The notes under the pieces: model-generated
The model's database searches: none
Told to the model about the DNA's origin: nothing
What the model saw: the letters and a program-made list of their open reading frames with translations, nothing else
Position numbers and translations under genes: made by a program
Shown here: positions 1-64,000 of the stretch, piece after piece
Layout: each line of letters begins with the position of its first letter
How positions within the stretch are numbered: position 1 is the first letter of the stretch
Source of the DNA: Candidatus Thorarchaeota archaeon
Lineage (GTDB): Archaea > Asgardarchaeota > Thorarchaeia > Thorarchaeales > Thorarchaeaceae
DNA: 64,000 bases
Assembly: GCA_019057475.1 (NCBI GenBank)
Contig: DXJO01000020.1
Coordinates: 64,001-128,000 of the forward strand
Reading direction: 5' to 3'

Positions 1-1182
1 GAGCCCGTTGATCTAGTCATCATTGCGGTAGCTGCCAAATACTGTGCGGAACTTATGTCAGAAGTACAAGGTGCCGGGGCTAGACATGCAGTGGTGATTT
101 CCGGTGGATTCAGTGAAACTGGTCCTGAAGGAGAGAAGCTCGAAGACGCGCTAGCCGCAGCTGCGAAAAAAGCGGATGTTAGAATCATCGGTCCGAACTG
201 CGTTGGAGTATCCAACAGTCGAATCTTCAATGGCACATTTACTATGATGCCAGAGCGCGGCAACATAGCATTCCTATCTCAGAGTGGTGCGCTTGGAGGC
301 ATGACGATCTATATGACGCGAGCGAAACGCATAGGCATAAGCAAGTTCGCTAGCGTTGGAAATGCGTCAGATGTGAGTTTCGATGAAATAATCGACTACT
401 TCAGAATAGACACAAAGTCTGCAGTCATTGCGGTATACGTAGAAGGAGTCGATAATGGCAGATTATTCTTCAATGCTCTATGTAACGCTGCCAACGAAAA
501 GCCAGTTGTTGTTCTGAAAGGTGGTCGGAGTGATGTAGGTGGAAAGGCCACACGGTCACACACCGGATCTATGGCTGGATCTCCGAAGCTGTTTGAAGGA
601 ATGATTCGCCAAGCTGGCTGTGTCACAGCCCCAACATTCGATTCATTGCTTGAGATATGCAAGCTATTTGATTATCAACCTCTTCCTGCGGGAAATCGTA
701 TTGGTATTATCAGTAATACAGGTGGAGCGGGAGTTCTGGCCACGGATGCAGTATCTGAATTCAATCTAGAAGTTCCTAATCTGGAAAGAAAAACACGTCA
801 TGAACTCAAACAGATTCTATCTCCCATGGCGTCGATAGACAATCCAGTGGACGTAGTGGCTGGTGCTGGCCGAAAAGAGTACAGTATTACAACAGAGCTT
901 TTGCTAAGAGATCCAAACATAGACATGCTGTTGGTAATCTGTGGTGTACCGACATTTGCAGGAATGACACAGACTGAACATGCAGCAGGCACTCTCGAAG
1001 GACTACGAACTGCCGAGAGCGGAAAGCCTGTTGTCGGAGTCTGGTTGGCGGGTGACGTTGGCAAGCCTGGTAAGGACTTGCTAGAAATGAACAGAATACC
1101 ATGTTATGACGACCCTGCGCTAGCAGCTCTCTGCATGTCACGAATGGCACAATACGCTGAGATGCATAGCTCTTCCAAGTAG
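1..1182 (+). CDS. Acetate/acyl-CoA ligase (ADP-forming) alpha subunit, 5' truncated by the window edge
   Basis: Frame open from position 1 (EPVDLVII...). Motifs IIGPNCVG, SQSGALG, SHTGSMAG (phospho-His) and NPVDV. Confidence 0.9.
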   Translation, partial: EPVDLVIIAVAAKYCAELMSEVQGAGARHAVVISGGFSETGPEGEKLEDALAAAAKKADVRIIGPNCVGVSNSRIFNGTFTMMPERGNIAFLSQSGALGGMTIYMTRAKRIGISKFASVGNASDVSFDEIIDYFRIDTKSAVIAVYVEGVDNGRLFFNALCNAANEKPVVVLKGGRSDVGGKATRSHTGSMAGSPKLFEGMIRQAGCVTAPTFDSLLEICKLFDYQPLPAGNRIGIISNTGGAGVLATDAVSEFNLEVPNLERKTRHELKQILSPMASIDNPVDVVAGAGRKEYSITTELLLRDPNIDMLLVICGVPTFAGMTQTEHAAGTLEGLRTAESGKPVVGVWLAGDVGKPGKDLLEMNRIPCYDDPALAALCMSRMAQYAEMHSSSK

Positions 1183-1230
1183 GTCGTTCTACTGAAATAT
1201 CATGTATTACATGTATTAGAGCCGATACCA

Positions 1231-1539
1231 TTATGATTTCAGATGTCTTTCTGCAATGGTCGGAAACTCATTTGTCACCGCTTCGCGCAGCCTACGCTCA
1301 ACCCACATACTCAGGTTGATCGACTTTTCACTTCTCACAGCCTGCAAACAACTTCTCAAGTCTATTGGAATGGAGAACGAAACAATGGGGCTCTTACGCT
1401 CACGGTTTGGCACAGCCTCAACATGCCCAGCTTCATCTACTCTCTTTACAGAGGTGTGTGTGGGTTGACTTATCGCTGCTGCAGATTCACCCTTCTTTCG
1501 TCTATCTTCTTCATCTCGTCTATACTTACCTAAAACCAT
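1231..1539 (-). CDS. Small protein with a charged/disordered N-terminus and a C-terminal ribbon-helix-helix (CopG-like) domain
   Basis: ATG at 1539 preceded by GGAGG, 2 nt after the ATPase stop. IVSFSIPIDLRSCLQAVRSEKSINLSMWVERRLREAV fits a beta-alpha-alpha RHH pattern. Confidence 0.65.
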   Translation of the reverse strand: MVLGKYRRDEEDRRKKGESAAAISQPTHTSVKRVDEAGHVEAVPNRERKSPIVSFSIPIDLRSCLQAVRSEKSINLSMWVERRLREAVTNEFPTIAERHLKS

Positions 1540-1541
1540 TA

Positions 1542-2516
1542 TTACACCTCCTTCAAGATACTGGCATAAGCTTCTGTCACCAGCTCGGCAATCTTTAGGG
1601 TAACAGCTGGATTTCCTGATTGTCTGAGCTTTTCTGCTGCCACCTGTTGGCACCCGCGGGCAAGCATCCGTATATCGCGTGGATTCCCTCTGGCTGCACG
1701 GTTGATAGTTTCTATTGTTCTCTCATCAAATGGATATAGGTCGAAATTAGTGGGATCAAATGTATCGATTTTCCCTTTCGCATACGCCAATCTACGGCCA
1801 ACGAATTCCTTCGCCTTTTGATCATCAAGTGGCGGTACATCAAGTGGTTCAGTTCTGTGTGCAATCTGCGGCAAGAAGTTGAGCATGGCATTCCAATACT
1901 CCGTTGTTCCGCTCATGATAAGCGTGATAATGGGCTCATCAAGTGCACTTCCGCCACGTGAATCAACCATCTCCTCAGTAGGCAAATCTGCCAAGTATCG
2001 CAGTTTGTGGAAAGCTGCCTCTTGGTTGTCAGCAACATCTTCTATGAATAAGGCTGTGCGACACTTGTCCTGGACGTACCTTCTTAGGCTCTCTTTGGCA
2101 ACGGCCTCGACAATCTGACTTGACTCCCATGACCGACGATACTTAATCCTAAGAGAATCAGCTATTGCTGCTGACATTTGTTTTTCATAGAGACCGGTCA
2201 TTCCGACATAGCCCGTGACAAACTTGTTTCCGCGTCTGTCCGCCAAGGTGGGCAAGTCTCGAAGAGCCAAGAGCATCAAAGTACTCTTGCCAGATCCCAC
2301 TGGACCCCTCAGGAACACATGACGCTCATTCGTAAGAATCAAATCAACGATACTGTCAAGGAACGTTGGGTGTTCAATGTATAACCTTGAATCCGGCATC
2401 TTGTAGCCCCGGAATGGTGAGGACCTGCAGCTAACAGCCTCTTCCCACGCACGCAGAACTTCCTTTCTAGTGTTGAAGTGCCTAATCAAAGCGCTTTCAT
2501 GGATGGCAATTGTCAT
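1542..2516 (-). CDS. ExeA/GspA-like AAA+ ATPase (AAA_22-type)
   Basis: SPF..PD N-terminal motif, Walker A GPVGSGKS, variant Walker B ALFIED, and C-terminal PFDE...GNPRDI. Confidence 0.8.
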   Translation of the reverse strand: MTIAIHESALIRHFNTRKEVLRAWEEAVSCRSSPFRGYKMPDSRLYIEHPTFLDSIVDLILTNERHVFLRGPVGSGKSTLMLLALRDLPTLADRRGNKFVTGYVGMTGLYEKQMSAAIADSLRIKYRRSWESSQIVEAVAKESLRRYVQDKCRTALFIEDVADNQEAAFHKLRYLADLPTEEMVDSRGGSALDEPIITLIMSGTTEYWNAMLNFLPQIAHRTEPLDVPPLDDQKAKEFVGRRLAYAKGKIDTFDPTNFDLYPFDERTIETINRAARGNPRDIRMLARGCQQVAAEKLRQSGNPAVTLKIAELVTEAYASILKEV

Positions 2517-2713
2517 CTTGTTTGCCCTCTTGTATCACAAGTACTTCGTGTAATACAGTTTCTGCCATTTATTATTCTGATATAAATAGTATGGTCGATT
2601 ACCGGGGCTATACCAAACCCATCACAATGAACGATAACCTTTTTCAAGCAGACCAAATTGAGAAGCGCAGCCGGAAAGTTGACCCGAACTGGTGTAACAG
2701 GGAGTCAAGTGAA

Positions 2714-2992
2714 ATGGACATCAATCGAACTCAACACATACTAAACTCATTGATGATTCTCGCTTTCTTGATATTCGGAGGTCTTTCAGGTTTGCTGCTC
2801 ATCACAGATACACCTCTCACGAGTTCAACAGTTGCACTCCCATTCGCTTTCCTCTTCCTGTGCATCATGACTCTCATAGTCACTGGACAGATTGACGAGA
2901 AGCCTCAGATGATTGAGAAGTATCTACGCGAATGGCTTGTAATTTGTATCTTCGGTGTTATAGTGGCCGCCTTAGCCTTTACACTTGCCTGA
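2714..2992 (+). CDS. Small membrane protein (3 predicted TM segments)
   Basis: ATG at 2714 (MDINRTQ...) within ORF 2510-2992; three hydrophobic stretches. Confidence 0.7.
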   Translation: MDINRTQHILNSLMILAFLIFGGLSGLLLITDTPLTSSTVALPFAFLFLCIMTLIVTGQIDEKPQMIEKYLREWLVICIFGVIVAALAFTLA

Positions 2993-3084
2993 TGTTCAAC
3001 ACAAGAGTTTTAGGAACCCTAAAATTGAGCTATTCATTAGAGTAATAGGCACGAAATCCAATCTCTTCTGCAGAAGTGAATCCA

Positions 3085-3717
3085 ATGAGCAAAATCCTAC
3101 CGGGCACGAAGACAACACGTATGGAACTGCTTCGTCTCAAGAACAGGAAACGGCTAGCTCAGCGTGGCTATGATCTTCTCAAAGAGAAGTTAGATTCGTT
3201 AATCATGGAGTTCTTCAACTCGATTGCAGCAATCAAGCAGGCTCGTGAAGCCATGGAAGAATCATTATCTGAGGCATTCTCAGCACTTACTCAAGCTAAG
3301 ATGATTATGGGGCCATCAAGAGTTGTGGAGTTCGCTCATGCAAGTCAGGTACGCGCCGACCTCCGAATCACAACTCGTTCAATGATGGGGGTTCGTGTTC
3401 CTGTTCTAGCAGTTCAACAGCGATACCCAGATCTTCCCTATTCATTGGTTGACTCAAGCGCAAGATTAGATGCGATGAGCACGAAATTTAGAGATGCACT
3501 GAGGGCCATTGTTAGACTTGCTGAGATAGAAACAACTGTGAAGCGACTTGCTCTTGAGATTGAACGAACAAAGAGAAGGGTTTCCGCTCTCGAAACTATT
3601 GTCATCCCGAGATTAGAAGCCACAACTAGACACGTGAAATTGGCTCTAGAAGAAAGAGAACGAGAAGACTTCTTCAGAACCAAGATCATACGAGACCGGA
3701 TTGCTGCAGAAGAATAG
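3085..3717 (+). CDS. atpD: A/V-type ATP synthase subunit D
   Basis: TRMELLRLK...GYDLLKEK and EIERTKRRVSALE...EEREREDF motifs. Confidence 0.95.
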   Translation: MSKILPGTKTTRMELLRLKNRKRLAQRGYDLLKEKLDSLIMEFFNSIAAIKQAREAMEESLSEAFSALTQAKMIMGPSRVVEFAHASQVRADLRITTRSMMGVRVPVLAVQQRYPDLPYSLVDSSARLDAMSTKFRDALRAIVRLAEIETTVKRLALEIERTKRRVSALETIVIPRLEATTRHVKLALEEREREDFFRTKIIRDRIAAEE

Positions 3718-4098
3718 CTAGCCGTGACGAAGCTTCAGTATCGCAGAAGCTAAGTCCCCCTTACTTTCCTTCAGAGCTTCTATGGCATCTTCAATGCTAG
3801 CTCCAGTCTGACTTGCCACCAAGGCTGCATCTTCCATAGGAATTTCAATCTCCTTCTCTTTTCGTACTTCATCGGTTTCAACGCTGGCAGTAAGTCCGCG
3901 CTCTGTTTTTGTACCCGATACCTGGAACGATTCACTACCTGCTTGCTTAATCATCACTACTTGGGGATTTGATATGACCCATTCCTTATCTTCGAACCTA
4001 AACAGGACTTCTTTCACGCCGGCAATATCTTTCTGCTCGATTCCTGCCTTCTTCATCATCCGCGCCATTTGTTTCGGTGACATACCTCTGAATCCCAT
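3718..4098 (-). CDS. nac: Nascent polypeptide-associated complex protein (aeNAC)
   Basis: MARMMKKAGI NAC domain and C-terminal UBA domain (LVASQTG...GDLASAIL). Confidence 0.93.
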   Translation of the reverse strand: MGFRGMSPKQMARMMKKAGIEQKDIAGVKEVLFRFEDKEWVISNPQVVMIKQAGSESFQVSGTKTERGLTASVETDEVRKEKEIEIPMEDAALVASQTGASIEDAIEALKESKGDLASAILKLRHG

Positions 4099-4197
4099 TG
4101 AATCACACCTCAGTCAATCGTCTTCCTAATCATGGACTTTGTATCCAATTTCATCATACGTGGTCTTTCGAACCTGATAAAATGCTTGTGCTTAGTT

Positions 4198-5034
4198 TCA
4201 ACACGCACGAATGGGTGTGGCTTGGATGTCAAACACGTAGTGCTCAATACCGGGAGAGTAGTGCTTCACCTCTCGCACAGAAAACTCAGTGTTAAAATCC
4301 TGTTTCATTGCGAGGATATTAATTGTATTACCAACGCTCGGGATATCCTTCTTTGGTAATGCAGCATGAAGATGCACATATCCGCCATCCTCACGCAATG
4401 CTTTCAGAGCGTAAGGCAGATACTCGATGGTGTTGTGGAGATATCCTAAGATTACTCGATTCACCTCATTAACCGGGTGCATCTCCCTACAATCACCAAG
4501 CAGAGCTTGCATTCTGTCTTCCACTCCATTCAACTTGATATTCTCAACAAGAAAGCGGTGCGCCTCCGGGTTGATTTCAATGGCCACCACCCTAGATCTA
4601 GTCTTCTTAGCGATATGCAGAGAGAATTGTCCTACGCATGCAAACATATCAAGAACCATCTCATCTCCCTTAATCATGTTAGGCAAGCGCATTCTCTCAG
4701 CGACATTTCCCCTCGAAAAGGTTAGCCGCAGCGGGTCAAGTCGGAATAGCACACCCCCCTCAACGTGCTCAGTAACAGTATTGGAGTCACCTGCTATCAG
4801 CCTATACCCTGGCTTACGCATGGTTCCTATCGTTGGATCTGTTTTGACCGCCACTGAGCGGATTCTATGATCAAATTCCATTGTAGCTTCTCCGATAAGC
4901 TGTGCGAATTCATTCAGCTTTTCATGAATCTCTAGTAGGGCAACATGTCCTACGATTTGAAAACCCGAAGGGACAGGAACACAATCTGGAAGCCAATTCC
5001 CAATCTTCTCTCTGAGGAACTTTCGATAACGCAT
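4198..5034 (-). CDS. Trm5/Taw2 (Met-10+) family tRNA-modifying SAM-dependent transferase
   Basis: FSRGNVAER, VLDMFACVGQF, EINPEA..LVENIKLN and VKHYSPG. Confidence 0.9.
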   Translation of the reverse strand: MRYRKFLREKIGNWLPDCVPVPSGFQIVGHVALLEIHEKLNEFAQLIGEATMEFDHRIRSVAVKTDPTIGTMRKPGYRLIAGDSNTVTEHVEGGVLFRLDPLRLTFSRGNVAERMRLPNMIKGDEMVLDMFACVGQFSLHIAKKTRSRVVAIEINPEAHRFLVENIKLNGVEDRMQALLGDCREMHPVNEVNRVILGYLHNTIEYLPYALKALREDGGYVHLHAALPKKDIPSVGNTINILAMKQDFNTEFSVREVKHYSPGIEHYVFDIQATPIRAC

Positions 5035-5062
5035 GGCATGTAGACTCTGAGGTCATTGTCAC

Positions 5063-6262
5063 TTAGCAGTAGATATTACTTGGGAATTTTTCTTGCTGTC
5101 GCTCCTGAATCTTCTTTATTGCCTTGAGAAAGTCGTCCTGAGTGACACATCCTCTATCCTCACTGATTGCAAACATGCCAGCTTCTGTGCAGACTGCCTT
5201 GATATCTGCTCCCGACATTTTGTCACTCAAGGATATCAATGGCTTATAGCTAAATTCTGATTCGATATTCATTCCACGAGTGTGAATGGCAAATATCCTC
5301 TCTCTGCCCTTGTCATCAGGCAGCGGGAAATCAATAATCCGGTCAAAGCGTCCAGGCCTAAGCAAGGCTGGGTCTAGTATGTCGGGTCTATTTGTGGCTC
5401 CAATCACGGCAACTTGTCCACGAGAAGCAAATCCATCTAGCTCGCTAAGCAGTTGCATGAGAGTGCGCTGCACTTCACGGTCTCCCGAAGTCGCTACATC
5501 AAGTCGGTGAGAGCCCACTGCATCCAATTCATCTATGAAGATTATCGCAGGAGCTTTATCTTTCGCGAGCAAGAATACTTCTCGTACTAATCTAGCACCT
5601 TCCCCTATGAACTTCTGGACTAATTCTGAACCAATCACACGGATGAAGGTAGCTGTGGTTTCATGTGCAACTGCCCTAGCAGCTAGAGTCTTTCCTGTAC
5701 CAGGGGGTCCAGTGAGCAATACGCCACGAGGTGGGTCAATACCAACCCTCTCAAACAACTCCGGTTTCAGAAGAGGCAGTTCAACAGTCCCTTTAAGATC
5801 ATCAAGCTGCTTATCCAAGCCTCCAATATCTGAATACGAAACGTCTGGAGCCACCTCAATTTCCATGGCTCGAATCATTGGGTCTCGCGGGGGCGGAAGC
5901 TCCTGAGTTACAGCAAATGATCGCTGATTCAGAGCAACTCGCATGCCTGGTGAAAGCCGGTTTCTCGAGATTGAAGTTGCTACATGTACAACGAAGTTAG
6001 GTCCGGTAGAGCTTTTTACAACTGCCCTTCCATCGTCAAGCATCTCAACTACGGTCGCAGTAATGAGTGGAGACTGTCGGAGTTTCTCAAGTTCTGTTCT
6101 CAGGGTTTGAGTTTCCTTCTCTAATCGACTGCGCTCGGCATGCAGTATCTGTTTCTCTGTTTCGAGAGCACGCAGTCGGCGTTCTAGATGCCGAGTATAG
6201 GTTTCGGTGTAGGTTGAATCATCAATGCTGCCCTCTTTCTTTGCATCTGTAGTCCCTGGCAA
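5063..6262 (-). CDS. pan: Proteasome-activating nucleotidase
   Basis: N-terminal coiled coil, OB fold, [15 protein letters not shown] and [12 protein letters not shown]; C-terminus IYC (HbYX). Confidence 0.97.
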
Positions 6263-6424
6263 TGAAGGTCACCTTACGTCTTCTTCGATTGCTTAGAATT
6301 TAAGGATTGCTTTGAAGAAGTACCATTGGCAGTAGCTTCTGATCCCAACTGAGAGTTTATTGTATCAGGTCGGCAATGCTTATCTGTTGAGATACAATGG
6401 AGTTACTCGAAGAGGGATACTCCC

Positions 6425-7000
6425 ATGCCAAGCTGTGAGCTGTGTGGTCGAAATATGAAAGGTGCTGGTCGTGATGTCACCATAGAGGGTGCTGACATGC
6501 TTGTATGTCCACAGTGTGCCGCCAAGTTTGGAGGGCACACAATAGATTCCACATCAAGGAGAATCCAATTAGCTCCGAGAAATCCGTCATGGATGGGCAG
6601 CCCGATTGAGCCTTCAAGGGCCTCTCCTACTTCAGCAACTCCACGAGCTCGCGCCAAGCGAAGACCAAAGCCCAGGGGTGCTTTGCTCGAAGATATGATT
6701 CTGATTGAGGACTACGCACATGCTATTCGGGGTGCTAGGCAGAAGAGGAATCTGAGCCAAGATGAGCTTGCCCAGAAAGTTGGTGAGAGAGTTTCTACTC
6801 TCCAAGGTATTGAAACTGGCAGGCTGAAGCCCACCAAAAAGACGATTCGGGGGCTAGAGAGAGAGCTTGAAATCTCTCTGCTGGAATCTGTTGGACCTGT
6901 ACCGATAAAGAGTAACCGAGTGACGTCAGGAGGAAGCCCCACACTCGGAGATGTTGTACGTATCAAACGAAAGAAGTCCCAGAAAGACGAAGCCAAGTAA
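6425..7000 (+). CDS. mbf1: Archaeal multiprotein bridging factor aMBF1
   Basis: N-terminal Zn ribbon CELCG...CPQC, Cro-like HTH and C-terminal TLGDVV. Confidence 0.93.
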   Translation: MPSCELCGRNMKGAGRDVTIEGADMLVCPQCAAKFGGHTIDSTSRRIQLAPRNPSWMGSPIEPSRASPTSATPRARAKRRPKPRGALLEDMILIEDYAHAIRGARQKRNLSQDELAQKVGERVSTLQGIETGRLKPTKKTIRGLERELEISLLESVGPVPIKSNRVTSGGSPTLGDVVRIKRKKSQKDEAK

Positions 7001-7123
7001 TAGGTCTTATATAGTATCTAAACCACTAATACTACAGGGCCAAATCTCTCAACTACGACGTTTTCAATGATAGTACGAAACCAGTCGACAAATCAGATTT
7101 AATATGTCAAGGTGATTACTTCC

Positions 7124-7645
7124 ATGGTGCACAGCTCCTTCAATCATGACCTTTTTCGTCTTGTAGTGGAAGAGATAGCAGGAAAAGAGGGCGTCGATGT
7201 ATCAACAGTTCTTGTGAACTCTGAAGAAACAACTGATGAGGAAATCGCTACAAAGACTGATCTAAAGCTGAATGTAGTTCGCAGAATACTATACAAACTT
7301 CACGACAATCATCTTGCATCCTACAGACGAATCCGTGACACTAACACCGGTTGGTTTCTGTATTACTGGCATATCGACCCGAAAAAAGCTCAATCTCTCG
7401 TGAATAAGAAAAAATTCATGGTCTTGAGCCTTCTAGAACAAAGACTAGATCACGAGAGTAACAACGATTTGTACACCTGCGTAAACAGGGACTCCTCGCC
7501 GGTCCCCTTTGAGGAAGCAATGAATCTCTCGTTCCGGTGTCCTGTGTGCAATAGTCAACTGGAGTATGTAAACAACGAAAAGGCAATCAATTTTCTCCGC
7601 AAGCGAGTGGAGGAGCTCAGAGCTGACCTGAAAGCATCCACATAG
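7124..7645 (+). CDS. tfe: Transcription factor E alpha
   Basis: TDEEIA..LNVVRRILYKL...GWFLYYW winged helix and Zn ribbon FRCPVC. Confidence 0.95.
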   Translation: MVHSSFNHDLFRLVVEEIAGKEGVDVSTVLVNSEETTDEEIATKTDLKLNVVRRILYKLHDNHLASYRRIRDTNTGWFLYYWHIDPKKAQSLVNKKKFMVLSLLEQRLDHESNNDLYTCVNRDSSPVPFEEAMNLSFRCPVCNSQLEYVNNEKAINFLRKRVEELRADLKAST

Positions 7646-7694
7646 TTTCTCCATGTCATAAGAAACTGGGTCCCGTGCAAAAGGTACTTAGCAA

Positions 7695-8501
7695 TTGCAT
7701 AGATGCTGTCATTGTCAGGATAGGCTATCTTTGAAGATAACACTCATTGCTCGAGCATACGGTCCATACCGAGGAAGGGTACTAGGTCTGATGAAATCTG
7801 AAATTACTAACATGATTTCAGAACTCGACGCAAAGGTGCAGAAGGCAGCTACTGACAAGAGAGGTCACATCATACTCACTATCACAGGAGAAGACGAGGA
7901 ATTCATTGTTAATGTTCTGGATCGCGAGTACGGTATAGTACCAAGACCAGAGAAGCTTACGATTGGACAAGTTGAAAATGGTTACATTGTGGACCTCGGC
8001 AAAGTGGGGTATGGGCTATACGTGAATGTTGGTGTTTCGAAACCGAGTCGTATGGACGCTTTGCTACCGCTACACAAGATTCGAAATCAGTTTGAGATGC
8101 CGAAGACTCCACTGAGAAAAATCGCCAAAGCCCTTATCCTAGTTGACAATCTCCCTGTTGAAATAGTGTTGACTGGCATTGACATTCCTAATTCCAAGAT
8201 TGAAGCGGAGTTCAGCAAGCAGACTCTTGACAGAATCAAGAGGTGGAGCAAGGACGATCATGAGCGCCTTCTTGTTTTCGGTGTTACAAGAGAGCTACTT
8301 GACAGAGTTCTCTCAAAATCGGGCCACGAAGGGGACATCTACAGAGTTGAGAGAATTGGTCCTTTCGAGTATTCTCTAAGATGCAAACGAAGCACACGTG
8401 CTTCAGGGATAGTCACAGCCATCGGGCCCAAACTAAGGGGCGTTCCAATGCATCTGGTCATTCCGCGCGAAATGGAGGCGATTCGCGATGCCAAGGCTTG
8501 A
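7695..8501 (+). CDS. DUF2110 family protein (start uncertain)
   Basis: GYIVDLGKVGYGLYV OB-like motif; located after tfe as in other archaea. Confidence 0.75.
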   Translation: MHRCCHCQDRLSLKITLIARAYGPYRGRVLGLMKSEITNMISELDAKVQKAATDKRGHIILTITGEDEEFIVNVLDREYGIVPRPEKLTIGQVENGYIVDLGKVGYGLYVNVGVSKPSRMDALLPLHKIRNQFEMPKTPLRKIAKALILVDNLPVEIVLTGIDIPNSKIEAEFSKQTLDRIKRWSKDDHERLLVFGVTRELLDRVLSKSGHEGDIYRVERIGPFEYSLRCKRSTRASGIVTAIGPKLRGVPMHLVIPREMEAIRDAKA

Positions 8502-9165
8502 TGTCTGGCTCACAGAACAAGGATTGTTCTCATCTCGCCAAGTGGCAAAACGTGCAATACGAGCTGGCGGTGTTACGATCAATGGAAAACTAGCCAAGCC
8601 ATCAACTTGGATATCAGGCAAAGAAGAGGTTTTAATCAATGACCGTGCATCCAATACTCCACAGGGCTATTCCAAACTTATGGCGATAGAATCTGCACTC
8701 GACATTCAGTTTGCTGTCCCTGGTATCTTGGCTCTCGATATCGGCAGTTCAGCTGGTGGATTTCTGACCTATCTGGCAGAGAAGGGCGCCAAAGTTATCG
8801 GTCTCGAATATTCAGAAGATTTTATTATCCAATTGAGCAAAATCTCGGAAACATTTCCAGATGTTTCGGTTCTCATGTGTGATGCATTTGAAGTCGACCC
8901 TATGATTGTCTGCGGCCTAAACGAACTCGATCTTCTACTCGTTGACGTCACAACAAATCCCGATAATACAATCACCTTGACAAAGCGATTTACGCCCTTG
9001 TTGAAGAGGGGCGGCATGATTGTCGTAGCGATGAAAATCAAGCCAACAAGTGAGGAATTGCATGGTCTGCAGGATAAACTGGCTGAGCTCGGTTATAGGG
9101 ACATTCAGAAGGTCGTCCTAGATCAATCTCGGCAAGAAGTACATCTAATCGCTACTCACCAGTAA
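8488..9165 (+). CDS. TlyA-like rRNA methyltransferase (S4 + FtsJ domains)
   Basis: RLDVWL..GLFSSRQVAK S4 domain and ALDIGSSAGGF SAM motif. Confidence 0.88.
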   Translation: MPRLDVWLTEQGLFSSRQVAKRAIRAGGVTINGKLAKPSTWISGKEEVLINDRASNTPQGYSKLMAIESALDIQFAVPGILALDIGSSAGGFLTYLAEKGAKVIGLEYSEDFIIQLSKISETFPDVSVLMCDAFEVDPMIVCGLNELDLLLVDVTTNPDNTITLTKRFTPLLKRGGMIVVAMKIKPTSEELHGLQDKLAELGYRDIQKVVLDQSRQEVHLIATHQ

Positions 9166-9204
9166 GCAACGCTTTTATTCAGCTACCGCTTGGCACGCTT
9201 CGCA

Positions 9205-9271
9205 GGGGCGGTAGTCTAGCCCGGCTATGATGTCTCGCTTACACCGAGAAGATCGCTGGTTCAAATCCGGC
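9205..9271 (+). pseudogene. Truncated tRNA-Val(TAC) copy lacking the 3' acceptor strand
   Basis: 9212-9271 is identical to 9341-9400. The 5' acceptor GGGGCGG has no CCGCCCC partner after the T-arm. Confidence 0.8.
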
Positions 9272-9333
9272 ATTATGAGTATGCGAAATCTCACACAACG
9301 CTTTTAATCGGTCGTCAAACAAATTGTCGTCTA

Positions 9334-9411
9334 GGGCCGCTAGTCTAGCCCGGCTATGATGTCTCGCTTACACCGAGAAGATCGCTGGTTCAAATCCGGC
9401 GCGGCCCACCA
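9334..9411 (+). tRNA. tRNA-Val(TAC)
   Basis: Acceptor GGGCCGC/GCGGCCC, anticodon arm TCTCG-CTTACAC-CGAGA, encoded ACCA. Confidence 0.97.
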
Positions 9412-9601
9412 TCTGATTTCTTCTCTGGATATATGGCAACAACGACTCTTTTCCTTTTCGTCTTCTCCTAACCAGCAGGTCCGCATAATTATCTCTGTTT
9501 TCCTATAACCATATCAAATGTTCATCTAATAAATATACGAGTCTTACATAACTTCTAGATGCATTCCAGCTAAATTAGACATATATTTGAAATATTAGCT
9601 T

Positions 9602-9614
9602 AATAACTTTATAA
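9602..9614 (+). promoter_or_regulatory. BRE/TATA-like promoter for a putative small RNA or leader starting ~9637
   Basis: AATAACTTTATAA; the same AACTTTATA core occurs at 9698-9706. Confidence 0.5.
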
Positions 9615-9636
9615 CTCAATGTAGGGATTACTGTAC

Positions 9637-9700
9637 GAGTTCATAACCAATTCTGATGACGGAAGTAGGAGTGAGCTCAACTGACCGAACAGGTCAGAAC
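9637..9700 (+). ncRNA. Putative small RNA or leader complementary to the tnpB 3' RNA
   Basis: 9669-9681 is the exact reverse complement of 11498-11510, and 9641-9648 of 11588-11595. Ends in hairpin CTGACC-GAACA-GGTCAG. Confidence 0.4.
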
Positions 9701-9708
9701 TTTATATC
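9696..9708 (+). promoter_or_regulatory. TATA-like promoter for a (near-)leaderless tnpB mRNA
   Basis: AGAACTTTATATC about 25 nt upstream of ATG 9726. Confidence 0.55.
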
Positions 9709-9719
9709 TCGAAGGCGAC

Positions 9720-11405
9720 GTGACGATGGTTCATTCCAAGGGTGTGACAATCGCAGTTAAGGTTCCCATTAAGTGGGAATCAATGACCAAGAGAACTAAG
9801 CAGAGGCTTAGACAAATCGTCGGGCGTGACACCCGAGTCATTCGTGCCTTTCTTGGAGTAATTGAACAGCACGAAAATGAATTGTTGATGGGTCGCAGAT
9901 TGGAACGGATTAACGAAAGCAAACTGGATACACTCACGATAACTGCTGTCAAGGTCAAGCCGGGCTATAGTCAACGACTAAGTGTGCCTCATGACTTCAA
10001 GAAGCGCTTTCCAAGGATATCACACAATGAAATCCAGGAATGCAGACAGACCGCGGTGGCGCTTTATGAGAGCTACCTCGGGTTGAGGAGCAAGAGAGGA
10101 CGAAAGGCTTCAAAACCGTGCGCGGTCAACTCGACGAGGAGAATTCCACGCTGGGCTTTCTCTCAGAGATTCAAACTCTTTGAGAAGACAAATGCAACCT
10201 CTCGCTGGTGGCTCAATCTGCGGGATTCCTTTGACTCAATTCCTGAGGGCCGAAGAATTCATGATCGATTGACCGTTCCCCTGAGAATCTCGCCCTTTCA
10301 TCTGAACCAGTTCAAAAGGGGTGAAGTCAAGGCTCTACAGATATTCACTGATGACTCCAAAAAGTGGTGGGTGACCTTTGCTATACGTGTAGATACACCT
10401 GAACATCCTGACGAGTTTCTCCCACGTGCTGTTCTCGGCATCGATTTAGGAATTAAGAAGGCTGCATGTACTACGCTGGTAACTCCCACAAAGGTCAGAG
10501 AAACCCGCTACTTCAAGCAGAAGGATAAACAGGGTGTACTGCAAAAACTTGACCAGAGAATTTCTGACCTTCAGAGCAAGGCAGACACCCGATTCAATAG
10601 AGGTCAGAGCGCCGACATGGTGTTGGTGAAGACACGCGCACTCAAGCATAAACGAGAGAATGTTTCCAGAGAGTACGACCGCATACTCGTGAATCAGCTC
10701 ATGGAATACATCATTGGGCTGTCCAAGAAATACACTCTCTACATAGCCCTAGGTAGATTGAAGGGAATTCGTGGTGGTGCACGTCGAGGCAACTACAAGG
10801 GTCGCAAGTTCCGTGGAATGATTCACAGATGGACCTTTGCTAGAACCACCAACAGCCTCAAGCATCAGCTAGCACAGCTTGGTTGGCAGGTCGAGGGTAA
10901 GAATGCACATTTCAGGATTATTCCAGAGAACTGGACATCCATTATGTGTTGGAAGTGTGGTCGAAAGGGCAACCGTCCAAAGCAGAACCTGTTTGTGTGT
11001 TCGACCTGCGGCAACAAGTGCAATGCTGACAAGAATGGCTCCATTAACATCGCTGGACGACTAATTACGATCACAGAGTCACTTCATTCTGTGAGAGGAC
11101 TAGGTTTCTGGACATGTGCAATTGAAAGAGCACAAAGTTCGGGGCCGAAAGCCCGAAGGAAGACATGTTCTTCTCGAGGGAAGTCCTTACCCCCCAAAAG
11201 AGACAATGCATCTGGTCCAGGGGGGTCCGCGGCTGTTCACCAAGTTCAATCGGACCTTCTCAGCTTCGGCGACGAAACTGGGATGGGTGATAATGACCCC
11301 GCCGTGGAAAACACTGTGGTAAGACTCTCTGCTGCTGGAAGTGATGCTCCGGCAATAGGACAGGAGAAAGAAGCCAGGTCTGTGGGAGGGATTTCATTCC
11401 GATGA
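9720..11405 (+). CDS. tnpB: TnpB/Cas12f-family RNA-guided nuclease with a rearranged RuvC-II site; no transposase nearby (start 9720 GTG or 9726 ATG)
   Basis: RuvC-I LGIDLG (D242), IALG345RL at the canonical E position, PE403NWTS, Zn finger CWKC...CSTC, RuvC-III NAD437KNGSINI. Confidence 0.9.
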   Translation: MTMVHSKGVTIAVKVPIKWESMTKRTKQRLRQIVGRDTRVIRAFLGVIEQHENELLMGRRLERINESKLDTLTITAVKVKPGYSQRLSVPHDFKKRFPRISHNEIQECRQTAVALYESYLGLRSKRGRKASKPCAVNSTRRIPRWAFSQRFKLFEKTNATSRWWLNLRDSFDSIPEGRRIHDRLTVPLRISPFHLNQFKRGEVKALQIFTDDSKKWWVTFAIRVDTPEHPDEFLPRAVLGIDLGIKKAACTTLVTPTKVRETRYFKQKDKQGVLQKLDQRISDLQSKADTRFNRGQSADMVLVKTRALKHKRENVSREYDRILVNQLMEYIIGLSKKYTLYIALGRLKGIRGGARRGNYKGRKFRGMIHRWTFARTTNSLKHQLAQLGWQVEGKNAHFRIIPENWTSIMCWKCGRKGNRPKQNLFVCSTCGNKCNADKNGSINIAGRLITITESLHSVRGLGFWTCAIERAQSSGPKARRKTCSSRGKSLPPKRDNASGPGGSAAVHQVQSDLLSFGDETGMGDNDPAVENTVVRLSAAGSDAPAIGQEKEARSVGGISFR

Positions 11406-11586
11406 AGGCAGACGAAGCTCCGACTAGGCCTTGGGTAGCGCCAAGGCTTGATGGCGACATCGAGTCGGGGAAGGGTGGAACACAGGAGTTTCCGAGGGTT
11501 GAGCTCACTCAACCTATGGGAACGGGTCAGCCGGCCCGCCCTATCATTTTCAGTCACTGCGATATGGGCGGCAGGTTTAGCTGATT
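11376..11586 (+). ncRNA. Putative omega/reRNA-like structured RNA at the tnpB 3' end (may extend 5' into the ORF)
   Basis: Nested stems CTCCGACT/AGTCGGGG, GCCTTGG/CCAAGGC, GATG-GCGA-CATC and TCAGC/GCTGA enclosing CCGCCC/GGGCGG; homologue at 35206-35407. Confidence 0.75.
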
Positions 11587-11787
11587 GGGTTATGAGTTGA
11601 TTGGAACCACCAAATTAGACCGATTCGTGAAGACATTCGCGGACTCAAGATACTTTGGTTGTCGAGAAGAGCATAATCTGTTTCCTTGGAGATAACAGTG
11701 CATCTGTCATTAATCACCAAAGCATTGAAGAGCCAATTCGCTAGCCCAAAGACTTGCGGTGAGTTCCTGCGGGTTTGACCATAGAAT

Positions 11788-11909
11788 GCGGGAGTAGCCA
11801 AGACTGGTCAAAGGCGGCGGACTTAAGATCGTATGAAGATATGGGGTCATTCGAATAAGATATCCGCTCCCGTAGGGGTCCGTGGGTTCAAGTCCCACCT
11901 CCCGCACCA
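11788..11909 (+). tRNA. tRNA-Leu(TAA) with 34-nt intron (11828-11861)
   Basis: GCGGGAG/CTCCCGC acceptor, GCGGA-CTTAAG^A-TCCGC, long variable arm, ACCA. Confidence 0.95.
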
Positions 11910-11991
11910 ATCTCTCCAAAAGCAAGCACAAGATAGCTTCTGAGCGAAGATTTATGACTACGCCAATGGCGAAGAGCTGCGGAACTCATAG

Positions 11992-13356
11992 GTGAGGATT
12001 GCATTGACTCTGGACGACTCTGGTTATAGGGGCCTAGTTCTTGAGAAACTATCCGCTGCTGGCGCAAAAGTGGGTGACACAATCACAATCGACCATCAAG
12101 GACGAGAGTATGTAGGCATTCTCATGCCTCGTGCACAGGTTGGACGCGATCCTGACCATGTGGTGATAAAGCTCGTTTCCGGATACAACGTAGGCATTCG
12201 ATTGAATGAGTTGTCTGAAATTCACTCGATTAAATCGGGAAGGAAAAGAAAGCGGCCCGCAGAAAAGACTACATCCAAAGCACAATCCGATCTGCCTACT
12301 GTTTCAATCCTGAGTACTGGGGGTACGATTGCAAGCAAGGTAGACTATCAGACTGGTGCTGTCAATCCTGCATTGTCGGCACAGGATCTCTATGATACAG
12401 TTCCCGAGCTCAAGGATCATGCGAATATTCATGCTCGCATTGTAATGAGCGTTTTTTCAGAGAACATTCAACCTGCCGATTGGACGAAGATTGCTAGAAG
12501 TGTTTCATCTGAAATCAAGAAGAGCGTAGACGGAGTTGTCATTGCGCATGGCACAGATACGCTCGGAATCACTTCTGCTGCGCTTGCATTTGCACTTCAA
12601 GACCTTCCTGTCCCAGTCGTTCTTGTGGGCTCCCAACGGTCATCTGATAGACCGTCTTCTGATGCTGCTATGAACCTGATTAGAGCAACTGATTTCGTCG
12701 GGCACGCGAATGCTGCAGAAATAATGGTGGTAATGCACGGTCAAACAGATGATACATTCGCATATGCACACAGGGGAACTCGAGTGCGTAAATGCCACAC
12801 TAGCAGAAGGGATGCTTTCCAGTCAGTCAACTACAGTCCCTTATTCAAAATAGACGAAACGGGCATAGCTGAGCTGTCTGCTCCTCTTCTGCGACGAAAC
12901 CCCGATCGCAAACTCAAGATGAAGCCTAAGTTTGATGATCGAGTCACTATCGTGAACACTTCTCCAGGAATCAAACCTGATGTGATTGACTCGTACGTCG
13001 ATAGCGGATACAGAGGACTTGTACTGGCCGGAACTGGTCTTGGACATGCTCCTGAACACATTCATTCAGCACTGAAACGAGCCATAGATGCCGGCGTCAT
13101 TGTGGCCATGACAAGCCAATGCATCTGGGGACGCGTCAATATGAACGTATATCGACCAGGCGTGGAGATGCTCGAAATGGGCGTCATACCATGCGAAAAT
13201 ATGCTCACCGAAACTGCGACTGTAAAGCTAATGTGGCTTCTTGCAAACACGAAGACTGTGGAGAAGGCACATGCTGCAATGTCTGAGTGCATCGTTGGCG
13301 AGATAAGCATGCGAACTGAACAGTCCGAGTATCGAATACAGTCGGAGGCCTGTTGA
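11992..13356 (+). CDS. gatD: Glu-tRNA(Gln) amidotransferase subunit D
   Basis: KL.SGYNVG N-domain, TGGTIAS, HGTDT and GSQRSSDRPSSD. Confidence 0.97.
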   Translation: MRIALTLDDSGYRGLVLEKLSAAGAKVGDTITIDHQGREYVGILMPRAQVGRDPDHVVIKLVSGYNVGIRLNELSEIHSIKSGRKRKRPAEKTTSKAQSDLPTVSILSTGGTIASKVDYQTGAVNPALSAQDLYDTVPELKDHANIHARIVMSVFSENIQPADWTKIARSVSSEIKKSVDGVVIAHGTDTLGITSAALAFALQDLPVPVVLVGSQRSSDRPSSDAAMNLIRATDFVGHANAAEIMVVMHGQTDDTFAYAHRGTRVRKCHTSRRDAFQSVNYSPLFKIDETGIAELSAPLLRRNPDRKLKMKPKFDDRVTIVNTSPGIKPDVIDSYVDSGYRGLVLAGTGLGHAPEHIHSALKRAIDAGVIVAMTSQCIWGRVNMNVYRPGVEMLEMGVIPCENMLTETATVKLMWLLANTKTVEKAHAAMSECIVGEISMRTEQSEYRIQSEAC

Positions 13357-15282
13357 GTGAGCGACGAGGGTCGCTTTAGAAAAATCGGCTTAATGGTGGG
13401 ACTAGAACTTCATCAGCAACTCAATACATCTCGCAAGCTCTTTTGCCACTGCCCGACAGTGATTCGCGACGACAAGCCTGACGGCGGGTTTGTGAGAAGG
13501 CTCAGACCCACACAGAGCGAAATGGGTGCGGTTGATCCCGCAGCACTTTTTGAGTTTCAGAGGAAGAAGAAATTCTATTACGAGTATTACAATGATACAA
13601 CATGCTTGGTTGAAGCTGACGAGGAGCCTCCTCACAATCTGTGTGAAGAGTCCATCGATGTTGCTCTTACAATGGCTACCTTCCTAGGTTCATCTCCATT
13701 AGATGAGATACACGCAATGAGGAAAATCGTGATAGATGGTAGCAACACAACTGGCTTTCAACGCACAGCCATTATTGCCATGGGTGGCAAGATTTTGGTG
13801 GGGACCAAAGAAATCGGCATACTAGCAATCAGCCTTGAAGAGGATGCGGCCCGCAAAATCGCAGATGATGACAAAGAGAACATGAAGATGTATCGACTGG
13901 ATAGACTAGGCATTCCTCTGATTGAAATCGCAACAGCTCCTGACATCGAAACTCCCTCCCAAGCTCAAGAAACGGCTTTGGCGATTGGTCTGCTTTTGAG
14001 GTCCACCGGGAAGGTAAAGCGTGGACTTGGCACAATCCGTCAAGACGTTAACGTGTCCATCAAGGGAGGGGCTATTATCGAGATTAAGGGATTTCAGCAA
14101 CTCGACATGCTATCCACTCTTGTCGAACTAGAAGCCCTTCGGCAGGAGCGCTTGTTGGAGATACGTGACGCCCTACATGAGAGGAATATCTCTCCTAAGC
14201 AGATTAGCAGCGAACCGACAGATATCAGCGATATCTTCGCAGGATCAAGCTCCAAGATGATCAAGAAGGCGTTGAAGGCAGGCCACGCAATCTACGGGGT
14301 GCGGCTTCCAGGCTTTGCAGGTCTAGTTGGACGTGAAGTGCAACCTGAGCGCAGGCTTGGCACAGAACTATCAGATTATGCCAAGTTTTGGGGCGACGTA
14401 GGAGGCATCTTTCACACAGACGAACTGCCAGGATATGGAATATCCGCACAAGAAGTAGCCCAACTAAGAGAAGCCGTAAGCGCAGGTTCACAAGATGCCG
14501 TGGTAATAGTTGCAGCCCCGATGGGCAAGTGCGTGGATGCGCTTGAGGCGGTCGTCCGGCGAGCACGTGAGGCGATTGAGGGTGTGCCAGCTGAAACCCG
14601 AACTCCACTGCCTAATGGAACGACGAAGTATGCGCGCCCTCGCCCTGGTGCAGAAAGAATGTATCCGGAAACCGACGTGAGACCGGTGAAAATAACGCCG
14701 TCCCGTTTGAAACGGATTAGGAAAAACTTGCCTGAAACCCTGGATAGCAAAGAGAAGCGATTTGTCAAGGACTACGGTCTCAGCAAGGACCTTGCGTCAC
14801 AGATGGTACGTTCTCTGAACCTATTACTCTTTGAGCAAATCATGAGCGAGATGGAAGTCCCTGCAACACTTTTGGCAGTAACACTGGAGAATACAGTTGT
14901 AAGTCTTCATCGCGATGGCGTTCCTATTGAACGATTGGAGGATAATCACTTCCGGCAGCTCTTCGAATGTGTCACTAAGACTGAAGTTTCTCCAGATGCA
15001 ATCCCTGCAATTCTGACACATCTTGCGAATAATCCCACTTCTGGGATTCAAGATGCGCTGGATGCAACAGACCTTGGCAAAATAGATACTACCGAGATCG
15101 AGAACGTGGTTCGAGAGATAGTGGAGGACCGAATTGACTTCGTACGTGAACAAGGAGAGAGAGCACTCGGTGGTCTCATGGGTGTTGCAATGAAGCGGCT
15201 AAGAGGAAGGGCCGACGGGAAAGTTATCAAGAAGCATCTTGCAGCTGAGATTCAGCGAGTTCTTACATCCACTGAAGAATAG
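13357..15282 (+). CDS. gatE: Glu-tRNA(Gln) amidotransferase subunit E
   Basis: GLELHQQL, KIVIDGSNTTGFQRT, RGLGTIRQDVN and RMYPETD. Confidence 0.97.
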   Translation: MSDEGRFRKIGLMVGLELHQQLNTSRKLFCHCPTVIRDDKPDGGFVRRLRPTQSEMGAVDPAALFEFQRKKKFYYEYYNDTTCLVEADEEPPHNLCEESIDVALTMATFLGSSPLDEIHAMRKIVIDGSNTTGFQRTAIIAMGGKILVGTKEIGILAISLEEDAARKIADDDKENMKMYRLDRLGIPLIEIATAPDIETPSQAQETALAIGLLLRSTGKVKRGLGTIRQDVNVSIKGGAIIEIKGFQQLDMLSTLVELEALRQERLLEIRDALHERNISPKQISSEPTDISDIFAGSSSKMIKKALKAGHAIYGVRLPGFAGLVGREVQPERRLGTELSDYAKFWGDVGGIFHTDELPGYGISAQEVAQLREAVSAGSQDAVVIVAAPMGKCVDALEAVVRRAREAIEGVPAETRTPLPNGTTKYARPRPGAERMYPETDVRPVKITPSRLKRIRKNLPETLDSKEKRFVKDYGLSKDLASQMVRSLNLLLFEQIMSEMEVPATLLAVTLENTVVSLHRDGVPIERLEDNHFRQLFECVTKTEVSPDAIPAILTHLANNPTSGIQDALDATDLGKIDTTEIENVVREIVEDRIDFVREQGERALGGLMGVAMKRLRGRADGKVIKKHLAAEIQRVLTSTEE

Positions 15283-15325
15283 TTTTAAGAGCCTATACCA
15301 TCGGCCCGTCTTACTTGAATCACGT

Positions 15326-15468
15326 GCCGCGGTGGCCTAGCCTGGTTAGGGCGCGAGACTCATAATCTTGCTGGATCTTTCCGGTCAAAATCATGGGGTC
15401 ATTGTCTCAAGCCTGGCCCGAGATGAGAAATCTCGAAGTCGAGGGCTCGAATCCCTCCCGCGGCACCA
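15326..15468 (+). tRNA. tRNA-Met(CAT), probably elongator, with 65-nt intron (15365-15429)
   Basis: GCCGCGG/CCGCGGC acceptor, CGAGA-CTCATA^A-TCTCG, ACCA; T-loop CTCGAAT. Confidence 0.93.
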
Positions 15469-15560
15469 CCACTTACTGCGGCTTTGCAGGTATGTTTTTG
15501 TGTGTACTTAGTTTCTCGGTAAAGCTGAGGTCCGTACTGCGAAAAGAGAGGTTACTTCAA

Positions 15561-16766
15561 ATGAAACTCCCTTTCAAGACCCTTGATGACGTTAAAACCG
15601 AAGGAAAGCGTGTTTTGGTTCGTGTCGACATAAACTGCTCTGTTGACCCCGATACTAAGAAGATAACCGACGATTCCAGAATAGATGCGATTGTTCCCAC
15701 ACTCAAAGAATTGTCCAAAAGCAAGGTTGTGTTGATGGCACACCAAGGCCGTCCGGGCAGTAGCGACTTCATATCGCTTGAACAACATGCAACTATTCTC
15801 AAGAACTTAGGTTTCAACGTCAGCTTTGTGGATGACATATTCGGAGAGAGAGCCAAGGCGGCCATAGAGAAGATGCAGGTGGGAGAGATACTTGTTCTCC
15901 AAAACGTGAGGATGTTTGAGGGTGAACTGAAGAAGGCACCACCAGACGAAGTTGCAAAAGAGGCAATTGTCCAAGAGCTTTACCCCTTGTTTGATCTGTT
16001 TGTCAATGATGCGTTTGGTGCAGCACACAGGTCTCAAGCATCCCTTGTCGGTTTCACAACAGTACTGCCTTCAGTTGCAGGTCGGCTTGTCGAGAAGGAG
16101 ATTCGGATACTGACCGATGCCACGGCTATAGAGAAACATCCTTGGATTCTCGTATTCGGGGGGGCTAAGGTGGCTGATAAGGTGAAGACTCTAGGCAAGC
16201 TATTGGCCACTGGACGAGTAGACAAGGCACTACTAGGAGGCCTTCTTGGACAGCTGTTCTTGATTGCAAAGACCTTGATTCCTACCGAATACTCTGCTCC
16301 TATCAAGGGTTTCGAATCAGCAGTGGAAACAGCAAAAGAACTCCTAGAGAAATATCCCGACATACTAGTTCTCCCAGCGGATGCAGCTGTCGAGCGGGAC
16401 GGCAAGCGCGTGGAGTGTGCGTTCAATAAGATGGACAGTGATCCATTCCTTGACATAGGTCCGTCCACAGCCAGTGAGTACATGCGTATGATAAGTGGAG
16501 CTGCAGTGGTGTTTGCCAATGGTCCGATGGGCTACTTTGAGAAAAAGCCCTTTGCCAAGGGCACAAACAGTATTCTAGAAGCAATCGCTGAGTGTGAAGG
16601 TGTTACAGTTGTCGGGGGTGGGCACATGGGAGCCATGGCAATAAACGAGGGCTTTGCAGACAGGATTTCACACATCAGTACAGGCGGTGGAGCTACAATC
16701 AACTTCCTGACAGGGAAAAAGTTAGATCTCGTGGTTGCGCTTGAAGAAGCCGCACGGAGGATGTGA
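15561..16766 (+). CDS. pgk: Phosphoglycerate kinase
   Basis: ATG 15561; RVDIN, HQGRPG, NDAFGAAHR, GGAKV and ISTGGGA. Confidence 0.97.
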   Translation: MKLPFKTLDDVKTEGKRVLVRVDINCSVDPDTKKITDDSRIDAIVPTLKELSKSKVVLMAHQGRPGSSDFISLEQHATILKNLGFNVSFVDDIFGERAKAAIEKMQVGEILVLQNVRMFEGELKKAPPDEVAKEAIVQELYPLFDLFVNDAFGAAHRSQASLVGFTTVLPSVAGRLVEKEIRILTDATAIEKHPWILVFGGAKVADKVKTLGKLLATGRVDKALLGGLLGQLFLIAKTLIPTEYSAPIKGFESAVETAKELLEKYPDILVLPADAAVERDGKRVECAFNKMDSDPFLDIGPSTASEYMRMISGAAVVFANGPMGYFEKKPFAKGTNSILEAIAECEGVTVVGGGHMGAMAINEGFADRISHISTGGGATINFLTGKKLDLVVALEEAARRM

Positions 16767-17079
16767 TAGCCATGCAGTTGCTGGAATTTCACATATTCTT
16801 TTCATCTACTTGGCTTTTGTGAACGTCCTTGCTTTCATCCTTATGTATCATGATAAGAGAAAGGCTAAGAAGAAAGAGTGGCGTGTCGCAAAGGCCACGC
16901 TTCTACTGCTATCATTCATTGGTGGCGCTTTGGGTCTATTCGTTGCGATGTTCAAGTTTCGGCACAAGACTTTGAAAAGATTATTTCGGGCAGTTGCCAT
17001 CATTAGTCTTATCGTTTCCCTAATGATCTACTGGATTGCTTTTAGAATACTGACATTTGGTCCAGTGCCAATAGTGTAA
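16763..17079 (+). CDS. DUF1294 family membrane protein (start unclear, possible frameshift)
   Basis: NVLAFILMYHDKRKAKKKEWRV...GGALG...FRHKT motif. Confidence 0.8.
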
Positions 17080-17445
17080 GCTATTCGACTGAACCAATAG
17101 AGTGAAGGTACGCGCAGAAAGAAGCAGTGCAGCCGGAGCAAGAAATGTTGTTGAGGGCACATTGCTGTACCCTCATGATTTCAAGGGTTTACCAGGGCTC
17201 TGGACGGGGACGTGAAGGTTCGTTCATACACTCGGATGCTAACCATACCCAATTACGGGCACTGTAACACAATCGCGAAATCCTAGTTTCTTTCTATCAC
17301 AAGACCGCGCATTAGTGTCGTTCTCTGTTTCAATTTGCTATGTCCTTATATCGCGAATTTCGAGTACATTAATGGCCAATCAACAAATCAATCTGTAGCA
17401 CAAAGTAATGCCAGTTCTGAAAGAGAAAAAAAGGAAAATTGAAAA

Positions 17446-17521
17446 TGGAGCCCCGGGCGAGATTCGAACTCGCGACCTGCTGATTACAAGTCAGCCGCTA
17501 TAGCCCCTAAGCCACCGAGGC
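17446..17521 (-). tRNA. tRNA-Thr(TGT)
   Basis: GCCTCGG/CCGGGGC acceptor, GCTGA-CTTGTAA-TCAGC, TCCA. Confidence 0.96.
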
Positions 17522-17609
17522 TTCCTAAGTGAATCGAGCAGCATATTGGCTTTAAAAGCTGCTCTTCAAGACTTCTTCAACTGCGCGTTTCCGACGGCAG
17601 TAGCGGTTA

Positions 17610-18152
17610 CTACTTGTCATGATAGACATTGTCAATGATAACAGCGTAGGCTAGCAGCATCAATCGGTCAACATCCGGATCCACTACGTGAATCACATAC
17701 CTGTCCTTGAAGTTGAACGCAGGTGCAAACACATCGCGCCATTTGTCTGATTTTTTGATGGTAGCATACACTTTCTTCTTATCCTTCGGATGACGGATCT
17801 CGAAATTCCACTTCGTAATTCCACCTTGGGCTTTGAATATGAGATTGTCTTGGGGGTCATACATATCCACCGACCCCCTAAAGGCAATCAATGGTTTTTT
17901 CGCACGACCTATGAGCTGTCCGTCTGGGGTTTTTACATCATAGATTGGCCGCACTGCGGCTAGCTTCTTGCTAATAATACAGACTGGCGTTTCATCAACA
18001 TTTCGCAGCTCGATATCTGCACGTAATGATATTATCTTCCTCTTCATGATACCGATTTTATTTCCGTCTGTATCGAGAATTTCCCCACCACCGAATTTCC
18101 AGGTTTTTTCATGCATTACATAGTGAGTAATCGCAGGGTCTAACAAGTTCAT
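17610..18152 (-). CDS. LURP-one/scramblase (Tubby-like beta-barrel) family protein
   Basis: Repeated G..IG..KRK.. beta units and C-terminal LLAYAVIID. Confidence 0.8.
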   Translation of the reverse strand: MNLLDPAITHYVMHEKTWKFGGGEILDTDGNKIGIMKRKIISLRADIELRNVDETPVCIISKKLAAVRPIYDVKTPDGQLIGRAKKPLIAFRGSVDMYDPQDNLIFKAQGGITKWNFEIRHPKDKKKVYATIKKSDKWRDVFAPAFNFKDRYVIHVVDPDVDRLMLLAYAVIIDNVYHDK

Positions 18153-18425
18153 CTTCCACACACTCCCTTGAGATATTCTTACGCAACCTATTAAGCGAAT
18201 TTCGGCTAGAATGAGGAATCAATGACACGTCCACAAGCACGCTCAGGTGGTGCATTCCATCACGCACATGTTTATGTGCCATTGAGCGCATTTAATCTTC
18301 AGAAGTCCGACCTTAGCACAAAGTCCCATATCACACGCGGGTCATACAAAGGCTAAATGCTACGGGAAAGCTCAAATAGCATACAGGATTTTGTCAAAGG
18401 ACGACATACAACTAGGTGATACCAA

Positions 18426-19448
18426 TTGCAATCGGATTCATACTACGAATTCACTCAAGCTATCGTGAACCTATTTATAGGCCTCTCCGATGCGCTCATA
18501 CCCCTTGGAATACCATTTGGCCCGATTGCCTGGTTCGTTATCGTTGTTACTGTACCCATGGCCATAGTCATAGCGTTTCTGCTGTATCGCATCAAGGGCT
18601 CTGCTGGCGGCTTGCCTGATGGTGTACGTAGAATCATTGCGTCAACTGGCGATGTTTCCTCGGGCATTGCAGGTACGAAAAAGGTACGGTTCATCAAAAC
18701 CCCCGGAGAAGCGTTGGTATTCCTCAAAGTGGAAGAGAATGCTGTTCAACAAGCTTTGGCTGCAGTTGATTACTACACTAAAGAAGGCGAGATAGACAGC
18801 TCGCTTCAAGACAAGCTTGTTTCACTCTATCAAGGCAGGCTCACTGCTGTACAGGCTGCAATTGCTAAAGACGAGGAACTGAAGGCTGTTGTGGATGCAG
18901 ACTCCGCGATGGATCGAGCACGATCTGATTACCTTCGGAAACTTGCAGCGATGTCTGGTACCACTGTAGAAGCAGACACTATTGAGTCAGGGCCGCCCAG
19001 CGTTGGGGCGCCAAGCGCAGCTGCGGTTACACCAAGTGATGCGGCAGCTCCTTCAGCCGGTCCCCCAAGTGGCGGCGCTCCGAGTGGTGGTGGACCTCCC
19101 AGCGGTGGTACACCTAGTGGTGGCGGTCCTCCAAGTGGCGGCGCTCCGAGTGGTGGTGGACCTCCAGGCGGTGGTGCACCTAGTGGTGAATCTCCAAGTG
19201 GCGCCACCCCGAGCGCTGGTACACCTAGTGGTGGTGGACCTCCAGGCGGTGGTGCACCTAGTAGTGGTCCTCCAGGCGGCGCACCTAGTAGCGGTGTTCC
19301 AAGCGGTCCTCCAGGTGGCGGAATCCCGAGTGGTCCTCCAGGTGGCACGTTAGGCGAGAAACCTTCTGGTGCACCTGGTAAAAGCTCTCTCCAGTCTGAG
19401 ATGCTCGCAGAAATGGAACGCTTGCGAACCCTGATGAGTGGGGATTAG
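18426..19448 (+). CDS. Membrane-anchored protein with helical domain, Gly/Pro/Ser-rich linker and C-terminal amphipathic helix
   Basis: TM segment at aa ~30-54; (GGPP/GGAPS)n region; C-terminus SSLQSEMLAEMERLRTLMSGD. Confidence 0.8.
   Translation: MQSDSYYEFTQAIVNLFIGLSDALIPLGIPFGPIAWFVIVVTVPMAIVIAFLLYRIKGSAGGLPDGVRRIIASTGDVSSGIAGTKKVRFIKTPGEALVFLKVEENAVQQALAAVDYYTKEGEIDSSLQDKLVSLYQGRLTAVQAAIAKDEELKAVVDADSAMDRARSDYLRKLAAMSGTTVEADTIESGPPSVGAPSAAAVTPSDAAAPSAGPPSGGAPSGGGPPSGGTPSGGGPPSGGAPSGGGPPGGGAPSGESPSGATPSAGTPSGGGPPGGGAPSSGPPGGAPSSGVPSGPPGGGIPSGPPGGTLGEKPSGAPGKSSLQSEMLAEMERLRTLMSGD
19055..19350 (+). repeat. Coding tandem degenerate repeats (GGPPSGG/GGAPSGG)
   Basis: For example, GGCGGCGCTCCGAGTGGTGGTGGACCTCC occurs at 19071 and 19137. 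Confidence 0.9.
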
Positions 19449-19575
19449 TAGCTCCGCCAGTCCTTGTATCCTTCCTCAGGATTCAGTGAATCTTAGATCG
19501 GATTCGATTGTCAGAAGCCTTTTTGAGTAGCCCACTCATGAGGCTCCGTATCACTGAGTTAAGGATGCTGATGAC

Positions 19576-20259
19576 ATGTCAGGTACTAAGCTAAATGCAG
19601 TAAGGAGCGTCATTCCCCTGATTCCTAAAAGTGGAGCGATAGGTTTGGGCAGTGGTTCCACTGTAGCAATCTTTGCAAAGGAACTTGGCCAACAGGTTCT
19701 GAATGGAAGCATCGACATAAGTGTCGTTCCAACTTCCTATCAAGCCTATGAACTGGCTATAGAACATGGAATAACCCTCACGAATCTGGATTTGAATCCT
19801 GAATTACTTCTGACTATTGATGGTGCTGATGAAGTTGACAAGAACCTTAACCTGACGAAGGGCGGAGGTGGCGCTCTGTTTCAGGAGAAGATAGTTGCAT
19901 CAGCATCCAAGAAGCTAATCATCATAGTGGATGAATCTAAATTGGTAGAGCGTCTTGCAACTAAGTTCGAGATTCCAGTGGAAGTGCTCCCATTCTCGCT
20001 GGGTGTTGTTCGGAGGAAGATTGTGGAGATGGGGATCACTCCGAACGTACGCCAAGCTCAGAAGAAGATGGGTCCCATAGTAACTGATAATGGAAATTTC
20101 ATTCTTGACCTCAAGTTTTCCAAGCCAATCAGTGAGCCAAGACAAGTTGCAATAGATCTAAAGATGATTTCCGGTGTTGTGGAAACCGGACTCTTCATTG
20201 ACATGGCAGACGAGGTGCATGTTGGTACAGAAACCGGCGTGCGTGTGCTGAAGAAATGA
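19576..20259 (+). CDS. rpiA: Ribose-5-phosphate isomerase A
   Basis: GLGSGST, DGADEVD, KGGGGAL and TDNGNFILD. Confidence 0.97.
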   Translation: MSGTKLNAVRSVIPLIPKSGAIGLGSGSTVAIFAKELGQQVLNGSIDISVVPTSYQAYELAIEHGITLTNLDLNPELLLTIDGADEVDKNLNLTKGGGGALFQEKIVASASKKLIIIVDESKLVERLATKFEIPVEVLPFSLGVVRRKIVEMGITPNVRQAQKKMGPIVTDNGNFILDLKFSKPISEPRQVAIDLKMISGVVETGLFIDMADEVHVGTETGVRVLKK

Positions 20260-20337
20260 TGGCGGGCCCGCCCGGATTTGAACCGGGGACAACTTGCTTA
20301 GGAGGCAAGTGCCCTATCCATACTAGGCCACGGGCCC
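20260..20337 (-). tRNA. tRNA-Arg(CCT)
   Basis: GGGCCCG/CGGGCCC, CTTGC-CTCCTAA-GCAAG, GCCA. Confidence 0.96.
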
Positions 20338-20399
20338 TCGGAGGAGAGCGTGCAATCAGTCAGTTGTTAAAGTTTTTGTAGCATTCTAACAGCAGGATG

Positions 20400-21680
20400 C
20401 TATTCCGCAATTTTCGCAGTGATTACTAAATTCCCCTCAAGTGCATCAACCAGCGCACCACCCTGCCTAGTCTTGATTCGGATAGAACTCTCACCATTAC
20501 GGCCAATGACCGTTGTTAGAAGGTAGTGGTCATCAGCAAAGACCTCTATCCTCATTTTTGCGAACTTCCGACCAGCAGTGATTGTGACTTTCTTCTTGGA
20601 ATAATTTACACTGATAGGCACTGACTGCCCTGGGGCACCTCGCCTGGGACCCCTACCGCGCTGCCTGCCCTCAGGCCGCATTCCACCCCTCACAGGTACT
20701 ATAATCTTCTCACCTCCAAACGAGAAGATTTCATGCTCAAGAACTCCCACCTCAAAGTCCCTGATTTCTATAACCGGTCTTGCTAAATCTCTCTGACTGC
20801 CGCCCATGCCTGTAGGGAGTTTCACTTTCAGAGCGAGCGAGGAAATTTTGGCAACGCGACCTGCTTCAATATGAAGGACAGTATCAACTGTGCTGGGCAG
20901 CTGGCCAAGTTCGACTCGCCCACCCAAGATAAGACGCTGAACTGCGTCAATGGCCGAACCAGCATGTACTACTCCCACCATGCCTACGCCCGCTGATCTG
21001 AGGTCTGAATAAGCCTGAAAGTCAGCCGTTTTTCTGAGTTCATCGTAGATTACGTAGTCTGGGCGCACAAGCAATAAGATGTCTGCAGCCTTTTCCATAC
21101 TGCCATCCAGGGGGGAATACTGCACGATGTCCTCTGTGACCTGAAGGTCTCGGGGCTGTTCAAGTGTCTTAACAACATTACCTTTCCGACTGTAGAACTC
21201 CGCAAGAGCTGCAGCGAAGGTGCTTTTTCCTGAGCCTGGTGATCCGGAAACCAAGATGCCCTCAGCTCGAGTTTCGAGCCGCTTCATTAGTTTCGGGCTA
21301 AGCTTGTAGTCTTCAATATTCAGTTTGGTAATGGGACGAATTGCAGAGATCTCCATCTTGTCGGCGAATGGGGGCATGGCAATCGCGATTCTCAGATTTC
21401 TAAGCTGAACCACAGCAGCCCCGTGCTCCTCTATCTCTATGAACGAGGCTTTGTCGTATCTTGCGCTTTCCATTATCGCCTCTGCAAGAATTTCCAGTTC
21501 CTCACACGTAAGAAGCCGATCGGACAGCTCAACAAGATCCCAATTGCCTGGTTCACCACGTTTGGCTCTGGGCGGATTGTTTTCAACGAGATGAACCGAC
21601 ATTGTGCGGTCATCGAAGAAAGCTTCGAGCTTCACAATATCCTCGGTTTTATATTCAGCTTCATCAGAGGTGTTTGTCAT
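20400..21680 (-). CDS. PINA-family PilT-type ATPase lacking the N-terminal PIN domain
   Basis: FFDDRTMSVHL, GSPGSGKST, LLVRPDYVIYDELR and GVGMVGVVHA; C-terminal domain as in PINA. Confidence 0.85.
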   Translation of the reverse strand: MTNTSDEAEYKTEDIVKLEAFFDDRTMSVHLVENNPPRAKRGEPGNWDLVELSDRLLTCEELEILAEAIMESARYDKASFIEIEEHGAAVVQLRNLRIAIAMPPFADKMEISAIRPITKLNIEDYKLSPKLMKRLETRAEGILVSGSPGSGKSTFAAALAEFYSRKGNVVKTLEQPRDLQVTEDIVQYSPLDGSMEKAADILLLVRPDYVIYDELRKTADFQAYSDLRSAGVGMVGVVHAGSAIDAVQRLILGGRVELGQLPSTVDTVLHIEAGRVAKISSLALKVKLPTGMGGSQRDLARPVIEIRDFEVGVLEHEIFSFGGEKIIVPVRGGMRPEGRQRGRGPRRGAPGQSVPISVNYSKKKVTITAGRKFAKMRIEVFADDHYLLTTVIGRNGESSIRIKTRQGGALVDALEGNLVITAKIAE

Positions 21681-21700
21681 TCTCTTTCACCATCACGATT

Positions 21701-22315
21701 CTATAGAATTGTCTGTGAAACCCTGTAATAATTTACTTCACCATTCTGGTCCACAAGGGCGAACACGAGTTTTTTCCTTGCAGCAGAGGCAGCTTCTGTC
21801 ACTCTATCCAATTCATCGAGAGTTATGGAAACTCCTTCCTTGAGTACGTAAATCAACTGCTTTGCCGGTGTGGTGCCAGGTTTGTCTCCGCGTGCATAGA
21901 CTCGAAAGCCCAATCCTCCTCCGAATCCTTGACGAACTGCAAATCCCCTGCTTCTTAGGTCTCGAAAGACTAAGTGATTGACCCACAGTTCAGGATTCTT
22001 TTCTATCAATTCACTGACAATATAACTGGCTTGAATTCTCTCTCCGGCGGCATTCTTGGCGACAACCCTCTTCCAATCAATCAGGTGTATGAGTTCAATC
22101 GGCTCAAGCTCCAGCCTGCCATCGTCAAGTCTAACACCATAGAACCCCTGACGTGATATCCGGTCCGCATCTTCCTTCGCAACATAGCCTTTCTGTCCAT
22201 CGAAAATGGCTTCAGCTGGTTCAGCTTCCGGTTCTGGAGGTTCTTCCGCAACCTCATTGTCGTTGAATGGATCAACCGGCTCTAGATTTGGGCCTTCTCC
22301 GCCATCATCTGACAA
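21701..22315 (-). CDS. endA: tRNA-intron endonuclease subunit, probably the structural (non-catalytic) type
   Basis: VFRDLRSRGF, FRVY and ARKKLVFALVD; the catalytic His position is not His. Confidence 0.85.
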   Translation of the reverse strand: MSDDGGEGPNLEPVDPFNDNEVAEEPPEPEAEPAEAIFDGQKGYVAKEDADRISRQGFYGVRLDDGRLELEPIELIHLIDWKRVVAKNAAGERIQASYIVSELIEKNPELWVNHLVFRDLRSRGFAVRQGFGGGLGFRVYARGDKPGTTPAKQLIYVLKEGVSITLDELDRVTEAASAARKKLVFALVDQNGEVNYYRVSQTIL

Positions 22316-22417
22316 TTCTTAATCGCCTGTTTTACCTAGGCCCGGGCGTTCCTGTGAAAAACCCTTCGACGCACCAGATGACAACAACTAATAACCGACT
22401 CAAGAAACTGCAGGTTC

Positions 22418-22921
22418 GTGACAGACATCGGGACCAGCCTGAAGGAGTTCATAACTGGCACAAGACGTGTTGCTGTCTTGGGAATTGGAAATGAGCTGCG
22501 GACGGATGACGGCATCGGTCCATTCATTATTGAAGGGCTGAACGTGGACAGTCCAAGCCTGCTGATTGAGAATGTTGGATCAGTTCCTGAGGCTTTCGCA
22601 CGACCGCTTGCAAAGTTTAAGGCTGAAAGAATCATAATGATAGATGCGGCAGATATGAAAAAACCGCCAGGTCATATCGAATTAGTCACAAAAGACAGGA
22701 TAGGTGGGATTGCAATAAGCACACACAGCATGCCTTTGTCCTTTCTAATGATGTATCTGGAGCAGGAAACTGGTGCTCAGACGATTCTTCTTGGAATTCA
22801 ACCCCAAGACATCCAATTCGGGGAAGGACTGACCCCTGAGTTAGGCGAGGCCGCTCAGAAGATTATTAGCACGTTGAACATTCTACTCTCCGACCATGTA
22901 CGAGGGCTAAAAGATGTTTAG
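22418..22921 (+). CDS. hycI: Hydrogenase maturation endopeptidase (HycI family)
   Basis: LGIGNELRTDDGIG, VPE, IDAAD and STHSMPL. Confidence 0.92.
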   Translation: MTDIGTSLKEFITGTRRVAVLGIGNELRTDDGIGPFIIEGLNVDSPSLLIENVGSVPEAFARPLAKFKAERIIMIDAADMKKPPGHIELVTKDRIGGIAISTHSMPLSFLMMYLEQETGAQTILLGIQPQDIQFGEGLTPELGEAAQKIISTLNILLSDHVRGLKDV

Positions 22922-23951
22922 GACAATCGAGTGGCTTGATGAAGAGCATGCAGTCAGACTCGTCGACCAGACAAAGCTGCCTTTGGTGACTGGGCATATC
23001 ATCACCGAGAGTCATGAGCGAATTGCTCATGCTATCAAAACAATGGAGATTCGCGGTGCTCCTGCCATTGGGGCCGCTGCAGGAATGGGAATGGCACTGG
23101 CCGCAATCGAGAGCAACTCGAAAACAAAGGATGAGCTGCTCACTTTCTTGGAGAAGGCTGCTGTAACATTGAACACACGACCAACCGCTGTTAATCTCAC
23201 TTGGGCCACATCACGTATCCTCAGCGTAGCACGAAACAGCGAAGGCAGTGTGGACGACATAGTCAATATTCTGGTTGATGAAGCCAAAGAAATCGCTGAG
23301 GAAGACGTTCGTATGTGCAGAAGCATAGGTGAACATGCATTATCTCTGATTAAGCCCGGCTTCACAATTCAGACAATATGCAATGCAGGATCTCTTGCAA
23401 CGGTCCATCTTGGTACAGTAGGAGCCGTAATTCGCGTGGCTCACGAGAAGTATGACGGAAACATCAAAGTCTATGCAGCTGAAACTCGACCCAGACAACA
23501 GGGTGCCAGACTGACTGTGTTCGAATTGATGGAGGACGGAATAGATACAACACTCATAACAGATGGCATGATTGGTACAGTGTTTCGTGAAGGACGAATT
23601 GATTGTTGTGTGGTGGGTGCCGATAGGATACTAAGAACAGGTCATGTGACCAACAAAATAGGAACATACACAATGGCAATCACCGCGAAGTATCATAACA
23701 TACCGTTCTACGTTGCAGCTCCAATGTCCACAATTGACATGCAAACTAGTCCAGATGATATTGAGATCGAGGAGCGTAATGGAAATGAAGTCCGAATGAT
23801 AAACGGCGAGTATATCACGGTTCCATCTGCCAAGGTATACAACCCAGCGTTTGACACGACACCTCCTGAGCTCATCACAGCTATCATCACAGACAAGGGA
23901 GTCGTAAGGAATCCCAACGAAAACAGAATGCGCAAAATGTATGAATCATGA
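22914..23951 (+). CDS. mtnA: Methylthioribose-1-phosphate isomerase (eIF2B-like family)
   Basis: IRGAPAIG, RPTAVNL, CNAGSLAT, ETRP.QQGARLT and NPAFD.TP. Confidence 0.9.
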   Translation: MFRTIEWLDEEHAVRLVDQTKLPLVTGHIITESHERIAHAIKTMEIRGAPAIGAAAGMGMALAAIESNSKTKDELLTFLEKAAVTLNTRPTAVNLTWATSRILSVARNSEGSVDDIVNILVDEAKEIAEEDVRMCRSIGEHALSLIKPGFTIQTICNAGSLATVHLGTVGAVIRVAHEKYDGNIKVYAAETRPRQQGARLTVFELMEDGIDTTLITDGMIGTVFREGRIDCCVVGADRILRTGHVTNKIGTYTMAITAKYHNIPFYVAAPMSTIDMQTSPDDIEIEERNGNEVRMINGEYITVPSAKVYNPAFDTTPPELITAIITDKGVVRNPNENRMRKMYES

Positions 23952-24014
23952 ATGTAGGTTTCTAGAGAGAAAATACCTAGAAGGTTCAAGAAACGTAAGG
24001 AAAGTGCTGAGCTC

Positions 24015-24911
24015 TTGAGCAGTATTCTTGTCGAGTTTCGGACTATTAATGGGGAAATTAGCCATGTGCCTTTCAGCAAAGGTGAAACTAAGATCAATTT
24101 ATCAGAAACAGGCATAGTTTCTATAGATTTGTCGGTATTTTGCGAGTTTTCGACATTGGAATCACTGAATCTCTCCCGAAATCATTTGGAGAATCTTGAA
24201 CTAGGTCATCTCAGTCAGTGCAATCAACTTGAATCCTTAGACCTCAGTCACAATGCATTAGCAATAATAGACCTCAGCCCGCTAAGCAAGCTCAAGAACC
24301 TCAATAAACTATCACTGTCATACAATCCTCTAGCAGAGCTGGACTTTGCACCTCTTCAACATTGTACTGGCCTGAAGACACTTAGACTCACAAATGTTGG
24401 GCTGAAAGAGATAGATCTCTCATTCTTGACTCAATGCACAGAACTGCAACAGCTTTCATTGGTCTTCAACAATCTGTACCAGTTAGACCTCGCACCTTTG
24501 GCTTCATGTAGGAATCTGCAAATGCTTTCAATCAACAAGAACCAACTCAAATCTATCGACCTGACACCTCTCAAATCCTGTCGCAATTTAATTACATTGA
24601 ACCTCAGTGATAACCAGTTGTCCGAGATAGATCTGACTTCACTCCAAGACTGTTTCAAGTTCTACTCTCTGATTCTATTCAAGAATAAACTGCAGGCGAT
24701 TGCTCTCGAGCCAATCGGACGGATAGAAACTCTGAGAGGTCTCAATTTAGCTTACAACGAGCTACGAAGTGTTGACTTGAGGCCTTTGTCCCAATACTCT
24801 CAAATGAAGGAAATTCATCTTTACGGCAATCCGCTTGAAGAACTTAACAAGCCGAATGTTGCAAATCCCGGTCTGATGTTGAACTCGCCTGAAGGAAGAA
24901 GCACACAATGA
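24015..24911 (+). CDS. Leucine-rich repeat protein (about eleven 22-aa LRRs)
   Basis: Repeat LxxLxLxxNxLxxIDLxPLxxC. Confidence 0.92.
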   Translation: MSSILVEFRTINGEISHVPFSKGETKINLSETGIVSIDLSVFCEFSTLESLNLSRNHLENLELGHLSQCNQLESLDLSHNALAIIDLSPLSKLKNLNKLSLSYNPLAELDFAPLQHCTGLKTLRLTNVGLKEIDLSFLTQCTELQQLSLVFNNLYQLDLAPLASCRNLQMLSINKNQLKSIDLTPLKSCRNLITLNLSDNQLSEIDLTSLQDCFKFYSLILFKNKLQAIALEPIGRIETLRGLNLAYNELRSVDLRPLSQYSQMKEIHLYGNPLEELNKPNVANPGLMLNSPEGRSTQ

Positions 24912-26011
24912 ATGAATGGCTCTCTGTCTTGAAGTACAATCCCATTGAGTGGCTTTTGGAATCCAGCAATCCAGCGGTTCGTTTCTTCACTTTAAAGGAT
25001 CTTCTTGATTATGCCGATGACAACCCCGGAGTTCTGGAGGCAAGAAATGCAATCATGGATGATAGAAGAGTTTCCAAGATACTCAGCAAACAGAATCAAG
25101 AAGGACATTGGGAGGCTCCGGAAAAACCATACCTACCGAAGTACAAGTCCTCCTACTGGCAAGTTATGATTCTTGGAATGCTAGGAGTCAACCAGTTTAA
25201 TGTTCAAATTCAGAGGGCGATCAATCACATATTCCGATTTCAGCATGCAGAGGGCGGATTTACAGAACTCAGCGAGATAGGAGCACGAGAAGAGTATAAG
25301 TTTGTAATCCAAAGATCATTAAAGAAGCACAAGGAACCGCCTCCCTTTGATACTTGGGCTGAATCAAAGATTCGAGAGTCTGAGTTGACATGTCTGACTG
25401 GGAATGTAGTCCTCGCTCTAATCCGATTGGGCCGCGCCGATGATGAGCGGGTGCTGAGAGCTCTCAAGTGGCTCATCGAAGTGCAGAATGTTGACGGTGG
25501 CTGGTTGTGCCCTTATTGGAAAGCACACATCAAGGACAAACATGGATGTTTCATGGGGACGATAACTCCTCTACATGCATTCTCCGAGTTTCCAGCCAAG
25601 AACAAAGTACCGGGAATGGAATCCTCCATCAGAAGAGGCGCAGAATTCCTGCTAATGCACAGGCTATTCATGGCCGATCACCACAATTTCAAAGTGATAA
25701 AGGAGTCATGGCTCAGATTCGGCTTTCCTCAGTTTTTCTATGATATACTCCGAGGTCTATCCGTGGTCACAGAATTGGGTTATGCTACCGATTCAAGAAT
25801 AGATGATGCACTAGAAATTCTTCTGCGAAAACAGAACAATGACGGGTCATGGAATCTTGAAAGTTCCCCCGTGGGACGAATGCAAACCACTCTGGAACGG
25901 AAAGGAACTCCAAGCAAGTGGATCACTTTGGATGCACTTCGAGTAGTAAAGAGAGTATACGAAGCCAGAGGATCACTCTCAATCGACGAGCTGGAGCTAG
26001 TGCATCGTTAA
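24908..26011 (+). CDS. Prenyltransferase/squalene-cyclase-like alpha-alpha toroid protein
   Basis: QxxxGxW repeats (QNQEGHW, QNVDGGW, QNNDGSW) and PSKWITL. Confidence 0.8.
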   Translation: MNEWLSVLKYNPIEWLLESSNPAVRFFTLKDLLDYADDNPGVLEARNAIMDDRRVSKILSKQNQEGHWEAPEKPYLPKYKSSYWQVMILGMLGVNQFNVQIQRAINHIFRFQHAEGGFTELSEIGAREEYKFVIQRSLKKHKEPPPFDTWAESKIRESELTCLTGNVVLALIRLGRADDERVLRALKWLIEVQNVDGGWLCPYWKAHIKDKHGCFMGTITPLHAFSEFPAKNKVPGMESSIRRGAEFLLMHRLFMADHHNFKVIKESWLRFGFPQFFYDILRGLSVVTELGYATDSRIDDALEILLRKQNNDGSWNLESSPVGRMQTTLERKGTPSKWITLDALRVVKRVYEARGSLSIDELELVHR

Positions 26012-26068
26012 CCACACTGCAGCATAGAAGTCCTTAAGAGTCGTTCAAGCAGAGCTAGAGTGAATTTA

Positions 26069-26146
26069 GGGCGCGTAGTCTAGTCTGGATAGGGCGCCTG
26101 CCTTCGAAGCAGGATTCCCCAGGTTCAAGTCCTGGCGCGCCCGCCA
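26069..26146 (+). tRNA. tRNA-Arg(TCG)
   Basis: GGGCGCG/CGCGCCC, CCTGC-CTTCGAA-GCAGG, GCCA. Confidence 0.96.
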
Positions 26147-26149
26147 CGC

Positions 26150-26368
26150 CTAACTCTTGCCCAGTTTCTTGGTCCAAACTTCAAGGAAGTACTCAAGAGA
26201 CCTGCCGAAGGTTTTCTCGGCTTCAGGCGGAAAGAGGCATCCTGGTAGCTCACGGTGGGCCCAATGAGACTCTATACAATCGCAACAGATTCCCTTTTTT
26301 GAGCATCCGGGATAGGTGCAACCACACCGCTCTTTGTTTCTCTCGATGTTACAGATTCTGCCAGTCAT
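26150..26368 (-). CDS. Small Cys-rich protein (DUF6485-like)
   Basis: CGCTYPGCSKKGICCDCI..H..ELPGCLF..E.TF.RS. Confidence 0.8.
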   Translation of the reverse strand: MTGRICNIERNKERCGCTYPGCSKKGICCDCIESHWAHRELPGCLFPPEAEKTFGRSLEYFLEVWTKKLGKS

Positions 26369-26461
26369 TTCTAGCCCCGTCAGTGCCTTGAGCAAGCCGG
26401 TTAAAACATAATTGGTCTAGTCGATAGGCTAATAGACAGGAATAGCCAATTTGCTATCGTC

Positions 26462-27241
26462 ATGGACCTTGTGAAGGAACTCGGTAACGATCTCACCGGA
26501 GTTGACGGCATCAAACTGAATCCTGCAAGAGCGCGAGCTCTAGAGAATCTTCTCACGCAGAACTTTGATCCAGATGTTAAGACTAGACTGATTCGGCGTT
26601 TCAAGAGTAAGAAGAACGTGGTCATTCACATAGGCATGGACTCAGATTCCGGTATGCCAGATCTCGTGGCAAAGATGTTCGTCACAGAGCATTTCAAAAC
26701 CGACTTGATGGCACTGAAACTGAGTCATGAGAATGAGCTTGCTGTACCCAGAGTCGTTGACGCTAACGATGGAGTCATTCTCATGGATTTCATTTCCGGG
26801 GAACCTCTAACTGAACGAATCAACAGAACGTTCGAACCCGCCCTGATAGACGACTTGGCCAAGTGGTATTACGATTATCATTCCATCCGCGACATGATAA
26901 AGGGCGACCCCCGTCTACGTAACTTCATCTGTGCTGAGAACGCACTTGTTGGCTTGGATTTTGAAGAAACAACATCAGGACACTGGATTCTTGATATCGG
27001 CGGGGCCAGCGCAAGTCTACTCGACACGAAGCCAGTTTTCGATTCCAGAAAAAGGAAACTTGTATGGCGTTTCCTAGAAGAATACCTTTCATTGCGTGGC
27101 AAGGAACGGGGCAAGAGCATTGATGGCCTGTTCATCACAACTGTTTCGGAAGCCCTGAAACGCACAGCTTACTGGCGCAAAGACGATGCCATTCTAGCAC
27201 TTGCAGACCAAGTCAGAACGAGTGGGATTCCTGTCGATTAG
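26462..27241 (+). CDS. Protein-kinase-like fold protein (Bud32/RIO/APH-like)
   Basis: VAK, VPRV, LMDFISG, GDPRLRNF and GLDFEE. Confidence 0.8.
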   Translation: MDLVKELGNDLTGVDGIKLNPARARALENLLTQNFDPDVKTRLIRRFKSKKNVVIHIGMDSDSGMPDLVAKMFVTEHFKTDLMALKLSHENELAVPRVVDANDGVILMDFISGEPLTERINRTFEPALIDDLAKWYYDYHSIRDMIKGDPRLRNFICAENALVGLDFEETTSGHWILDIGGASASLLDTKPVFDSRKRKLVWRFLEEYLSLRGKERGKSIDGLFITTVSEALKRTAYWRKDDAILALADQVRTSGIPVD

Positions 27242-27357
27242 TCCTAGGACGCTCATCTCAAAGAAATATCATCCCCAAACGTTCATATTCTGGTGCTTTA
27301 TTGATATGCACGACCAAACATATCACTTCACTATCTTGGTCACGTAGGCGTGTTACG

Positions 27358-28914
27358 ATGAAACTGCAGGCAAAAGCATTGGCTGCATTGGTACTAATCA
27401 TTGTAGCCAGTGGTGCTGCGATTTTTCTTTTCGCGTTTCGAAGTGCAAGGAACAATCCAGTAGTTCTTGTAGAGGGCGGATACATCACTTCACAGGATTC
27501 CGAGTTGGTTTCTATTAGGGCAATGGGACTAGATGTGAACATAACTCTGGTGTGGGAGAATGACCTTGGTGTGGGCAGCTTTGTTATCAATATCACCAAC
27601 ATAGATGTAGCCAGGGCGGAGATCATCTCCGAGGCAGATGTTGCAACAATAGCTAACGGGACTTCCTTTGAAGTACTTGATGTGAGTACTAACGAGGATG
27701 TCGCTCTAGTTCAGATACGAGCGCCCTATGCAGAGAACACTATCAGTTTCTATGTCTTGGGCGATTCACAGGGCTATCAGGGTGGCATTGAGCAAGTTGT
27801 GGCTGCTGCAAATGAAAATCGACCAAATTTCGTATTCCATTGCGGTGACCTCACCCCTTTCGGCCAGGAGGCCCAGTATCTAGATGTCGTGGATGCGCTG
27901 GATGGCTGCAATGTTCCAGTGTTCACAACAGCTGGAAATCACGATATTCGTCTGGATGGTGGTGAACGATATCTCCAGCACTTTGGCCCATCGACATATA
28001 GTTTTGACTTCGGTCCAGCCCACTTCGTAGTCTTCAACACCTCAACTGGCGATGTTTCCGAAGACGAAATCCAATGGTTGACTACGGATCTCACCGATTC
28101 CAGAGCAGAACGGAAATACGTGTTTACACATATTCCTCCATTCGACCCCCGGCCTGAAGGCACTCACTCGATGATTAATCTTACAACTGCTGAACGAATC
28201 ATGAACATCTTTGAAGATAATGGAGTTGATGCAGTTTTCACTGGACACATACACCTGTTCAACAACAGCATCGTTGATGGTGTTCGCTATGTCATTACAG
28301 GCGGAGCCGGAGCCAGTCTCTATGCTGCCCCTGAAGATGGTGGCATCTACCATTATGTGGAAGTCACAATCATCGGGTCATTGCAGACAATCGAAGCTGT
28401 GCCTCTTGATTCACCATCACTAGAGCGAAACATGATTCTCGTGAGAGGCATTGACGAGGATGTTACACTAAGCCTAGATGACTTATTGGCTATGCCCATT
28501 GCCGAAGGCTATTCATCGTTCCAAAATCAATACGATAACTGGCGAGGCCAAGGCACCTACCGCGGAGTCCAACTTTCGGACCTACTTGACCTAGTGGGTG
28601 GAATGACCGTTTCGGACCGTCTAAGAGTGTCTTCTAACGATGGCTACGAGCAATATTTCAGCTACTGGAATGTTTACCCTAATGCCTCGTGGCAATCGAC
28701 TCAAGGTGACATGATCTTGGCCTTTGAGTTCAATGGGTCGCTGGTTCCGGAATGGTCTAACGGCATGAGATTGGCGATGATGCCATCCGACGAAGGCTAC
28801 AGTAACAACGATTGCCAAGCGACATCAGCACCCGGCATGGGGTGGTACGTCTATCCCTCTGCAGGTTCCCGTTGGGTGAGATACGTTGAAACAATCGAGG
28901 TGGTTTCGGGTTGA
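27358..28914 (+). CDS. Secreted/anchored calcineurin-like metallophosphoesterase fused to a C-terminal sulfite-oxidase/Moco-binding-like domain
   Basis: N-terminal TM; GDSQ, HCGD, GNHD, HIPP, GHIH; C-terminal YRGV.L.DLL...S.DGY...WVRYV. Confidence 0.85.
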   Translation: MKLQAKALAALVLIIVASGAAIFLFAFRSARNNPVVLVEGGYITSQDSELVSIRAMGLDVNITLVWENDLGVGSFVINITNIDVARAEIISEADVATIANGTSFEVLDVSTNEDVALVQIRAPYAENTISFYVLGDSQGYQGGIEQVVAAANENRPNFVFHCGDLTPFGQEAQYLDVVDALDGCNVPVFTTAGNHDIRLDGGERYLQHFGPSTYSFDFGPAHFVVFNTSTGDVSEDEIQWLTTDLTDSRAERKYVFTHIPPFDPRPEGTHSMINLTTAERIMNIFEDNGVDAVFTGHIHLFNNSIVDGVRYVITGGAGASLYAAPEDGGIYHYVEVTIIGSLQTIEAVPLDSPSLERNMILVRGIDEDVTLSLDDLLAMPIAEGYSSFQNQYDNWRGQGTYRGVQLSDLLDLVGGMTVSDRLRVSSNDGYEQYFSYWNVYPNASWQSTQGDMILAFEFNGSLVPEWSNGMRLAMMPSDEGYSNNDCQATSAPGMGWYVYPSAGSRWVRYVETIEVVSG

Positions 28915-29975
28915 GTAACGGGCAGAACTCCTCCATTACAACCCGGAATATCGTCACAGTAGCCATTTTGGCCTCTTTGGGAGGCTCACTTAGTACGTTT
29001 GTTGGTTACTTGGGAAATCTAATCAATCTAAGCCTTGGAGTACCCTTTGGGGCAGGTCAGTTTATGGCGGGTCTTCACGTCTTCTGGTTGATTCTCATTC
29101 GAGTAATTGTTGCCAAGCGTGGAACGGGCACGATGGGGGGGCTTCTGAAAGGACTAGTTGAGCTGTTCACTGGTAGCACACATGGATTAGTGATAGTTGC
29201 AGTTTCAATGGTTCAAGGTCTTCTCATCGACTTGGGGGCGGAGATTGCTGGAACCCCACACAATAACAGCAATATTTCCAGGCTAACGTGGTGGCTGAGC
29301 GCAGGAGTTGCAGCTGCGTCGAATGTGTTTGTGCTCCAAGCATTCTACTTCTCAGGCGCACATTGGATCCTTCTTACTGTAATCGCGCTCTTGGCTTTCT
29401 GCTCAGGTGTAATCTTTGCTGGGTACTTCGCTTGGGAAACATTGGAATTCCTCAAGGACTCGAGAGTTCTGTCGAACAGCTTCTCAAGTACAAGTCCCTT
29501 TCCAGTGTCTAGAAAGAGAGTCACATATCGTAATTTACCTGCAATTGCCCTCATTATCTTCATCACAGTTGGTTCTCTATACTACACCGTTGCTGTTGCA
29601 CAGGTTTTCTCCGATCCTTACAGCTGTAAAGTCACAGGTCTAGTGGAGAATCCTTACACTTACAGTCCACAAGCATTCGTTGGACAGGAGGTAACAGTGC
29701 AAGCAGAGCTTCAAGGCGTGAACATTCACCTTGATCCAGCCAACTACACCGGTATTCTGCTAAGTACAATACTTGAAGCCGCCATACCGATGGCAGAAAC
29801 TACTGGCGTGCGGATTGTGGCACGCGATGGATACACAATCCTTCTCGATCTTGATGAAGTCATGACTGATACTCATCTGTTGCTCACCGAGGTTGAAGAC
29901 GGACTTTGGCTGATTGCAAGCAACTACGATGGAGCTCTCTGGATTCGGATGGTAATTACTCTTGAGGTATACTAG
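28911..29975 (+). CDS. ECF transporter S component fused to an extracytoplasmic Moco-binding-like domain
   Basis: Six to seven TM S-component-like segments followed by YTGILL..IL...ARDGY...WIRMV. Confidence 0.75.
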   Translation: MSNGQNSSITTRNIVTVAILASLGGSLSTFVGYLGNLINLSLGVPFGAGQFMAGLHVFWLILIRVIVAKRGTGTMGGLLKGLVELFTGSTHGLVIVAVSMVQGLLIDLGAEIAGTPHNNSNISRLTWWLSAGVAAASNVFVLQAFYFSGAHWILLTVIALLAFCSGVIFAGYFAWETLEFLKDSRVLSNSFSSTSPFPVSRKRVTYRNLPAIALIIFITVGSLYYTVAVAQVFSDPYSCKVTGLVENPYTYSPQAFVGQEVTVQAELQGVNIHLDPANYTGILLSTILEAAIPMAETTGVRIVARDGYTILLDLDEVMTDTHLLLTEVEDGLWLIASNYDGALWIRMVITLEVY

Positions 29976-29987
29976 GCGATTGAAGAA

Positions 29988-31442
29988 ATGCTGGAAGTAC
30001 ATGATGTAAGCTTCTCATATGATAACGAGAAGTTGATACTAGACTCGGTGAACCTTCAGATACGTCGTGGAGAAATTACAGTGATTACCGGCCCCACGGG
30101 CTCGGGCAAGTCCACACTGGCTCTGGCTCTTGCAGGATTTATACCGAGAGTCATCGAAGGGGCCTTCACAGGTTCACTTCTTATCGACGGCGAAAATGTA
30201 GAGAAATATCTGATTTCTGAGATTGCACGCAAGGTAGCTCTAGTACAGCAGGACCCAGAGAGTCAAATCAGCACACTCCTTGTTTCCGACGAGGTAGCTT
30301 TTGGGCCTGAAAACTACTCTGTAGCGCCCTCAGAGATACAGAAACGAGTTGAGGTGTTTCTCAATGCAGTTAAATCGTCACACCTTGCGAATCGTCCTAC
30401 GTATGCCCTATCTGGGGGGGAAAAACAACGTGTCACTATCGCTTCAATGTTGGCAGGTAAACCTGACTTCCTACTACTGGATGAACCATCAGCAAGTCTA
30501 GATCCAAAAGGGATACAACAGCTCCAGAAGGTCCTACTTGGTTTCAAGAACAGTGGATACGGGATTCTCTGCATCGAGCACCGTCTGGCAACAATCCTAC
30601 CCGTAGCGGACCGAGTACTACGGCTCTCTAAGGGTAAAATCAGCAGGTGGAGCGGCAAAACCAGTTCTGCAAAAACTACTCCAGTTGAGCATTTCCGACG
30701 GCCAGACTCTGCAGAACCATTACTAATAGCCAAGGGCGTAAGTTACTCCTACGGGACTATCAGTGCAGTTCGAGATGTAACATTGAGCGTTTATCCTGGA
30801 GAAATAGTAGCCCTTATGGGCGACAACGGTTCGGGAAAATCCACTTTAGTTAACCTACTGGCTGGGCTGTTGCATTCAACTGACGGAATTACCTACATAG
30901 ATGGTGTTCCGTCTATCGAAATGGCTGCACAGGATGTCGCAGCAAGAGTTGCAGTTGTGTTTCAGAATCCAAATCATCAAATCTTCGAGCGCACAGTTCA
31001 GAGGGAACAATACTTGATTTTCGATGTACTAGACTCACTGGATGAAGCCCCTTCAGAGAGGCCCGAGGAGGTTCTATTGGCTGCAGGCCTTGCAAATCTA
31101 AAGGAACGAAACCCGTTCTCTTTGAGTCATGGCCAGAAGAGAAGGCTCAATGTCAGCTCTGTGACGGTTCACGAGCCGCTTGTGTATCTCTTTGATGAAC
31201 CATTCATAGGCCAAGATGAGATAGGTCGAAACTTCATCACACAAACTATTCGGAAACGGGGTGAGAGCGGTGGCGCAGCCATATTGGTGACGCACGATTC
31301 CTCAGTAGCAACTAGTCTTTGTAACCGCATAATCTTCATGGAACGAGGATCAGTTCTGTTAGATGGCCCGCCAAAGATAGTGCTAGACCGACTAGGGGAG
31401 ATAGGATATGGCGAATATGCAGATTTGGGGGTGATGTCCTAA
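29988..31442 (+). CDS. ECF transporter duplicated ATPase (EcfAA')
   Basis: Two NBDs: GPTGSGKS/LSGGE/LDEP and GDNGSGKS/LSHGQ/FDEP. Confidence 0.93.
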   Translation: MLEVHDVSFSYDNEKLILDSVNLQIRRGEITVITGPTGSGKSTLALALAGFIPRVIEGAFTGSLLIDGENVEKYLISEIARKVALVQQDPESQISTLLVSDEVAFGPENYSVAPSEIQKRVEVFLNAVKSSHLANRPTYALSGGEKQRVTIASMLAGKPDFLLLDEPSASLDPKGIQQLQKVLLGFKNSGYGILCIEHRLATILPVADRVLRLSKGKISRWSGKTSSAKTTPVEHFRRPDSAEPLLIAKGVSYSYGTISAVRDVTLSVYPGEIVALMGDNGSGKSTLVNLLAGLLHSTDGITYIDGVPSIEMAAQDVAARVAVVFQNPNHQIFERTVQREQYLIFDVLDSLDEAPSERPEEVLLAAGLANLKERNPFSLSHGQKRRLNVSSVTVHEPLVYLFDEPFIGQDEIGRNFITQTIRKRGESGGAAILVTHDSSVATSLCNRIIFMERGSVLLDGPPKIVLDRLGEIGYGEYADLGVMS

Positions 31443-32261
31443 TTGACGATTGAGCACCAGTCCACCGAAAGCGGTAGTATGCTGCACAGACTCAATCCAT
31501 CATTGAAGTTGGCTGGCCTTATCATCATCACAACAGGAATACTGATCTATCCAAGCTGGCGGTTCAGCGGCCTTCTGCTCCTCCTGACTATCCTTGGATT
31601 CAAAGTTTCCAATGTACCTCTGCACGTGAGCAAGAAGCGAATCCATTTTCTTATGGCTTTCTCAGCATTGCTTTTTATTTTTCAAGTGCTGATGACTGCA
31701 AATGGCACTATTCTGCTATTCATAATTCCAAAACATGATCTCATGGGACCGTTCCTACCAGTGACAGACTTCGGGATAGAGAAAGGGTTTCAGATGTCCT
31801 TGAGATTCTTGCTTGTTGTGTTTTCTAGTATGCTGTTCGTATCGGTGACTGATCCGACTCTTCTTGCTCATTCACTCACTAGGCTTAAGATTCCCTACAG
31901 ATACAGCTTTGCGCTCGTAATCGCGCTGAGGTTTCTCCCACTCTTTGACATGGAGAATAAGACGGTCAGAATAGCACAGAGGTCTAGAGGAATCTCAATC
32001 AGTGTACAGGGAATGTCAAGAATACTGAGAACCATCCGGTACACTTTCTTTCCCCTCCTTGTTTCTGCATTGTCAAGAGTGGACGCTCTTTCCTTGTCTA
32101 TGGATGGGCGAGGTTTCGGGCATAGCAGAACCCGGACCTATCTTCGCAAGTCCTGTTGGACTGCCCTTGATTCTGCAGTGCTTGTTCTATTGTCCACGCT
32201 CCTGCTGGCATCCATTCTTCTAACACTGGGATTCCTCCCCCAGATATCTGCGATAATCTAG
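31443..32261 (+). CDS. ECF transporter T component
   Basis: LNPSLK, ALRFLP, AQRSRG and MDGRGF. Confidence 0.92.
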   Translation: MTIEHQSTESGSMLHRLNPSLKLAGLIIITTGILIYPSWRFSGLLLLLTILGFKVSNVPLHVSKKRIHFLMAFSALLFIFQVLMTANGTILLFIIPKHDLMGPFLPVTDFGIEKGFQMSLRFLLVVFSSMLFVSVTDPTLLAHSLTRLKIPYRYSFALVIALRFLPLFDMENKTVRIAQRSRGISISVQGMSRILRTIRYTFFPLLVSALSRVDALSLSMDGRGFGHSRTRTYLRKSCWTALDSAVLVLLSTLLLASILLTLGFLPQISAII

Positions 32262-32273
32262 ATCAATCCCAAA

Positions 32274-32864
32274 CTAGGGCTGCAATAACGATTTTTCATG
32301 TTCCGATTCCGGAACCAGCTCTTGGTTTGCGAGTGCTTCCAGCTTAGAATCTTCCTGACCTGTGCCTGCATCATCGACAACCTCAACTCCCAATCGTTTG
32401 CAGACGTTCTTCAGAGTACCAATAGCTACTGAAGTCCAGCCAGTCACATCCAGTTCACCTGGTTTTGCGAGTTGTCGCGTCATGATGCTGAATGGATGGA
32501 TATGCTCAGCAGTCAGTAGCCGTCCTACCACATCTATGATAATTATCCGATCCTCCGAATAGCACTGGGCGTATAGCATTACTAGTCGATCAACGGCTTC
32601 GCTGGTACGTAGCGCAGCAAGAGCTCGTATTGATGCAAGCCATTCATCAAAATCATCTGAAACTGCAAGCTTCTCACAAAACTCGAGCATCTCCGGCTCA
32701 TTTCTGCGGCCAAGCTCAATCATGGCAGGCTCTCTGAAGAGCAGGTGGATGCTTTTGTCACGGACTAATTCCCATAGCTGCGCACTGCTTGTTTGGGCAT
32801 GTAAAGAGGTACGGTCAACATCCGATTGAGGACGCGAGTGCAGGCGCAGCCGTGGATGGTTCAT
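32274..32864 (-). CDS. Hypothetical helical (HEAT-like) protein
   Basis: ASIRALAALRTSEAVDRL HEAT-like segment. Confidence 0.65.
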   Translation of the reverse strand: MNHPRLRLHSRPQSDVDRTSLHAQTSSAQLWELVRDKSIHLLFREPAMIELGRRNEPEMLEFCEKLAVSDDFDEWLASIRALAALRTSEAVDRLVMLYAQCYSEDRIIIIDVVGRLLTAEHIHPFSIMTRQLAKPGELDVTGWTSVAIGTLKNVCKRLGVEVVDDAGTGQEDSKLEALANQELVPESEHEKSLLQP

Positions 32865-32942
32865 GTATCAGCGTTCCGGGATTTCCTATTAAGGTCGTAA
32901 AAGAGTGCAATTGCCCAATCATCGCACATCCATGATATCTAA

Positions 32943-35111
32943 TCAAAGAGATAGAATCTGACGCTCAATTGCTTCTCTAATCGAGTCAAGGGCTTCCTTC
33001 ATGCTCACACTTCTTCCTTCAGCATCGACGTTTGGATAATGCTTCGAATACTCTTCTAGGCATTTGCCGCAGGCCATCACAAAGATGTCGAGAGAATTGA
33101 ACATTTCTCCCTGTTCCTTGGCATTCTCAATCAGTTTCCATGACGCCTTCAAGATCTCTGCCTTGATTGATTTCCATGAACGCTCTGGGGGGTTTCGTCC
33201 TCTCTTTCGACAAACAAGGACCATATCCATCGTGATGTTCTTCATCTGATGGAGGTGCGTTGAAGCTCTCATCTCGCTTCTGACAGGATACGACGCGGAA
33301 ATGTAGAAACCAGAATTCAAGACGGCTTTTAAAACAAGAGCCCAAGCATCGCTTCTCTTGTGATGAAAAGTAAATACAAAAATGCCCTCGTCCTTTAGAA
33401 CCCGACAAGCTTCAGAAAACACCCGCGTAAGTCCTTCTACGAACTCCTCCTTTCCTTTCTTTTGAGCGCGATTCTCAATCACTTCTGCTTGCCACGGAAC
33501 GGTTTCCCCCTTGAAGTAATCATAGCTTGTTTTTAGAGCAATCCTGAGCCAGACGTAGAAGAAGTTCGAGAGCTCAGAGTACATCACGTTGCCTGCATAA
33601 GGTGGGTCGGTTATCACCGCATCCACGCTCTTACGGGGGATGTCTATAAATTCCGATGACCCACACTGAAGAAGCACACTGCCCGGCTCGTGGATGACAT
33701 CAAATGCCGTAGCGAGTTTTCCGATGATTGGTGTTTCAAACTGCACCTTTCTACTACCATCTTTCTCGATAACCCTTTCAAACGGCTGTCTACAGTATGC
33801 CTTTCCTTCCATTACAAGATTGACAAATGCAGTAAACGCACCCCTCCCCTTTGACGTATCGTAGCAATTTGCTTCGACCGGAGCCATTGAAGGCGAGTAT
33901 GAATGAGTCCTGAAGATGTCTGTTATGAATCCTCTAGTACTGTTGTATTTCGCGAACATGTTGTTATACTTCAGGCAATTCGAGAATGCAAGAAGGAGAA
34001 ACTCCTTGAGGTTCCAGTCCTCGACCCTCAAAATCCAATTAAGGATCTTTCCTAGATTCAGCAGCTGTCTCTCATTGAACAAATCCTTGAATCGGACGTA
34101 TCCATGGTTCAATGCTCTCTTTGTTTCAACTCCAAGAGGAATCGGAGTATCTGGGATTGGCAGCTGGTCCTTCAGCTTATCGAATTCCTGTTTAGCTGAT
34201 GCAAGAAGCTGAAGGTCCGCTGAGTCAGCAGTCTTGTATCCTCGGCCATTCATTAGCCTTGGATTATTAGTCAACTCGCATTGTGGACAATGGAATTCAA
34301 CAGCATACATCCGTTCATGGAGCGGACCATTCCTCCCAGTTGCTGTCACTATCTTGCCGCCCCTACAGCCATTATTGGGGCATTCGTATTTCCGTCTTCT
34401 TGCAGACGAGGTTGCTTTCGGAATGAATTCTGCTCCACATTTCGTGCATTTTGTCTTGATTTCCGCGTTTTTCGTCACAAAAACATCCCAACATTGTGGG
34501 CACACAATCACATCTCCTGTTTCAACTGGAGACCGGGCCAAGAAGTAATTCCGCATCAAAGGGATAGTGTGACCGCACTCAGTACACTCCAGCTCTTTGC
34601 AGTAGAAGTAGTATATCGCCTGTGCGGCGCTTCCGCAATCTGGGCACGTGGTCTTGTAGTACCTGCGCAGTTCGGTGCCAAGATCTCTCTCTAGCAAAGT
34701 AAGAGCGCGCTCGAGTTCCTCAGGATTGATGTCCTCAATCTGTTTCTTTACCACAAACCATGCGACTGGATTGAGGTCTCCAGCAACAACGCTGCAGCCA
34801 AATCGTAGAGCCTCCACGACGGTGGTTCCACCACCCATCATAGGATCAAGAATCACCTTGCTCGGGAGCTTGACATCCTGAGAGTAGAATTCCCAGAGCG
34901 AGTGAGGATCTAGATTCCAACCTTCTATCTGTTCATCTGCGAGGGTGTAGAGTATAATTGCACGAAAGACTGACCCAAGTCGCCTTGCCCACCACTTATG
35001 CATTGTATAAACGGGTCTGTAATGTCGTCTACCAAAGCCAGTGGACTCCTTCTCAGCAATCCTGTTTATCTCGGTTACTGGAAACGTGACCTCAATGGGT
35101 TTCTTCGGCAG
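32943..35111 (-). CDS. DUF1156-family adenine DNA methyltransferase with Zn ribbons (probable CTG start)
   Basis: HKWWARR, DPMMGGGT, several CxxC and TDPPY. The frame extends upstream (PIEVTFP..IN.IAEKE) to CTG 35111 behind AGGAGG. Confidence 0.88.
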   Translation of the reverse strand: MPKKPIEVTFPVTEINRIAEKESTGFGRRHYRPVYTMHKWWARRLGSVFRAIILYTLADEQIEGWNLDPHSLWEFYSQDVKLPSKVILDPMMGGGTTVVEALRFGCSVVAGDLNPVAWFVVKKQIEDINPEELERALTLLERDLGTELRRYYKTTCPDCGSAAQAIYYFYCKELECTECGHTIPLMRNYFLARSPVETGDVIVCPQCWDVFVTKNAEIKTKCTKCGAEFIPKATSSARRRKYECPNNGCRGGKIVTATGRNGPLHERMYAVEFHCPQCELTNNPRLMNGRGYKTADSADLQLLASAKQEFDKLKDQLPIPDTPIPLGVETKRALNHGYVRFKDLFNERQLLNLGKILNWILRVEDWNLKEFLLLAFSNCLKYNNMFAKYNSTRGFITDIFRTHSYSPSMAPVEANCYDTSKGRGAFTAFVNLVMEGKAYCRQPFERVIEKDGSRKVQFETPIIGKLATAFDVIHEPGSVLLQCGSSEFIDIPRKSVDAVITDPPYAGNVMYSELSNFFYVWLRIALKTSYDYFKGETVPWQAEVIENRAQKKGKEEFVEGLTRVFSEACRVLKDEGIFVFTFHHKRSDAWALVLKAVLNSGFYISASYPVRSEMRASTHLHQMKNITMDMVLVCRKRGRNPPERSWKSIKAEILKASWKLIENAKEQGEMFNSLDIFVMACGKCLEEYSKHYPNVDAEGRSVSMKEALDSIREAIERQILSL

Positions 35112-35205
35112 GCTAGAGCCTCCTGTACATTAGGGGTGTGTGAGTAAGAAGCAGTCAGCCCTTTCAATATTCCGAGGTTGATTTGATTATCAGCAAACCC
35201 TTGTT

Positions 35206-35407
35206 AGGCCTGCTGAGTAATCCTTAGGCACTTGATGGCAGACAATACCTTAGCTGAGCTTCAGGTTACACTGGAGTATGATGGAAACGTCCGGCTGAGG
35301 GAGGGTGGAACACAGAAGCTTCTTGCAGTTGGGCTCACTCATCTCAGGAAACAGGTCAGGCCGGTTCGAATCCCCCTTGCTGAAGGGGCGGACCGAAACA
35401 AGCTTGA
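35206..35407 (+). ncRNA. Orphan copy of the tnpB-associated structured RNA
   Basis: 35237-35341 aligns without gaps to 11407-11511 (66/105 identical by hand), with compensatory stem changes. Confidence 0.8.
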
Positions 35408-35418
35408 AGAAGGGAGAA

Positions 35419-35493
35419 TGGTCCGGATGGCCGGATTTTTCGGCGCACTATTCGCCTATAGCAGCGCAGAACTGGCAACCCATGGATCTACAG
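35419..35493 (-). pseudogene. tRNA-Tyr 3' half fragment (att-like) with a 30-nt T-loop BHB intron (35439-35468)
   Basis: CTGTAGA TCCAT GGGTT GCCAG TTC[30 nt]AAAT CCGGC CATCCGG ACCA; matches the spliced tRNA-Tyr from position 32 onward. Confidence 0.85.
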
Positions 35494-35580
35494 CCTTTTA
35501 GAGGTCTAGAACATTGAGATGGCACATCAAATCTACTGACTGTTGGATATTAAAGAAAGATATCATACTATAAGTGGGAG

Positions 35581-36162
35581 TTGATAGTGAAACGCCTGTC
35601 ACGGTTTCAGTGGCTTCTTGTTGTAGGTTTGATATTGTTTCTCAGCGGGAATTTTCTACCAATACGATTTCCACTATGGAGCAGTCAGTATTCATTTGAA
35701 ATCGGTCCTTGGGATTCCAGTTCGGAGAGTGTCGATATTCCATTCAGTATATTCTATGGTGAATCTGTGAGAGTGATAGTTGAATTTGACAGCTCTGCGA
35801 CTCCTGATGATTGTTGGGTACGGGCGTTGGTGTACTATCAATATCCCACAAAAGTAATCTCTGATACGGCAATCCGTCTTGAAGGACAATGTGAAGTAAG
35901 CTTCACATTTGGCTGGGAAAATGTGCGCCTCATACCTGTCTTTGTCACTGGATTCACGGTTAGTCTATTCTATACTGGTACAGACAGTGTTTCGGTAGAT
36001 GTTGTTGTCACGAGTTTGGCAAACTTGGTCACTCTCACTGGCTTTGGATTCTTGGTCATTCTAGTCCTACCCATCTTGAAACCAGCAGTAATCAGTAGAT
36101 TTGGTAAACAGAGAAAGCAGCAAGATAGAGGAGTGGATAATGGTCGGGACGGCCGGATTTGA
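35581..36162 (+). CDS. Hypothetical protein with N- and C-terminal TM helices
   Basis: 193-aa ORF with two hydrophobic ends; the stop lies within the antisense of the tRNA-Tyr 3' end. Confidence 0.65.
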   Translation: MIVKRLSRFQWLLVVGLILFLSGNFLPIRFPLWSSQYSFEIGPWDSSSESVDIPFSIFYGESVRVIVEFDSSATPDDCWVRALVYYQYPTKVISDTAIRLEGQCEVSFTFGWENVRLIPVFVTGFTVSLFYTGTDSVSVDVVVTSLANLVTLTGFGFLVILVLPILKPAVISRFGKQRKQQDRGVDNGRDGRI

Positions 36163-36248
36163 ACCGGCAACCCATGGATCTCTCCAGACAACAACCGAAG
36201 CTGTTGCCCGCTACAGTCCATTGCTCTGCCAGGTTGAGCTACATCCCG
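36141..36248 (-). tRNA. tRNA-Tyr(GTA) with 31-nt intron (36180-36210)
   Basis: C1-G72 acceptor CGGGATG/CGTCCCG, ATGGA-CTGTAG^A-TCCAT, ACCA. Confidence 0.95.
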
Positions 36249-36403
36249 ATGTTCGGAGCGAGTCCTGCATGGTTCTGAATAAAAGCATTGCTGCATAAGC
36301 TAATCGCTCTTGCTCATTTTCTTTCACAAACGTTGTCTTCAGCATTCAACTCTTGATTTCAATATTCTCCGTGTCTGCAATCTTGAAAGATTTTTGTATA
36401 CTA

Positions 36404-36940
36404 CTAACTCAGGAATTCTGTCACATCATTGACAGATAATCTAGGTCTAGGTTTTGGATTTGCATCTGACCATCCCACAGTTATTGCCGCAAGTAGTTTC
36501 CAAGGTTTCTTGAAATAGTCAACGATACCTTCAGATGTATAAAGGATATCCCCAATCCAACAGGTTCCAAGTCCAAGTGCATGAGCTTTCAATAATAGAT
36601 TTTGAATTGCTGCAGATACACTGTGAATCTCAGTGGACCATCCGAGCTTGTTCGTATTCCAAACCACAATGACCACTGGAGCTTCTTTCATCATTGTGCA
36701 TGAGCCATATGAAGAACCCACATCAAAGGTTAGTTTGTCAAGTTCACTTCTGTACATGTCCGTAAATTTGTCCTTAGATTCACCAGTAAGCACAGTGAAT
36801 CTCCATTGCTGACCATTCTTGGCACTGGGCGCGAATGTTGCCGCTTCGATAATTTCTCTGACTAAATCCTCCTTTACTTCATCTTTCTTGTATGTTCTAA
36901 TACTTCGACGTCCCTTGATAGCCTCATCAATACTCATCAT
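36404..36940 (-). CDS. Nitroreductase family protein
   Basis: RRSIR, APSAKNGQQWRF and QNLLLKAHALGLGTCW. Confidence 0.93.
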   Translation of the reverse strand: MMSIDEAIKGRRSIRTYKKDEVKEDLVREIIEAATFAPSAKNGQQWRFTVLTGESKDKFTDMYRSELDKLTFDVGSSYGSCTMMKEAPVVIVVWNTNKLGWSTEIHSVSAAIQNLLLKAHALGLGTCWIGDILYTSEGIVDYFKKPWKLLAAITVGWSDANPKPRPRLSVNDVTEFLS

Positions 36941-36941
36941 G

Positions 36942-37928
36942 TCATTCAACACCTTCAGGAAGATGAACCAAGAAACTGCACTCCAAGTCGCCTTTGAGCA
37001 CTGACTTTACAACTTCCACTTCCAAGGGCTGATCCAAAGCTACCTCCCAAGGCTGCTTAGTGAAACCTGCACTACAATAGCAAAATGTGGGCGAAACCTC
37101 GATATCTCCAGCCTTGATAGATTCTCTGGCCCATGGACAGTGACAGCAATAGTATCGTTTCATCATCTCGTCAGTTTCTGCAAGATACTCCTTGGTCATA
37201 TATGGAATCTTTGTGTGATAGATTATGTTACCTTTTCGCACACCGGTCAGAATTTCCGGTCGGCTCTTAACGAAGTCAATCACCTCATCAGTAATCTCTT
37301 GATTGAAGAAAGGCGTCCCCTCATCCCTATGCTTCTCCAACTGAGCAATCGCCTTCGCTCGCCTTCTTTCTAGGTATTCATCGATATTCTTAGCCTTGAG
37401 GTATTCGTGTCTCTTCTCGAGATGGTACTCCTTTGGTATCCCATGGGCAACTTCAGACAGGACTTTCTTGCACGTTTCAGCGTCAACTACGGCTTCCAGC
37501 TTATCCATTACAGCTTGTGTGATCTTGGGTTTCTGAGAGGGCGGCAAACCCAGCGGCGGCAGTTCGATTCCATTGAAGACTTCATCCCGTTTCTCTTCGC
37601 CAGCAATAACACCCAGCTTCTCATAGAGTACGTCTATGACATCGCCTCCATCGATCAACCCAAGAAACGACACGTAGATGTCATTATTCTTCACAAAGAG
37701 TCCATATCCAGTCAATGCAGCAAGGTTGTCGTATGTATTCGCTCCTTCTTTGATTAGCACGGTCGAGAACTTCACTACCTCTTCTGATGTCGCTGACTCG
37801 AGCGTCTTTGGCTGGTCAAGGCTTTTCAGGAAGTCTTCGAACTTCTCTGCGATTGAGATAGACTGCATAGTCTGATCTTCAGAGCCTTTTCGTTCTTGTA
37901 GAAATCTACGAAATCCTTCTTTGTCCAA
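36942..37928 (-). CDS. Cys-rich hypothetical protein (DUF6144/V4R-like C-terminus)
   Basis: YYCCHCPW, FCYCSAGF and SVLKGD..C.F. Confidence 0.75.
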   Translation of the reverse strand: MDKEGFRRFLQERKGSEDQTMQSISIAEKFEDFLKSLDQPKTLESATSEEVVKFSTVLIKEGANTYDNLAALTGYGLFVKNNDIYVSFLGLIDGGDVIDVLYEKLGVIAGEEKRDEVFNGIELPPLGLPPSQKPKITQAVMDKLEAVVDAETCKKVLSEVAHGIPKEYHLEKRHEYLKAKNIDEYLERRRAKAIAQLEKHRDEGTPFFNQEITDEVIDFVKSRPEILTGVRKGNIIYHTKIPYMTKEYLAETDEMMKRYYCCHCPWARESIKAGDIEVSPTFCYCSAGFTKQPWEVALDQPLEVEVVKSVLKGDLECSFLVHLPEGVE

Positions 37929-38096
37929 CTGTTTTACCTTCCATCTGGGCCTGCTGGCACCCTATTTGCCCTAATCAAGACAAGGGTCATAGCAAGTCTG
38001 GATAGGTCGGAACAAAGGTTTCCAGCCCGAGATATTTCTAGCACTTATGCCAGTATTACTAGGAGTTTTAGTACTCAACTCAGACACGCATTACTG

Positions 38097-38396
38097 GTGG
38101 AAAGCCATTTGAGAGCAATAGAGAATAAGGTCAAGCGTGGTCTCCGTGAGAAGGGCATTCCATGTCAATCGGCCTTCAGAATGCCAGACATGGAGGATTA
38201 CAGAGTCTTGCTCTCTTTCAATTCAAAGGACAGTCAACGCCTAACAACCATGAGAATAAAGAGGGCACTCAACTCTCTTGGTATCGGGGAGTTCAAAGTG
38301 CCTACAGACTTTCGAAGACTGAGCGCATCATTCCTACACCTCGAGGTTGTGCTTGGGGCACGTACGGAGCGTTCAATCACACCAACTGCACGCTAG
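38097..38396 (+). CDS. Hypothetical protein
   Basis: 99-aa ORF filling the gap upstream of the SDR gene. Confidence 0.55.
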   Translation: MESHLRAIENKVKRGLREKGIPCQSAFRMPDMEDYRVLLSFNSKDSQRLTTMRIKRALNSLGIGEFKVPTDFRRLSASFLHLEVVLGARTERSITPTAR

Positions 38397-38455
38397 ATGA
38401 CTTCCGTAGCAGTGATATAGCACCTGTTTTTAGGATGCATTGGTGAAGCAAAGTC

Positions 38456-39223
38456 ATGGATCTTGGATTGAAGAACAAGACCATTCTTGTAACCGCTGCT
38501 TCTCGTGGTCTTGGCTACGGGGCAGCTAAGGCACTTGTTGAAGAGGGTGCCAAAGTCATAATTTGCGGGCGAACCGAAGAATCTCTGAAGAACGCTATTG
38601 CATCATTGGGTCCCAATTCACAATACTTCGTGGCTGATGTCTCCAAATCAGAAGATATCACAGAACTGATCGGTCACGTGAAACAAGCCACTCCGAAGCT
38701 AGACGGCCTATTTGTAAACGCCGGCGGTCCTCCTCCTGGGGCCTTCTCGGACCTATCTGATGAGCATTGGAAATCAGCATTCGAGCTCACTCTGATGAGC
38801 TCTGTTAGACTGACTCGGGAATCTCTCCCACTCCTACGAAATTCGGACTCGCCATCCATTCTATACAGCACCTCAATTTCAGTCAAGGAGCCAATCCAGA
38901 ACCTATTACTCTCAAACGCAATACGTCCTGCGGTTGTTGGAATGATGCGTACAATATCCGATGAAATCGGACCTGAGGGCATCCGTGTCAATGCAATCTG
39001 TCCAGGTTATGTCTACACCAAGCGAGTAGACGAGCTTCTGGCCAAGTCAAAGGAAGGAGGACCTTCCGCCAAGGATGCAATCGAAGCAAGGATTCCTCTG
39101 AAGCGGATGGGCACTCCGGAGGAGTTCGGAGCAGTTTGCGCCTTTCTACTCAGTCCAATGGCAAGCTATGTGCACGGAGCGCTACTACTGGTCGATGGCG
39201 GGCTCTATAGAGGCATGATGTAA
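38456..39223 (+). CDS. Short-chain dehydrogenase/reductase
   Basis: TAASRGLG, NAGGP, RVNAICPG and VDGG. Confidence 0.93.
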   Translation: MDLGLKNKTILVTAASRGLGYGAAKALVEEGAKVIICGRTEESLKNAIASLGPNSQYFVADVSKSEDITELIGHVKQATPKLDGLFVNAGGPPPGAFSDLSDEHWKSAFELTLMSSVRLTRESLPLLRNSDSPSILYSTSISVKEPIQNLLLSNAIRPAVVGMMRTISDEIGPEGIRVNAICPGYVYTKRVDELLAKSKEGGPSAKDAIEARIPLKRMGTPEEFGAVCAFLLSPMASYVHGALLLVDGGLYRGMM

Positions 39224-39228
39224 CTTGA

Positions 39229-40206
39229 TTACAGGCTGAGCCCAAATTCGGTCGGGTCACCTCGGCCAAGAATCAATAGGGCCTTCTTTGCGTAATTGCG
39301 GACCTGCTCATCGGAATCATTTAGCAGTATTTCTAAACTTGCAGCTGCAGGTGGGTAGGGCGATACGCCCATAGCCCAAGCAGCGCTTCGTCTAACATCA
39401 GTTTCAGATGATGTCAGTCGCTCTGCAATTGCTCTAAGGATTATTTCGGACCGTTTCTCAACCAACAGGCGAATCATCCTGACTTGCTCATCTGGAACTG
39501 TGCTTCGCATTACATCCGCTAGTCCCTGCAATGCATGCAAGTCATTCATGTCTCTCAATCCCCGAATCGCCCAATCGCGGACTTGTTCATCATCATCTTC
39601 CAGTGCAGCAAACAAACAATTCACAGAATCTGGGGAACCAATGGTGCTAAGTGCCCATGCGCCCGACTGACGAATTGCAACCTCGGAATCGCCGAGAAGT
39701 GCACAGAGAGCTCCAATACTTTCGCTATCTTCTATCTTCGTCAGGACATACACTGCTTCCTTGCGGAGATTTACATCCTCTGACGAATCTCTAGCAATGT
39801 GTCTCAGCACTCGACCGTATCTCTTGGAATCAGTGCTTGCGAGAATATGAACTGCCCATTTTCTCGCCTGAAACTCCCCGTCCCTATCATTGAGAATCTG
39901 CAGAACCCGATCATTAAGTGAGTCCACTCTGGTCCTGTAGCCTGCTTGAAGCCCCTGCAAACGCACTTTCGGGTCTTGGTCAACAATAGCCAGTTCAACG
40001 ACCATAGTGGCTAACTTGTCGTTCAGAAGGTCAATCAGATCAATTATTCGATATCTTATGTCAGATGTAGTGGCACCCTTCTTCTCTGTGAAGACATCCG
40101 TAAGGAATTCTTCAAACGCTTCCGGGTGCATGTTCATGTACTCTGCAATCTCGCGACGCTTGGTTGCGTCGTAGTCATCCCCTAGGAGTCTTAGCACTGC
40201 AGTCAC
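39229..40206 (-). CDS. HEAT repeat protein
   Basis: Multiple D.D..VR..A..AL repeats. Confidence 0.9.
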   Translation of the reverse strand: MTAVLRLLGDDYDATKRREIAEYMNMHPEAFEEFLTDVFTEKKGATTSDIRYRIIDLIDLLNDKLATMVVELAIVDQDPKVRLQGLQAGYRTRVDSLNDRVLQILNDRDGEFQARKWAVHILASTDSKRYGRVLRHIARDSSEDVNLRKEAVYVLTKIEDSESIGALCALLGDSEVAIRQSGAWALSTIGSPDSVNCLFAALEDDDEQVRDWAIRGLRDMNDLHALQGLADVMRSTVPDEQVRMIRLLVEKRSEIILRAIAERLTSSETDVRRSAAWAMGVSPYPPAAASLEILLNDSDEQVRNYAKKALLILGRGDPTEFGLSL

Positions 40207-40255
40207 AATCCTATCAGCAATGATGCGCCCTTGTTACCTTTTCTCTCATAGCATG

Positions 40256-41260
40256 TTAGTATATCTTGAATGCATCGGCATGTGGCTGTTTCCACTGCTT
40301 CTTGCTTGAATCGAATTTCAAGACCGTATGATACGCCGCCATCTGGAGAGCAATTGCATTTGGTATAGTCTGTGCAAGTGATGTCAACAGTTCTAGATCA
40401 TCATCAGCGTAGAGATGATATGCTTGCATTTTGAGGGTCTTCGTGAGGACGTTCATATACGACACATCATCAGGAGCGACCGGATTGTCAGAAACCAGCA
40501 CTGCGCGATCATCATCGTTAATTGAGAGGGCGTAGTGATGCTGAACCTCTTCCCGTCTACCCAAGATACTCTTCATCAGGGAATACTCATTGAACTTCAT
40601 ATGGCCAATCATCGCTGCAACATAGTTTGGCCCCTCTGATATTAGATAAATGGGTCTTCCAACGTCTATCATCTCAAGAATGGCACTTCCCTTTCTATCA
40701 GCCCAGTCAACAATTTTCTTGCCAAGTGTTTCCAATCGCGTCACGTCATGGTGGAATTGCTCGTCTGCCGCATTTGCCAATCCCCCTGCTACCTTGAGCA
40801 GATAGGCCATGGCGGTGGTTGTGGGCGAAGATGGGCTAATGTTATACGAATTCACCCCGGAACGAGTGATCCAAGCTCGATCAGCGCTCTCCACAGCCTT
40901 TCCCTCCGGGTCATCCGTGAGCACAACAGTCGTGGCTCCTTTCGATTTGGCCAGGTCCAATGCAGCAATCGTGGCAAGACTTCGTCCAGATGCCGTGATC
41001 CCGATGACCACACTCCTCTTATCCAGTGCAATGTGCGACATCTCTGTCGGGGACAAGGATATCGCATTGAGTCCAGCCTTGAGAAATGCCCACTTCCCGT
41101 ACTCAGCTGCTGCGTACGAATCACCGCAGCCTACAAGTACGATGCGCTTTCCATCATTGATGATATCTGTTTCTTCGAGGTCAACACTTGCAAGTGTTTC
41201 AGGTATCGCTTTCCCCTGCTTTTTGATTGCGCCGTAGCATGCATCCAAGAATTTAGTCAT
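40256..41260 (-). CDS. Double SIS-domain sugar isomerase/deaminase
   Basis: GCGDSYAA and ITASGRS; second SIS domain. Confidence 0.88.
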   Translation of the reverse strand: MTKFLDACYGAIKKQGKAIPETLASVDLEETDIINDGKRIVLVGCGDSYAAAEYGKWAFLKAGLNAISLSPTEMSHIALDKRSVVIGITASGRSLATIAALDLAKSKGATTVVLTDDPEGKAVESADRAWITRSGVNSYNISPSSPTTTAMAYLLKVAGGLANAADEQFHHDVTRLETLGKKIVDWADRKGSAILEMIDVGRPIYLISEGPNYVAAMIGHMKFNEYSLMKSILGRREEVQHHYALSINDDDRAVLVSDNPVAPDDVSYMNVLTKTLKMQAYHLYADDDLELLTSLAQTIPNAIALQMAAYHTVLKFDSSKKQWKQPHADAFKIY

Positions 41261-41285
41261 TTGACACTCATTCCTCGTCCTAACT

Positions 41286-41753
41286 TCACATCATGTTGAC
41301 ATTGGGGGCATTGTAACCCAGTTGTCTGAGCAGCCCTACCACTAGTCCCCTGTGATGGGTTTCATGCGTTGCGAGATGCACAAGCGCCTTGGCTACAGTG
41401 AAACTCACAGTCACATCTCCCCACGTAACACTCCTGACGTGTTGGAGCACTCTCTCATTCTGCTCTCTCAAGAACTCTCTGGTTTTCGTTTCCACACTCT
41501 TCCATGCTTCCCGAATACTCTCAGCATCTGCATAGTCCTTGGAGAAGATCTGTTCCGTGGCGATTCCTCTAAGAACATGATCAATCCAATAAATCTCTGT
41601 GTTCACAAGATGTATGAGGATGTCACGTATCGAGTTTCTACCAACACCAAGGTCCTTTGTGAACTCCTCTTGAGAGAGATGTTTCACAGCTTCTAGAAGC
41701 GGCTCCCTGGAGGCAAAGTTGTGCTCCAAGAGCATCTCGATACAAGACAACAT
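41286..41753 (-). CDS. DinB family protein
   Basis: SIRDILIHL..E.YW and HETHHRG. Confidence 0.9.
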   Translation of the reverse strand: MLSCIEMLLEHNFASREPLLEAVKHLSQEEFTKDLGVGRNSIRDILIHLVNTEIYWIDHVLRGIATEQIFSKDYADAESIREAWKSVETKTREFLREQNERVLQHVRSVTWGDVTVSFTVAKALVHLATHETHHRGLVVGLLRQLGYNAPNVNMM

Positions 41754-42082
41754 GATAGGCAGCACATGGAATCTACTTCCTTATCATAATCTCGGTGGGA
41801 CCGAAGATAATAGCTATCGAAGAACAGAAAAGCAATCGATTTCAACTATGATACATGCTCTGGAAGGAATCTGCTGATCAAGTTGCGTCTTCAGGCTTAC
41901 TCTGTGTGATATTCGGCACGTGTATTGGTTTCTTATTCGGATCATCCACTATTGGCTTTGGACCTGCAGTAATGTTCTATCTGCTTGGTATCGGTCTTAT
42001 TACGTATGCAATGTACCTAAGGCAGAATGAATAGAGCGAGATTAGCCCATTCTGTTCGCTTGTATTCCAATCTCAAGAGAAG

Positions 42083-42190
42083 TGGCGCCCCCGCCGGGAT
42101 TCGAACCCGGATCTCAAGAGTTCCGTTTTAGCAATCAAGAGATTACTTGATTGACAGTCTTGAATGCTAACCGGGCTACACTACAGGGGC
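42083..42190 (-). tRNA. tRNA-Asp(GTC) with 31-nt intron (42121-42151)
   Basis: GCCCCTG/CGGGGGC, CAAGA-CTGTCA^C-TCTTG, GCCA. Confidence 0.94.
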
Positions 42191-42527
42191 CCGCATCGCT
42201 CGACCTTCAAAATTCTATTAAACCTGTCGGAACTGCAATGTGATTCCGTGACTATTTCCTAGGATTGCACTTCGAGCGGCAGTTCGGCAAACCTTTTTAC
42301 CCCATGACCCACTATGTGACGTGGCTCTTTTCCGCAGAAGCCATGCTAGAGGGTATGCTATCTAACTTGGTTTCAAGGAAAACCTTTTATGGCCACAAAA
42401 TTTCTCGTCGGTTGCTCACGCAGAACTGCTTCCCACTCATGCATGACCATATGTAGTACTCCGTATGAGTCAGTGCTTTGTGTAAGTACTCGATTTACCG
42501 CGTGTCACATATGGCAAGCAGACGCAC

Positions 42528-42620
42528 GGGCTCGTGGCGCAGACAGGTAGCGCAGCAGGCTTTTAAACTAAAAGTGAAGACACCTGATGGCCGCGGGTTC
42601 AAATCCCGCCGAGCCCGCCA
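42528..42620 (+). tRNA. tRNA-Lys(TTT) with 16-nt intron (42566-42581)
   Basis: GGGCTCG/CGAGCCC, GCAGG-CTTTTA^A-CCTGA, GCCA. Confidence 0.93.
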
Positions 42621-42779
42621 TGTTTCCCGGGCGCAAGAGTGTTGGAGTGATTTTGCTAGAGTGAATAAACGGGGCGGCTATTGCGGCGGAAGATTGAGCT
42701 CGGATTTTCTGGGTCTCATGCGTTGGGAAGCGTGTATTCCAGTAGTAGTACCCCCCGTCCTTCACTAAGGTGCGGTAAC

Positions 42780-45700
42780 ATGGCGGACAATAAGGGTAAG
42801 GACAAGTACTGGCCAGTGATCGAGGCCTTCTTTGACCATTACGGACTGGTAGGCCAACATCTAGATTCGTTCAATCGATTCGTCAGAGAGGAGCTACAGG
42901 ACGTAGTCGATAGTATTGCTCAGCTCAATCCGAAGGTCGAGGGATACACAGTTCAACTCGGCAGGATAACCATAGAGTCTCCCACTGTCCGGGAGGCTGA
43001 TGGCAGTGAGCATGCACTCTACCCCAATGAGGCTCGCATTCGAAACTTAACTTATGCAAGCAAGCTCTTCCTTGAGTGCACCCCCGTCCGCAAGGAGGGC
43101 TCAGTCACCACGCGGCTTGAAACTCTGCCGATTTACATCGGCAACTTGCCAATTATGCTCCGAAGTGAGAAGTGCCTTCTCCATGGCATGTCAGAAGAAG
43201 AGCTGATACAGCATTGTGAGGATCCAAAGGACCCCGGCGGGTACTTCATCATTAATGGTTCAGAGCGTGTGCTAGTCACGCAAGAGGATTTGGCGCCAAA
43301 CCGAATACTAATTGATGAGGCCAGCAAGAGCTCGAGCTACACACATGTTGCCAAGGTATTCTCAACCTCCAGAGGATTTCGTGCTCCAGTGACCATTGAG
43401 AGAAAGAGAAGTGGGGAGCTTCGCGTGTCATTTCCGTCAGTTCCAGGCAAGATTCCCTTGGCGATTCTTCTGAAAGCTCTTGGCTTGGAGTCTGATAGAG
43501 AGATTGTCGACGTAATCTCAGATGATGAAGAGATACGCAACGAGCTAATTGTGACTATAGAGCAGTCTTCGCCAATCAATGCTCTTATGGATGATGAAGA
43601 TGGCTCCACTCGAAGCAACGCATTGGATTTCATAGGAAAGCGTGTTGCTGTGGGCCAGACCAAGGAATATCGGTTAGCTAGAGCAGAGAAAGTGCTTGAC
43701 AGATACCTATTACCACATATCGGAACCGAAGATAAACACCGCCTTCAGAAGGCTTACTACTTGGGTCAGATGGTGGAACGACTGCTCGAACTAGTCTTGA
43801 GCAAGCGCCAGCCAGATGACAAGGATCATTATTCCAACAAGCGACTAAAACTCTCAGGAGATCTTCTCATGTCCCTGTTCAGAGTAGCTCTCTACTCTTT
43901 GACTCGCGACATCAAATATCAGCTCGAGCGCACGGCTGTTCGTGGTCGCAAGCCGAACATTCGCACTGCAGTCCGGGCTGATGTTATTACTCAGAGAATG
44001 AAGCATGCTCTTGCCACAGGCAACTGGGTCGGCGGAAAGGCTGGTGTGTCTCAGCTACTTGACCGTACCAACTACATCTCATCGCTTTCTCATCTTAGAA
44101 GAGTAGTTTCACCTCTCTCGCGGTCACAACCGCACTTTGAGGCGCGAGATCTGCATTCGACTCACTGGGGGAAGATATGTCCCAATGAAACGCCAGAAGG
44201 TCCAAACTGTGGTCTTGTGAAGAATATCGCCATGATGGCGTACATCTCCGTTGGTACTGAGGAGGAAGCAGTAGAACGCGCTCTACTCAAGAGTGAAGTA
44301 GAATCGATTGAAACTCTGAAGGGCAAGCGCGGCTCGAAGTGGGCTGATGTGTTCCTGAATGGCCGTCTTGTAGGAATCCACCCAGCTCCTCTGGTTCTTG
44401 TTAAGGCCATGCGCCAGAAGCGTCGTGCTGGTGAGATAGATCAAGAAACCAACATTGCCTACTATGACGGTATTAATGAAGTTCAAGTAAATTGCGATGC
44501 AGGTCGTGTCAGGCGTCCGCTAATAGTTGTTGAGAATGGCAAAAGTCGTCTCACCAATGAACACCTTAAAATGGTTGTAGAAGACGAATGGGGTTTTCCA
44601 GACCTGATGCGGAACGGAGCAGTCGAATTCATAGATGCTGAGGAAGAGGAGAACACCCTAATCGCAATGTATCCAGATGATATTGGTCCTAAGACGACAC
44701 ATATGGAGATTGTTCCGTCAACAATTCTCGGTATCTCTGCAGCACTGATTCCATTCCCTGAGCGGAACCAATCGCCTCGTAACGTGTACATGGCAGGCAT
44801 GGCAAAGCAGTCCGTAGGTGTGCCAGCGGCCAACTTCAATTTTAGGACTGACACTCGTGCGCACTTCTTCCACTATCCACAGGTACCTCTTATCAAGACT
44901 CGCGCCATGAATTCAATCGGGTTCGAAGAACGTCCCGCTGGGCAAAACTTCGTGGTTGCAATCCTGTCATTCGAGGGCTACAACATCGAAGATGCCCTGA
45001 TTCTGAACAAGGCCTCTGTTGAGAGAGGGCTGGGCAGAAGCACCTTCTGCAGAGTTTATGAGAGCGAAGAACGCAAGTATCCTGGTGGGCAGGAAGACAA
45101 GTTTGAGATTCCAGATCGAAGTGTTCGAGGCTACAGAGCATCCGAGTCATACCGTAACCTAGGTGAGGATGGAATAATTGAAACCGAGGTTGAGGTTCTG
45201 GGCGGCGATGTACTGATAGGGCGAACCTCTCCACCACGCTTCCTTGAGGAATATTCAGAGTTCGAGATTGCCTCTCCCAACCGACGAGAAACTTCTGTTG
45301 CTGTACGCCACGGAGAGTCTGGAGTCGTAGACAGTGTCATTCTCACTGAAACCATTGATGGTAATCGACTGGTGAAGGTAAAGGTCCGAGACCTCCGGAT
45401 TCCAGAACTAGGCGATAAGTATGCTTCGCGTCACGGACAGAAGGGCATCATTGGCCATATAGTTCCTCAGGCAGACATTCCATTCACTGAAGACGGTGTT
45501 GTGCCTGATCTGATTCTGAATCCTCATGCCATTCCAAGCCGAATGACAATCGGTCAGATTCTGGAGATGATTGCTGGAAAGGCAGCATCAATGCATGGTG
45601 AACAGCAAGACGCAACACCATTCTGCGGTGTTTCCGAGGAGGAGCTGTTCAAGATACTAAGAAATCATGGTCTGCAGCATAACGGCCGCGAAACTATGTA

Positions 45701-46148
45701 CTCCGGTATCACCGGCGAGAAACTCAGAGTTGACATATTCATCGGTGTAATCTACTATCAAAAGCTCCACCATATGGTGGCAGACAAGATACATGCCCGC
45801 GCCAGGGGCCCCGTACAGATTCTCACACGCCAGCCCACGGAGGGAAGAGCGAGAGAAGGTGGTCTCAGGTTCGGTGAGATGGAGCGAGATGTTCTAATCG
45901 GTCACGGTGCAGCTATCCTGTTGAAAGGCAGGCTACTCGATGAATCGGACAAGAGCAACATGCTGGTCTGTGAGGACTGCGGTTTAATTGGTGTCTACGA
46001 CCGCAACAAGGATACGTACTACTGTCCGATTTGCGGCACCAACGCCAAAATCAGTAGCGTGGTTGTGTCGTATGCTTTCAAACTGTTAATACAAGAAATG
46101 ATGTCGCTTGGACTTGCCTGTAGGCTGCGACTCAAGGAGATGATCTAA
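42780..46148 (+). CDS. rpoB: RNA polymerase subunit B (Rpo2, unsplit)
   Basis: ATG 42780; GGYFIINGSE, GDKYASRHGQKG and GGLRFGEMERD. Confidence 0.98.
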   Translation: MADNKGKDKYWPVIEAFFDHYGLVGQHLDSFNRFVREELQDVVDSIAQLNPKVEGYTVQLGRITIESPTVREADGSEHALYPNEARIRNLTYASKLFLECTPVRKEGSVTTRLETLPIYIGNLPIMLRSEKCLLHGMSEEELIQHCEDPKDPGGYFIINGSERVLVTQEDLAPNRILIDEASKSSSYTHVAKVFSTSRGFRAPVTIERKRSGELRVSFPSVPGKIPLAILLKALGLESDREIVDVISDDEEIRNELIVTIEQSSPINALMDDEDGSTRSNALDFIGKRVAVGQTKEYRLARAEKVLDRYLLPHIGTEDKHRLQKAYYLGQMVERLLELVLSKRQPDDKDHYSNKRLKLSGDLLMSLFRVALYSLTRDIKYQLERTAVRGRKPNIRTAVRADVITQRMKHALATGNWVGGKAGVSQLLDRTNYISSLSHLRRVVSPLSRSQPHFEARDLHSTHWGKICPNETPEGPNCGLVKNIAMMAYISVGTEEEAVERALLKSEVESIETLKGKRGSKWADVFLNGRLVGIHPAPLVLVKAMRQKRRAGEIDQETNIAYYDGINEVQVNCDAGRVRRPLIVVENGKSRLTNEHLKMVVEDEWGFPDLMRNGAVEFIDAEEEENTLIAMYPDDIGPKTTHMEIVPSTILGISAALIPFPERNQSPRNVYMAGMAKQSVGVPAANFNFRTDTRAHFFHYPQVPLIKTRAMNSIGFEERPAGQNFVVAILSFEGYNIEDALILNKASVERGLGRSTFCRVYESEERKYPGGQEDKFEIPDRSVRGYRASESYRNLGEDGIIETEVEVLGGDVLIGRTSPPRFLEEYSEFEIASPNRRETSVAVRHGESGVVDSVILTETIDGNRLVKVKVRDLRIPELGDKYASRHGQKGIIGHIVPQADIPFTEDGVVPDLILNPHAIPSRMTIGQILEMIAGKAASMHGEQQDATPFCGVSEEELFKILRNHGLQHNGRETMYSGITGEKLRVDIFIGVIYYQKLHHMVADKIHARARGPVQILTRQPTEGRAREGGLRFGEMERDVLIGHGAAILLKGRLLDESDKSNMLVCEDCGLIGVYDRNKDTYYCPICGTNAKISSVVVSYAFKLLIQEMMSLGLACRLRLKEMI

Positions 46149-50007
<3,859 letters not shown>

Positions 50008-50136
50008 GCTATCTGAGGCGATACTAGCGCATCAATCAATGTTACAATGCGGAAACATTAAAACAGAAGTTAGTTTGACGAGATTGTTTCTGGGTTTATC
50101 AAGAAGCCGCATCAATACAAAATGAGGTTATGACCA

Positions 50137-50430
50137 TTGAGCCTGAATCAACCGATTGCAAGTGCAGTAAGCACAGGTGAGTGTCGCATAGGAGCAAAGT
50201 CCTCCATCGATGCGATAAAGAGCGGTGCTGCAAAACTAGTTGTGGTTGCTGCAAATTGTCCGAAGAATGAATACGCGGACATTGAAACCTACGCACAACT
50301 TGCTGAGGTCAAGGTGCTAGAGTTTGAAGGCACATCATGGGATTTGGGAGAGGTCATAGGCAAACCCTTCATGGTATCAGCTATTGCTGTGATAAAGCCG
50401 GGCGATTCCAAGATTTTGAAGGCTGTTTGA
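50137..50430 (+). CDS. rpl30e: Ribosomal protein L30e
   Basis: KLVVVAANCP and LGEVIGKPF...PGDSKI. Confidence 0.95.
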   Translation: MSLNQPIASAVSTGECRIGAKSSIDAIKSGAAKLVVVAANCPKNEYADIETYAQLAEVKVLEFEGTSWDLGEVIGKPFMVSAIAVIKPGDSKILKAV

Positions 50431-50441
50431 GGCGATTCATA

Positions 50442-50876
50442 TTGCCCCGAGTCAGACTCTCGATGGATGACATGGCTCTCATTGCCACGTTCGAACGCAT
50501 CACTGGGGCCTCCGCGGTGGATGTGGTTCGGGATGACGAGGGTGATCGACTGATCTTCATTGTGCGCCCAAAACAGCTCGGCAAAGCCATTGGTCGTGGT
50601 GGTGCAAACGTCAAGGCAGCGGCTGACGTCTTCGGCAGGCCTATCGACATTGTTGAGATAGCTGAAACTGCAGAGGAGTTTGTGAAGAAGGCGCTTGCCC
50701 CCGCCCGAGTTGAACAAGTGAAACTCGTTCGCCACAAGAATGGAAACACGATTGCCACAGTTACAGTCAAACAAGCGGACAGAGGCATTGCCATTGGACG
50801 AGAGGGTCGGAATATCGCCCGTGCTCGAATATTAGCCAAGCGTCACTTTGACGTGACCAATGTGACAATTGCATAA
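50442..50876 (+). CDS. nusA: Archaeal NusA (KH domains)
   Basis: AIGRGG and AIGREG KH motifs; TTG start at 50442. Confidence 0.93.
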   Translation: MPRVRLSMDDMALIATFERITGASAVDVVRDDEGDRLIFIVRPKQLGKAIGRGGANVKAAADVFGRPIDIVEIAETAEEFVKKALAPARVEQVKLVRHKNGNTIATVTVKQADRGIAIGREGRNIARARILAKRHFDVTNVTIA

Positions 50877-51033
50877 GGGACCTGACGCACTCAGAGGCCG
50901 TTTCGCAGCAATATTCAATGAGATTGCCCTGGTTGTGTCATAACGCTTTTAAGCATACAACAGGCGGATGCCGTGACCACACGTAGAGAGCACTATGAAT
51001 GGTGGTCCCATTATCACCACAGAGGCGAATTAT

Positions 51034-51477
51034 TTGACTGGTTCAAAGAGCCCGATGGGCGAATTTGCAGCAAGACCCCTCCGGTCCAAGCGGAAGAAGT
51101 ACCGCTGGAAGAAGCCCAGCTTGAAGAGACGAATGCTCAAGCTGAAGCGGAAGACCGATCCGCTAGAGGGTGCCCCGCAGGCACGCGGAATCGTGTTGGA
51201 GAAGGTCGGTATTGAGTCGAAACAACCCAACTCAGCTATCAGAAAGGCCGTTAGGATTCAGCTCTCTAAGAACGGTAAACAAATCACCGCATTCATACCG
51301 GGCGATGGCGGACTCAAATATATCGATGAACACGACGAAGTCATTGTCCAGGGCATTGGGGGCGCAATGGGAGGAGCTATGGGTGATATCCCCGGCGTAA
51401 GATGGGCTGTGGTAAAAGTCAACGGAGTTTCCCTTGAGTCTCTTATCTACGGCAGGGCAGAGAAACCAATTCGTTAG
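51034..51477 (+). CDS. rps12: Ribosomal protein S12 (uS12)
   Basis: KQPNSAIRK and GDIPGVR; probable TTG start at 51034. Confidence 0.96.
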
Positions 51478-51486
51478 GTGATAAAG

Positions 51487-52149
51487 ATGACTGAAGAAAA
51501 AAAAGATGCGCCAGTCCAAGAAGAGCCGAAGGCGCAAAGCCTGCCTGTAGCCACGCCTGATTTTCTGTTGTTTGGTAAATGGGATTCAACAGTGGTCCAA
51601 GTGAAGGATGTTGGTCTTACCCGATACATCTCTCTGAAGTCTGTCCTGATTCCGCATACAGCAGGAAGGCACAGCCACAAACGTTTCCACAAGAGCAATG
51701 TACCTATTGTAGAGCGATTCGTGAATAAACTACTCAATGCAGGACGGCGCAAAGACAAGAAGACACGCACTGGCAGGACCGCAGGCAAGAAAACACGAAC
51801 AATCAACGTGGTCAGACGAGTCTTTGAGATTATTAATTTCAGAACTGGCCTCAATCCAATCCAAGTTCTCGTGACTGCTATCGAAAATACTGCTCCTTCC
51901 GAGGAAACGACAAGAATTTCCTATGGTGGAATGGCATATCCTCGCTCAGTAGACGTTTCTCCCCAGCGCAGGATTGATCTCGCTTTGAAGTACCTCGCTG
52001 TAGGCGCAGTTCGTTCATCGCACAAGAATGCCAAGTCGTTCGAGGAATGTATCGTTGACGAGCTGCTTCTTGCTTACAAAGGCGATTCTGGAAGCTATGG
52101 AATTTCCAGAAAAGAAGAGCGCGAGAGAGTGGCCCGTTCAGCAAGGTAG
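51487..52149 (+). CDS. rps7: Ribosomal protein S7 (uS7)
   Basis: LFGKW, NPIQVL and VDVSPQRR. Confidence 0.96.
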   Translation: MTEEKKDAPVQEEPKAQSLPVATPDFLLFGKWDSTVVQVKDVGLTRYISLKSVLIPHTAGRHSHKRFHKSNVPIVERFVNKLLNAGRRKDKKTRTGRTAGKKTRTINVVRRVFEIINFRTGLNPIQVLVTAIENTAPSEETTRISYGGMAYPRSVDVSPQRRIDLALKYLAVGAVRSSHKNAKSFEECIVDELLLAYKGDSGSYGISRKEERERVARSAR

Positions 52150-52292
52150 TATTCTTCTCAACCTTGTATTATCATCCTGTATCAGCAGAATTGATGCTGC
52201 ATTTCATAGTGTTTTTAGAGAGCCTTATCAGAGAGATAGGTTCCAGTCGATGCACTCAATGCGCAAGTGAAGAACCTGACGAGGAACGAGAG

Positions 52293-53201
52293 ATGAACAA
52301 GTCTACTGCGGCATGGCTTACAATAAATCTCATTACAGTGGCTTGGGCATCTTCTCTCATCCTCGCAAAGATTGCTTTCCTGGAAGGGTTGACACCCATC
52401 ATCTTCGTTGCGGTACGCTACACTATCGCTTGCCCCTTTCTCATTGCAGCTGTTTACATGTTCGGACGCAGGTCGAAGCTGCGTGGAGATATGAGGAGTA
52501 ACTGGCGGATCATCCTGCTTGCGGGAATCACAGGTCCATTTCTCTCCCAAGTGCTGCAATACATTGGACTAAGTATGACAACAGCAGACGAAACCATACT
52601 ACTCTTGAACATGAGCCCTGTTTTCGCAGTCTTGATGGCCGCTCCAGTTCTGAAGGAGAAGATAACTAGTGAGAAGATAGGAGGCCTCTTTCTAGCGGTC
52701 ATTGGTGTGGGTCTGATCGTCTTGGGTGGTACGCCACTTGATGATGCTTTTGGTCCCCTACGCCTGGTGGGCAACGCAATTGTGATAGTATCTACATTTC
52801 TGTTTGCGGTTAACGGAATAGCCGGCAAAATGGCGATTAAATCAATTGACGCTGTATCCCTCACTCTATACAGCACCCTATTTGCTGTGCCTTTCATCTG
52901 GCTCTCTGCAGCGTTCATGGAGGACATAACTGTAATACTGCGGCTGAGTGCTGGTGTCTGGGCAATCATCCTCTGGGTCGGGATAGTGAATACGGCACTA
53001 GCATTCGTCCTGTATTACAATGCGATGAATCACATTGAAGCCTCCAGAGTACAGATTGCGCTGAATCTGATAACAGTGTGGGGTGTGCTAATGGCGTTTC
53101 TATTCCTTGGTGAGCCTTTGTTTGCTCTTCAACTCGTAGGCGGTGCCTTGACTGTCGTTGGCGTCATAATCGCTCAGAGAGTTCGCAAAGCCGCCCCTTA
53201 A
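52293..53201 (+). CDS. DMT/EamA family transporter
   Basis: Two EamA repeats with about 10 TM segments; ATG 52293. Confidence 0.9.
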   Translation: MNKSTAAWLTINLITVAWASSLILAKIAFLEGLTPIIFVAVRYTIACPFLIAAVYMFGRRSKLRGDMRSNWRIILLAGITGPFLSQVLQYIGLSMTTADETILLLNMSPVFAVLMAAPVLKEKITSEKIGGLFLAVIGVGLIVLGGTPLDDAFGPLRLVGNAIVIVSTFLFAVNGIAGKMAIKSIDAVSLTLYSTLFAVPFIWLSAAFMEDITVILRLSAGVWAIILWVGIVNTALAFVLYYNAMNHIEASRVQIALNLITVWGVLMAFLFLGEPLFALQLVGGALTVVGVIIAQRVRKAAP

Positions 53202-53357
53202 GCTTGAAGTCGATGAGTCCACTGTTGGGAAATGAGTGCGCCATCTCCAATTAATCAGGCTGTCTTGTAGAAAGCGTTAAAAGCACGGTCCAAGGTGGCA
53301 CTCACGGTCTGTACCCCTTAGAGGACAGATTGAAAGCGAATAAGGAGAAATAATGCC

Positions 53358-54662
53358 TTGTCCAAGAAACAGAAGGATCACCTGAATCTAGTGGTAGTTG
53401 GTCACGTCGACCACGGCAAGTCCACTATGACTGGTAGACTCCTATACGAAACTGGCGCTGTTGACGAACGCACTTTCCAACAGCATAAAGCCGAAGCAGA
53501 AAAACTTGGGCGACCCAGCTGGGCATGGGCTTTTGCGCTGGACCGCCTGAAAGAGGAACGTGAGCGAGGTCTAACCATTGACATCGCCTTCTTCAAGTTC
53601 CTCACTGACAAATACTATTACACGATCATCGATGCACCTGGTCACAAGGACTTCATCAAGAACATGATCACTGGCGCATCTCAGGCCGACGTGGCTCTTC
53701 TTGTGGTATCTGCAAAGAAGGGTGAATTCGAAGCCGGCATCGGACCTGGTGGCCAGACAAAGGAGCACGCATACCTAGTGATGACACTCGGTGTGCCGAG
53801 CATAATTGTCTGTGTCAACAAGATGGATGACGACAGCGTGAAGTACAGCGAGGACCGCTACAATGAGGTTAAGGAGGAAGTATCAGGCTTCCTGAAGAGC
53901 ATTGGTTACAAAATGGACAAGATTCCGTTCATTCCAACTTCAGCCCTCGATGCAGCAAACCTGAAGGAACAGTCCAAGGACTTCACTCCTTGGTATGAAG
54001 GTCCCAGCTTGCTTCAGGCACTCGACCTCGTCGATCTTCCGCCAAAGCCACTTAAGAAGCCTCTGAGGATTCCGATTAACGACGTCTACTCAATCAAGGG
54101 TGTCGGAACTGTGCCAGTCGGTCGTGTTGAAACCGGTGTGATGAAGCCTGGGATGAAGATTACCTTCATGCCCCCCAACAAGACTGGAGAGGTCAAGTCA
54201 ATCGAGATGCATCACGAGATTCTGTCGCAGGCAGTACCTGGTGATAACATTGGCTTCAACATAAGAGGCATCGAGAGGAAAGACCTTGGCCGTGGTGACG
54301 TTGCAGGTCCTACTGACAAGCCACCGACAGTCGCTGCTGACTACACTGGCCAGATCATGGTCATCCAGCATCCGACAGCCATCACAGTGGGTTATACTCC
54401 AGTTGTTCATGCACACACCGCTCAGGTAGCGTGCAGGTTCGATCAGATTCTGCAGAAGCTAGACCAGGCAACTGGTCAGCTTATCGAAGAGAATCCTGAC
54501 TTTGTGAAGAAAGGCGAGAGCATGATAGCGAAACTCGTGCCTCTCAAGCCGATGTGCATTGAAACCTACAAGCAGTTCCCACAGCTCGGCCGCTTCGCGG
54601 TACGTGACATGGGCATGACAGTCGCAGTCGGCGTTGTCACAAAAGTCACTAAGAGGAAATAG
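53358..54662 (+). CDS. tuf: Translation elongation factor EF-1 alpha
   Basis: [17 protein letters not shown] and GRFAVRDMG. Confidence 0.98.
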
Positions 54663-54667
54663 TTCAC

Positions 54668-54710
54668 AGAACCGGGTCGCAAGGCCCGAGTTCTCTCTTA
54701 TTTTTTTATT
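54668..54710 (+). terminator. Hairpin plus T-tract after tuf
   Basis: AGAAC-CGGGTC-GCAA-GGCCCG-A-GTTCT followed by TTTTTTT. Confidence 0.7.
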
Positions 54711-54793
54711 CAGCTTTGCTTGTTACTATGCAATCCATATGCGATTCATCATTACCTGCTCTTGGGATAATGGGACTTCATCAAAATAGAGAG

Positions 54794-54908
54794 TGGCGCT
54801 GGGGGCGAGATTCGAACTCGCGCGTGCAAGCACACCAACTGTCAGCCCGCCCGCGTCACGCGTAGGCGATTAGCAGGCTGGCTCCGTACCAGGCTCGGAA
54901 ACCCCAGC
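54794..54908 (-). tRNA. tRNA-Ser(GCT) with 30-nt intron (54841-54870)
   Basis: GCTGGGG/CCCCAGC, CCAGC-CTGCTA^A-GTTGG, long variable arm, GCCA. Confidence 0.93.
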
Positions 54909-55047
54909 ATCAAGGTGTGCGAACTTTGCTCTTCTCTTAAAGATTATCGTACTTCTCTTTTACTTCGGCATTTGCCATCAACGATTTCATCATTACTGCA
55001 ATAACAAACGCTATTTTGCTAAGAGTTATCCTTAGATTTGTGGGGTT

Positions 55048-55401
55048 GTGGCGATTTATCTGCTTACAGTAATCTATTCCGCGCTGAGAATAATACTGCA
55101 TAATGAATCGGAACGGACTGGATACTCGGTAGTCCTCCTTAGGAAGCAGAGAATTCTCCTGTCGTTGGCAACCATTCCTGCATGGACAATTTACTATGTC
55201 TACACAGTCATGACGTTCATAGTAATCTATTCAGACCCTCCAGATTTTTCAGGATTTCCACCATGGCCAGTTCCGTTCTACATTGCTGGCTTGGCCTGGC
55301 TTGTATTCGATGTGTTGTGGCAGTTCCGGAAGCTTCAGCACGAGATAATTCGAGGTCCTATTATAGACGGCACCGCCGATTCATTTCAGAATCGTTGGTA
55401 G
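55048..55401 (+). CDS. Small membrane protein, paralog 1
   Basis: Shares RK.RILLSL..IPA.T and YIA.LAWLVFDVL with 55486-55824. Confidence 0.7.
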   Translation: MAIYLLTVIYSALRIILHNESERTGYSVVLLRKQRILLSLATIPAWTIYYVYTVMTFIVIYSDPPDFSGFPPWPVPFYIAGLAWLVFDVLWQFRKLQHEIIRGPIIDGTADSFQNRW

Positions 55402-55485
55402 CACCTATCAACAATTCTTCTCTAGGAAACCAGTACGAAAACGAACAGTTTTTCACTAAGAACAAGATATGCACCTGCGGGGGTC

Positions 55486-55824
55486 GTGTCGATTCAACTC
55501 GTTAAGAATTGTGTAGCAGCAGGAGTCTATCTCTTGTTGAGAGTACTACTCCAAAATGCACCAGAACAAACTAGACTCTCGATAATTCGCGTTCGCAAGC
55601 TGAGGATTCTTTTATCGCTATTGGCCATTCCCGCGTTGACTTTGCTTTATGTTGATGACATCATGGTACACCTACAGTACTATCCCATGGTCATGCCCCC
55701 GCTTCCTGTTTCGGTTTACATTGCTTGCCTAGCGTGGCTTGTATTCGATGTGTTGCGGGAGTACAATGCGCTTGTCAAAGCTAAAAGGTGGGCTAGTGAA
55801 GAAGATCCCGTTGAATCATCTTAG
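55486..55824 (+). CDS. Small membrane protein, paralog 2
   Basis: Tandem paralog of 55048-55401. Confidence 0.7.
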   Translation: MSIQLVKNCVAAGVYLLLRVLLQNAPEQTRLSIIRVRKLRILLSLLAIPALTLLYVDDIMVHLQYYPMVMPPLPVSVYIACLAWLVFDVLREYNALVKAKRWASEEDPVESS

Positions 55825-55883
55825 GACTGATAGAGCCTGACAACTACTCCTTTTCAATGAATCAGAATAACAACAAGCAAAGG

Positions 55884-56195
55884 TGCAGCGGCCCCAACAC
55901 TTCGGGTGTCCTTCTCCTGCGAAGAATGCTCGTCGTGCTTCTCAAAGCAGCGCTCTCTGAGGCTCCACCACTTAGTCTGAGGGCTGTTCCCGCCAGGGCC
56001 TGACCCGGTTCGACAATCTAAGTCAATCACAACAGTCCTACGACTGTTGGTATGACCGTGACAGACTTCAAAGACTGCTCGTCATCGTCCCACAGCGAAT
56101 CTCAACAGGATTGGGGTTCATCCTCCGCATGGTTACTGGTGCCACTATTGCCATGTGGTTTCAGCCGCGGCAAACGGCCCACCCTGCCCGCTGCA
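55884..56195 (-). ncRNA. ffs: Archaeal SRP (7S) RNA
   Basis: Terminal helix TGCAGCGG/CCGCTGCA, helix 6 CAACAGTC-GTAG-GACTGTTG, helix 8 GAACCGGGTCAGGCCC-TGGC-GGGAACAGCCC; about 312 nt. Confidence 0.92.
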
Positions 56196-56249
56196 GTTCG
56201 AGGAATCTACTGGTATGCCTAAAAAAGTTACCAATTGGGCTCAAACAAA

Positions 56250-58031
56250 CTAGATGAAGGCTCCAGCCGCCCTCTTTATTGTAACGATCTCTTCCAACAC
56301 ATCCAGTTCTGGCTGTGTTAAATCCTCAGAAAACTTCTTTCTGATTGCGAGAATATGCTTGTCAGGCACGTCAATGTAGAGTACTTCATTGTCCTTTACC
56401 TGTCTGCCAATGCTCGGCCCTCGGATAGACACTGCAACTTCCATTCCATCAGTTGCCTCATCTATCGTGACACTTCTATCCTGAATCTGCAGAATGGTTC
56501 CCACGCGCTTTCCTTGCCCATTGATGAGGGCTGTTCTTGGCTTCACAACGCCGCTTACTTTGACGCCTACGACTGCTGGATTCTTCTGCCTGAATACATA
56601 GTCAGGTATGAGCGTAATTTTTCCAGGCCTAACAATTGAGCCAAGCGACTCAGCCTTTGCCTGCTCTCGTTTCACTATGAGCCACGCGTTGAAATCATCA
56701 AAGAGGCGATAGATCACCTCATTCATGAATACCTCGACTCCGTATTCTGCAGCCAGATCCTCAATATCAGGTGCAATTTTAACGTTGAACCCCAGTACGA
56801 CGGCGTTGAGAGGGTCTGTATCACCTGCAGCTTGGGCCTCAACTATGTCCCTTTTAACAATCTGACCAACATCAGCAATCCGTACTGGAATCTTGCGGTC
56901 CTGCAAGAACTGACTGACTGCCTCCAAAGAACCAAGAGTATCGGTCTTCAGAACAACACCGGATGAATCCTTCTGAATGCGTATTGAGCTGATCTCATCA
57001 CGTATTTTGGACTTGATAGCTTCAAGTTCATCTAAATCACTAACAGCATAGACTGGTGCACCAGCCAGTGCTCCCTTGATGTCGGGAGACACAATTTTAA
57101 CACCTGCCGCGGCATGCACCTCGTCAACGTGCGCAAACTTCTCTTTTGGGTCTCTAATCTCATCAAGCGCCTTTGGGAGCAGTAATGCTCTGATTTTAGC
57201 AACTATGACATCATCGAGACCGCCGACCACTATAGTATCAGACTTCCTCAAAACCCCCTCATAGATTATTGTATCAAGCGTTGTGCCTAGGCCGGTTTCC
57301 TCTCTGACCTCCAGTATCGCTCCCTTAGCCGGACCCGTGGAGATACTGAGCCTATCCTTAAGGTACTGCTGAGTCAGTCCTGAGAGGACCATCAACAGCT
57401 CAGGAATGCCATCCCCGGTCTTCGCACTAGTGGGCACAATGGCCACAGTCTGCGTGAAGTCCTCTACACGATCATATCTTTCCGAAGCGATTCCGTTTGC
57501 AGACAGTGCTCCAACAATCTCGTATAGACGTCGGTCTAGCTCGTTCTGTATTGTCTTGTTCTGCGACTTTATGGCCTGGAACAGGTCGACATCAGGAACA
57601 CTCCTCCATCCCGGGACCTTGTCGAGCTTGTTAGCGGCTATGAGGAACGGTGTTTTCCCTGATTTCAGTATCTTCAATGATTCATAGGACTGAGTCAGTG
57701 GCCCCTCATTGATGTCCACTACTAATATCGCTATGTCAGCTATCGCTCCACCGCGTCTTCTGAGGTTCAGGTATGCTTCATGGCCTGGCGTGTCAATGAA
57801 CAGCAGGCCATCGATTGTTAATTGGGTGTTGACGCTCTCCAGAAGGTTTCCACAAATGGAGAGAATCGTTTCAGTCGGGAAAAAGGAAGCGCCGATATGT
57901 TGAGTGATGCCTGCCGCCTCTCGATCCTGCACTGCTGTACCTCGCATCTTGTCCAGTAGTGAGGTTTTGCCATGGTCTATGTGACCGAGTACCGTGACAA
58001 TGGGGGAACGCAGTTTTGCTTCCTGAGTCAT
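56250..58031 (-). CDS. infB: Translation initiation factor aIF5B/IF-2
   Basis: LRSPIV.VLGHIDHGKT, GITQHIGA, DTPGH and NKLD. Confidence 0.97.
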   Translation of the reverse strand: MTQEAKLRSPIVTVLGHIDHGKTSLLDKMRGTAVQDREAAGITQHIGASFFPTETILSICGNLLESVNTQLTIDGLLFIDTPGHEAYLNLRRRGGAIADIAILVVDINEGPLTQSYESLKILKSGKTPFLIAANKLDKVPGWRSVPDVDLFQAIKSQNKTIQNELDRRLYEIVGALSANGIASERYDRVEDFTQTVAIVPTSAKTGDGIPELLMVLSGLTQQYLKDRLSISTGPAKGAILEVREETGLGTTLDTIIYEGVLRKSDTIVVGGLDDVIVAKIRALLLPKALDEIRDPKEKFAHVDEVHAAAGVKIVSPDIKGALAGAPVYAVSDLDELEAIKSKIRDEISSIRIQKDSSGVVLKTDTLGSLEAVSQFLQDRKIPVRIADVGQIVKRDIVEAQAAGDTDPLNAVVLGFNVKIAPDIEDLAAEYGVEVFMNEVIYRLFDDFNAWLIVKREQAKAESLGSIVRPGKITLIPDYVFRQKNPAVVGVKVSGVVKPRTALINGQGKRVGTILQIQDRSVTIDEATDGMEVAVSIRGPSIGRQVKDNEVLYIDVPDKHILAIRKKFSEDLTQPELDVLEEIVTIKRAAGAFI

Positions 58032-58165
58032 CAATGGCCACCTCACAAGAAGATTGATGCCAAGCAATTTTCCCTAGCTTATGAAACTGTCGTTTGCGAT
58101 AGTCGAGCCACAACCCTGAAATAACAAAGAACTGTGTTCGCCATCAGCAAGATAGACATAGTTCG

Positions 58166-58837
58166 GTGAAGCAGTTGGAACGCTCTTTTGTAATAATCAA
58201 ACCTGATGGAACCGCTAGAAGAAGAGTGAGTGCCTTAGTGATCAAGGCTCTACTGGATAGAGGATACAGTGTCCGTGCCTTCAAAGAAATGAAGGTATCC
58301 AAATCGTTGGCTGAAATGCACTACGCGGTCCATAAGGAGAAACCATTCTTCCCTTGGCTTGTAGACTTCATAACTTCCGCCAATGTTCTGACAATGATTC
58401 TCGAAGCTGATAACGTAATCGAGGGCGTTCGCGAAGCGCTTGGTGCGACATTCGTTCAGAAGGCTTCGTCCGATTCACTAAGAGGACGTTATGGAATATG
58501 GGCTGGCATCAATATCGCCCACGCATCTGATGGACCGGATACCGCAAGAACTGAGATATCTCTCTGGATGACTGAAGGTGGCATTGAAGAGTCTGATGAC
58601 GCAGAGGCCTCTGCTTGGGCCTATATCAACAAGTACAGTTCTGGAAGCGCAGATTATACCATGGATATTCGCAATATTGTCAAAGAATCCATTGAAAATG
58701 GAAACACATCACCTGCTGTTCTGAGCTCGCTGGAAGATCTGCTAGGTAAAGATGCAGACGGAATCGAGAAGAAATCAATCGACGCTCTGGCAAACGCGAT
58801 TTTTGATTACATTAAGGAAGAAGCCGAGAAAAAATGA
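58166..58837 (+). CDS. ndk: Nucleoside diphosphate kinase with a C-terminal extension
   Basis: ERSFVIIKPDG, HY..HK.KPFF..L and NIAHASD. Confidence 0.92.
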   Translation: MKQLERSFVIIKPDGTARRRVSALVIKALLDRGYSVRAFKEMKVSKSLAEMHYAVHKEKPFFPWLVDFITSANVLTMILEADNVIEGVREALGATFVQKASSDSLRGRYGIWAGINIAHASDGPDTARTEISLWMTEGGIEESDDAEASAWAYINKYSSGSADYTMDIRNIVKESIENGNTSPAVLSSLEDLLGKDADGIEKKSIDALANAIFDYIKEEAEKK

Positions 58838-58894
58838 CACCAGGTGGCAAAAAGTACCACCTATGCCTTTTACATGCAGATTCAAACAGGTGCT

Positions 58895-59095
58895 TCAGCG
58901 CTTCGTTTTGCCACCCTTCTCATAGCCCGTAGTCCACTTGGTATCTCTGGGCTTCATCTTCCGTTTTATCCTGTTGACCTTGCACTTATTCGAACAGAAC
59001 CACAGTACAGCCCCGTCCTTTGTCTGTACGTAGGCCATGCCCGTGCCAGGCTCGATGTCCTTGCCACAGAAGACGCATTTCTGTGTTCCAACCAC
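58895..59095 (-). CDS. rpl24e: Ribosomal protein L24e
   Basis: CVFCG..I.PGTG...FCS.KC. Confidence 0.96.
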   Translation of the reverse strand: MVGTQKCVFCGKDIEPGTGMAYVQTKDGAVLWFCSNKCKVNRIKRKMKPRDTKWTTGYEKGGKTKR

Positions 59096-59097
59096 GC

Positions 59098-59331
59098 CTA
59101 ACGCCTCCTCATCTTCCGAGCTTCACGTTCAGTTTCTCGGAGAGAGAGAATATCGCCCTCTCTGACAGGGCCTTTCACGTTGCGAGTGAGCACCCGACCT
59201 CTGTCCCGTCCGTCCAATATCTTGACTCGGACTTGGGTGATTTCCCCGGTCACTCCAGTTCTTCCCAGAATCTGGATAACCTCCGCCGGGGTTGCGGCAG
59301 TCCTATCTGAGTCATCATTTGTTTTACTCAT
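59098..59331 (-). CDS. rps28e: Ribosomal protein S28e
   Basis: [10 protein letters not shown]...[11 protein letters not shown]. Confidence 0.96.
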
Positions 59332-59355
59332 CTAAAGCCATCACCTAGAAGAGCA

Positions 59356-59727
59356 CTATTTGCGCAGTCCAGCTATCTTCTCAACCAAGTCATCAACAAG
59401 GTCCTTCGCCTTGCCATCAATGACGATGGCGACCGCCGCTGTGGGGCGTTCGATACCGCAAGCATTACCAAGGTCCTTCTTGCTATCCACGAAGATGTAT
59501 GGTGCTTTCTTGTCATCACAGAGACCTGGCAAGTACATGATGATCTCTGGAGGTTCTACGTCCCCTGCAACCAGTACAAGACGTGCAATTCCACGCTCGA
59601 TGGACTTAGTTGCCTCGTTTATTCCTTTCTTGATTCGTCCTGTATCTTTGGCAATCTCAAGAGCTTCGAGAGCCTTCTTCTGGAGCTCTTCAGGGAATTC
59701 AACTTCAACAAAACTCGGTTTCGGCAT
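59356..59727 (-). CDS. rpl7ae: Ribosomal protein L7Ae
   Basis: KKGINEATK.IERG...DVEPPEI. Confidence 0.97.
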   Translation of the reverse strand: MPKPSFVEVEFPEELQKKALEALEIAKDTGRIKKGINEATKSIERGIARLVLVAGDVEPPEIIMYLPGLCDDKKAPYIFVDSKKDLGNACGIERPTAAVAIVIDGKAKDLVDDLVEKIAGLRK

Positions 59728-59868
59728 TATTATCTACCTCTGTTTTCACATCATTGGTATGAGTGTCTATTAACGCACCCGTTGCAAAGGGTGCATTCTC
59801 GTCGCTGTCATGCCTACTTCTTTTAAAACTGTCGAACTAGTCTGACTCAACAACTAGGGATGGCATGT

Positions 59869-60861
59869 CTAATATCCTAGTTCCCTGATTGCCCCTACTA
59901 GGTCATCATCACTTGCTTTGCAATGAGCAAGAACCGAGTATCTTCCTCGTTTCTTCATAATTTTCTGTGCGTGGTGTATGTCATCAAGAAATGTAGCTTC
60001 AGTTAAATCCAGTTCCTTGAGTTCTACTGGCATATTCCTCTCCAGTAGAAAGTCCCTGATATCTGATGGTCGATGCTTGGCATAGCCGGCCTCGTCAAGA
60101 AAATGGAGGCTTAGGGGAGTAGCAAATGCAACTTGAAGGCCATGTAGACTCTGCATCCTTCGATCCATTGCGTGGGATATTGCATGTTCTGTTCCGGAGC
60201 AGGGTCTAGAACTCCCAAAGTCAGTCATGGCATTGCCTGTGTCTATCACAGATTTGACGAGGGTTTCGAGGTTATCGTCCTTTAGCACAGTTTCGAGTGC
60301 GAACTCTACTGTTCTGTAGACGTCCTCATCCAGTGGCTCACCTGCAAGCTCATTGGCGAGTCGCCACTCCGCTAAACTTGATGCCTTGCTGAGTATATCT
60401 CCTATCCCAGACAGAGTCAGTATTCGAGGAGCGGTAGACATCACACTCAAATCCGCAAGTATGAAACTTGGCTTCTTGCATTTCTCTGAATAGCGATAAC
60501 CGTCGTGCATTACAGAGGCAACGTCACTCGCAATGCCGTCATGTGATGCCGCAGTGGGGATAGAAATCCAATCGAGTCCTGCTTCGAGTGCGAAGAGCTT
60601 GGCCATATCGATGCTCCTTCCACCGCCAAAGCCTATGATCACATCGATGCCATGATATCGCGAAACCAATCCCTTCCGATAATCAGGTGATATGGACCAC
60701 ATCACGTCAGCATCGATAATACTCTCCATCATTTGCCCATACTTGTCGTAGATGACCACATCCGATACGATTAGAGGTTTCTTGTATCCTTCAAGGATGT
60801 CATTGAGCTTCTCTAAGGCACCCTCTGCAATAATCACATTGCTTGAGGTCATATCGTCCAC
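59869..60861 (-). CDS. egsA: Glycerol-1-phosphate dehydrogenase [NAD(P)+]
   Basis: GGGRSID, PTAASHDGIAS, SRPCSGTEH.ISH and LHGLQV. Confidence 0.88.
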   Translation of the reverse strand: MDDMTSSNVIIAEGALEKLNDILEGYKKPLIVSDVVIYDKYGQMMESIIDADVMWSISPDYRKGLVSRYHGIDVIIGFGGGRSIDMAKLFALEAGLDWISIPTAASHDGIASDVASVMHDGYRYSEKCKKPSFILADLSVMSTAPRILTLSGIGDILSKASSLAEWRLANELAGEPLDEDVYRTVEFALETVLKDDNLETLVKSVIDTGNAMTDFGSSRPCSGTEHAISHAMDRRMQSLHGLQVAFATPLSLHFLDEAGYAKHRPSDIRDFLLERNMPVELKELDLTEATFLDDIHHAQKIMKKRGRYSVLAHCKASDDDLVGAIRELGY

Positions 60862-61326
60862 TTCTTATGGGCCGGTCCAAGTACCACAATTAAGGGTATG
60901 CAACAGCTGCGAAGAACCTGTAAAATCTTGAACATTTCGTAGGTAGTTATGACATACTGCTCAGGATTGAGTGGTGTGGTTGTTCAATGCTGATTGCTAA
61001 TGCCTGCATGCAATTTGGTCGCCGCCAGTTAGACGGAGACAGAAAACGCCTATGGAGAGGACGTGAGACTTGTCGCAGATTCAGTAGGATCTGCAGAGCA
61101 GACCTCAATGAATCAGGAACCGAACATCAGTCAAGGACATTGATGTCTAGGATTGTACAAGTTTCGGGCTACGGCTTCTATCTCGTGCCAACTGGGCCAG
61201 CTTCCAGTAATCCTTGTATCAGTCTTAAGTAGAGTGAATTACGGGCCGGGAATTTGCGAGTGTAATACTACAGCTGATATGTTGAAGGTGCACGATTCAT
61301 TCAGTGAGCACCTGGAGTCCCATCTC

Positions 61327-61824
61327 ATGACCCGCTATGTCAAGGTTGCATTAATGGGGTCAGGGTATGCCGGCAAGTCCACCCTGATCAAACTTCTCAC
61401 AGACAACATGTCCGATCTAGATGCCAACTACAAGCCGACCTGTGGGATGGATTGCGGGACAATCACACTCGACAAGTTCACCAAGATATCGTTGGTTGAG
61501 ATGGGTGGTCAGACACACTTCGAGTTTATGTGGGCTGACTTGCTAAGGGGGAGCAAGATGGTGGTCGTTGTCACTGAGAGCACCCCCAAGGCAGTACTGA
61601 AGACGCGTCAAATACTGCAGAAATACAGGAAGGAGCTCGAAGGCATTCAGGTCATCGCAATTGCAAATAAGCAGGACCTTCCAGGCTCTATGAAGCCCCG
61701 CTCAGTTGAGGATTTGCTCGGAATTCCCACCTATGGCATGGTAGCTATTGATCCAAAGCAACAGCTACACGGCTACAAGCTGATAGTCAATGGACTACGT
61801 GATATGGCCCAAGTAGCAGCATAG
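61327..61824 (+). CDS. Arf/Rab-like small GTPase (Ras superfamily)
   Basis: G1 GSGYAGKS, G2 PT, G3 EMGGQ, G4 NKQD, G5 VAI; ATG 61327. Confidence 0.9.
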   Translation: MTRYVKVALMGSGYAGKSTLIKLLTDNMSDLDANYKPTCGMDCGTITLDKFTKISLVEMGGQTHFEFMWADLLRGSKMVVVVTESTPKAVLKTRQILQKYRKELEGIQVIAIANKQDLPGSMKPRSVEDLLGIPTYGMVAIDPKQQLHGYKLIVNGLRDMAQVAA

Positions 61825-62020
61825 CCACAGTTTCTTTGTTTATTGGGCAGGTTTTCAAGGCTTAATAGCAACGTTCTAGGACAATGCTTTTATACATACA
61901 CAAGTGTGGCAGTCTTACCCAGAGCATGGGCGAGTGAGCTGTCAGCCCTCTGGTAGGGTATTTCAGCGAGTCTGTCCGGGATCAGTGTCTTTTGGGTACA
62001 CTCCAAGGTCAGGTGAGATA

Positions 62021-62824
62021 ATGGAAATCACAATCATTAACAAACAGGATGATTCAATCCATTTCCTGGTTGAGGATGTAGATGTCGCATTCGCTAATGC
62101 AATCCGCAGGACAATGCTAACTAAGTTACCTGCTATGGCGATAGATGAAGTACTCATACTGGAAAATACCAGTGTTATGTACGATGAAATGATTGCTCAG
62201 CGTCTTGGTCTCATTCCTATAGTAACGGACCTAGACTCCTACAATCTTCCCCAAGACTGCGAATGTGAAGGAAAAGGCTGCAGCCTCTGCCAATGTACGC
62301 TCACACTAGAGGTGGAACCTGAAGATGAAGAGGTCGTTGTATACTCACGTAGCCTGACCTCACAAGATCCAAAGATAGTTCCTGCCTCTGGAAACATCCC
62401 AATTACCAAACTAGCACCCCATCAAAGACTGATTATAGAGGCCTACGCTCGACTTGGAACAGGAGCCGAGAATGCCAAGTTCCAACCCGTCGCAACGGTT
62501 GCATACAAGTATGTTCCAGTTATTAGCGTGGATAAATCGAAATGCAATCTTTGTGAAGAATGCGTAAAGATCTGTCCGAAGAATATCATGAAAGTTGATG
62601 GAAGCACTTTGTCGACTCAGAACACATTGGACTGCAGCTTGTGCGAGGCCTGTGTTGATGTCTGCGAGCCTGGAGCCATAACAATCGATTCCAAGAAGAA
62701 CGCCTTTCTCTTCAAAGTAGAATCTACCGGCTCTCTAAGCCCCGAAACCATTGTTTCGAAGACAGCAGAAATTCTGAAGACTAGAATCCAAGCAGCTCTT
62801 GATTACGCGAACTCTCTGAGGTGA
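62021..62824 (+). CDS. rpoD: RNA polymerase subunit D (Rpo3) with ferredoxin-like insert
   Basis: ANAIRR, NTSVMYDE.IA.RLGLIP; CNLCEECVKICP and CSLCEACVDVC. Confidence 0.96.
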   Translation: MEITIINKQDDSIHFLVEDVDVAFANAIRRTMLTKLPAMAIDEVLILENTSVMYDEMIAQRLGLIPIVTDLDSYNLPQDCECEGKGCSLCQCTLTLEVEPEDEEVVVYSRSLTSQDPKIVPASGNIPITKLAPHQRLIIEAYARLGTGAENAKFQPVATVAYKYVPVISVDKSKCNLCEECVKICPKNIMKVDGSTLSTQNTLDCSLCEACVDVCEPGAITIDSKKNAFLFKVESTGSLSPETIVSKTAEILKTRIQAALDYANSLR

Positions 62825-62831
62825 GCCCGAG

Positions 62832-63191
62832 ATGGTAAGAGGACCAACCGACCCCAATACACGCGCTCTAATCAATTCATTAAAGAAGACATCTACAAAA
62901 TATGATGTTAGAATATGGAGAAGAGTGGCCGAGCTTATAGCGCGCCCGGCTAGAAAACGTGCTACTGTGAATGTTGGCAAAATTGGCCGGCATACACGAG
63001 CTGGCGACATAGTCATTGTGCCAGGCAAAATCCTGGGATCAGGTATCATTCCACACAAAGTCACAGTCGCAGCAATGAATGCATCAACAACTGCTAGGTC
63101 GGCTATAGTGAATGCAGGTGGATCACTGATTACGATCCCGGAGCTGCTCAACCAATCCCCAAAGGGGACAGGAATTACGATTATCATATGA
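62832..63191 (+). CDS. rpl18e: Ribosomal protein L18e
   Basis: IW.RVA..RP.R.R..VNVGKI and VPGKILGSG. Confidence 0.95.
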   Translation: MVRGPTDPNTRALINSLKKTSTKYDVRIWRRVAELIARPARKRATVNVGKIGRHTRAGDIVIVPGKILGSGIIPHKVTVAAMNASTTARSAIVNAGGSLITIPELLNQSPKGTGITIII

Positions 63192-63201
63192 GGTGGTTTC
63201 A

Positions 63202-63654
63202 ATGACCGAACAGGCAGTGAAAGTTTACGATGCAGATAACATGGTGGTCGGCAGAATGGCATCAAAGGTTGCGAAGGCTGCCTTGCTAGGTGACCGAGTG
63301 GTCATACTGAACGCCGAGAAGGCCATCATAACGGGTGCCCGACGAACAGTCATTGAAGCTTACAAGGAGAAATTCAATATCAGGACCTCCTACAGCCCGA
63401 GAAGGGGTCCATTCCATCATCGACGTCCCGATAAGATGATACGACGGATTATACGTGGCATGCTTCCTTGGCCCACTCCCCGTGGAAAGGCAGCTTACAA
63501 ACGAGTCCACGTTTACATAGGTGTGCCCGAACAGTACGCCGAAACTGAGAAGATAGTCCTCGAAGGATCGCGCTACAACAGCTTGGTCCGGAGATATATC
63601 ACGGTCGGGGACCTTAGTCATGAACTTGGCTGGAGAAATCCAGAGGTGCGATGA
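63202..63654 (+). CDS. rpl13: Ribosomal protein L13
   Basis: DA...VGRMAS.VAK and GPFH.RRPD...RGMLP. Confidence 0.96.
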   Translation: MTEQAVKVYDADNMVVGRMASKVAKAALLGDRVVILNAEKAIITGARRTVIEAYKEKFNIRTSYSPRRGPFHHRRPDKMIRRIIRGMLPWPTPRGKAAYKRVHVYIGVPEQYAETEKIVLEGSRYNSLVRRYITVGDLSHELGWRNPEVR

Positions 63655-63655
63655 G

Positions 63656-64000
63656 ATGCGCGTAGTTGTTACCACCGGCAAAAGAAAGACGAGCCTAGCA
63701 AAGGCCACAATCAAGGATGGGCGTGGTAGAATCAGAATCAATGGACGGCCGCTAGAGATTCACCAGCCAGAGATTGCCCGGATGCGAATCACAGAACCGT
63801 TGATACTCTTTGGCGATGGATGGAAGAGATACGACATCAAGGTAAGGGTTCGAGGCGGTGGTTTCATGAGTCAGGCTGATGCTATCAGAATGGCCATCGC
63901 CAATGGACTGATTCGCATGAGCCAGAATTTCGAGGCACGCTCAAAGATGCAAGAACATGATAGGACAATGCTGGTCGGTGATCCTCGACGTACTGAACCG
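63656..64000 (+). CDS. rps9: Ribosomal protein S9, 3' truncated by the window edge (absent from the ORF track)
   Basis: MRVVVTTGKRKTSLAKA...GRIRING...GGGFMSQADAIR...DRTMLVGDPRRTEP. Confidence 0.95.
   Translation, partial: MRVVVTTGKRKTSLAKATIKDGRGRIRINGRPLEIHQPEIARMRITEPLILFGDGWKRYDIKVRVRGGGFMSQADAIRMAIANGLIRMSQNFEARSKMQEHDRTMLVGDPRRTEP

Follow-up and report, generated by a model that had tools for sequence, protein, structure and literature searches.

In the Thorarchaeota genome that is the source of the window (the whole 64,000-nt stretch of DNA analysed here), a tnpB gene has a leader upstream that is complementary to the omegaRNA formed at its 3' end, at the apex of the last omegaRNA hairpin. 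The complementarity is conserved among homologous loci, its two sides covary, it is specific to subfamilies, and the leader that holds it has a secondary structure of the + strand. We hold with middling confidence that the tnpB 5' leader pairs as RNA with the apex of the last omegaRNA hairpin, and that the pairing may act in the assembly of the RNP or in feedback control. Cas12 descends from TnpB, itself a compact genome editor, and the omegaRNA of TnpB has so far been treated as one RNA that is complete by itself. The covarying leader/omegaRNA pairing points to what may be an undescribed RNA-RNA control or assembly step.

The tnpB gene and its neighbourhood

The gene is a member of the Asgard "Cas1H" TnpB group (Altae-Tran et al., 2023). 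The features of the locus are collected in Table 1. The protein has a RuvC-like fold and a zinc-ribbon (TNB) domain: it matches Cas12f1-like_TNB of Pfam (PF07282) at 1.3e-10 and guided_TnpB of NCBIfam at 2e-20, the latter below the curated cut-off, and in alignment to structures solved TnpB and Cas12f chains match it at up to 2e-9. The canonical D-E-D triad is incomplete. The Asp of RuvC-I (GIDLG) and that of RuvC-III (NADKN) are there, and the RuvC-II Glu aligns with Gly, which matches the 'rearranged RuvC-II' classes given in PMC10691335. As a guess, a Glu in PENWTS could be the alternative RuvC-II residue.

Four full tnpB copies (C54, C42, C9, and C18; 47-67% protein identity) are found in the window's genome. 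This genome (96% complete) has no match to the Y1 transposase TnpA (PF01797) of IS200/IS605 elements, control genomes being positive. A divergent ORF of ~1800 aa, with no Pfam or NCBIfam match, lies upstream of most copies, adjoining most relatives and three paralogs in the same genome. A scan of 9000-12500 with Rfam gave nothing above thresholds except tRNAs. No left boundary could be placed for the mobile unit, because the copies in the window's genome are too diverged and because in other genomes the upstream homology often continues into the large gene.

Table 1. Features of the tnpB locus and of the orphan omegaRNA copy, in window coordinates
Feature	Position	Strand	Remarks
TATA box 1	9608..9615	+	TTTATAA at 9608-9614; BRE-like CTTAATAAC upstream
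Structured leader	9637..9700	+	P1, P2, P3; conserved; nhmmer profile finds 79 loci
Leader stem P1	9637-9643 with 9672-9678	+	GAGTTCA with TGAGCTC
Leader hairpin P2	~9650-9668	+	variable sequence
Anti-loop segment	9669..9683	+	GAGTGAG (family consensus GAGTGAA) and variable CTCAACTG; 9669-9681 complementary to 11498-11510
Leader hairpin P3	9681-9697	+	CTGACC-GAACA-GGTCAG
TTTATAT ('TATA 2')	9701..9707	+	conserved
tnpB gene	9726..11405	+	559 aa from ATG at 9726; RuvC-II glutamate replaced by Gly (IALGRLKGI)
omegaRNA scaffold, conserved core	11386..11530	+	profile matches in 80 loci; ends ...GAACGGGTCAG
Last scaffold hairpin	11488..11523	+	outer stem 11488-11494 with 11517-11523
Leader-complementary segment	11498..11510	+	GTTGAG and CTCACTC; variable stretch and published GTTCACTCA motif
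Guide, probable	11531..11550	+	flank; corresponds to 3' end of interrupted tRNA-Val; length assumed
Orphan omegaRNA copy	35232..35359	+	without tnpB and without leader; apical 35327-35340 pairs with 9669-9682

Structure of the leader

The sequence-only reading had placed two TATA-like boxes around a segment that ends in a hairpin, and both boxes and the hairpin (P3) are there as Table 1 gives them. TATA box 1 is probably the promoter of a transcript comprising leader and tnpB; it is kept in all four paralogs of the genome and in ~79 loci, and in 45 of 60 distinct loci it lies 25-26 nt from the conserved 5' motif of the leader. Among the ~80 homologous loci collected, the full-length copies all have the same order of elements, namely, the TATA box, a start 25-26 nt on, P1, P2, GAGTGAA with a variable part, and P3. 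The same P1-P2-P3 architecture is obtained from single-sequence folds. Across 30 loci, P1 is 88.6% and P3 97.6% paired, and one-sided changes in P3 give G-U on the + strand in 18/18 cases. The anti-loop segment overlaps the 3' strand of P1 and the first bases of P3. A role of the downstream TTTATAT as the tnpB promoter is doubtful, since it stands at no fixed distance from the start codon (16 to 25 nt) and is separated from the ATG by an SD-like GGCGA (9714-9718).

The 3' part of the leader, GAAACAGGTCAG, repeats the last 12 nt of the omegaRNA scaffold. Leaders occur at full tnpB genes only (4 copies against 19 omegaRNA tails in the genome). A box C/D sRNA or a K-turn closure was considered and rejected: for box C (RUGAUGA), CTGATGA (9653-9659) is found only in the window copy and its ortholog, with unrelated sequence elsewhere, and CUGA (box D) is conserved only as part of the P3 stem.

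The omegaRNA and its last hairpin

At the 3' end of tnpB lies a structured RNA with a sharp boundary to a variable guide, as in TnpB/OMEGA systems. Seven of the eight pairs of a long-range scaffold stem show 2-12 double (compensatory) changes. Similarity between copies stops at 11530, so that the scaffold/guide border is sharp at 11530/11531; homology with the orphan copies starts farther upstream than the scaffold core, near 11085. Of the 16 nt at 11531-11546, 13 are identical to the tRNA-Val 3' end of related genomes. No repeated units, as of a repeat array, were found within 9400-11720.

The last scaffold hairpin carries the variable part and TTCACTC at its tip, and from there to the guide are 20-35 nt. 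In most relatives the apical part is an open loop of ~20 nt closed by CTTGCA/TGTAAG, and in the window copy it can also pair with itself (11496-11503 with 11508-11515). A PNAS paper (Altae-Tran et al., 2023; PMC10691335) already records that GTTCACTCA is preceded, downstream of tnpB, by a variable stretch, which it calls a 'hypervariable region' in the Asgard group and takes as perhaps a guide; the complementarity to the leader is what is added here. In the window copy, the motif is the variant GCTCACTCA.

Complementarity between leader and omegaRNA

Leader segment GAGTGAGCTCAAC (9669-9681) is the exact reverse complement of 11498-11510 (13 nt, 100% complementary), and with the next T the leader pairs over 14 nt, with one G-U, to 35327-35340 (AGTTGGGCTCACTC) of the orphan copy. 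Both duplexes had been pointed out by the sequence-only reading, and both hold. Between segments of ~100 and ~250 nt, a perfect 13-mer complement is expected by chance ~4e-4 times, uniform composition assumed; the duplex in the window is far beyond chance, since it recurs with different sequences in ~70 distinct homologous loci.

All four paralogs of the genome keep the pairing through different sequences. The duplex is GAGTGAACTCAACTG, with one bulge in the partner, in C42, GAGTGAAAACCCTC opposite GAGGGTGTTCACTC in C18, and 14 perfect base pairs, GTGAGTGAAACTCC, in C9. For the tail of each full copy, its own leader is the best partner in the genome (with a tie between C42 and C54 in the case of C42). 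The window leader is the best partner of two orphans; one of them, 35232-35359, pairs with it at -28.3 kcal/mol, versus -17 to -22 for the other three leaders.

Covariation between leader and 3' RNA, put forward earlier as a check on the pairing, is found across ~70 distinct loci from Thorarchaeota genomes, drawn from the ~80 collected; because the loci are related, these counts overstate independent events. At least eight different compensated versions of the helix occur, including GAATGAA/TTCATTC (L057), GAGTGAG/CTCACTC (window and L062), CTCACCTG/CAGGTGA (L024 and L037), and CTCTAA/TTAGAG (L064), and the helices reach 14-16 bp in L070, L083, and L090. A path from A-U through G-U to G-C can be followed from CTCAAC to CTCGAC, opposite GTTGAG, and then to GTCGA in L014. 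The mean energy of the leader/tail duplex is -20.6 kcal/mol for cognate versus -16.9 for non-cognate pairs (z = -11.4), and 0/10,000 permutations reached the observed mean. The core GAGTGAA/TTCACTC is Watson-Crick in 496/504 cells. This 8-bp core is nearly invariant across proteins that are only 45% identical, which suggests sequence-specific recognition by a protein besides pairing.

In RNAcofold predictions, the intermolecular helix is within the minimum-energy structure in 52 of 74 loci. Both partners of the window copy can fold locally (the leader as P1, the omegaRNA as GGGTTGAG-CTCA-CTCAACCT), and its cofold minimum is without the long-range helix. RNAalifold on profile-based alignments recovers the structures in part, and in the joint fold GAGTGAG/CTCACTC is the sole long-range helix predicted. 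Mismatches in the long-range helix are G-U in 34 and A-C in 22 cases (both scored alike; p = 0.14, not significant); two interior positions have 21 G-U and 0 A-C. A bulge-helix-bulge processing site was rejected, the bulge in the duplex being at most 1 nt and on one strand. For two distant TnpB-like loci (C54:171517-174230 and C53:6795-9700), the pairings that RNAduplex returned over the long flanks were global and without meaning.

The sequence-only reading had added a second duplex, collinear with the first. The complementarity of TCATAACC (9641-9648) to GGTTATGA (11588-11595) is present, and pairing extends to 13 nt at 85%. However, when the 5' part of the leader is compared across loci with the region downstream of the scaffold, cognate pairs are no better than non-cognate ones (z = -0.11), and the motif GGGTTATGAGTTG is confined to the window locus, its ortholog L011, and one orphan. 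We treat this second duplex as not conserved, and as either lineage-specific or due to chance.

A proposed mechanism and its alternatives

We propose that the transcript of the tnpB unit begins with the leader, ~26 nt downstream of TATA box 1, and that the leader folds into P1-P2-P3. GAGTGAA and 6-8 variable leader bases would pair as RNA in vivo with the omegaRNA apex (variable bases and TTCACTC); the same leader bases could alternatively pair with the leader's own 5' end, as in P1. Since that 5' end resembles the omegaRNA loop, the leader could switch between a closed and an omegaRNA-bound form. Expression of tnpB or loading of TnpB may thereby be tied to the presence of a cognate omegaRNA, whether the 3' end of the same transcript (in cis) or one of the many orphan copies (in trans). 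Long-range pairing for processing or autoregulation was one of the options raised by the sequence-only reading, and regulatory pairing, long-range or in trans, agrees with the conserved, covarying complementarity and with the orphan's best fit. The leader would not be a split guide, because the omegaRNA has its own complete scaffold and guide. A bolder form of the proposal, which we think rather unlikely, is that the leader serves as an address code: the variable bases would select cognate omegaRNAs, orphans included, and hold them at the 5' end of the mRNA from the matching tnpB, so that new TnpB loads the right guide RNA or is made only when one is present. If true, a guide system of transposon origin would have a layer of specificity set by RNA-RNA pairing, at a stage related to the one from which dual-RNA type V systems arose.

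The complementary segments could instead act as DNA, the inverted pair GAGTGAAC...GTTCACTC flanking tnpB being sites where a recombinase or transposase acts (the large divergent protein, presumably an Asgard Cas1 homolog, would be a candidate) or pairing as ssDNA during mobilisation. The near invariance of the 8-bp core is as for a protein-binding site, the ~1800-aa gene is upstream of most copies, and PMC10691335 notes that GTTCACTCA looks like the beginning of a CRISPR repeat and that there is a link to a Cas1 homolog. A DNA-level role also keeps some of its probability because the overall excess of G-U over A-C is not significant, only the two interior positions being clear. We nevertheless judge it unlikely. 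The repeats are not terminal: conserved sequence extends beyond them by ~70 nt on the left and 20 nt on the right, and the point where copies diverge is the end of the scaffold rather than the repeat; the inner parts covary base for base, for which pairing is a simpler account than recognition by a protein; and the interior positions accept G-U only, next to a P3 that is clearly a + strand structure. Moreover, the repeats are kept in the window copy and its ortholog (L011), which have no large gene beside them, inversion is not seen (~80/~80 loci are in one orientation), and the Y1 transposase was not found in the window's genome. The related suggestion of the sequence-only reading, that these are element-end motifs, is weakened by the non-terminal position, by the one-sided changes of P3 and by the two interior positions, and draws what support it keeps from the insignificant overall G-U excess. 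Three narrower candidates of this kind were rejected. A transposon with terminal inverted repeats does not fit repeats of which one is internal to the conserved leader and the other stands 20 nt short of the right boundary; an invertible switch does not fit the single orientation in all loci; and only in the window copy does the left segment directly copy a right hairpin that is palindromic, the right segment of C18 and C9 being non-palindromic and the left still complementary to it.

Two further readings keep the pairing in RNA or in RNA-guided recognition. That the leader is a separate small RNA and a stoichiometric part of the TnpB RNP, like the tracrRNA of type V systems, would accord with its own TATA box at fixed spacing, with the terminal hairpin followed by a U/A-rich stretch, with the repetition of the scaffold's last 12 nt by GAAACAGGTCAG, and with the complementary loop kept by orphan omegaRNAs. 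However, the guide-bearing RNA holds a full scaffold and closes the last stem itself, so that guide and scaffold are joined without need of another RNA; a strong oligo-T terminator and a repeat array (9400-11720) are absent; and the leader is more simply a 5' UTR, since the SD-like motif and the start codon come after it. An obligate two-RNA guide is in our estimate improbable. The tracr/crRNA-like option of the sequence-only reading is unsupported on the same ground: the 3' RNA is already a complete omegaRNA, with its own terminal hairpin and guide and no array, and what the leader pairs with is the apical part of that hairpin, not a free anti-repeat. Very improbable, in turn, is that the omegaRNA loop acts as a second, internal guide, which would direct TnpB to the DNA of the leader, just ahead of the tnpB gene itself, and thereby repress transcription. 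The rearranged RuvC-II site of this TnpB family would suit such a role, the sole match noted for the stretch (no systematic search) is the gene's own leader/promoter region, and PMC10691335 proposes that the stretch could be a guide. Yet the stretch is not hypervariable among close copies, by our reading no conserved TAM-like sequence stands beside the leader site, and the normal guide comes after the scaffold end, whereas the stretch lies inside a scaffold hairpin, on the 5' side of the conserved motif. We know of no TnpB or Cas12 guide in that position.

The pairing of leader and omegaRNA apex has several consequences if it is true. A conserved second RNA element pairing with the omegaRNA would be a control or assembly step new to this enzyme class. 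It suggests a way in which paralogous TnpBs and many orphan guide RNAs stay matched in one genome. Engineering of the Asgard TnpB family may require a deliberate choice whether leader or loop stays in or is taken out. A different reading, as a testable helix, could then be given to the 'hypervariable region plus GTTCACTCA' of PMC10691335.

Comparison with known systems

The closest published groups are Cas1H-Asgard-1/2 (PMC10691335), with which the window locus shares an Asgard (Thorarchaeota) host, the NADxN motif of RuvC-III, the variable stretch with GTTCACTCA downstream of tnpB, and, for most of its relatives, a large divergent neighbour gene. In the text considered, the paper has no mention of an upstream leader or of its complementarity, and it tentatively reads the stretch as a guide; here, in contrast, the stretch is one strand of a helix that covaries with the leader, and the real guide comes after the scaffold end. 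The neighbour gene is absent beside the window copy, and that of the relatives, a presumed Cas1 homolog, has no Pfam or NCBIfam match. Type V and type II tracrRNA:crRNA pairs, and the TranC intermediates of RNA splitting, likewise have a separate segment upstream of the nuclease gene that is complementary to the guide-carrying RNA. Unlike them, the window locus has no array and no split, its guide RNA keeps the closing stem, and a hairpin loop takes part in the duplex instead of the repeat adjoining the guide.

The long tracrRNA (tracr-L) reportedly autoregulates Cas9 through DNA binding at the cas promoter, as Workman et al. are said to have found in 2021. There too, one RNA of the system carries a segment together with a mimic of it, folds back on itself, and couples the expression of the nuclease to the RNA components, whereas here the sequence gives RNA complementarity alone. 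With the TnpB-omegaRNA (OMEGA) systems of the ISDra2 type, the family shares a nuclease with RuvC and zinc ribbon, a structured RNA whose sequence overlaps the gene's 3' end, a guide starting at the element end, and many orphan or decayed copies. It differs in the lack of Y1 TnpA in the window's genome, in the size of the protein (559 aa, with an extension of ~110 aa), and in the change of the RuvC-II Glu to Gly. To our knowledge, pairing of a 5' leader with the apical loop of the omegaRNA has not been described for TnpB, whereas in the window family a conserved 5' leader is complementary to the apical loop of the last omegaRNA hairpin.

Structure of the omegaRNA and of the tnpB leader

The window is part (64001-128000) of contig C54 in a 3.3-Mb genome, and its nearest relatives among public records are Candidatus Thorarchaeota MAGs. 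The genome holds four full-length tnpB paralogs, namely the window copy, one on contig C42 (67% identity) and two on C18 and C9 (47% each), and about 15 copies of the 3' RNA that lack tnpB. Similarity among all of these copies stops at one point, after ...GAAC(A/G)GGTCAG or its variants GGTTAT, GGTCAT and GGTCGG, and in other genomes the pairwise homology between copies stops 0-2 nt from the same point. Such a sharp loss of similarity is what one usually sees where an omegaRNA scaffold gives way to a guide derived from the flank. On the 5' side of the scaffold end lies a long-range stem in which compensatory changes are numerous; it precedes the last hairpin, which is closed by CTTGCA/TGTAAG in most relatives. 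The apex of this hairpin (~20 nt) consists of a variable stretch and then a near-invariant TTCACTCA.

Upstream of tnpB, a profile made from the first loci detected the leader region in 79 loci. It is present at all four full copies of the genome and at none of the orphans (omegaRNA copies without tnpB). The two TATA-like boxes and the hairpin (9681-9697) of the sequence-only reading are found here. In hairpin P3, 97.6% of the cells are paired and the one-sided changes, 18 of 18, give G-U on the + strand, indicating selection on P3 as a + strand structure. Stem P1 joins GAGTTCA to TGAACTC, with pairing in 88.6% of the cells, and is also seen in single-sequence folds. TATA box 2 is strongly conserved and lies at a variable 16-25 nt from the start codon, often too near to be the promoter of an SD-led gene. 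From this spacing we infer that tnpB is transcribed from TATA box 1, with the leader as its 5' UTR; the leader could instead be a separate short RNA. TATA box 2 may be a second promoter, a weak terminator or a protein site.

Features of the tnpB family (window positions unless a contig is named)
Feature	Position	Remarks
tRNA-Val, 3'-truncated	9206-9271	no intron
tRNA-Val, complete	9334-9411	no intron
Leader 1, TATA box 1		CTTAATAAC-TTTATAWA
Leader 2, spacer		fixed 25-26 nt, TATA box 1 to GTAYGAG (45/60 distinct loci)
Leader 3		GAGTTCA
Leader 4, P2		variable hairpin
Leader 5		GAGTGAA + 6-8 variable bases
Leader 6, P3		CTGACC-GAAAC-AGGTCAG
Leader region 7, TATA box 2	9701-9707	TTTATATA
Leader region 8, SD-like		GGCGA or GGTGA
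Leader region 9		start codon of tnpB
Leader strand of helix	9669-9681	exact 13-nt complement of apical segment
tnpB ORF	9726-11405	
Apical segment, last omegaRNA hairpin	11498-11510	
Scaffold end	11530	
Flank past omegaRNA	11531-11546	CCGGCCCGCCCTATCA
Small ORF 3' of guide	11584-11697	TTG start, about 37 aa, MGYELIGTT...
Orphan strand	35327-35340	14-nt pairing with leader via one G-U
Copies ending at/near tRNA pieces	35360-35385	window orphan; also right flanks of L039, L033, L040, L043, L016
Multi-copy tnpB-less elements	C34:68514-69000, C18:123283-123715, C21:38775-39260, C21:110962-111530, C21:177760-178207	also C37 and C2 contig starts
Intact large ORFs (n=5), minus strand	C42:28777-34177, C18:41297-46181, C9:15750-20997, C54:166134-171516, C53:1346-6794	~1630-1820 aa

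Covariation of the leader with the omegaRNA

The complementarity of the leader to the apical segment and to the window orphan, reported from the sequence alone, is real. In homologous loci, taken from the 55 genomes of the order that scored positive, leader and apical segment still match each other although their sequences vary. The window version of the pairing segment is GAGTGAGCTCAAC; in C42, GAGTGAACTCAACTG faces CAGTTGAGTgTCACTC, in C18, GAGTGAAAACCCTC faces GAGGGTGTTCACTC, and in C9 the leader makes 14 perfect pairs with the apical omegaRNA segment. At least eight compensated versions occur over the fetched loci, although these are related and independent events are nearer ten than seventy. 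The versions include a stepwise path A-U, G-U, G-C, and changes on both strands of a core that is invariant elsewhere: GAATGAA/TTCATTC in locus L057 and GAGTGAG/CTCACTC in the window and L062. Watson-Crick pairs fill 496 of 504 cells of the core. Duplex energy is -20.6 kcal/mol for cognate vs -16.9 for non-cognate combinations, and none of 10,000 permutations reached the observed mean (z = -11.4). Within the genome, every tail (3' scaffold) of a full copy prefers its own leader, with a tie between C42 and C54 (the window copy), and the window leader is preferred by two orphans, the window orphan and C21:106137. We are confident that the complementarity is functional.

Possible modes of action

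The complementarity probably acts at the RNA level. At variable helix positions, G-U exceeds A-C by 43 to 12 under a G-U-favouring scoring, and by 34 to 22 (p = 0.14) when the two are scored alike. At two interior positions the count is 21 G-U and zero A-C, and the A-C cases cluster beside the bulge, a place of ambiguous alignment. Taken together with the + strand nature of P3, the location of the repeats, which sit inside conserved sequence and not at element ends, and their uniform orientation over all loci, this pattern leads us to favor RNA pairing. The invariant 8-bp core and the neighboring large gene speak for a DNA-level role of the pairing segments, such as the element-end motifs once proposed, which we consider the less likely reading. 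A split guide of the tracr/crRNA kind, also proposed earlier, is unlikely: the guide-bearing RNA supplies a complete scaffold and a closing stem by itself, and an array is lacking. The second duplex of the sequence-only reading, TCATAACC/GGTTATGA, is present in the window and is not conserved across loci; its motif GGGTTATGAGTTG is shared only with the ortholog of the window copy and with one orphan. An ORF beginning like the small ORF 3' of the guide (MGYEL) lies at a like distance past orphan omegaRNA C39:22394, and the shared 13-mer may thus be the start of this ORF. Lack of conservation of box C speaks against a box C/D or K-turn element, no bulge-helix-bulge site is formed, and C18 and C9 contradict the idea that the left segment just copies a palindromic hairpin directly.

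For RNA pairing, the leader itself suggests a mechanism. Its 5' strand, GAGTTCA, is similar to the omegaRNA loop GAG(G)TTCA, and the last 12 nt of the scaffold recur as its 3' part, GAAACAGGTCAG, so that the anti-loop segment (9669-9683) has two alternative partners. In a closed form it would pair with the leader's own 5' end; in the other form it would pair with the omegaRNA loop over 13-16 bp, invading the first bases of P3. RNAcofold places the intermolecular helix in the minimum-energy structure of 52 of 74 loci; the minimum for the window copy is without it, both partners having strong local alternatives. The switch would couple tnpB mRNA to its cognate omegaRNA, in cis on one full-length transcript, or in trans through the omegaRNAs of orphan loci, for feedback control of TnpB synthesis or for guide loading. 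We regard this mechanism as evenly balanced between right and wrong.

Probable insertion site and tnpB-less elements

The window has two tRNA-Val copies. Genomes of the same genus carry a single tRNA-Val, which has an intron, and the stretch at roughly 9420-11692 is absent from them. The flank directly past the omegaRNA looks like the 3' end missing from the truncated tRNA-Val, and the probable guide would therefore match the tRNA-Val 3' end; CCGGC is found on both sides. Many family copies stop at or near tRNA gene pieces (T-arm or 3' end), pointing to tRNA genes as preferred targets. The multi-copy tnpB-less elements retain the last ~110 codons and a C42-type omegaRNA. Five of them share a block 5' of the codon remnant that has a long hairpin of its own, CTTACAGATCTCT...AGAGATGTAAGAAAC. 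The tnpB-less elements may constitute a mini-element that is mobilised or under selection.

Relationship to known TnpB systems

The window protein is of TnpB type (Pfam Cas12f1-like_TNB, 1.3e-10; NCBIfam guided_TnpB, 2e-20, under the curated cut-off) and matches solved TnpB and Cas12f structures. Its RuvC-II glutamate is replaced by glycine (IALGRLKGI; residues about 340-350), a replacement shared with the 'rearranged RuvC-II' TnpB and Fanzor-like classes; a conserved Glu in PENWTS (residues about 398-403) might substitute for it.

A divergent ORF of about 1800 aa lies directly upstream in most relatives (51 fetched loci, some overlapping the same place) and at three paralogs in the genome; it is absent at the window copy, as at the ortholog with 94% identity to it. 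It has no family match in Pfam or NCBIfam. Each of the five large ORFs of the genome divergently adjoins a TnpB or TnpB-like gene and carries a PD-(D/E)xK-like motif (...VFEIKTK, ...ILEVKTK). Two Asgard-linked TnpB groups are reported to occur in association with homologs of Asgard Cas1 (Altae-Tran et al., 2023, PMC10691335, section 9). The large upstream ORF agrees with that description, and the five ORFs are presumably the published partner. The motif published for these groups is the same as the apical one here, and the main-text passages on them make no mention of an upstream complement. What is new here is that the 'hypervariable' stretch, in fact not hypervariable among close copies, is one strand of a helix that covaries with the gene's own leader.

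Follow-up and report, generated by a model that had tools for sequence, protein, structure and literature searches.

A TnpB gene between two tRNA genes of a Thorarchaeota archaeon is an intact copy of a common mobile-element family

TnpB nucleases with a rearranged RuvC-II site have already been published as Ealt proteins, TnpB2 and the RIIr clades (PMC10691335, PMC10530073, PMC11832414). TnpB2, with Thermoplasma volcanium TvTnpB as its example, was described by Jiang et al. 2023 (PMC10530073) and the RIIr clades by Altae-Tran et al. 2023 (PMC10691335). Both TvTnpB and the Fanzor2 protein ApmFz2 were active in experiments, and mutation of ApmFz2 showed its alternative glutamate to be essential (PMC10530073). 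The Fanzor/pro-Fanzor clade is defined by a DPG motif in RuvC-I (Yoon et al. 2023, PMC10711439), and the Cas1H-Asgard-1 and -2 groups carry a Cas1-like gene beside tnpB (PMC10691335). Cas12f, which works with a CRISPR array, and the ISFba1 and ISDra2 TnpBs retain the canonical glutamate on strand β4. Exapted, TldR-like TnpBs have a fixed position in relatives, a conserved partner gene and usually an inactivated nuclease. Here we compare with these systems a tnpB gene found in a 64,000-nt stretch of Thorarchaeota DNA (the window), of which the following features, all on the forward (+) strand, are discussed.

9204..9271, + strand: partial intron-less tRNA-Val duplicate (direct repeat; partial Rfam tRNA match at 9212-9271)
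9334..9411, + strand: complete intron-less tRNA-Val(UAC), the left neighbour (ARAGORN; Rfam, 57.5 bits)
9419..11704, + strand: DNA present in this genome, G006, L054, L055 and L056 (flank searches, junction sequences)
9483..9725, + strand: left end, LE (alignment of 20 upstream regions, pairwise alignment with L015, BLAST extents)
9720..11405, + strand: tnpB open reading frame, GTG start, 561 aa
11097..11530, + strand: predicted omegaRNA (reRNA) scaffold, about 434 nt (covariation, codon-position test, fold energy, family extent)
11498..11509, + strand: right-end (RE) motif GTTGAGCTCACT (k-mer scan, family alignments)
11531..11550, + strand: predicted guide segment, the first 16-20 nt or so past the RE (by analogy with characterised TnpBs)
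11788..11906, + strand: tRNA-Leu(UAA) with intron, the right neighbour (Rfam RF00005, 46.8 bits)
35233..35341, + strand: isolated omegaRNA/RE fragment of about 110 nt, of the same kind and without tnpB (BLAST search of the genome with the solo modules)

The initial annotation had described this gene as a large stand-alone TnpB with D242 and D437 intact, glycine at the canonical RuvC-II glutamate position and a substitute glutamate 58 aa downstream, and its account of the active site is borne out. Codon checks place D242 at 10443-10445 (GAT, within the RuvC-I motif GIDLG), G345 at 10752-10754 (GGT), E403 at 10926-10928 (GAG) and D437 at 11028-11030 (GAC, within the RuvC-III motif NADKN). HMMER alignment with the solved Cas12f and TnpB sequences puts G345 under the canonical glutamate (IALGRL versus IqMEdL), and E403, 58 aa C-terminal of it, stands six residues before the first cysteine of a CxxC..CxxC zinc finger (Cys 410, 413, 427 and 430) that lies between RuvC-II and RuvC-III. 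Across an alignment of 60 family members, down to 21% identity, D242, E403 and D437 never vary; three of the four zinc-finger cysteines are invariant as well, and C430 and G345 are at least 90% conserved. Two close orthologues have Asp instead of Gly345, and the sole homologue lacking E403, the distant P0271, carries the canonical glutamate instead. In the AlphaFold2 model (DSSP assignment) G345 lies in strand 339-346 and E403 directly after strand 398-402, with a pLDDT of about 90 at E403, which is the secondary-structure placement reported for the canonical and alternative glutamates in PMC10691335. The region also fits the Ealt pattern of a glutamate six residues before the first CxxC (PMC10711439), and the 34-aa spacing from E403 to D437 equals that of the ApmFz2 pair E467/D501 (PMC11832414). 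Conservation and model thus point to a putative D242-E403-D437 triad in which the glutamate would have moved from β4 (now Gly345) to the end of β5. The enzyme is probably active, as the annotation had supposed, because G345 and E403 go together throughout the family.

These features make the protein an ordinary representative of the rearranged-RuvC TnpBs already published, and the variant is not new. It shares with TnpB2 and the RIIr clades the change of the canonical glutamate to glycine, a conserved alternative glutamate some 45-58 aa downstream and just before the zinc finger, a RuvC-III motif NADxN, a 3′-end omegaRNA overlapping the reading frame and the occurrence of archaeal hosts. It differs from them in its unusually long scaffold (about 434 nt), which the frame enters for about 100 codons, and from TvTnpB, which sits with an IS605 TnpA, in that the Thorarchaeota family is stand-alone.

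The Pfam profile Cas12f1-like_TNB (PF07282) matches the protein at 1.3e-10, and the NCBIfam guided_TnpB profile at 73 bits, under its curated cut-off of 100. The AlphaFold2 model (pLDDT 82.7, pTM 0.77) is confident for residues 5-475, and it predicts a WED-REC-RuvC fold of the TnpB/Cas12f type. The nearest solved structures by both sequence and fold are AsCas12f (8J12/8DZJ), OsCas12f (9NZQ) and the ISFba1 and ISDra2 TnpBs, which are the best Foldseek matches (E 1e-16 to 1e-11, probability 1.00) and share the WED-REC-RuvC-zinc-finger architecture and core size, although they keep the β4 glutamate. A profile of the family finds Cas12f/TnpB structures in the PDB at E of about 1e-33. The large size noted in the annotation stands in part only: the frame does encode 561 aa from its GTG, but the genuine start is probably the ATG at 9726, because family members begin there, which would give 559 aa and shift the numbering by -2, and the catalytic core comprises only about 450-475 aa, a Cas12f-like size. 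The remainder is a tail of about 100 aa, predicted to be disordered (residues 482-561, pLDDT about 30), that overlaps the guide-RNA gene; the 561-aa size is mainly due to the roughly 100 codons over which the frame runs into the omegaRNA scaffold. A protein domain in this tail was considered and ruled out by its pLDDT and by the codon-position pattern, positions 1/2/3 differing at 0.29/0.30/0.36 in the tail versus 0.33/0.22/0.61 in the core, so that conservation of the tail is at the nucleotide level. For the mining of compact nucleases the C-terminal 100 aa or so, as read-through of an RNA gene, would probably be trimmable, and the archaeal family is well sampled, with an unusually long scaffold supported by covariation.

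The omegaRNA at 11097-11530 is a predicted structured scaffold on the same strand as tnpB. It overlaps codons 460-561 or thereabouts, the tnpB frame traversing its first 310 nt or so, extends 125 nt beyond the stop codon and finishes in the right end ..GTTGAGCTCACTCAACC..GGGAACGGGTCAG. An alignment of 23 sequences contains 101 consensus pairs, and 57 of these show compensatory changes; pairing holds in 95.1% of the cells, against 40-44% with slid partners, and none of 500 shuffles attains the observed value. The scaffold has a minimum free energy of -166.5 kcal/mol (z = -2.7), and the window copy keeps the RNA structure, including a compensated terminal hairpin. Similarity within the family ends at about 11511-11533. 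A search of public RNA runs for 9600-11750 listed none. On the left, the LE has a long version starting at about 9483 and a family-wide core starting at about 9632; it contains two archaeal TATA-like boxes (9598-9615 and 9700-9711), two hairpins (9633-9681 and 9681-9697) and, at 9670-9681, the motif AGTGAGCTCAAC, of which the RE motif is the exact reverse complement. The k-mer scan extends this LE/RE match to 13 nt, as an exact inverted repeat that co-varies in the window copy. Beside the LE, the flanking sequences of 20 copies share no motif from which a TAM could be derived. Near the RE, a GTTCACTCA-like motif is similar to one described for the Cas1H-Asgard groups (PMC10691335), by resemblance only.

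The genome holds four full copies of the family, and 40 relatives hold between none and nine each, some with stop codons or truncated. The family is large, with 666 matches in a 90%-identity protein collection and 784 clusters at 50% identity; its homologues lie in unrelated gene contexts, and those with a source name in the protein search are all labelled Candidatus Thorarchaeota. The stand-alone character stated in the annotation holds: no CRISPR-like array was found in 6000-16000, which sets the locus apart from Cas12f, neither Y1 TnpA (PF01797) nor Cas1 (PF01867) was found in the genome (96% complete), and its two serine recombinases lie on other contigs, beside no tnpB. No IS607 TnpA was seen beside any copy, homologue contexts included. 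Cas1 is present in 16 of the 31 genomes of the taxonomic family, never on a contig with a copy of this tnpB family, and was not found in the host genus; Cas1 as the mobilising enzyme was therefore rejected, no linkage having been found, and the copies likewise differ from Cas1H-Asgard-1/2 in having no Cas1-like gene beside them. The genome also contains at least five protein-less copies of a scaffold-plus-RE module of about 440 nt. With about 91% identity to the C42 contig's paralogue, against 74% to the window copy, they belong to the former. In lacking a protein they resemble stand-alone omegaRNAs and PATE-like non-autonomous derivatives of IS200/IS605 type, but they differ in beginning where the RNA structure has its 5′ edge and in having no detectable LE; with no LE similarity upstream of the scaffolds, a reading of them as LE+RE miniatures was discarded.

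The gene does lie between tRNA-Val and tRNA-Leu, as annotated. At 119 nt, versus the roughly 85 nt expected of an intron-less gene, the tRNA-Leu (anticodon TAA, anticodon loop CTTAAGA at 11822-11828) is one with an intron. The tRNA-Val is intron-less in this genome, and a 34-nt intron is present in that of the five congeners G001, G003, G004, G005 and G006. Its partial duplicate covers the 5′ part through ..TTCAAATCCGGC and forms a direct repeat of 68 nt that matches 9333-9400 at 97% identity, with an acceptor strand (GGGGCGG) that is of the G001 type when compared with the congeners. The surrounding genes are housekeeping genes: upstream an HTH regulator, TFIIE-α, a DUF2110 protein and an S4-domain protein, whose orthologues also match FtsJ methyltransferase weakly, and downstream GatD and GatE. 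Segment 9419..11704 is missing between the two tRNA genes in G001, G003 and G004, which have an empty site, and also in G005, where the spacer sequence is different, so that the gene is missing here in four of the five congeners searched; compared with these genomes, the gene has been inserted between its two tRNA neighbours. The same synteny around tnpB is seen in G006, L054, L055 and L056. Fixation of the position across relatives, raised in the annotation, therefore extends to this sub-lineage and not to G001, G003, G004 and G005. The missing segment is larger than the family-conserved unit (9483 or 9632 to 11530), and the spacer is variable in the genus, that of L054 containing a GDT1 gene; on both counts a clean transposon footprint, by excision or insertion, was rejected. 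Orthologues at the locus give dN/dS values of 0.14-0.19 at a dS of 0.13: the tnpB lineage has stayed here under purifying selection, and selfish spread alone does not account for such selection on an immobile single copy.

Taken together, 9720-11405 holds an intact mobile-element TnpB of a kind common in Thorarchaeota, with no sign of a domesticated host gene, and we regard it as very probable that 9483-11530 is an intact, non-autonomous, IS1341-like OMEGA element that encodes tnpB only and is multi-copy across Thorarchaeota. By analogy with characterised TnpBs, its omegaRNA would arise by transcription or by processing of the tnpB transcript, with the 16-20 nt past the right end as its guide, and the nuclease would cut DNA bearing a TAM and the guide sequence, by which retention or spread of the element would be favoured. 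The element probably arrived between tRNA-Val and tRNA-Leu in the ancestor from which one sub-lineage of the genus descends, and has been inherited vertically there under purifying selection; it is presumably immobile at present because the genome lacks Y1 TnpA and Cas1.

The annotation had raised domestication, that is, a TnpB immobilised between tRNA genes and kept by the host, for instance for RNA-guided regulation or defence. At least four further assemblies share the locus and its synteny, and this and the low dN/dS over a dS of 0.13 are what such a gene would display, and in a genome without Y1 TnpA and Cas1 mobility cannot currently maintain it. We nevertheless consider domestication quite improbable, and the suggestion is not upheld: the catalytic site and omegaRNA match those of an ordinary active element, the family is multi-copy, patchy and partly decayed and behaves like an insertion sequence in every genome searched, four of the five congeners lack the gene, and the L054 orthologue is a pseudogene (Q28 to TAG plus an in-frame deletion). 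A TldR-like protein would differ further, since here the position is fixed in a sub-lineage only, the nuclease residues are intact and no conserved partner gene was seen; the predicted guides of the window copy and its paralogues, moreover, have no second genomic target. That same pseudogene, the lack of a transposase in the genome and the confinement of the lineage to a single immobile copy would also suit an inert relic, an open frame that is a dead remnant without function. Against this, every catalytic and zinc-binding residue has been retained, dN/dS is 0.14-0.19 and not about 1, and the RNA structure is kept down to its compensated hairpin, which together make an inert relic very improbable.

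Least credible of all is that the protein is an Asgard relative or progenitor of the eukaryotic Fanzors, sharing the alternative glutamate by common descent and, through its archaeal host, linking the family to eukaryogenesis. The host is indeed an Asgard archaeon, as are the Thorarchaeota sources of the named homologues, and the position of the glutamate and its spacing to RuvC-III are those of Fanzor2 (ApmFz2, PDB 9B0L; PMC11832414) and of cyanobacterial pro-Fanzors, on a TnpB-like fold. RuvC-I, however, reads DLG here, and the family members alignable at this motif have D-L/F/I/V/M-G/S and never DPG; the protein has neither an IS607 TnpA beside it nor the NLS-type N-terminal extension. The family profile retrieves no Fanzor structure from the PDB even at E ≤ 10, and Fanzor2 appears only at Foldseek rank 24, a weaker structural match than to Cas12f. 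RuvC-II has been rearranged in many separate branches (PMC10691335), and Fanzors have been traced to cyanobacterial IS607 TnpBs (PMC10711439). The annotation had called the gene relevant to Fanzor/Cas12 evolution; a special relevance to Fanzor origin is not upheld, and the main value of the analysis is this correction: a 'missing' glutamate, a large size and an Asgard host do not signal a new or Fanzor-ancestral nuclease.

The one item with potential wider interest in the mobile-element copy is the sequence at its guide position. The guide is predicted, by analogy, to be the first 16-20 nt or so past the RE (11531..11550), and 11531-11546, adjoining the right end, is a tRNA-Val 3′-end relic: 14 of its 16 nt, including all of the first 11, are identical to the last 16 nt of the G001 tRNA-Val, compared with 12 of 16 for the tRNA-Val of its own genome, and its 11-mer occurs once in the genome. 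Conceivably, though we think it unlikely, the omegaRNA guide is this relic and aims TnpB at the intact G001-type tRNA-Val just 3′ of the T-loop TTCAAAT, carriers escaping through two compensated acceptor-stem changes in their own tRNA-Val at guide positions 6 and 9. If true, this would set alleles of an essential tRNA gene in a nuclease-driven conflict and, with the many protein-less scaffold copies, would make these elements a trans-acting guide network. Downstream of tRNA-Val, the empty sites in the congeners contain no match to the predicted guide. Apart from chance 12-14-mers, neither this guide nor those predicted for seven C42-type right ends match the genome elsewhere. As a separate observation, the family shows a bias towards tRNA-adjacent sites.

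The tnpB gene lies between tRNA-Val and tRNA-Leu, as the initial annotation had it, and its reading frame is intact:

9334-9411, tRNA-Val, left-hand neighbour of tnpB
9720-11405, + strand, tnpB open reading frame, intact, 561 aa from GTG
11788-11906, tRNA-Leu(UAA) with an intron, right-hand neighbour of tnpB

Homologues start at an ATG two codons downstream (9726), and from this start the protein would probably be 559 aa long. The flanking genes are housekeeping genes, and no array, Cas1 or transposase gene (tnpA included) was found near the locus, as previously reported. The protein matches the Pfam Cas12f1-like TNB domain (1.3e-10) and scores 73 bits against the NCBIfam guided_TnpB model, below the cut-off of 100, and is thus a divergent TnpB. 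All the residues originally named, D242, G345, E403, D437 and the four zinc-finger cysteines, were found, with the canonical RuvC-II glutamate of solved Cas12f/TnpB aligning with G345 in HMMER alignments. For the family, 60 members reaching down to 21% identity were aligned. They come from an exhaustive HMMER search (784 clusters at 50% identity) and a word-indexed search (666 hits, the named sources all Candidatus Thorarchaeota). Invariant in these 60 are D242, E403, D437 and every zinc-finger cysteine but C430, which, like G345, is conserved at 90% or above; a single distant homologue lacks E403 and has the canonical glutamate instead. The sequence matches the published alternative-glutamate pattern (D-x-G, ~158 residues, E, 6 residues, CxxC, 13 residues, CxxC, 6 residues, D; PMC10711439), and its E-to-D distance of 34 aa equals the E467/D501 spacing of Fanzor2 (PMC11832414). 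In an AlphaFold2 model (pLDDT 82.7, pTM 0.77) strand 339-346 contains G345 and E403 ends strand 398-402, as in the beta-4 to beta-5 glutamate shift of the RIIr clades (PMC10691335). The proposed alternative glutamate is supported; its relocation is a feature already known, and the window TnpB is another member of this rearranged-RuvC kind. Thermoplasma TvTnpB, with the same rearrangement, cleaves DNA in a TAM-specific manner, and cleavage by Fanzor ApmFz2 is abolished in the alternative-glutamate mutant E467A (PMC10530073). By analogy with these active enzymes of the same rearrangement, the window TnpB is likely an active nuclease, in agreement with the activity first proposed. Two orthologues ~95% identical to the window protein (L055:2087-3766 and L056:414-2093) have Asp for Gly at 345 and keep E403, and are thus acidic at the canonical site as well as at the alternative one.

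A particular relevance to Fanzor, also claimed initially, found no support. The RuvC-I motif is DLG, not DPG, here and family-wide, and no IS607 TnpA was found beside any family copy. A family profile search up to E ≤ 10 returned AsCas12f (1.7e-33) and ISDra2 TnpB (2.4e-7) and no Fanzor, and fold comparison placed Cas12f and TnpB structures at the top and Fanzor2 at rank 24. The glutamate common to Fanzor and this family is best read as one of many independent RuvC-II rearrangements.

The description of the protein as large holds for the 561 aa frame and not for the catalytic core, which at ~450-475 aa is of Cas12f size, because the frame extends into the omegaRNA (guide-RNA) scaffold. DNA similarity to paralogues and protein-less copies spans 11075-11511, comprising the final ~110 codons and ~106 nt past the stop. 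Among 16 family genes, differences at the three codon positions are 0.33/0.22/0.61 for residues 1-450 and 0.29/0.30/0.36 for residues 455-561; this contrast shows that constraint on the tail, which has an AlphaFold pLDDT of ~30, acts at the nucleic-acid and not the protein level. The consensus structure of the segment (23-sequence alignment) has 101 pairs, of which 57 show compensatory double changes. Pairing extends to 95.1% of cells; shifting the partners by one to three columns lowers it to 40-44%, and the observed values were not reached in any of 500 shuffles. G-U pairs favour the tnpB strand. The structured segment, 11097-11530, is therefore the predicted omegaRNA scaffold, at ~434 nt long for a TnpB.

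The source genome contains four full-length paralogues (100, 68, 50 and 47% identity), and forty relatives hold 0-9 copies each, several truncated or with internal stops; the genomic contexts of homologues are unrelated to one another. Like the empty sites below, these features speak for a mobile family. The position is shared in part: the same gene and locus occur in congener G006 and three further assemblies (91-96% nucleotide identity), whereas congeners G001, G003 and G004 have, within ~15 nt of tRNA-Val, DNA matching the window from 11705 onward, and G005 likewise lacks tnpB at this site. Across 6 kb of neighbouring genes the source genome is 87-90% identical to each of the five congeners, so the simplest history is one insertion into the ancestor of a sub-lineage. 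Stable retention of this lineage is indicated by the shared locus and by a dN/dS of 0.14-0.19 at dS 0.13, although one of these orthologues carries Q28->TAG and an in-frame deletion. Y1 TnpA and Cas1 are absent from the source genome (96% complete), and in related genomes a Cas1 gene is never on a contig with a copy of this family. We conclude that the window tnpB is an element copy kept by vertical descent and immobile at present. The suggested domestication is not upheld, given the patchy multi-copy family, the empty sites and the interrupted orthologue; the evidence gathered holds no positive sign of host recruitment.

Conservation of the left end (LE) begins near 9632 family-wide and near 9483 in a subset, that of the family ends at ~11530, and the LE region contains two TATA-like boxes, hairpins and one arm of an inverted repeat:

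9670-9681, LE motif AGTGAGCTCAAC, 12-nt inverted repeat with the right end (RE)
11498-11509, RE motif, exact reverse complement of AGTGAGCTCAAC, inverted repeat with LE

Other copies have a different version of the motif at both ends alike, so LE and RE co-vary; the repeat might act in transposase recognition or 5'-3' RNA pairing. In the window copy both sides are altered relative to paralogues. The segment missing at empty sites, 9419-11704, exceeds the conserved unit, and because the inter-tRNA spacer varies within the genus the comparison gives no clean footprint. The only candidate transposases for TnpB elements found in the source genome are two isolated serine recombinases with no adjoining tnpB, C19:34772-35392 (-) and C53:742-1275 (+), the latter with an HTH-like region at its N terminus, like IS607 TnpA.

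The 16 nt abutting RE, 11531-11546, are identical at 14 positions (the first 11 all) to the tRNA-Val 3' end of G001, itself an element-free congener, versus only 12 for the source genome's own tRNA-Val, in which two compensated acceptor-stem pairs differ. This relic, with the tRNA findings below, suggests an earlier insertion within or next to tRNA-Val. In characterised TnpBs the guide comes from this stretch directly beyond RE, and less probably the relic is a guide aimed at tRNA-Val alleles. A hairpin joins the relic to 11562-11572. A further tRNA-Val copy lies upstream:

9204-9271, partial second tRNA-Val without intron, 68 nt, 97% identical to tRNA-Val 9334-9411

Its 5' acceptor strand is of G001 type, and it ends ..TTCAAATCCGGC, overlapping the relic by CCGGC. 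Both copies lack a 34-nt intron that the five congeners have in their single copies, which looks as if the intron was lost and the gene duplicated in part, or as if a foreign copy took its place. tRNA genes lie ~25-360 nt from element ends at 5 of ~20 family loci, versus about one expected, which suggests a bias to sites near tRNAs. Family copies lie a few hundred bases from tRNA genes or fragments at loci L016, L021/L022, L023, L032, L015 and L018.

At least five protein-less copies of the scaffold (~440 nt) and RE occur in the source genome, with a shorter fragment in the window:

C18:123283-123712, protein-less copy
C21:38799-39168, protein-less copy
C21:110987-111418, protein-less copy
C21:177844-178204, protein-less copy
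C34:68559-68969, protein-less copy
Window 35233-35341, ~110-nt scaffold/RE fragment

These copies start where the RNA structure does at its 5' side, have no detectable LE, and share ~91% identity with the contig C42 paralogue versus 74% with the window copy. Congeners hold many such copies, outnumbering tnpB genes. Several of the source-genome copies lie at contig ends, so assembly breaks on them. A ~155-nt repeat at 61021-61175, unrelated to the TnpB family, is a MITE-like element present at 90-98% identity in more than 40 other places in the source genome, on many contigs and often at their ends.

Follow-up and report, generated by a model that had tools for sequence, protein, structure and literature searches.

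The window analysed here comprises 64,000 nt of a Candidatus Thorarchaeota archaeon (GenBank assembly GCA_019057475.1, contig DXJO01000020.1, positions 64,001 to 128,000), and coordinates given without a contig name refer to it; the host genome, a 3.34-Mb assembly that is 96% complete, is designated G000. The window harbours a gene-linked TnpB element (copy A) and an orphan piece of related sequence, situated between a DNA methyltransferase gene and a tRNA-Tyr locus and adjoined by no effector gene. The features concerned are:

9600-9719, plus strand: left-end region of copy A; besides two TATA-like boxes it contains the right-end hairpin in inverted form (GAGTGAGCTCAAC) and the terminal GAACAGGTCAG repeated in direct orientation
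9720-11405, plus strand: tnpB gene of copy A, 561 aa (Pfam TNB domain, 1.3e-10; alignments to TnpB and Cas12f in PDB; family alignment)
11213-11530, plus strand: guide RNA of copy A as traced, with at least 190 nt in the tnpB tail and the 128-nt module (11403-11530)
32943-35003, minus strand: DNA methyltransferase gene, the conserved left neighbour used for synteny (Pfam N6_N4_Mtase, 7.5e-11)
35226-35232: left junction of the orphan; 35225 (...TAATCCTT) is the last position shared with congeners, and homology to the module begins within 7 nt
35233-35359, plus strand: orphan 3' domain ('module') of the family TnpB guide RNA together with the element right end (CM R1, nhmmer, identity to copy A)
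35360-35375, plus strand: flank in guide position, GCCGGTTCGAATCC, resembling a tRNA T-stem/T-loop (13-nt exact match to a tRNA T-arm)
35419-35500, minus strand: 3' half-copy of tRNA-Tyr with a T-loop insert of roughly 30 nt (direct repeat of 36121-36181; read against the intron-bearing tRNA-Tyr of the congener G001)
36144-36248, minus strand: intact tRNA-Tyr(GUA) with a 37/38 intron (Rfam tRNA, 56.2 bits; anticodon read from the sequence)

An earlier reading, made without database searches (hereafter the sequence-only reading), had proposed that the orphan is a protein-less second copy of the TnpB RNA and a candidate guide acting in trans. The alignment on which this was based proved exact, in that 35237-35341 and 11407-11511 are identical, without gaps, at 66/105 positions; this value lies 8.9 SD out, the other 105-nt windows on both strands of the 64 kb averaging 26.0 identities (sd 4.5) with a next best of 47. 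The homologous unit spans 35233-35359 in the orphan (127 bases) and 11403-11530 in copy A (128 nt), and runs from the conserved stop codon TGA to ...GGTCAG. The orphan was retrieved by nhmmer (E=5e-30) and matched at full length by CM R1 (model positions 1-135), scoring 104.6-104.7 bits compared with 112.6 bits for copy A, and P1, P2, the GNRA hairpin and the 3' hairpin are all kept. The stem changes between the two copies that had been listed as covariation are real and agree with the family-wide structure: pairing across 20 copies amounts to 90.6% in P1, the GNRA hairpin and the 3' hairpin, compared with 41-48% when partners are slid, and both partners have changed in 14/24 pairs, with 0/500 shuffles attaining as much. 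No Rfam family matched the orphan RNA, as only tRNAs were reported in the window at gathering score and nothing credible at E<=10 in 35100-35650.

Closely related copies of the module can be aligned as far as ...GAAATGGGTTAT and are unrelated beyond it; the two copies in the window stop at the equivalent ...GGTCAG, at 11530 and 35359, and across copies the copy-specific flank starts after ...GGTTAT or ...GGTCAG. The long hairpins closed by GCTGA or GCTTGA, with which both copies had been thought to end, are thus located beyond the right end, outside the repeat and in flanks unrelated between copies, given that the boundary is fixed by flank divergence and by a comparison of filled and empty sites. 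Nor is the orphan the second member of a pair, being one of about 17 copies in the genome.

The open reading frame at 9720-11405, at whose stop codon the module of copy A begins, encodes a Cas12f1-like TNB domain with a weak OrfB_IS605 match and aligns to solved TnpB and Cas12f chains. The RuvC-I and RuvC-III aspartates are present, whilst the canonical RuvC-II glutamate is replaced by glycine (IALGRL) in 11/11 aligned family proteins; a conserved glutamate is found in a motif preceding the zinc finger, which reads PENWTS in nine of the 11. The left-end region of copy A is conserved upstream of 12/13 compared family tnpB genes, that of C9 keeping only the first part. Upstream of the family genes the two TATA-like boxes bracket a segment of roughly 70 nt, and the region ends with the inverted hairpin and the direct terminal GAAACAGGTCAG; the bracketed segment could encode a small leader RNA or serve as an end repeat bound by a transposase. 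Just upstream of the copy A element, a 68-nt repeat (9204-9271 and 9333-9400, 97% identical) was observed, the first unit being a tRNA-Val copy that lacks the acceptor strand at its 3' end and the second a complete tRNA-Val, whose acceptor stem differs.

The family has been mobile recently, as demonstrated by precise empty sites in three congeners (G003, G004 and G006) for a non-autonomous element of ~665 bp termed C21c (G000 C21:38775-39440, equivalent to L058 1075-1740). Written out, the filled site is ...GTTATGGAA/element...GATTCT/ATGGAAACACC, compared with ...GTTATGGAAACACC for the empty one; this comparison fixes the right end to within 0-6 nt. The 6-nt ATGGAA present on both sides in this one comparison fits either a short duplication or bases shared by end and target. 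Neither a Y1 TnpA (Y1_Tnp) nor Cas1 was found in the 96%-complete G000, and the large open reading frame beside the C42 copy carries no informative domain. A TAM could not be derived from the target-side bases preceding tRNA-like flanks, which are inconsistent except for a final T.

The family guide RNA has a length of at least 320 nt, of which 190 nt or more lie within the 3' tail of tnpB. Amongst eight full-length genes, divergence at the three codon positions was 0.26/0.26/0.28 over aa 501-561, compared with 0.32/0.22/0.60 over aa 1-445, and the tail, showing no codon periodicity, is therefore constrained as nucleic acid. A structural alignment of 13 sequences over the tail (190 nt) and module yielded a consensus of 75 pairs, 35 of them with compensatory changes; the helices internal to the tail are 95.5% paired (36-48% when slid), with 25/50 pairs compensatory. 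Tail and module are joined by three long-range helices, GAGU:ACUC (within TCACTCA), CUGUG:CACAG (within GGAACACAG) and GCC:GGU, which are paired in 156/156 cells compared with 20-50% when slid, and in L009 carry two compensating changes. CACAG, ACUC and GGU are the invariant or most conserved motifs of the module. Furthermore, the module directly follows the stop codon in 10/10 tnpB loci of other Thorarchaeota MAGs, and non-autonomous elements keep exactly the tail and module.

Measured against this architecture, the orphan is only the 3' third of the family guide RNA, with the front two-thirds gone. Lacking the tail, its scaffold is incomplete, the partners of CACAG, ACUC and GGU all being missing. 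The proposal of a self-sufficient guide in trans was not supported by this comparison, because 190 nt or more of the family RNA lie within the tnpB tail, a 5' part that the orphan lacks altogether. Other elements of the sequence-only reading were borne out, namely that the orphan is a copy of the RNA and right-end module that follows tnpB, that no nuclease gene adjoins it and that its helices are intact.

Searches of G000 with nhmmer and CM R1 returned 19 hits, representing about 17 loci once duplicates at contig ends were merged. A full tnpB precedes the module at four of these: C54a (copy A), C42, C18 and C9. Five others are non-autonomous elements of about 665 bp, each composed of a left end of roughly 200 nt, the last ~330 nt of tnpB and the module; one further locus has a larger gene fragment and another a 50-aa trace. 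The remaining modules, including the orphan, have no protein trace and start at model positions 1-70. Fragments consisting of the guide-RNA tail with neither gene nor module were also observed in G000 (C47:7764-7837 and C18:34657-34835), the mirror image of the orphan. Amongst 86 genomes of the taxonomic family, the module is present in 62, and at least about 540 modules were counted against about 204 hits to the TnpB N-terminus (first 440 residues). In G073, G063, G042 and G067 modules were found (1-10 each) with no family tnpB hit at E<=1e-30, for instance 10 vs 0 in G073 and 4 vs 0 in G063, though these MAGs are 87-93% complete and the gene's absence from them is not proven. The orphan is most likely a member of this decay series, which outnumbers the genes in these genomes.

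The left junction of the orphan was placed by comparison with G001, G005 and G006. In agreement with the claim that no tnpB remnant is visible upstream, three-frame profile searching of the preceding 1.5 kb gave only matches with E>1, and a nucleotide profile of the tnpB tail found no match in 34000-36500 even at E<=100, whilst locating 12 places elsewhere in the genome. The family left-end sequence was not found upstream of the orphan, and direct reading of 35150-35232 revealed no TATA-like box such as those found ahead of family tnpB genes. These absences bear upon the possibility that the orphan is a non-autonomous mobile element, a MITE or PATE carrying only the RNA, of which five same-family examples exist in G000, one with the precise empty sites in three congeners described above. 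Those elements, however, possess the left end of roughly 200 nt and the tail, and the left edge of the orphan is a rearrangement junction. A MITE or PATE identity was ruled out for the orphan because it has neither left end nor tail, and next to no credence can be given to it.

It is also conceivable that the missing 5' part is supplied in trans, the orphan serving as a crRNA-like piece that pairs with a tail-encoded 5' half derived from tnpB mRNAs or from non-autonomous elements. The long-range helices are short, invariant and common to all sublineages, so that any tail could in principle pair with any module, and tail-only fragments do exist. However, the helices to be formed in trans (CUGUG:CACAG, GAGU:ACUC and GCC:GGU) amount to only 12 bp in total, pieces with only a tail or only a module are equally expected from random decay, and the unit has been lost in congeners. 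Such a split guide has a very slight chance of being correct.

The history of the locus can be followed through relatives, with the methyltransferase gene (92-93% identical in congeners, 67-68% in other genera) as a conserved neighbour. In the congeners G001, G005 and G006, sequence 92-93% identical to that of G000 continues up to 35225 and then passes straight into tRNA-Tyr, the module being absent; relative to these genomes the segment 35419-36248 is inverted. In G004, the sequence from 35203 to the end of the contig consists of half a family left end (its 3' half) and, after it, the decayed beginning of a tnpB, at a junction 22 nt nearer the methyltransferase gene than that of the orphan and thus at almost the same place. 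G008, which belongs to another genus, encodes the methyltransferase gene followed by a module with all helices, the flank GCCGGTTCAAACCC and an opposite-strand tRNA-Tyr, with no tnpB trace at this orthologous locus. G084, of the same genus as G008, encodes tnpB residues 72-559 before its contig ends, directly preceding a module of the orphan's sublineage, and a related flank (...GGTTGCCGGTTC) and tRNA-Tyr follow; its synteny with G008 beyond the tRNA is weak. The orphan was not found in other genomes of the order that were searched.

The orphans of G000 and G008 both start at ACTTGA, which favours one old deletion, and are 80% identical over the 3' 82 nt, inclusive of the first 14 flank bases, with the spacer beyond the flank unalignable. 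Selection on the orphan may account for this identity, as may a lengthy phase during which tnpB was still attached. The nearest sampled module to the orphan is the gene-linked one of G084 (67%), and modules within G000 are 53-61% identical to it; the G084 TnpB is 64% identical to that of C42, 59% to that of copy A, 43% to C18a and 40% to C9. The compensatory changes between orphan and copy A separate two gene-linked sublineages, and are therefore no demonstration of selection on the orphan itself. The simplest reading of these comparisons would be an old insertion beside tRNA-Tyr that has been variously left intact, beheaded or removed. The sequence-only reading had itself named the decayed end of a deleted element as the outcome that would tell against a guide, and this is where the relatives point, through the truncated left end of G004, the intact tnpB of G084 and the absence from G001, G005 and G006.

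A role other than guiding was considered for the same locus, either as a right-end 'landing pad' or recombination site for new copies, or as a transcript antisense into the 3' half of tRNA-Tyr. The locus is a rearrangement hot spot, as evident from the inversion, the truncated left end in G004 and the tnpB in G084, and the module and a tRNA-Tyr fragment converge here as they do in G008, G007 and C21d. An association with tRNA fragments is, however, also expected if elements accumulate in the scars of integrated elements near tRNA genes, and we regard such a role as highly improbable.

The sequence-only reading had correctly placed the antisense of a tRNA-Tyr 3' end downstream of the orphan; this is a 3' half-copy that begins about 60 nt past the right end and not 11 nt, a distance that had been counted from an assumed RNA end. 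The half-copy was recognised only through comparison with relatives, as its T-loop insert splits it and causes both ARAGORN and Rfam to miss it. It lies about 650 nt from the intact tRNA-Tyr(GUA), which ARAGORN miscalls as tRNA-Asn, is on the same strand, and reads across the 37/38 position without an intron. In G001 the full tRNA-Tyr itself has a T-loop insert. A second right-end-like unit was sought after the orphan and rejected, the apparent match to GAATGGTCCGG being the antisense CCA end of the tRNA-Tyr half.

The flank in guide position resembles a tRNA for about 14 nt only, and the orthologous orphan in G008 has the same flank. Searches for a second genomic target of this flank retrieved only tRNA T-arms with 1-2 mismatches, with the same outcome for the copy A flank; the intact tRNA-Tyr T-arm matches the orphan flank at 13/16 bases, with a mismatch at guide position 9. 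No exact match to the 20-mers that follow either right end was found in viral contigs, so that the target search proposed in the sequence-only reading produced no second target in genome or viral contigs. Related flanks were observed in another genus after a gene-linked copy (G074) and an orphan copy (G065b). The T-arm-like flank of the orphan might belong to the element.

These results are pertinent to a self-sufficient stand-alone guide, according to which the 127-nt module and its flank would be transcribed, loaded by a TnpB encoded elsewhere and directed to T-arm-like DNA. In its favour are the intact helices and high CM score, the orthologous orphan of G008 with its conserved flank, the four TnpB genes of G000 and the published precedent of stand-alone omegaRNAs acting in trans (PMC10691335). 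Against this, the tail partners of the invariant motifs, which are present in every gene-linked copy, are missing; there is no TATA-like box in 35150-35232; the unit was lost in three congeners; the genome's best matches to the flank are tRNA T-arms mismatched in the seed; and G000 appears to encode no closely cognate protein, its TnpBs being 40-64% identical to that of G084. We consider the stand-alone guide very unlikely, and any guide function for the orphan, whether self-sufficient or split, unlikely.

A wider association of the family with tRNA genes was nonetheless apparent. Tested at E<=1e-3, a tRNA-like segment occurs within 45 nt of the right end in 11/92 modules compared with 6/3000 random 45-mers, the fold enrichment being rough because some of the 92 loci are orthologous. 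Flanks with pieces of tRNA, in sense or antisense, include those of L112, L115, L121, L123, L125, L066, L006, L010 and L011 as well as 35360-35375 of the window. In two copies the right end directly adjoins position 38 of an antisense tRNA-Tyr, which is where the intron sits; others enter a tRNA at the anticodon loop or variable loop and follow it into its 3' part, and in several flanks the similarity lasts for only 14-17 nt. Within G000, only 3 of about 19 copies lie <=300 nt from a tRNA. The suggestion of a link between the RNAs in the window and tRNA integration sites is thus supported as far as the family-level enrichment and the tRNA-Tyr fragment beside the orphan are concerned, but not as a surveillance function of the orphan copy; tRNA targeting is a family-level lead, and no property demonstrated for this copy. 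If the guides of the family really are aimed at tRNA genes, this would bear on the relation of TnpB elements to archaeal tRNA introns and integration sites. There is only a slight chance that the orphan represents one half, the crRNA-like one, of a TnpB guide split in nature, with the rebuilt RNA aimed at tRNA genes by its T-arm-like guide; if true, it would constitute a living intermediate between the one-piece omegaRNA and the tracrRNA:crRNA pair.

Other sequence beyond the right ends of family modules was also recorded. After that of copy A, 11531-11593 consists of 20 nt (CCGGCCCGCC...) resembling a tRNA acceptor 3' strand with CC, followed by a 43-nt stretch with GTCACTGCG and ...TGGGTTAT that is like a degenerate second right-end unit and is kept at the orthologous loci of two relatives; this 43-nt stretch may be a second guide unit. 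In G065, contig C174 (L049 2042-2546) encodes, within about 500 nt, a tnpB, its module, an opposite-strand tRNA and a gene-less second module with a T-arm-like flank (GTCGCAAGTTCGAATC).

From the homology, structure, truncation, locus history and abundance of the orphan, we infer a loss of function, and the reading that it is an inert remnant of a kind common in these Asgard archaea, and no free-standing guide, is assigned a probability of roughly 0.7. An Asgard (Thorarchaeota) TnpB element would have inserted beside the tRNA-Tyr locus long ago, and a deletion or rearrangement at 35225/35226 would then have removed the left end, the nuclease gene and the 5' portion (at least 190 nt) of the guide RNA. 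If intact elements behave as characterised TnpB systems do, their RNA would be read through from tnpB, its tail pairing with CACAG, ACUC and GGU, and the flank after ...GGTCAG would supply the guide. Possessing only local helices and a 14-nt tRNA-like flank, with no recognisable promoter or left end, the orphan is most likely neither mobile nor a competent guide. The intact local helices, with a CM score equal to those of gene-linked copies, count against the inert-remnant reading, and the retention of helices and flank by the G008 orphan beside a gene of only 67-68% identity could indicate selection on the orphan. The ACTTGA start common to both orphans, the four TnpB genes of the genome and the precedent of trans-acting omegaRNAs likewise count against it.

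The guide RNA described here is organised like the ISDra2 omegaRNA, in that it shares sequence with the 3' end of tnpB, stops at the element's right end and has its guide in the flank. In the ISDra2 omegaRNA, pairing of a long-range or pseudoknot type ties a 5' segment to the guide-proximal part. The 5' part of that RNA is also partly dispensable, which counts against the reading of the orphan as an inert remnant. Unlike ISDra2, however, with which there is no sequence similarity, the host protein here is of 561 aa with a relocated RuvC-II glutamate, and no Y1 TnpA is found in G000.

The covariation-supported architecture, of at least 320 nt with ~190 nt over the last tnpB codons, is a reusable result for this Asgard TnpB family, as is the observation that many copies have, in the guide position, a short stretch of tRNA gene that in some cases starts at an intron position. 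A GTTCACTCA motif following tnpB has been described for Asgard-linked TnpB branches (Altae-Tran 2023, PMC10691335), which resemble the present family in host group and in the (G)TTCACTCA motif, which is here located in the 3' hairpin of the module. In the loci described, the motif is preceded by a hypervariable region that may be spacer-like, and the loci are linked to Asgard Cas1 (PMC10691335), whereas here the sequence preceding the motif is conserved among copies, a variable flank follows it at a distance of about 25 nt and no Cas1 was found in the genome. The apparent relocation of the RuvC-II glutamate would fit the 'rearranged' branches of PMC10691335, a likeness that does not assign the family to any named branch.

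Protein-less pieces of TnpB guide RNA are already known, and the orphan itself is an ordinary decay product. Stand-alone omegaRNAs working in trans have been described (PMC10691335, citing Altae-Tran 2021), and protein-less PATE-like elements encoding omegaRNAs have been reported (Meers 2023, PMC10055086). The orphan is similar to these in that its scaffold is homologous to that of a TnpB element, no nuclease gene is adjacent, related TnpBs are encoded elsewhere and gene-less copies outnumber genes. The stand-alone RNAs described there, however, are complete and usually accompanied by both transposon ends, whereas the orphan is a 3' domain at a rearrangement junction, which carries the practical warning that a well-folded 'orphan omegaRNA' may be merely a 3' domain. 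A further parallel is with solitary ends and 5'-truncated IS remnants, which likewise consist of one end, vary in presence among close relatives and occur as graded truncations within a genome; unlike these, the orphan is a well-folded RNA structural domain that is shared with another genus.
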